DNA from: Fibrobacteria bacterium
Lineage (GTDB): Bacteria > Fibrobacterota > Fibrobacteria > UBA11236
Direction: 5' to 3'
NCBI GenBank assembly: GCA_041746255.1
Contig: JBGTHM010000045.1
Location: 1 to 12,494 of the forward strand
DNA: 12,494 bases
Shown: in pieces, positions 1 to 12,494 of the stretch
How the letters are laid out: each line of letters opens with the position of its first letter
Position numbering within the stretch: the first letter of the stretch is position 1
Position numbers and translations under genes: made by a program
Notes under the pieces: model-generated
Databases searched by the model: none
Told to the model about the DNA's origin: nothing
Seen by the model: only the letters and a program-made list of their open reading frames with translations

Positions 1-209
1 TGGCTTATAAAAAGAAAAATACCGTAGCTATCGCCTCAATCAGACATTTCCGGACTTCGAACCGCCCGGTGATCAATCGTCTGCGCAATTCCATACAAGT
101 GACCCTACCGTCAAACACCGATAAACTGATCATCCGGAACCTGCAGGGTAAAATGCTGCATGAAATTCCCCTTTCCAAAGCTCCCGGGCACCAAGCAATG
201 GATAGGTAA
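1..209 (+). CDS. 3' end (partial) of a beta-helix protein paralog, copy A of the tandem array
   Basis: Not in the ORF track. The frame from nt 3 reads AYKKKNTVAIASIRHFRTSNRPVINRLRNSIQVTLPSNTDKLIIRNLQGKMLHEIPLSKAPGHQAMDR* (TAA at 207-209). This aligns with the C-termini of the two downstream copies, and nt 1-32 are identical to 1471-1502. Confidence 0.9.
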   Translation, partial: AYKKKNTVAIASIRHFRTSNRPVINRLRNSIQVTLPSNTDKLIIRNLQGKMLHEIPLSKAPGHQAMDR

Positions 210-248
210 AAAGTCATGCAAACTAAATCCCGATCCCGGAGGACTATC

Positions 249-1664
249 ATGCGTTCCGAAAAATTTTGGCTACCCTTAGGATTGTTGGGAATGTTGATGA
301 TTTCCAACGTCTTCCCACAGCAACATTCCACCTTGTGGGGCGTGAATGGGGAGAAATGGGATCCTGAAATCCTGCCTGATTTTTCCAAGGCGGGTTACCA
401 GGAAGGCATGAAACCCATCCCCCAATACCCCGTCTCGGTCAATGTCAAGGACTACGGAGCCGTGGGGGACGGCAAAACCGATAACACGATGGCTTTTCGA
501 AAAGCCATTGTCGCCGCAAAAGCGTTCACCTCGGTATATATTCCCGATGGGGTATATGTCATCAAAGACACCATCCATATTGGCAAAAGCATTTCCCTCA
601 GGGGCCAAAGCCGCGATCAAACCGTACTTTATTTTCCCAACGAATTGGAAGATTTGTATCCAGATCCTTACGTAGGACGAATTCACAAGGGCGTGCAAGT
701 CAGCTGGTATGCTTATAGAGGCGCGTTTCTGATTCTGCCGGGAGGGGAGGAGAAGGGAGTTGAAACCCTTACTTTGAAATTTCCGAATGTCAAGTGGCGG
801 ACACATCACCTCGAAAGAGGTTACAACGGTATTTGGCTATCCGGTGAGAAAAATGGTTGGGTCAAAAACGTTCGCATCATCAACACGGATTACGGCATAT
901 ATATATCCGGGTCGAATAATCTGACGATTACGGATATCCTTTTTGAGGGGGAGAGCAACCGCACGGGCATCTCCGGTCACCATGGCGTCGCCGTGTACCA
1001 CGAGTCGTTTTACTGCCTGGTGGAAAATGTCGATTTCGGTACCGCGTTTGTTCATGAACTATCCCTTGGGGGGGGAGCGGTACACCACAATGTTTTTTCC
1101 AATTGCCAAGGCAAAAACATTCATATGGACCATCATTTCAATAAGGGCCAGAAGCCTTTTTCCACCAATTTGTGGACCAATATGGACCTGGGTAGCGGCA
1201 AGGGCGCTTGGGGTAACAATGCCCAGGGCAACGAGCCCGAAAATAAGGCTACTGCATTCAAAGGCCTCACTGGCAGCACCTTTGGCGACGTCTATTGGAA
1301 TATCCGCAGCACCGAACCTATAAATGCTCCCCTGGGCATGTCAAACATTACGGTGGGCATGAATACCAACGACAAGGCTTCCTTTAAATGGGACGCCGCA
1401 ACCTACAAGCATATCCATGAGAAAATCGATCCCGCAAAGCTGGAACCCAAAAACCTGTATGAGGCCCAGTTGGCTTATAAAAAGAAAAATACCGTAGCTA
1501 TCACCCCAATCAGGCATTTCCGGTCTCCGGAACGCCCGGCGATCAGTCGTATGCGCAATTCCATCCAAGTGACCCTACCGTCAAACACCGATAAACTGAC
1601 TATCCATAACCTGCAGGGGAAAATGCTCTATGAACTTATTCGGTCAAGAAGTTATGCAAAGTAA
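249..1664 (+). CDS. Secreted right-handed parallel beta-helix protein (Pectate_lyase_3 / GH28-GH55-related superfamily), copy B; putative polysaccharide hydrolase or lyase
   Basis: Start moved from 216 to ATG 249 because GGAGG (238-242) lies 6 nt upstream and the hydrophobic signal peptide follows directly. It has the beta-helix cap motif VNVKDYGAVGDGKTDNTMAFRKAI...VYIPDGVYVI...ISLRG, Asn/aliphatic coil repeats, His clusters (HHLE, GHHG, MDHH) and a C-terminal IHNLQGKML tail. 471 aa. Confidence 0.85.
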   Translation: MRSEKFWLPLGLLGMLMISNVFPQQHSTLWGVNGEKWDPEILPDFSKAGYQEGMKPIPQYPVSVNVKDYGAVGDGKTDNTMAFRKAIVAAKAFTSVYIPDGVYVIKDTIHIGKSISLRGQSRDQTVLYFPNELEDLYPDPYVGRIHKGVQVSWYAYRGAFLILPGGEEKGVETLTLKFPNVKWRTHHLERGYNGIWLSGEKNGWVKNVRIINTDYGIYISGSNNLTITDILFEGESNRTGISGHHGVAVYHESFYCLVENVDFGTAFVHELSLGGGAVHHNVFSNCQGKNIHMDHHFNKGQKPFSTNLWTNMDLGSGKGAWGNNAQGNEPENKATAFKGLTGSTFGDVYWNIRSTEPINAPLGMSNITVGMNTNDKASFKWDAATYKHIHEKIDPAKLEPKNLYEAQLAYKKKNTVAITPIRHFRSPERPAISRMRNSIQVTLPSNTDKLTIHNLQGKMLYELIRSRSYAK

Positions 1665-1686
1665 AATACCATCCCTGAGGACTATC

Positions 1687-3111
1687 ATGCGCTCCGAAAA
1701 AATTTGGCTATCCATAGGATTGATGGGTATGTTGATGATTTCCAACGCCTTCCCACAGCAACATTCCACCTTGTGGGGCGTGAATGGAGAGAAATGGGAT
1801 CCTGAAATCCTGCCTGACTTTTCCAAGGCGGGTTACCAGGAAGGCATGAAACCCATTCCGGAATACCCCGTCTCGGTCAATGTGAAGAACTACGGAGCCG
1901 TGGGGGACGGAAATACCGATAACACAGCGGCTTTTCGAAAAGCCATTGCCGCCGCGAAAGCGTTCACCTCGGTATACATCCCCGATGGTGTCTATGTCAT
2001 AAAAGACACCATCCATATCGGGAAAAGCATTTCCCTCAGGGGACAAAGCCGCGATCAAACCGTGCTTTATTTCCCCATCGAGTTGGAGGAATTGTATCCA
2101 CAACCTTACGAAGGACGCATTCACATGGGCGTGCAGGTCAGCAGGCATGCTTATGGTAGAATGGCGTTTCTGATGATGATGGGAGGCGAGGAAAAGGGAG
2201 TCGAAACCCTCACTTTGAAATTTCCGAATGTCAAGTGGCGGGGACATCACCTCGAACAGGGTTACAACGGTATTTTGATGACCAATGAGAAAAATGGTTG
2301 GGTCAAAAACGTTCGCATCGTCAACACGGATTACGGCATGAAAATAGCCCTTTCGAATAATATTACGGTTTCGGGTATCCTTTTTCAGGGTGAGAGCAAC
2401 CGCAGTGGCAAGTCCGGTCACCATGGTGTCTACCTGAACCAGGAGTCTTTCAACTGCCTGGTGGAAAATGTGGAATTCGACATTGAGTTGGCCCATCAAC
2501 TATCCATTTCGAGTGGCGCGCACCACAATGTTTTTTCCAATTGCCGGGGCGAAAACATGCACATGGACCATCACTTGAATAAGGGCATGATACCGATGTC
2601 CACCAATTTGTGGACCAATATCGACGTGGGTAGCGGCCAGAACGCTTGGGGGAACAATGCGCAGGGCAGTGAGCCCGAAAACAAGGCTACAAGCTTCAAA
2701 GGCCTCACCGGCAGCACTTTTGGCGAAGTCTATTGGAATATCCGCAGCACTCAACCCATCTTTGCCCCCCTGGGCATGTCAAACATTGCGGTGGGCCTGA
2801 ATACCAACGACAAGACTTCTTTCAAATGGGACGCCGTAACCTACAAGCATATCCATGAAAAAATCGATCCCGCAACGCTGCAACCTCAAAACTTGTATGA
2901 GGCCCAGTTGGCTTATAAAAAGAAAAACACCGTAGTCCTTGCCTCTAAAAAGCGTTTCCAGACTTCTGCTCACCAGGTGATCAATCATAGGCGCAATTCC
3001 ATCCAAGTGATCCTACCCTCAACCACTGATAAACTGTTCATCCGGGACCTGCAGGGTAAAATGCTGTATGAAATTCCCTTTTCCAAAGCGTCGGGGTTCC
3101 TACTGGAATAG
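1687..3111 (+). CDS. Secreted right-handed beta-helix protein (Pectate_lyase_3-like), copy C
   Basis: Start moved from 1630 to ATG 1687, which has the same GAGGactatcATG context as copy B. It is colinear with copy B and shares its motifs (VNVKNYGAVGDGNTDNTAAFRKAI), with C-terminal IRDLQGKML. 474 aa. Confidence 0.85.
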   Translation: MRSEKIWLSIGLMGMLMISNAFPQQHSTLWGVNGEKWDPEILPDFSKAGYQEGMKPIPEYPVSVNVKNYGAVGDGNTDNTAAFRKAIAAAKAFTSVYIPDGVYVIKDTIHIGKSISLRGQSRDQTVLYFPIELEELYPQPYEGRIHMGVQVSRHAYGRMAFLMMMGGEEKGVETLTLKFPNVKWRGHHLEQGYNGILMTNEKNGWVKNVRIVNTDYGMKIALSNNITVSGILFQGESNRSGKSGHHGVYLNQESFNCLVENVEFDIELAHQLSISSGAHHNVFSNCRGENMHMDHHLNKGMIPMSTNLWTNIDVGSGQNAWGNNAQGSEPENKATSFKGLTGSTFGEVYWNIRSTQPIFAPLGMSNIAVGLNTNDKTSFKWDAVTYKHIHEKIDPATLQPQNLYEAQLAYKKKNTVVLASKKRFQTSAHQVINHRRNSIQVILPSTTDKLFIRDLQGKMLYEIPFSKASGFLLE

Positions 3112-3270
3112 GATTGAATCGCGGCGGCTTCAAATCCAATCTGACTGGGTAGCTCCCTCATTTTTGCGAAACAAAACCTACGTTACTCGCGCGGCTGCCC
3201 GGACAAAACCCCAAAGCGGGCCGTAATGGGATCGATTTCGGAACCCGTTCCGGGTGAAGCGGAGAGAAAG

Positions 3271-3304
3271 ATAAACCCCGGCAAGCTAGCTTGCCGGGGT
3301 TTAT
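3271..3304. terminator. Perfect 34-bp palindrome; probable bidirectional intrinsic terminator (or REP-like element) between convergent genes
   Basis: ataaaccccggcaagct|agcttgccggggtttat is exactly self-complementary. It has a GC-rich stem followed by TTTAT on both strands and lies between the stops at 3111 (+) and 3336 (-). Confidence 0.75.
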
Positions 3305-3335
3305 GCAGATTCGGTAAGCGGATTCAATCCGTCGA

Positions 3336-4424
3336 TTATTTGGGAATATAAGCCTCGGTGGTGCTTGCTCCCTCCTGCGATATCCGGACGATATGGACTC
3401 TGTTTCCGGGAACCGGGATGAAAGAGTTTTGCAGTAAACCCGTTTGCCTGTGTATGACTCTTCCCTGCAGGTTCGCCACTTCCAAGTGTACAGGGTGGTT
3501 GCCGCCGACGAGGGTGAACCCACCCAATCCGGATCGGATTTCCAAGTTACCCTTTTTGCCGGGAATCAGCGTCTTCACCGAGGGACGAGCGACATGCTCC
3601 TCAAGTAATTTTCTAACCTTGTTAAAATCGCCTTTTTCATCCCCGCCCTGACCATCCCAGGTGGACCACCACCAAGCCATTCCCGCATCGGAGATGTCCG
3701 CCTTGCCGACTATTGCCGGATAATCCATTTGAGGGGTCTGGGACGCCACTACCCGGTCATACAACCACTTCATTCTGTCGTCTTTATGATCCCGGGCCCA
3801 ATTCATTGCGGATAGATCTCCTCGGAGAAGGGTGTTTTGATCGGGAATGCGATGGATATTATCCTTGGGAACGCCCAATGGGTGGACGTCTTCCAGATTG
3901 AAAGTGTTTCCTTTGTCATTGTTGGGGTGGTGGGTGATGACATGGACGAATTTACGCTTGTCCTGCTGGCTTTTCTTCAATGCCATCACTATGACGTCCG
4001 GCTCTCCTGCTTCGATTATCCATAAGGGATCTTCGGCGGTGGAGTTGTCGATATGTTTCACGAGGTCGTTGACCGTGGCGTCGGTTTCCTTGATGGCATT
4101 GAGAAATTTGATATGGTCGAATCCGCCCCAGCGCTCAGCGGTGCCGTCGCAGCTTATCTGCAGCTCCGTTTCCCGATAGGCCCCACCTCTCGCGCTCGGC
4201 ACCAGGTCGCAGGAATGGGAGTAGTGGACGAGTTTCTCTTCCAACCCCATGGCGCGAAGAATCGCCAAACTGATCGGAATGGCGGCGATGTCGTCCGAAT
4301 CCCTGTAGTTGCCATCGGCGATGTAGGCCAACCGGCCCATGGGAATTTCGGCGACCGCGGCCGAACCGAACCCATGCGCCAGGCAAATAATCCCCGTCAG
4401 GGGCAACAGATAAGAGTATTTCAT
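3336..4424 (-). CDS. Secreted hypothetical protein with a nucleoside-hydrolase-like Asp motif and a C-terminal sorting (T9SS CTD-like) domain
   Basis: ATG 4424 (AAAGAAAGG upstream) is preferred over TTG 4451. Signal peptide MKYSYLLPLTGIICLAHGFGSAAVA|E. YIADGNYRDSDDIAA follows a first beta-strand, as the DxDxxxDD motif does in the IU-nucleoside hydrolase/DUF1593 fold. The tail reads LEVANLQGRVI...RVHIVRI. 362 aa. The ORF is solid but the function is tentative. Confidence 0.7.
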   Translation of the reverse strand: MKYSYLLPLTGIICLAHGFGSAAVAEIPMGRLAYIADGNYRDSDDIAAIPISLAILRAMGLEEKLVHYSHSCDLVPSARGGAYRETELQISCDGTAERWGGFDHIKFLNAIKETDATVNDLVKHIDNSTAEDPLWIIEAGEPDVIVMALKKSQQDKRKFVHVITHHPNNDKGNTFNLEDVHPLGVPKDNIHRIPDQNTLLRGDLSAMNWARDHKDDRMKWLYDRVVASQTPQMDYPAIVGKADISDAGMAWWWSTWDGQGGDEKGDFNKVRKLLEEHVARPSVKTLIPGKKGNLEIRSGLGGFTLVGGNHPVHLEVANLQGRVIHRQTGLLQNSFIPVPGNRVHIVRISQEGASTTEAYIPK

Positions 4425-4627
4425 TACTGAACCTTTCTTTGATTTTTCCAAAACTGGGGATTAGGCATACGCCCCGGAAAGGCGTTTCATCGGGCAGCCT
4501 ATATCATCAAAGTTAATGCCATGCTTCAAATGTCGCTTACCCCCTTAAAGGCTCGCGATGTGGAAACTGTTTTATGCACTAATCGCTTCACGGAAGCCAG
4601 TCTATTCTTCTTGCGCGTGCTCCTTCC

Positions 4628-4645
4628 GGCTCTGCGGCCAGAGCC
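4628..4645 (-). other. Small GC hairpin just downstream of the lipoprotein stop codon
   Basis: ggctctg-cggc-cagagcc forms a 7-bp stem with a 4-nt loop. There is no U-tract on the minus strand, so it may be an mRNA-stabilising or pause structure rather than a terminator. Confidence 0.35.
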
Positions 4646-4647
4646 TG

Positions 4648-6384
4648 TTAGGGAAAGGTCAAGAGTTTGGAGCCGGGTTTCTGGTTCTCATATTCCAAAG
4701 CAATGCGGGCCGGGGCGTTGGCCTGCCTGGAGATGCGGATTTCATCCATGACACCTTCCCAGGCATTTTTACCGCCGGATTGAGCGCCCAATACCAGTTC
4801 TCCGGATGATCCATAGGCGATTCCCGACCTGTCTTCGAAGGTGCGCACGGGCTTTCCATTGATGAAGAGCGTTCCCGCTCCTGTCCCGGCATCGAAGGTG
4901 GCAGCCACATGAACCCAATCCTGGCCCGGAGGAAGCGGGGCCCTGGCGGTGACCGTGCCCGCTTTGGATGTTTCCGTAGCCAGGGCGAATTCCAGGACTC
5001 CCGCCTTGCCCAGCCAGGTCAATGAGAAGGCCGCGACGGACGATCCGGATCTTTCCTTCCAGAAAAGACAAGCCCTATCGGCCTGCGCGCCGTCGGGACG
5101 CACCCAGGCCGATAGGGTGAGCGAGGGGGGATTCAGGGAGGCCTTACTCTTCGCCGCCAATTCATCTCCGCTTCCGATGGCCCGGCCTTTCCCGATTATG
5201 CCCTGTGTGTTGACAGTTGCCCCGATTCTCAAATGATTCTTGTTATAGGTGGCGTCGGCAAGAAACCCGCCGGCACCGTAACCGGAGAAATGCCATACCG
5301 CGACATGGCCGAGCGCCGAATCATATACCGCCCGAGGCGCTGAAGCGGAAAAGACATCGGTTTTGCCGAAATGGATGTTCACGGCCTGGTTGTCCCGGTT
5401 GCCGAATACCGTATCCGCTTTCACCCAGATGTCGGCCAGGCGATTGTGAATATCCCAGGTCTCAATCTCGTATGGGAGCGTTTTCCCCGTGCCGTCGGTG
5501 AAACGCAGATCCGCGCCATCCATGGGCGCGCCCACGCTATCGAATGGGAAGTTGGAGGAATTCAGTTGGATCAGGAGGGGAAAGTCGGCGACGGTGGATG
5601 GGATGTTCGCCCCCGAGGCCGTGGTATTGAGTTGAACCGTCAGGACATGCGGCCAGGTATCCAAATCCTCCGACCCGGGCGGATTCAAGGTGAATCGGCC
5701 GATATCGGTCACTTCACCGGAATTGACCACCACATCGTCGATCCTATGATTGAGTCCCAGAGTAGGGTATAGGATGCGAATGTAGTAGGTGCCGGGTGGG
5801 ACATCGTCGATCCGGATTTCACCGGTGGTGTCGATCGTCATCTTATTCCTCAAGCCGGGTATTTGCAATTCACCCGAAGGCAGGGGAGTCAATCCGGCGG
5901 GGAAGACGATTTGCCCTGAGACCGATCCCCTGGTTTTCAAGGTATCCGGGGACAAGGTGACAACCGAATCGGCCTTGCCCGGAGCGGCCAGGTGGACTTC
6001 CCGGAAGGAAGCCGCGGACCCATCACCCTCGGAAATCAGGTAGTAATCCCCGGGAGGGATGGCCGTGAATCGAAAGCTTCCATCCGATTCCGCCAGGACG
6101 GTTTTTTCCAAGCCTTCCGATGTGTCGCTGTAGGTATCGCTGGTCCGTAATACCACCCGGGTACCTGCCGCAGGGCTCCCGTCGGAATACACGGTCGAGC
6201 CCGCCAAGGCGAGGGTTTCCCCTTCCAGGCCGCCTCCCGCCCTCGGCTCCGGCGGCTTCTCATCCTTGACGAAATTGCATCCCGAGGCCACCAAGCACAT
6301 CAAGGTCACCAAGGTCATCAAGAACAATGGGAGCATATTAACGGCGGCCGGGAAAGGCGCGCCCGAGGAATTGGGCCGCTTCAC
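4648..6384 (-). CDS. Putative lipoprotein: two carboxypeptidase-regulatory-like (transthyretin/Ig) domains, DUF2341, and a LamG/concanavalin-A-like domain
   Basis: The GTG start overlaps the upstream TGA (GTGA, 6381-6384), with AGGAG 6 nt upstream. A hydrophobic stretch ends in the lipobox-like VASG|C36. Beta-sandwich motifs: DGSFRFTAIPPGDY and IDDVPPGTYYIRI. DUF2341-type motif: DFPLLIQLNSSNF...DGADLRFTD...LPYEIETWD...ADIWVK. LamG motifs: LTLSAWVRP, WVHVAATFD, TLFING, WEGVMDEIRIS. 578 aa. Confidence 0.85.
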   Translation of the reverse strand: MKRPNSSGAPFPAAVNMLPLFLMTLVTLMCLVASGCNFVKDEKPPEPRAGGGLEGETLALAGSTVYSDGSPAAGTRVVLRTSDTYSDTSEGLEKTVLAESDGSFRFTAIPPGDYYLISEGDGSAASFREVHLAAPGKADSVVTLSPDTLKTRGSVSGQIVFPAGLTPLPSGELQIPGLRNKMTIDTTGEIRIDDVPPGTYYIRILYPTLGLNHRIDDVVVNSGEVTDIGRFTLNPPGSEDLDTWPHVLTVQLNTTASGANIPSTVADFPLLIQLNSSNFPFDSVGAPMDGADLRFTDGTGKTLPYEIETWDIHNRLADIWVKADTVFGNRDNQAVNIHFGKTDVFSASAPRAVYDSALGHVAVWHFSGYGAGGFLADATYNKNHLRIGATVNTQGIIGKGRAIGSGDELAAKSKASLNPPSLTLSAWVRPDGAQADRACLFWKERSGSSVAAFSLTWLGKAGVLEFALATETSKAGTVTARAPLPPGQDWVHVAATFDAGTGAGTLFINGKPVRTFEDRSGIAYGSSGELVLGAQSGGKNAWEGVMDEIRISRQANAPARIALEYENQKPGSKLLTFP

Positions 6385-7217
6385 TTTTCGCTCCTGGGCA
6401 AGGGTTTACTGAGAGGAAAAATTTCAAAGTTGAATTGGTATATAATTTCCTCCGCCGGCTCCTTCTCGACCAATTCAAGGATCCGGAGACGAAAAACCCG
6501 CAATTCCTCTACGATTTCCTGGTATTTGGCGCGGGTTGTGGAGAGTGTCAGCCAGGAGAGATTCCGCTCTTCCCGCGGAAACCGCTTAAGGGCTTCTCCG
6601 CCGAGTTTGTGCATGGCGGAGAAGAAGCCTTCCACTTGGGGTCCCCGCGCGTCATAGCCTGTGGTGAGAACGGGGTCGACGCGGGCATAGGTGCCTTGCC
6701 CGGTCCTGTGCATCATACCCAAATCGATAAGCACGCTCATCGCCTCCTTGGCTTCTTCCGCGGTGATGGGCGGTTCCAGCAATTGTCCCAGTTCCCGGTA
6801 ATTGCCGTTGAAAGGCGTCAGAGTCAGCAATTCGCGCATGGCCACGTAATACCATTTTTCCAGGTACCGGAAACGATCCGGGCCAAGGTCCTTGATTTTG
6901 AAGGCACGGGTCGCCTCCAGTTTTTTCTGATGCCTCAATTTCTGGTTCGCATCCGTGGCTTGGTTGAAAAGCACCAGCGTCAGGAAATACTCCTTCTCCT
7001 TTTTCTTGAGTTTCATGACGTCAGCCAAACTCTCGGCGGTTCCGAGGGAAATATTGCTTTTGCCTTGGAGGATCAGGGTGAAAAATCCGGGTGAACGGTA
7101 ACCGACCTTCCCGGCCAGAAGCCGGTAGGAAAAACGGGGATTCGCCTTTTTCTTCAGCTCATACCAATCCCGCAGGAGCAGGCGATAATCGAGATAGGTG
7201 AATATGTTCAAGTCCAT
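6381..7217 (-). CDS. TIGR02147 family protein (Fibrobacter paralogous family; HTH-like N-terminus, DUF4423-like C-terminus)
   Basis: Likely start ATG 7217, giving 278 aa, the typical family size. Hallmarks: IFTYLDYRLLLRDWYELKK..NPRFSYR.LA.KVG..SP.F..LIL.GK.NIS; YF..LV.FNQA; YLEKWYYVAMREL; L.PPIT..EAKEA...L..LG; ERNLSWLTLS; IYQFNFEIFPLSK. Confidence 0.9.
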   Translation of the reverse strand: MDLNIFTYLDYRLLLRDWYELKKKANPRFSYRLLAGKVGYRSPGFFTLILQGKSNISLGTAESLADVMKLKKKEKEYFLTLVLFNQATDANQKLRHQKKLEATRAFKIKDLGPDRFRYLEKWYYVAMRELLTLTPFNGNYRELGQLLEPPITAEEAKEAMSVLIDLGMMHRTGQGTYARVDPVLTTGYDARGPQVEGFFSAMHKLGGEALKRFPREERNLSWLTLSTTRAKYQEIVEELRVFRLRILELVEKEPAEEIIYQFNFEIFPLSKPLPRSEK

Positions 7218-7423
7218 TCCTATTGATATTAACACGTGGATCATGCCGCTCGGAAAACGGAAGGACGGCCGAAAGGATATTAAAGTTAAAGCTAATATAG
7301 GGCATGGGCATGATTCCCGCGGGAGGAAGGCGAAAACCGCGTTTTGTACACAAAACACCCCTAGAGAAGTCAGAAATCCAAAAAAATCTAATTCCCCCAA
7401 AAAAGGAACTATTCTGCGAATGG

Positions 7424-7550
7424 ATGGCGGGCGAAGGCATTCGGTTCACGAATTTCTGCTCTGGCCGTTCTGTTTGCACTCCCAGTCGGGCGGCTTTGCT
7501 GACCGGCTCCTATTCCCGTTCGCCGGTGTCGGGCGAGGTCACATGGGGCC
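7424..7550 (+). pseudogene. Sulfatase N-terminal fragment (gene remnant)
   Basis: MAGEGIRFTNFCSGRSVCTPSRAALLTGSY contains the formylglycine motif CxPxRxxLLTG (7475-7507) and the preceding EGxRFTNF signature. It lacks the upstream DD metal-binding motif, the signal peptide and the rest of the domain. The end coordinate is approximate. Confidence 0.75.
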
Positions 7551-7721
7551 AGAGGTGGAATTTGGCTTTGCGTTCGACGCTGCTCCCCTGCAGCGGGTGT
7601 GCCCCCCGTTCTCCGCGTCGAATCGTTTTGTCAGCTAAACGATTTTTCCCCGACCCGTCCAATCCCTCCGCCACCGGAATAGGGAAGAGCGGTACATTCA
7701 AAATTCCGGGGAGACACGACC

Positions 7722-7862
7722 ATGCGAATGTTACTCAAATATATACCGGCAGTTCCGGCCCCTGCGGCCATCCTTCCCTCCCAGGCTCAGGAGTTGAGCT
7801 TGACCAATAGCTGTCTAAATCCATTTAAACGCTCTTTCCCCGGACCACGAGCTGCGTTTTAA
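7722..7862 (+). pseudogene. 46-codon ORF that looks like the decayed 5' end of a secreted-protein gene
   Basis: GGGGAG (7708-7713) lies 8 nt before the ATG. It reads MRMLLKYIPAVPAPAAILPSQAQELSLTNSCLNPFKRSFPGPRAAF*. The three Pro codons in the hydrophobic core (CCG, CCG, CCT) are each one T>C change from Leu. Confidence 0.35.
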
Positions 7863-7877
7863 CATTGGAGATAAAGT

Positions 7878-9938
7878 ATGTGTCTGAAGCGTTTAATTAT
7901 AAGTCTGTTTTTTATTCTTCTGACCCAGCCTGCAGTGGCGGCAGATATATCCGGCCGGATTGTGGGAGAAAATGGAACGCCCCTGAGCGGTTGTAAAGTC
8001 TCCCTGCCCAGCGTAAGCAAAGAGGCTGTCACCACGGCAGATGGCAAGTTTTTCTTTGCCGATGTGAATAGCCTAATAAGTCATCATGTACCATCAGATC
8101 TCAATCCACGGCTGAAAAACGGTACTTTGCATTTTAGCCTTCCCCCCACAGAAATAGTGACTTCCCTCAAAATATTAGGGGTATCGGGAAAACAGATTTT
8201 TTCTCCACTCCCCCGGAGGTCTGCACAAGGAGAATACACGGTAAATTTAAACTCGCTTTTAGAACATCAATCGTCGCCCACTCTTTACATAGTGAACATT
8301 AAGGGAGGCGAACACACCTATTCTTTTAAAATATTCCTTTCAAAGTCAACACAGGGATACACTTCGGCAATGCGTCTGCAGCCGGCGGCGCTGAAAAAAG
8401 AAACTGCCGGCAGCGTGATATTGCAGGCAGCCTGCAGTGGGTTTGCGGAAAGGAAGCTTCCCATCACATCCGGCAACATGGGTGACATCACTATCGGAAG
8501 ACCCAATATCATTCTCATGCTGGTGGACGATATGGGGTATTCGGATATCGGGTCCTACGGTGGAGAAATCAGTACTCCCAATCTGGATAAGCTGGCCTTT
8601 GAGGGTGTGCGCTTTCAGCAGTTTTATAATTATGGGATGTGCGTGCCCACACGAGCCTCTCTCGTCTCCGGACTGTATTCCCATGATGCCGGAAACGGCT
8701 TGAAAAAAGGTATCACCCTGGGGCAAGCCATGCAGGCTGGGGGATACACGACCATGGCGATTGGCAAATGGCATATGGACGGCACACCGGAAAAAAGAGG
8801 GTTCGATAGAGCTTTCGGGCATCTCTCCGGAGCGAGCACTTATTTCAGTACAGCCAGCTATGCGCAATTTCATCTGGACGGCAAACCATTTAACCAACCC
8901 TCCGGAGACTGGTACCTCACCGATAAAAATACGGATTTTGCCATGCAGTTCATTGAAGAGGAAAAACAGAAAAATCCCGGCAAACCTTTTTTTCTGTACT
9001 TCGCCATAAACGCGCCTCATAATCCTCTGCATGCCCTTCCCGAAGATGTGGCAAAATACCGAGGCAAATACAAAGCCAAAGGCTGGGATGTGCTTAGAAA
9101 AGAACGTTTTGAGCGTCAGCTGGCAATGGGATTATTTCCGGCGGAAACCGCGGTCCTATCCGAAAGGAGCCGCGACATTCCAGCCTGGAATAACCTGACG
9201 GACTCTCAGCAGGACAAGGAAGATCATGTCGCGGCAGTGTATGCAGGTATGATGGACAGGGTAGACCAGAATGTAGGCCGGCTTATGGCAAAACTGGGAG
9301 AGTTAGGCATGCAGGACAATACGCTTTTCATGTTTCTCAGTGATAATGGATCGGATGGGAAGTCTAACCGGGGAGGCACCTTGAATACCCCAAACTCAAA
9401 CTGGCAAAGGGGTTCGGGCTGGGCCAACCTCGGCAACACACCTTTTAAACATTACAAATACAATCAGCATCAGGGAGGAATCTGCACGCCGTTTTTTGCC
9501 TGGTGGCCTCAGGTTATCAGCAACAAAGGAACCATCATTAAAAATTATCCCGGCCATCTAGTCGACATCATGCCTACTATCAATGAGCTGGCAAACTGGC
9601 AATATCCAAAATCTTTTCAAGGCAAATCCATTCCGGCGCTTCCGGGAAAAAGCCTGGTCCCCCTGTTTGAAGGAAAATCCCTTGATCCTCCGGATGCGCT
9701 CAACTTTGCATTTTCGGGAGAAGAGGCCATAGTTTCGGGAATCTGGAAACTGGTGGCCTTCAGGGATGGCCAGTGGGAACTGTATAATCTGCAAACGGAC
9801 CCGGCGGAAACAAAGGACTTGGCAAAGCAGCAGCCGGCAAAGGTGCAGGAACTGCTGGGAAAGTGGAATGCCTACGTATCCTCAAGGAATATCAGCACGC
9901 GAGGCGGCGGACAACTGGATCCCTATGTAAAATTTTGA
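7878..9938 (+). CDS. Secreted Cys-type (formylglycine-dependent) arylsulfatase, family S1 (AtsA-like), with an N-terminal beta-sandwich extension of about 185 aa
   Basis: GGAG RBS and a signal peptide ending AVA|ADISG. Motifs: RPNIILMLVDDMGYSD, TPNLDKLA.EG.RF..FY, CVPTRASLVSG (8640-8672), GKWH, GFDR, APHNPL, FLSDNG, GWANLGNTPF..YK...HQGGI.TP, DIMPT and WELYNL..DPAE..DLA. 686 aa. Confidence 0.93.
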   Translation: MCLKRLIISLFFILLTQPAVAADISGRIVGENGTPLSGCKVSLPSVSKEAVTTADGKFFFADVNSLISHHVPSDLNPRLKNGTLHFSLPPTEIVTSLKILGVSGKQIFSPLPRRSAQGEYTVNLNSLLEHQSSPTLYIVNIKGGEHTYSFKIFLSKSTQGYTSAMRLQPAALKKETAGSVILQAACSGFAERKLPITSGNMGDITIGRPNIILMLVDDMGYSDIGSYGGEISTPNLDKLAFEGVRFQQFYNYGMCVPTRASLVSGLYSHDAGNGLKKGITLGQAMQAGGYTTMAIGKWHMDGTPEKRGFDRAFGHLSGASTYFSTASYAQFHLDGKPFNQPSGDWYLTDKNTDFAMQFIEEEKQKNPGKPFFLYFAINAPHNPLHALPEDVAKYRGKYKAKGWDVLRKERFERQLAMGLFPAETAVLSERSRDIPAWNNLTDSQQDKEDHVAAVYAGMMDRVDQNVGRLMAKLGELGMQDNTLFMFLSDNGSDGKSNRGGTLNTPNSNWQRGSGWANLGNTPFKHYKYNQHQGGICTPFFAWWPQVISNKGTIIKNYPGHLVDIMPTINELANWQYPKSFQGKSIPALPGKSLVPLFEGKSLDPPDALNFAFSGEEAIVSGIWKLVAFRDGQWELYNLQTDPAETKDLAKQQPAKVQELLGKWNAYVSSRNISTRGGGQLDPYVKF

Positions 9939-9963
9939 GGAGAGAAAAGCAATAATCCCTATC

Positions 9964-10020
9964 TGTGAAAAGATTCACGAAAAACAGACTCACGAAACGG
10001 TAAAAAGTAGGGTATTCACG
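9964..10020 (+). promoter_or_regulatory. CRP/FNR-like box plus repeated TCACG half-sites upstream of the propeller gene
   Basis: TGTGA-aaagat-TCACG (9964-9979) matches 9 of 10 positions of the TGTGA-N6-TCACA consensus. agattcacgaaa (9971-9982) and agactcacgaaa (9986-9997) form a direct repeat. A third TTCACG lies at 10015-10020. Confidence 0.45.
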
Positions 10021-10063
10021 TATGTATCAGTTAAATAGGCAAAAAAATGAACCGGAGAATATT

Positions 10064-11905
10064 ATGAGGTTTCGAAAAACTGCAAACACTCTGAGCAGCA
10101 TGGGTGTTTTTATCATCCTGGCAATTTCTAGCATTAGTGGCCAGGAAGTGATTTGGCAAAACAACGGAAAATTTAATTACGATTCCCACTTTTCCCGCAA
10201 CAGCCCCCCCGTCCGATTTGACCAAATCACCAAAACCCATCCCGGATACTCCGTAATCAATGGTAAACCCTCATCAATGAAATTCAGGATTTCCGGAATG
10301 GAATTCCTTTCCACCGGGGAACTGGTGCTGGCTGATTTGAATGGTTCGGGAGCGCATTTTGGAAGTAACGGCAGCATAGAATTATGGACAGGTGCAATGG
10401 GCGATCCCGAAAGCATAAAGCGCACGGTTATTTCCAAAGATGTTTGGATGCCCCTTGGCCTGGTGGTAACGGAAAATGATGATATCTATTACCTGGCGCA
10501 GGACGGTATCTGGCTCCTGCAGAAATCGGCGGGAGGGGGCGAATGGACAAAAAGCCTTTTTTCCCCTGTTGCCAAGCCCACCAAAATGAAACCTGATGCC
10601 GGGGGCCATGGGCCGACGGCCTTTAATCTTAAGCTGCACAACGGCTATTTTTATTACAGCATTGGGGGGTACCATAACCTCAATTATCCCGATAACGAAG
10701 GATATGTGGTGAAAGTCTCCCGAGCGGATAAGTCCGTGGAAATTCTGGCAAGGGGAATCCGTATGCCTAATGGACTGGGCATTACGCGGGCTGGTGAGAT
10801 ATTCATAACCGATAATCAGGGGGAATGGCGTCCCGCAAACCCCGTGTATCATATTGTAAAAGGAAAACACTATCAATGGCCACAGCTGCCTCCCGGCGGT
10901 AGTAAATTGCCCGACGACTGGAAACGCTGGACAGCATTGCCTTCCCGGGATATCCAGCAAAGCCCTGCGGTGTGGATACCCTACAAGCCTGTCGGCGGTT
11001 CCCTCACTAACATGCATCTCATAAAGCAGGGCCCTTATCGTGATCAGTTTCTTATAGGGGATAACAGAATAGGTGTGGTGCATCGAGTGAGTGTGGAAGA
11101 AGTAGGCGGCCAGTACCAGGGAGCAAACTATATCTTCACCGGTATTTTAGATGCCGGGGTTCAGAGCTTCACTGAAGTTTCCGACGGAACAATTTTTGGA
11201 GGCAGTGCCGGAATTCCCCACACAGGCTGGGCCGTATTAGGAAAACAATTCGGGCTGGCAAAATGGAAACCCAATGAAAAAGCATTTTTTGATATTCATT
11301 CCATCACATCCAATAATTCGGGCTTTGATATATCTTTTACGCAATCGGCGAAGCTTAGTGAAATAATTCCCGATAACTTCTGGGTGAGGTCATTTCATTA
11401 TGGAGAACCCACGCAAAAATATGGCGGATCCCCCATTGACATGCGGAATGAAAAAATTACGAAAATAACCCTTTCCCCGGATAAAAAATCCATTGCGCTT
11501 GATATTGCGAATCTGCAGCCGGGACGTGTTTATGATTTCAATTTCCATGCCAAGGTGGTTTCTGAAACCGGTGAAAAACTGTGGAATACCTATGCCTGGT
11601 ACACTCTCAATAAGATAAACAGTCGGGCGCCGCTGATTGCCCTTAAGGTGAATGAACCCGCACAGAGGGGGTATGAGGTGTTTAAAAGCCTGAATGTTGC
11701 GGGTCTCCAATTTACCCTGGATATCCCCGTCGGAGGCACCTGGGATCTCACCCTGACTGATATCAAAGGAAAAGTACATACCCAAGCCCGCCTGAAAGGC
11801 CGCGACCGGTTTTCCTACACTGTACCGCATCAGGGAGTCTATTTCATAAAGTTAATGAATAACACGGAGCATACTTTCCAGAAAAAAATAACCCTGGGGT
11901 TTTAA
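10064..11905 (+). CDS. Secreted beta-propeller protein, soluble glucose/sorbosone-dehydrogenase-like, with an Ig-like domain and a C-terminal sorting (T9SS CTD-like) domain
   Basis: ATG 10064 (GGAG at 10054-10057) is preferred over 10022, and a hydrophobic signal peptide follows. Propeller motifs: ARGIRMPNGLG...GEIFITDNQGEW.P, PAVWIPY, GPYRDQFLIGD, RVSVEEVGGQYQGA. Ig-like segment: GFDISFTQ...YGGSPID...LSPDKKSI.L...AWYTLNKI. Tail: LTLTDIKGKV...GVYFIKL...FQKKI. 613 aa. Confidence 0.75.
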   Translation: MRFRKTANTLSSMGVFIILAISSISGQEVIWQNNGKFNYDSHFSRNSPPVRFDQITKTHPGYSVINGKPSSMKFRISGMEFLSTGELVLADLNGSGAHFGSNGSIELWTGAMGDPESIKRTVISKDVWMPLGLVVTENDDIYYLAQDGIWLLQKSAGGGEWTKSLFSPVAKPTKMKPDAGGHGPTAFNLKLHNGYFYYSIGGYHNLNYPDNEGYVVKVSRADKSVEILARGIRMPNGLGITRAGEIFITDNQGEWRPANPVYHIVKGKHYQWPQLPPGGSKLPDDWKRWTALPSRDIQQSPAVWIPYKPVGGSLTNMHLIKQGPYRDQFLIGDNRIGVVHRVSVEEVGGQYQGANYIFTGILDAGVQSFTEVSDGTIFGGSAGIPHTGWAVLGKQFGLAKWKPNEKAFFDIHSITSNNSGFDISFTQSAKLSEIIPDNFWVRSFHYGEPTQKYGGSPIDMRNEKITKITLSPDKKSIALDIANLQPGRVYDFNFHAKVVSETGEKLWNTYAWYTLNKINSRAPLIALKVNEPAQRGYEVFKSLNVAGLQFTLDIPVGGTWDLTLTDIKGKVHTQARLKGRDRFSYTVPHQGVYFIKLMNNTEHTFQKKITLGF

Positions 11906-12032
11906 ACGTTATAACTCAGAACTGCAACGGCCATAGCTGGCTGGGACGCATGGTAGGACTGATGAAGTGGAAGCGGAACGGTAAGCCCCTGCAGGCAATG
12001 GTCCGCATCTCCTCCCAGAAAGATGAAAAAAC

Positions 12033-12494
12033 ATGAAGAGCGAAAAAGACCGGCACGCGACACGAAATCTGCGATTCGGAAGAATGTGGCTTGCCCTGTT
12101 GGTTGTGTACCTGTTCTCAATGCCGGACGCTACCGCCCAGTTTGTCCATCCCGGGCATCACGTCACCAAGGAGGATCTTGCGAAAATAAAAAGTCGTATA
12201 CAGGCGGGAATCGAGCCCCAAAAATCCGCGTTTGATAGAATGATGGCCCATGAGTATTTGAGCAAAACCTATACACCCAGCAATGTCCCCCGCATCGAGC
12301 GGGGAGGGGGCGGAAAACCGAATATCGGGCACGGGGAAGCACGTGATGATGCCAAGGCTGCGTATCTCCAGGCAATTGCCTATAACCTCACCGGCGATCC
12401 CGTTTACGCCATAAACAGTATGCGGATTTATCAAGCCTATGGGGAAAATTTGAAGGAAGTAACGGGGAGCGATAGCCGGCTGGTTATCGCATGG
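12033..12494 (+). CDS. 5' part (runs off the window) of a secreted alginate-lyase-family (PF05426-like, alpha/alpha toroid) protein
   Basis: Not in the ORF track because it has no stop. The frame reads MKSEKDRHATRNLRFGRMWLALLVVYLFSMPDATA|QFVHPGHHVTKEDLAKIKSRIQAGIEPQKSAFDRM...DDAKAAYLQAIAYNLTGDPVYAINSMRIYQAYGENLKEVTGSDSRLVIAW. FVHPG...DL..IK and D..AAY..A......GD..YA are characteristic of this family. An alternative in-frame ATG is at 12084. Confidence 0.8.
   Translation, partial: MKSEKDRHATRNLRFGRMWLALLVVYLFSMPDATAQFVHPGHHVTKEDLAKIKSRIQAGIEPQKSAFDRMMAHEYLSKTYTPSNVPRIERGGGGKPNIGHGEARDDAKAAYLQAIAYNLTGDPVYAINSMRIYQAYGENLKEVTGSDSRLVIAW

Follow-up and report, generated by a model that had tools for sequence, protein, structure and literature searches.

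The 12,494 nucleotides of DNA analysed here (the window) carry tandem copies of a gene for a beta-helix protein in which the differences between copies gather into short patches. The question raised by this locus is whether the patches reflect a dedicated diversifying process or the divergence that commonly follows gene duplication. They are a case of the latter: no new diversity-generating mechanism operates here, and the divergence is of the ordinary post-duplication kind. Functional divergence into two types after duplication of a PF12708 beta-helix glycanase is the explanation that we favour, at a probability of about 0.55, and the evidence for it is set out below together with that bearing on its competitors.

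Four gene copies at two sulfatase-rich loci

Two complete paralogs lie in tandem on the same contig. Copy B (216..1664, + strand), of the type termed B/D below, encodes 482 amino acids, and copy C (1654..3111, +) is of type A/C; the start of C is taken as the ATG at 1654, homologous to the start of the other copies, and its reading frame is open from an ATG at 1630, overlapping the end of B. Upstream of B, tblastn and translation reveal the last 62 codons of another paralog (1..188, +), truncated by the start of the contig. This tail is probably the end of copy A, whose first 409 codons terminate contig C44 approximately 10 codons short of the start of the window, and from sequence the two contigs would be expected to join at this point. 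In all, tblastn on the genome recovered B, C, the tail (window positions 3-188), copy D (contig C120), copy A (C44) and a short relic (C2). The genome holds four copies, with A, B and C in tandem and D elsewhere, in a gene neighbourhood that differs from that of B and C.

Sulfatases adjoin both loci. The one in the window (7878..9938, +) is 54-68% identical to those beside copy D, and neighbouring genes are paralogous between the loci at 42-68% identity. The genome assembly, in 130 contigs, is 100% complete by marker genes with an estimated contamination of 1.29%, and resembles that of a Fibrobacterota member. The copies are chromosomal, and the loci that contain them are rich in sulfatases and devoted to polysaccharide degradation. 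Their expansion to four is local and species-specific. The closest outside homologs are only about 40% identical, a genome of the same genus (G001) contains no homolog of the array protein, and five of the 40 relatives searched match it, the best at 42% identity. A scan of genome contigs with a single protein turned up no close orthologue, only a pair of remote loci with identities of 32% and 40%.

A beta-helix protein with a conserved Asp/His ladder

Copy B comprises, in order, a signal-like N-terminal helix, a PF12708 cap, a beta-helix, a linker and a small C-terminal beta domain, the last modelled with low confidence; the signal-like character of the helix is a prediction that would hold for the other copies too. 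The preliminary description of this DNA had proposed a beta-helix scaffold, and profile matching, structure prediction and structural comparison agree in making it a right-handed parallel beta-helix. The Pfam match to PF12708 has an E-value of 7e-17, with scores of 62.4 bits for B, 61.0 for C and 54.0 for D against a gathering cut-off of 27, and both AlphaFold2 (AF2) models (pLDDT 84.8 and 84.2) show the same three-strand coils. In VIA superpositions the protein aligns best with the GH28 enzyme 1bhe over 306 residues (Z 27.3, rmsd 3.7) and with AlgE4 (2pyg) over 270 residues (Z 25.8, rmsd 2.6). Pfam score and fold superposition thus both place it in the pectin lyase-like right-handed parallel beta-helix superfamily, with a PF12708 cap. 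Foldseek and VIA returned generic beta-helix enzymes with no single match standing out, and a protein atlas, where the best score of 0.89 fell in mixed beta-helix clusters, provides a lead only.

By sequence, searches of solved structures with either a single sequence or a 37-sequence profile gave matches confined to the N-terminal cap (residues ~60-170). A single weak match beyond the cap is to 4mxn, an uncharacterised protein. No match to PF00295 (Glyco_hydro_28) was found for B or C at E<=0.01 or for D at E<=5; one homolog carries the NCBI name 'family 28-related'. For type IX secretion (T9SS) C-terminal sorting, there was no PF18962 (Por_Secre_tail) or NCBIfam T9SS match in B, C, D or the isolated tails. 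Some neighbouring proteins have weak T9SS-domain matches below cut-off. The subfamily to which the beta-helix belongs numbers 248 clusters at 50% identity (E<=1e-30).

An alignment of 37 family members exposes a series of conserved acidic and histidine residues that climbs the coils. D225 of an NTD motif (residues 223-225; D225 at 888..890, +) is conserved in at least 90% of the aligned members. It is followed by H255, which is invariant, and H256 within GHHG (residues 254-257; the two histidines at 978..983, +), by the invariant H280 (1053..1055, +) and by D305-H306-H307 (1128..1136, +), in which D305 is at least 90% conserved and H307 invariant. This ladder directly precedes the variable patches, at offsets of roughly -14 to -10 from the start of strand PB3, and is probably the active centre. 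Among solved chains, sequence comparison found no counterpart of the NTD, GHHG, H and DHH ladder. In GH28 enzymes, the catalytic motifs occur on successive coils in the order NTD-DD-GHG-RIK. The array protein does not appear to reproduce this order: NTD and GHHG are both present, but they occupy neighbouring coils, a DD coil does not intervene and no RIK is seen. A literature search found no characterised enzyme of the PF12708 Asp/His-ladder subfamily, and the best reading of the analysis is that the copies would be secreted, glycan-cleaving beta-helix enzymes of an uncharacterised PF12708 subfamily.

Variable patches stack in register along one edge

The preliminary description listed five pairs of differing peptides in B and C, and all five translate as stated. 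The first patch (patch 0; 705..740, +; residues 164-175) covers a loop and the beginning of a strand and has a one-codon insertion in C. On coil 1 (831..848, +; residues 206-211) IWLSGE in B is replaced by ILMTNE in C at the end of strand PB1 and in turn T1; on coil 2 (897..911, +; residues 228-232) IYISG is replaced by MKIAL; and on coil 3 (990..1004, +; residues 259-263), straight after GHHG, AVYHE is replaced by YLNQE. The coil 4 patch (1032..1082, +; residues 273-289) surrounds the invariant H280 and is one codon shorter in C. To these can be added a sixth, in-register patch on coil 5 (1137..1160, +; residues 308-315; FNKGQKPF in B, LNKGMIPM in C), after the conserved DHH. The claim of one patch per coil stands, in strict register in five coils; the coil 5 patch was missing from the original list.

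The amino-acid differences between B and C are indeed clustered, their variance in 8-residue windows lying above that of 5000 out of 5000 shuffles; the maximum count in any such window was matched by 264 of the 5000. The patches listed earlier hold 28 differences in 41 aligned positions, compared with 25/142 for the remainder of the central coils and 6/110 for the N-terminal cap. The most divergent stretch overall is formed by the linker and C-terminal domain, where 30 of 62 residues differ; the linker itself (1476..1540, +), which joins the beta-helix to that domain, has a pN of 0.3-0.4 and is modelled with low confidence. Within residues 181-318, when positions are numbered relative to the first residue of PB3, offsets -10 to -4 hold 24 of the 50 variable positions, drawn from all five coils, and the best 7-wide window of offsets holds 25, a count reached by none of 10000 shuffles.

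In the AlphaFold models the patches correspond to the C-terminal half of PB1 and the T1 turn, a placement made by DSSP strand order and register in the AF2 models rather than by three-dimensional coordinates. Across the beta-helix superfamily, the PB1/T1 edge borders the substrate cleft. The earlier proposal that the patches stack on a substrate-binding face thus holds as far as in-register stacking goes, while their position on the cleft side would follow from what is general in the superfamily; on the models, the patch edge would line the cleft. Not all of the changes need contribute to it: 8 of the 23 type-fixed positions are conservative hydrophobic swaps (I/M/L/V/F), and these are likely to face the core instead of the groove.

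It had also been suggested that the patches are embedded in near-identical DNA, almost invariant even at synonymous sites. The mismatch counts given for two segments are exact (2 in 108 nt at 311-418; 1 in 53 nt at 846-898), but the genes as a whole do not fit this picture. Over 1443 aligned nucleotides, B and C show 220 differences (84.8% identity), with pS 0.24 and dS 0.29, and pS reaches 0.45-0.52 in several stretches where the protein is fully conserved, for example at 519-560. Synonymous differences, which affect 58 of 347 degenerate codons that specify the same residue, are spread evenly, their variance in 20-codon windows being reached by 1084 of 2000 shuffles.

Two types separated by a burst of replacements

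The term 'hypervariable', applied to the patches in the preliminary description, is not borne out by the four copies, since the majority of patch positions are two-state (A=C, B=D). Of 56 informative two-state sites, 44 support AC|BD, with 6 each for AB|CD and AD|BC, and the copies fall into two types, A/C and B/D. What had been put forward as a candidate undescribed system is a split into two types together with changes particular to single lineages, and the variation is concentrated on a single internal branch. There, NG86 counts with parsimony nodes give 40.5 nonsynonymous (N) to 9.5 synonymous (S) changes (pN/pS 1.16), compared with pN/pS of 0.16-0.42 on terminal branches (Fisher test of internal versus terminal N:S, p=0.0004). 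Maximum likelihood (ML) under GY94-F3x4 agrees, with omega of 1.16 on the internal and 0.24 on terminal branches (2dlnL 13.5, p=0.0002). The difference lies in the central 183 codons (1.54 versus 0.30, p=0.0024), and the flanks show none between internal and terminal omega (p=0.31).

The claim of strong diversifying selection on the patches is upheld only in part. The acceleration on the internal branch is clear, and the patches themselves carry 16 N to 0 S changes there, but omega on this branch does not significantly exceed 1 (p=0.75 gene-wide, p=0.45 in the central region). Moreover, the patches were defined after the B-C variation had been seen, and on the terminal branches of A and D, which are independent of the B-C comparison, patch omega is an ordinary 0.30 versus 0.33 elsewhere, with a 1.8-fold nonsynonymous density (p=0.12). 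The whole rate signal is carried by four sequences of one genome and by a single internal branch.

Site classes were also set by the 34 outside homologs only. In the third of sites that is most variable in the family, the internal branch has 21.5 N to 0.5 S changes and the terminal branches 68.5 to 37.5 (Fisher p=0.0002; terminal omega 0.49). Compared with omega=1, the internal-branch excess has a binomial p of 0.005 that depends on rounding 0.5 S to 0, and an ML p of 0.08, the estimated omega having run to its upper limit; omega above 1 for these sites on this branch is only suggestive. The family-conserved third has 0 N and 4 S changes on the same branch. Rooting by family consensus is mixed, the B/D residue being commoner at 12 positions and the A/C residue at 9, with 2 ties.

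These rates bear directly on the most credible of the competing explanations, which is that redundant copies passed through a transient relaxation of constraint, drifting near-neutrally (omega ~1) at weakly constrained sites until purifying selection resumed, so that the two types would be functionally alike or nearly so. We consider this possible, if rather doubtful. An internal omega of 1.16 cannot be told from 1, the replacements fell at positions with the greatest variation among outside homologs, the family-conserved third took none, and the patches behave in an ordinary way on the independent branches. Indeed, a short relaxation fits almost as well as adaptive change, because internal omega is close to 1, the ML test gives p=0.08 and the binomial test leans on rounding. 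Against it, the excess in the family-variable third lies above the neutral expectation, the same sites evolve at omega 0.49 on terminal branches, the changes fall in tight register beside the ladder and not over all exposed loops, and both types have been retained and each duplicated again. We infer that the change separating the types was probably adaptive rather than a transient relaxation.

Functional divergence after duplication would then have run as follows. Soon after the first duplication, the gene would have split into types A/C and B/D, and in a short interval many replacements would have accumulated, mostly in the C-terminal half of PB1 and in T1 on five consecutive coils, beside the ladder. 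Later duplications would have produced A, B, C and D, presumably under ordinary purifying selection ever since. The likely outcome would be a pair of isoenzyme types that differ in their subsite preferences, acting on a related polysaccharide that is probably sulfated or acidic.

The A/C type has glutamine where the family mostly has aspartate or glutamate, at residue 244 (acidic in 22 of 34 outside homologs) and at residue 281, next to the invariant H280 (acidic in 27 of 34), and it is enriched in methionine. A bolder version of functional divergence, which we hold to be unlikely, is that the array is a two-specificity repertoire of an unclassified Asp/His-ladder family acting on sulfated or acidic glycans, in which PB1/T1 offsets -9 to -5 form a specificity code and the A/C type may have changed its chemistry or become a non-catalytic glycan binder beside a B/D enzyme.

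The value of the locus is practical. It points to a fairly large uncharacterised subfamily of beta-helix enzymes, here beside sulfatases, for which solved structures cover nothing outside the shared cap. The four natural variants, which differ mostly at one edge by the ladder, amount to a ready-made mutational scan, and comparison of a B/D-type with an A/C-type protein could quickly show which residues set subsite specificity.

Gene conversion, assembly and programmed change

Patchwise conversion had been offered as another source of the pattern. In its fullest form this would be concerted evolution with protected patches, in which the types are old, conversion homogenises the copies and selection keeps conversion tracts off the specificity patches. 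Several features resemble such a history. By total differences, the copy nearest to A is B over the 5' part (4-9 per 120 nt) and C over the centre (4-10 versus 18-25), and the DNA upstream of A and B is identical. On the internal branch, the central region has a somewhat raised pS (0.057, compared with 0.023 and 0.019 for the flanks). The longest run without a synonymous difference between B and C spans 41 codons, a length that 35 of 2000 shuffles attained, with no correction for the six pairs tested. Yet the mosaic of B-like and C-like segments in A rests on nonsynonymous sites. Synonymous differences gave no significant sign of conversion beyond the nominally long B-C run: they are evenly spread in each of the six pairs, none of whose window variances is significant (between 440 and 1891 of 2000 shuffles attained the observed value). 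Pairwise dS is alike for all pairs (0.21-0.29). The six AB|CD and six AD|BC sites are scattered and form no tracts. The lack of synonymous changes in the patches on the internal branch also counts against conversion, because islands protected over a long time would be expected to have gathered synonymous divergence linked to them. We therefore regard this history as improbable.

It is more improbable still that the array is an assembly artefact, in which versions of a single gene from different strains of a metagenome bin were joined as tandem paralogs. The assembly is fragmented, a contig end interrupts copy A and the public contigs covering the region are short fragments, but B and C lie on one contig, and a public 189-nt contig, which may derive from the same sample, spans their junction (1570-1758) with no differences. 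D has its own gene neighbourhood, protein divergence of 9-23% with indels exceeds usual strain variation, and the contamination estimate is 1.29%. In the public contigs, drawn from four runs, the 'other letters' over the region largely look like cross-mapped paralogs.

Rewriting of the patches by a diversity-generating retroelement (DGR), cassette switching or an invertible segment has a merely superficial likeness to the array, in its short variable patches in a conserved scaffold, and can be set aside almost entirely: RVT_1 is matched only once genome-wide, by the maturase of a group II intron (TIGR04416, E 5e-77, contig C47) and not by a DGR reverse transcriptase, a blastn search of the genome (word size 9) for template repeats recovered only the four gene copies and no extra template-like copy, the B-C differences have no adenine-specific bias (111 of 220 sites involve A and 110 involve T), the patches are two-state and include indels, and no inverted repeats overlap the genes apart from I1 and I2, which are short, with arms in both copies, and are read from their sequence as self-complementary stretches inside each gene copy rather than as an invertible segment.

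Relation to known systems

DGRs of the Bordetella phage BPP-1 Mtd type likewise place short variable stretches in a conserved binding scaffold. In addition to the missing reverse transcriptase, template repeat and adenine pattern, the array differs from them in that its variation is between fixed paralogs and not within a locus.

The three-strand-per-coil beta-helix is shared with GH28 polygalacturonases (1bhe, above, and 3jur, Z 25.9) and with AlgE-type mannuronan C5-epimerases/lyases (2pyg), and in these the N-terminal cap motif, in the PF12708 region, also matches by sequence; similarity of sequence to the array protein is limited to this region. In GH28 and AlgE enzymes alike, PB1 and the turns that flank it house the active centre.

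A close evolutionary parallel comes from Medicago, where the recently duplicated polygalacturonase paralogs Pg11/Pg3 and Pg11a/Pg11c are reported to have been under positive or transiently relaxed selection (PMC3517903). These, too, are right-handed beta-helix glycanases in which recent duplication was reportedly followed by an early rise in nonsynonymous change and later purifying selection. They differ in coming from plants and in belonging to a defined CAZy family whose chemistry is known, whereas the array is bacterial, in tandem, of an uncharacterised subfamily that has no Pfam GH28 match, and the test made here draws on four sequences of one genome.

Phage tailspikes and capsule depolymerases (K5 lyase 2x3h, Z 23.3; CBA120 TSP2 6w4q, Z 21.6) have the same beta-helix scaffold, and in tailspikes residues of the groove set glycan specificity, giving families of related enzymes with differing specificities. 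The phage enzymes diversify by exchange of whole modules between phages, whereas the array has no phage context but a chromosomal location, a predicted signal-like N-terminal helix and sulfatases as neighbours.

Four gene copies, one of them outside the array

The window is the complete contig C45 (12,494 bases), one of the 130 contigs of a genome whose marker genes indicate 100% completeness. The first 3.1 kb of the window holds direct repeats that recur about every 1,440 nt and belong to a gene array, of which three pieces are present. These are the final 62 codons of an upstream copy (3-188), copy B (216-1664; 482 aa) and copy C (493 aa), whose frame is open from 1630 through to 3111 and whose homologous start lies at 1654. 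A tblastn search of the genome identified two further copies, A and D, and identity among the beta-helix copies is 77-91%. The first 409 codons of A lie at the extreme end of contig C44, and since they break off about 10 codons short of where the first codon of the window would resume them, A is probably joined to the tail at the window start. In the array, A and C (type 1) stand on either side of B (type 2), and D, also of type 2, is elsewhere, in a different neighbourhood on contig C120. The tail at 3-188 is closest to that of D (91% over 58 aa) and the body of A (C44:2815-4041) resembles C (91%). This means that A is a mosaic or that the assembly gap hides another copy, to which the tail belongs. 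At C2:8426-8599 a 57-codon open frame stands alone, with no beta-helix gene attached; it shares about 68% identity with the paralogs' C-terminal domain and is probably what remains of a fifth copy.

At the B-C junction (1600-1690) the spacer present between the upstream tail and B is missing, and the open frame of C (ATG at 1630) overlaps the stop codon of B (1662-1664). The end of B (...YELIRSRSYAK) also differs from those of C and D (...YEIP(F/L)(S/T)KASG(F/I)LLE), so the C-terminal domain of B is probably missing its last strand. Gene C (+) and ORF 3336-4451 (-) converge on a perfect 34-nt palindrome at 3271-3304 (17+17, no loop), which probably acts as a terminator in both directions.

Two types rather than hypervariable patches

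The preliminary description, made by a model from the sequence of B and C, proposed hypervariable codon patches (705-1085) embedded in near-identical DNA. Its observations stand in part. All five quoted peptide pairs are exact on translation, as are the mismatch counts (2/108 and 1/53 nt), and the differences are indeed clustered, with a count variance in 8-residue windows above that of all 5000 shuffles. Within the patches, 28 of 41 aligned positions are different in B and C, compared with 25 of 142 in the other central coils and 6 of 110 in the N-terminal cap. The surrounding DNA, however, is not near-identical, as the two copies differ at 220 of 1443 nt and synonymous differences are distributed evenly over the gene. 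All six pairs have dS values of 0.21-0.29, and the synonymous differences between B and C, found at 58 of 347 same-residue degenerate codons, have a window variance that was matched by 1084 of 2000 shuffles. The longest B-C run free of synonymous change, 41 codons, was matched in 35 of 2000 shuffles, with no correction for the six pairs; the two low-mismatch stretches originally quoted fall at the low end of an unremarkable distribution. Several stretches of fully invariant protein, 519-560 among them, have a pS of 0.45-0.52. The most divergent stretch among the paralogs is the linker between beta-helix and C-terminal domain (1476-1540, B residues 421-448; pN 0.3-0.4, pLDDT <50), which is more variable than any reported patch.

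Nor is hypervariability borne out when all four copies are aligned; they instead split into two types. A matches C and B matches D at most positions in the patches, and two-state informative nucleotide sites support AC|BD 44 times, AB|CD 6 times and AD|BC 6 times. Between positions 36 and 419 there are 23 type-fixed residues, of which by our count 8 are conservative hydrophobic swaps and 15 are changes of charge, polarity or size, and two patches carry codon indels. Residues 244 and 281 (945-947 and 1056-1058 in B), the latter adjoining the invariant H280, are Gln in A/C and Glu in B/D; outside homologs mostly have Asp or Glu at these positions (22/34 and 27/34). The mature region has 11 and 13 Met in A/C versus 6 and 7 in B/D. 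The replacement of the acidic residues of the family by Gln, together with the approximate doubling of Met, hints that A/C may have undergone a real functional shift.

An episode of rapid change at the type split

Substitutions counted per branch (NG86, parsimony nodes) place 40.5 nonsynonymous and 9.5 synonymous changes on the internal branch separating the types, giving a pN/pS of 1.16 versus 0.16-0.42 on the four terminal branches; in the central region the values are 1.32 versus 0.23-0.49. A two-ratio codon model written for this analysis (GY94, F3x4) gave an omega of 1.16 for the internal branch and 0.24 for the terminal branches, and was better than a one-ratio model (2dlnL 13.5, p=0.0002), although gene-wide the omega of the internal branch does not significantly exceed 1 (p=0.75). 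For the central 183 codons omega was 1.54 versus 0.30 (p=0.0024), and the flanks showed no internal-terminal difference (p=0.31). Codons were also classed by entropy among 34 outside homologs, so that the variation under test does not define the sites. In the most variable third the internal branch carries 21.5 nonsynonymous to 0.5 synonymous changes versus 68.5 to 37.5 on terminal branches (Fisher p=0.0002), with a binomial p of 0.005 against neutrality and an ML p of 0.08 against omega=1. The conserved third has 0 nonsynonymous and 4 synonymous changes on this branch.

The terminal branches of A and D lie outside the B-C comparison that defined the patches and served as a control. On these, omega is 0.30 in the patches and 0.33 elsewhere, which argues against lasting hypervariability; nonsynonymous density in the patches is 1.8-fold higher (p=0.12). 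The overall picture is that amino acids changed fast for a time as the types split, and that ordinary constraint followed. On the four sequences compared, this burst may have been adaptive or a brief relaxation. The closest described case is that of recently duplicated polygalacturonase paralogs, for which accelerated or positively selected evolution is reported (PMC3517903); by comparison, the genes described here are bacterial and belong to an uncharacterised subfamily.

Rival readings: gene conversion and programmed diversification

In favour of gene conversion between the copies, A is by total differences nearest B in the 5' third and nearest C in the centre, and upstream DNA is identical in A and B. 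However, this pattern is carried by nonsynonymous sites while synonymous divergence is uniform, and on the internal branch the patches have 0 synonymous and 16 nonsynonymous changes, whereas old islands protected from conversion should carry linked synonymous divergence. Conversion is retained as a minor rival reading.

The suggestion of an undescribed diversification system is unsupported, since a group II intron maturase, located at the end of a contig, is the genome's only reverse-transcriptase match, sensitive blastn found no template-like extra copy of the central region, and there is no adenine bias, the B-C differences involving A (111/220) and T (110/220) equally. A reading of the array as a target of a diversity-generating retroelement (DGR) was likewise rejected. 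The intron gene (C47:3578-4633; L001 1036-2091) encodes a reverse transcriptase/maturase cut by the contig end. The only inverted repeats over the genes, I1 and I2, are short with arms in both copies, and are read as self-complementary sequence inside each.

Predicted fold and position of the changes

Pfam detects a PF12708 cap and a weak Beta_helix match, and does not support GH28 membership. B and C were each modelled with AlphaFold2 from an alignment of 37 sequences; the models are confident, with pLDDT values of 84.8 and 84.2 (>90 through the helix), and share one strand pattern. They predict a right-handed beta-helix of the generic pectin-lyase-like kind, and the best matches by VIA (GH28 1bhe, Z 27.3; 7chu, 26.0; 3jur, 25.9; AlgE4 2pyg, 25.8) set no single family apart. 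Within a coil, a long strand is followed by a short turn, a one-residue bridge, a two-residue turn that often contains Asn, and a second long strand; from DSSP and knowledge of the fold, these would correspond to PB1, T1, PB2, T2 and PB3.

With the coils aligned on the first PB3 residue (215, 237, 268, 293 and 319), residues 181-318 contain 50 positions that vary among the paralogs, and 24 of these lie between offsets -10 and -4, across all five coils; the best 7-wide window holds 25, a number matched by 0 of 10000 shuffles. Directly upstream, at about -14 to -10, are the conserved family residues G202-Y-N-G, N-T-D225, G254-H255-H256-G, H280 and D305-H306-H307. From this register, the patches would occupy the C-terminal half of PB1 and the T1 turn, adjoining the conserved Asp/His ladder. 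The substrate cleft of beta-helix glycanases is formed by PB1 and its flanking turns, and the strand order and register thus support the earlier suggestion that the patches would stack, about one per coil, on a substrate-binding face, although about a third of the fixed changes appear to face the core.

Relatives and locus context

The subfamily comprises 248 clusters at 50% identity (E<=1e-30), and a search found no solved structure or curated family covering the central ladder; the annotation of one homolog goes no further than "glycosyl hydrolase family 28-related". The four copies are a recent local expansion, because the nearest members are only about 40% identical, a same-genus genome has no match and only 5 of 40 relatives searched have one. 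Besides the array, the window has genes for a sulfatase (7878-9938), a LamG/DUF2341 protein and a protein that weakly matches a T9SS tail, as well as the beginning of a gene whose product is weakly alginate-lyase-like. The beta-helix copies are not recognisable as T9SS cargo. Three sulfatase genes and a DUF5060 protein neighbour D, and it is from neighbourhood that a role in the degradation of sulfated or acidic polysaccharides is suggested. Neighbours at the two loci are paralogous at 42-68% identity, lower than among the beta-helix copies. The window locus (7878-9938, 3336-4451) is paralogous to the D locus (C120:14534-27133), with sulfatases 54% and 68% identical, and a 371-aa family-less protein is 43% identical to a 364-aa protein beside D, in differing orientation. 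A TIGR02147 (Fsuc_second)/DUF4423 family gene (6381-7400, minus strand) has a 4-nt overlap with the LamG/DUF2341 gene, at the start of the latter. Some homologs (P0049, P0051 and P0068; 1055-1256 aa) match the query in four stretches and appear to carry two beta-helix modules in one protein.
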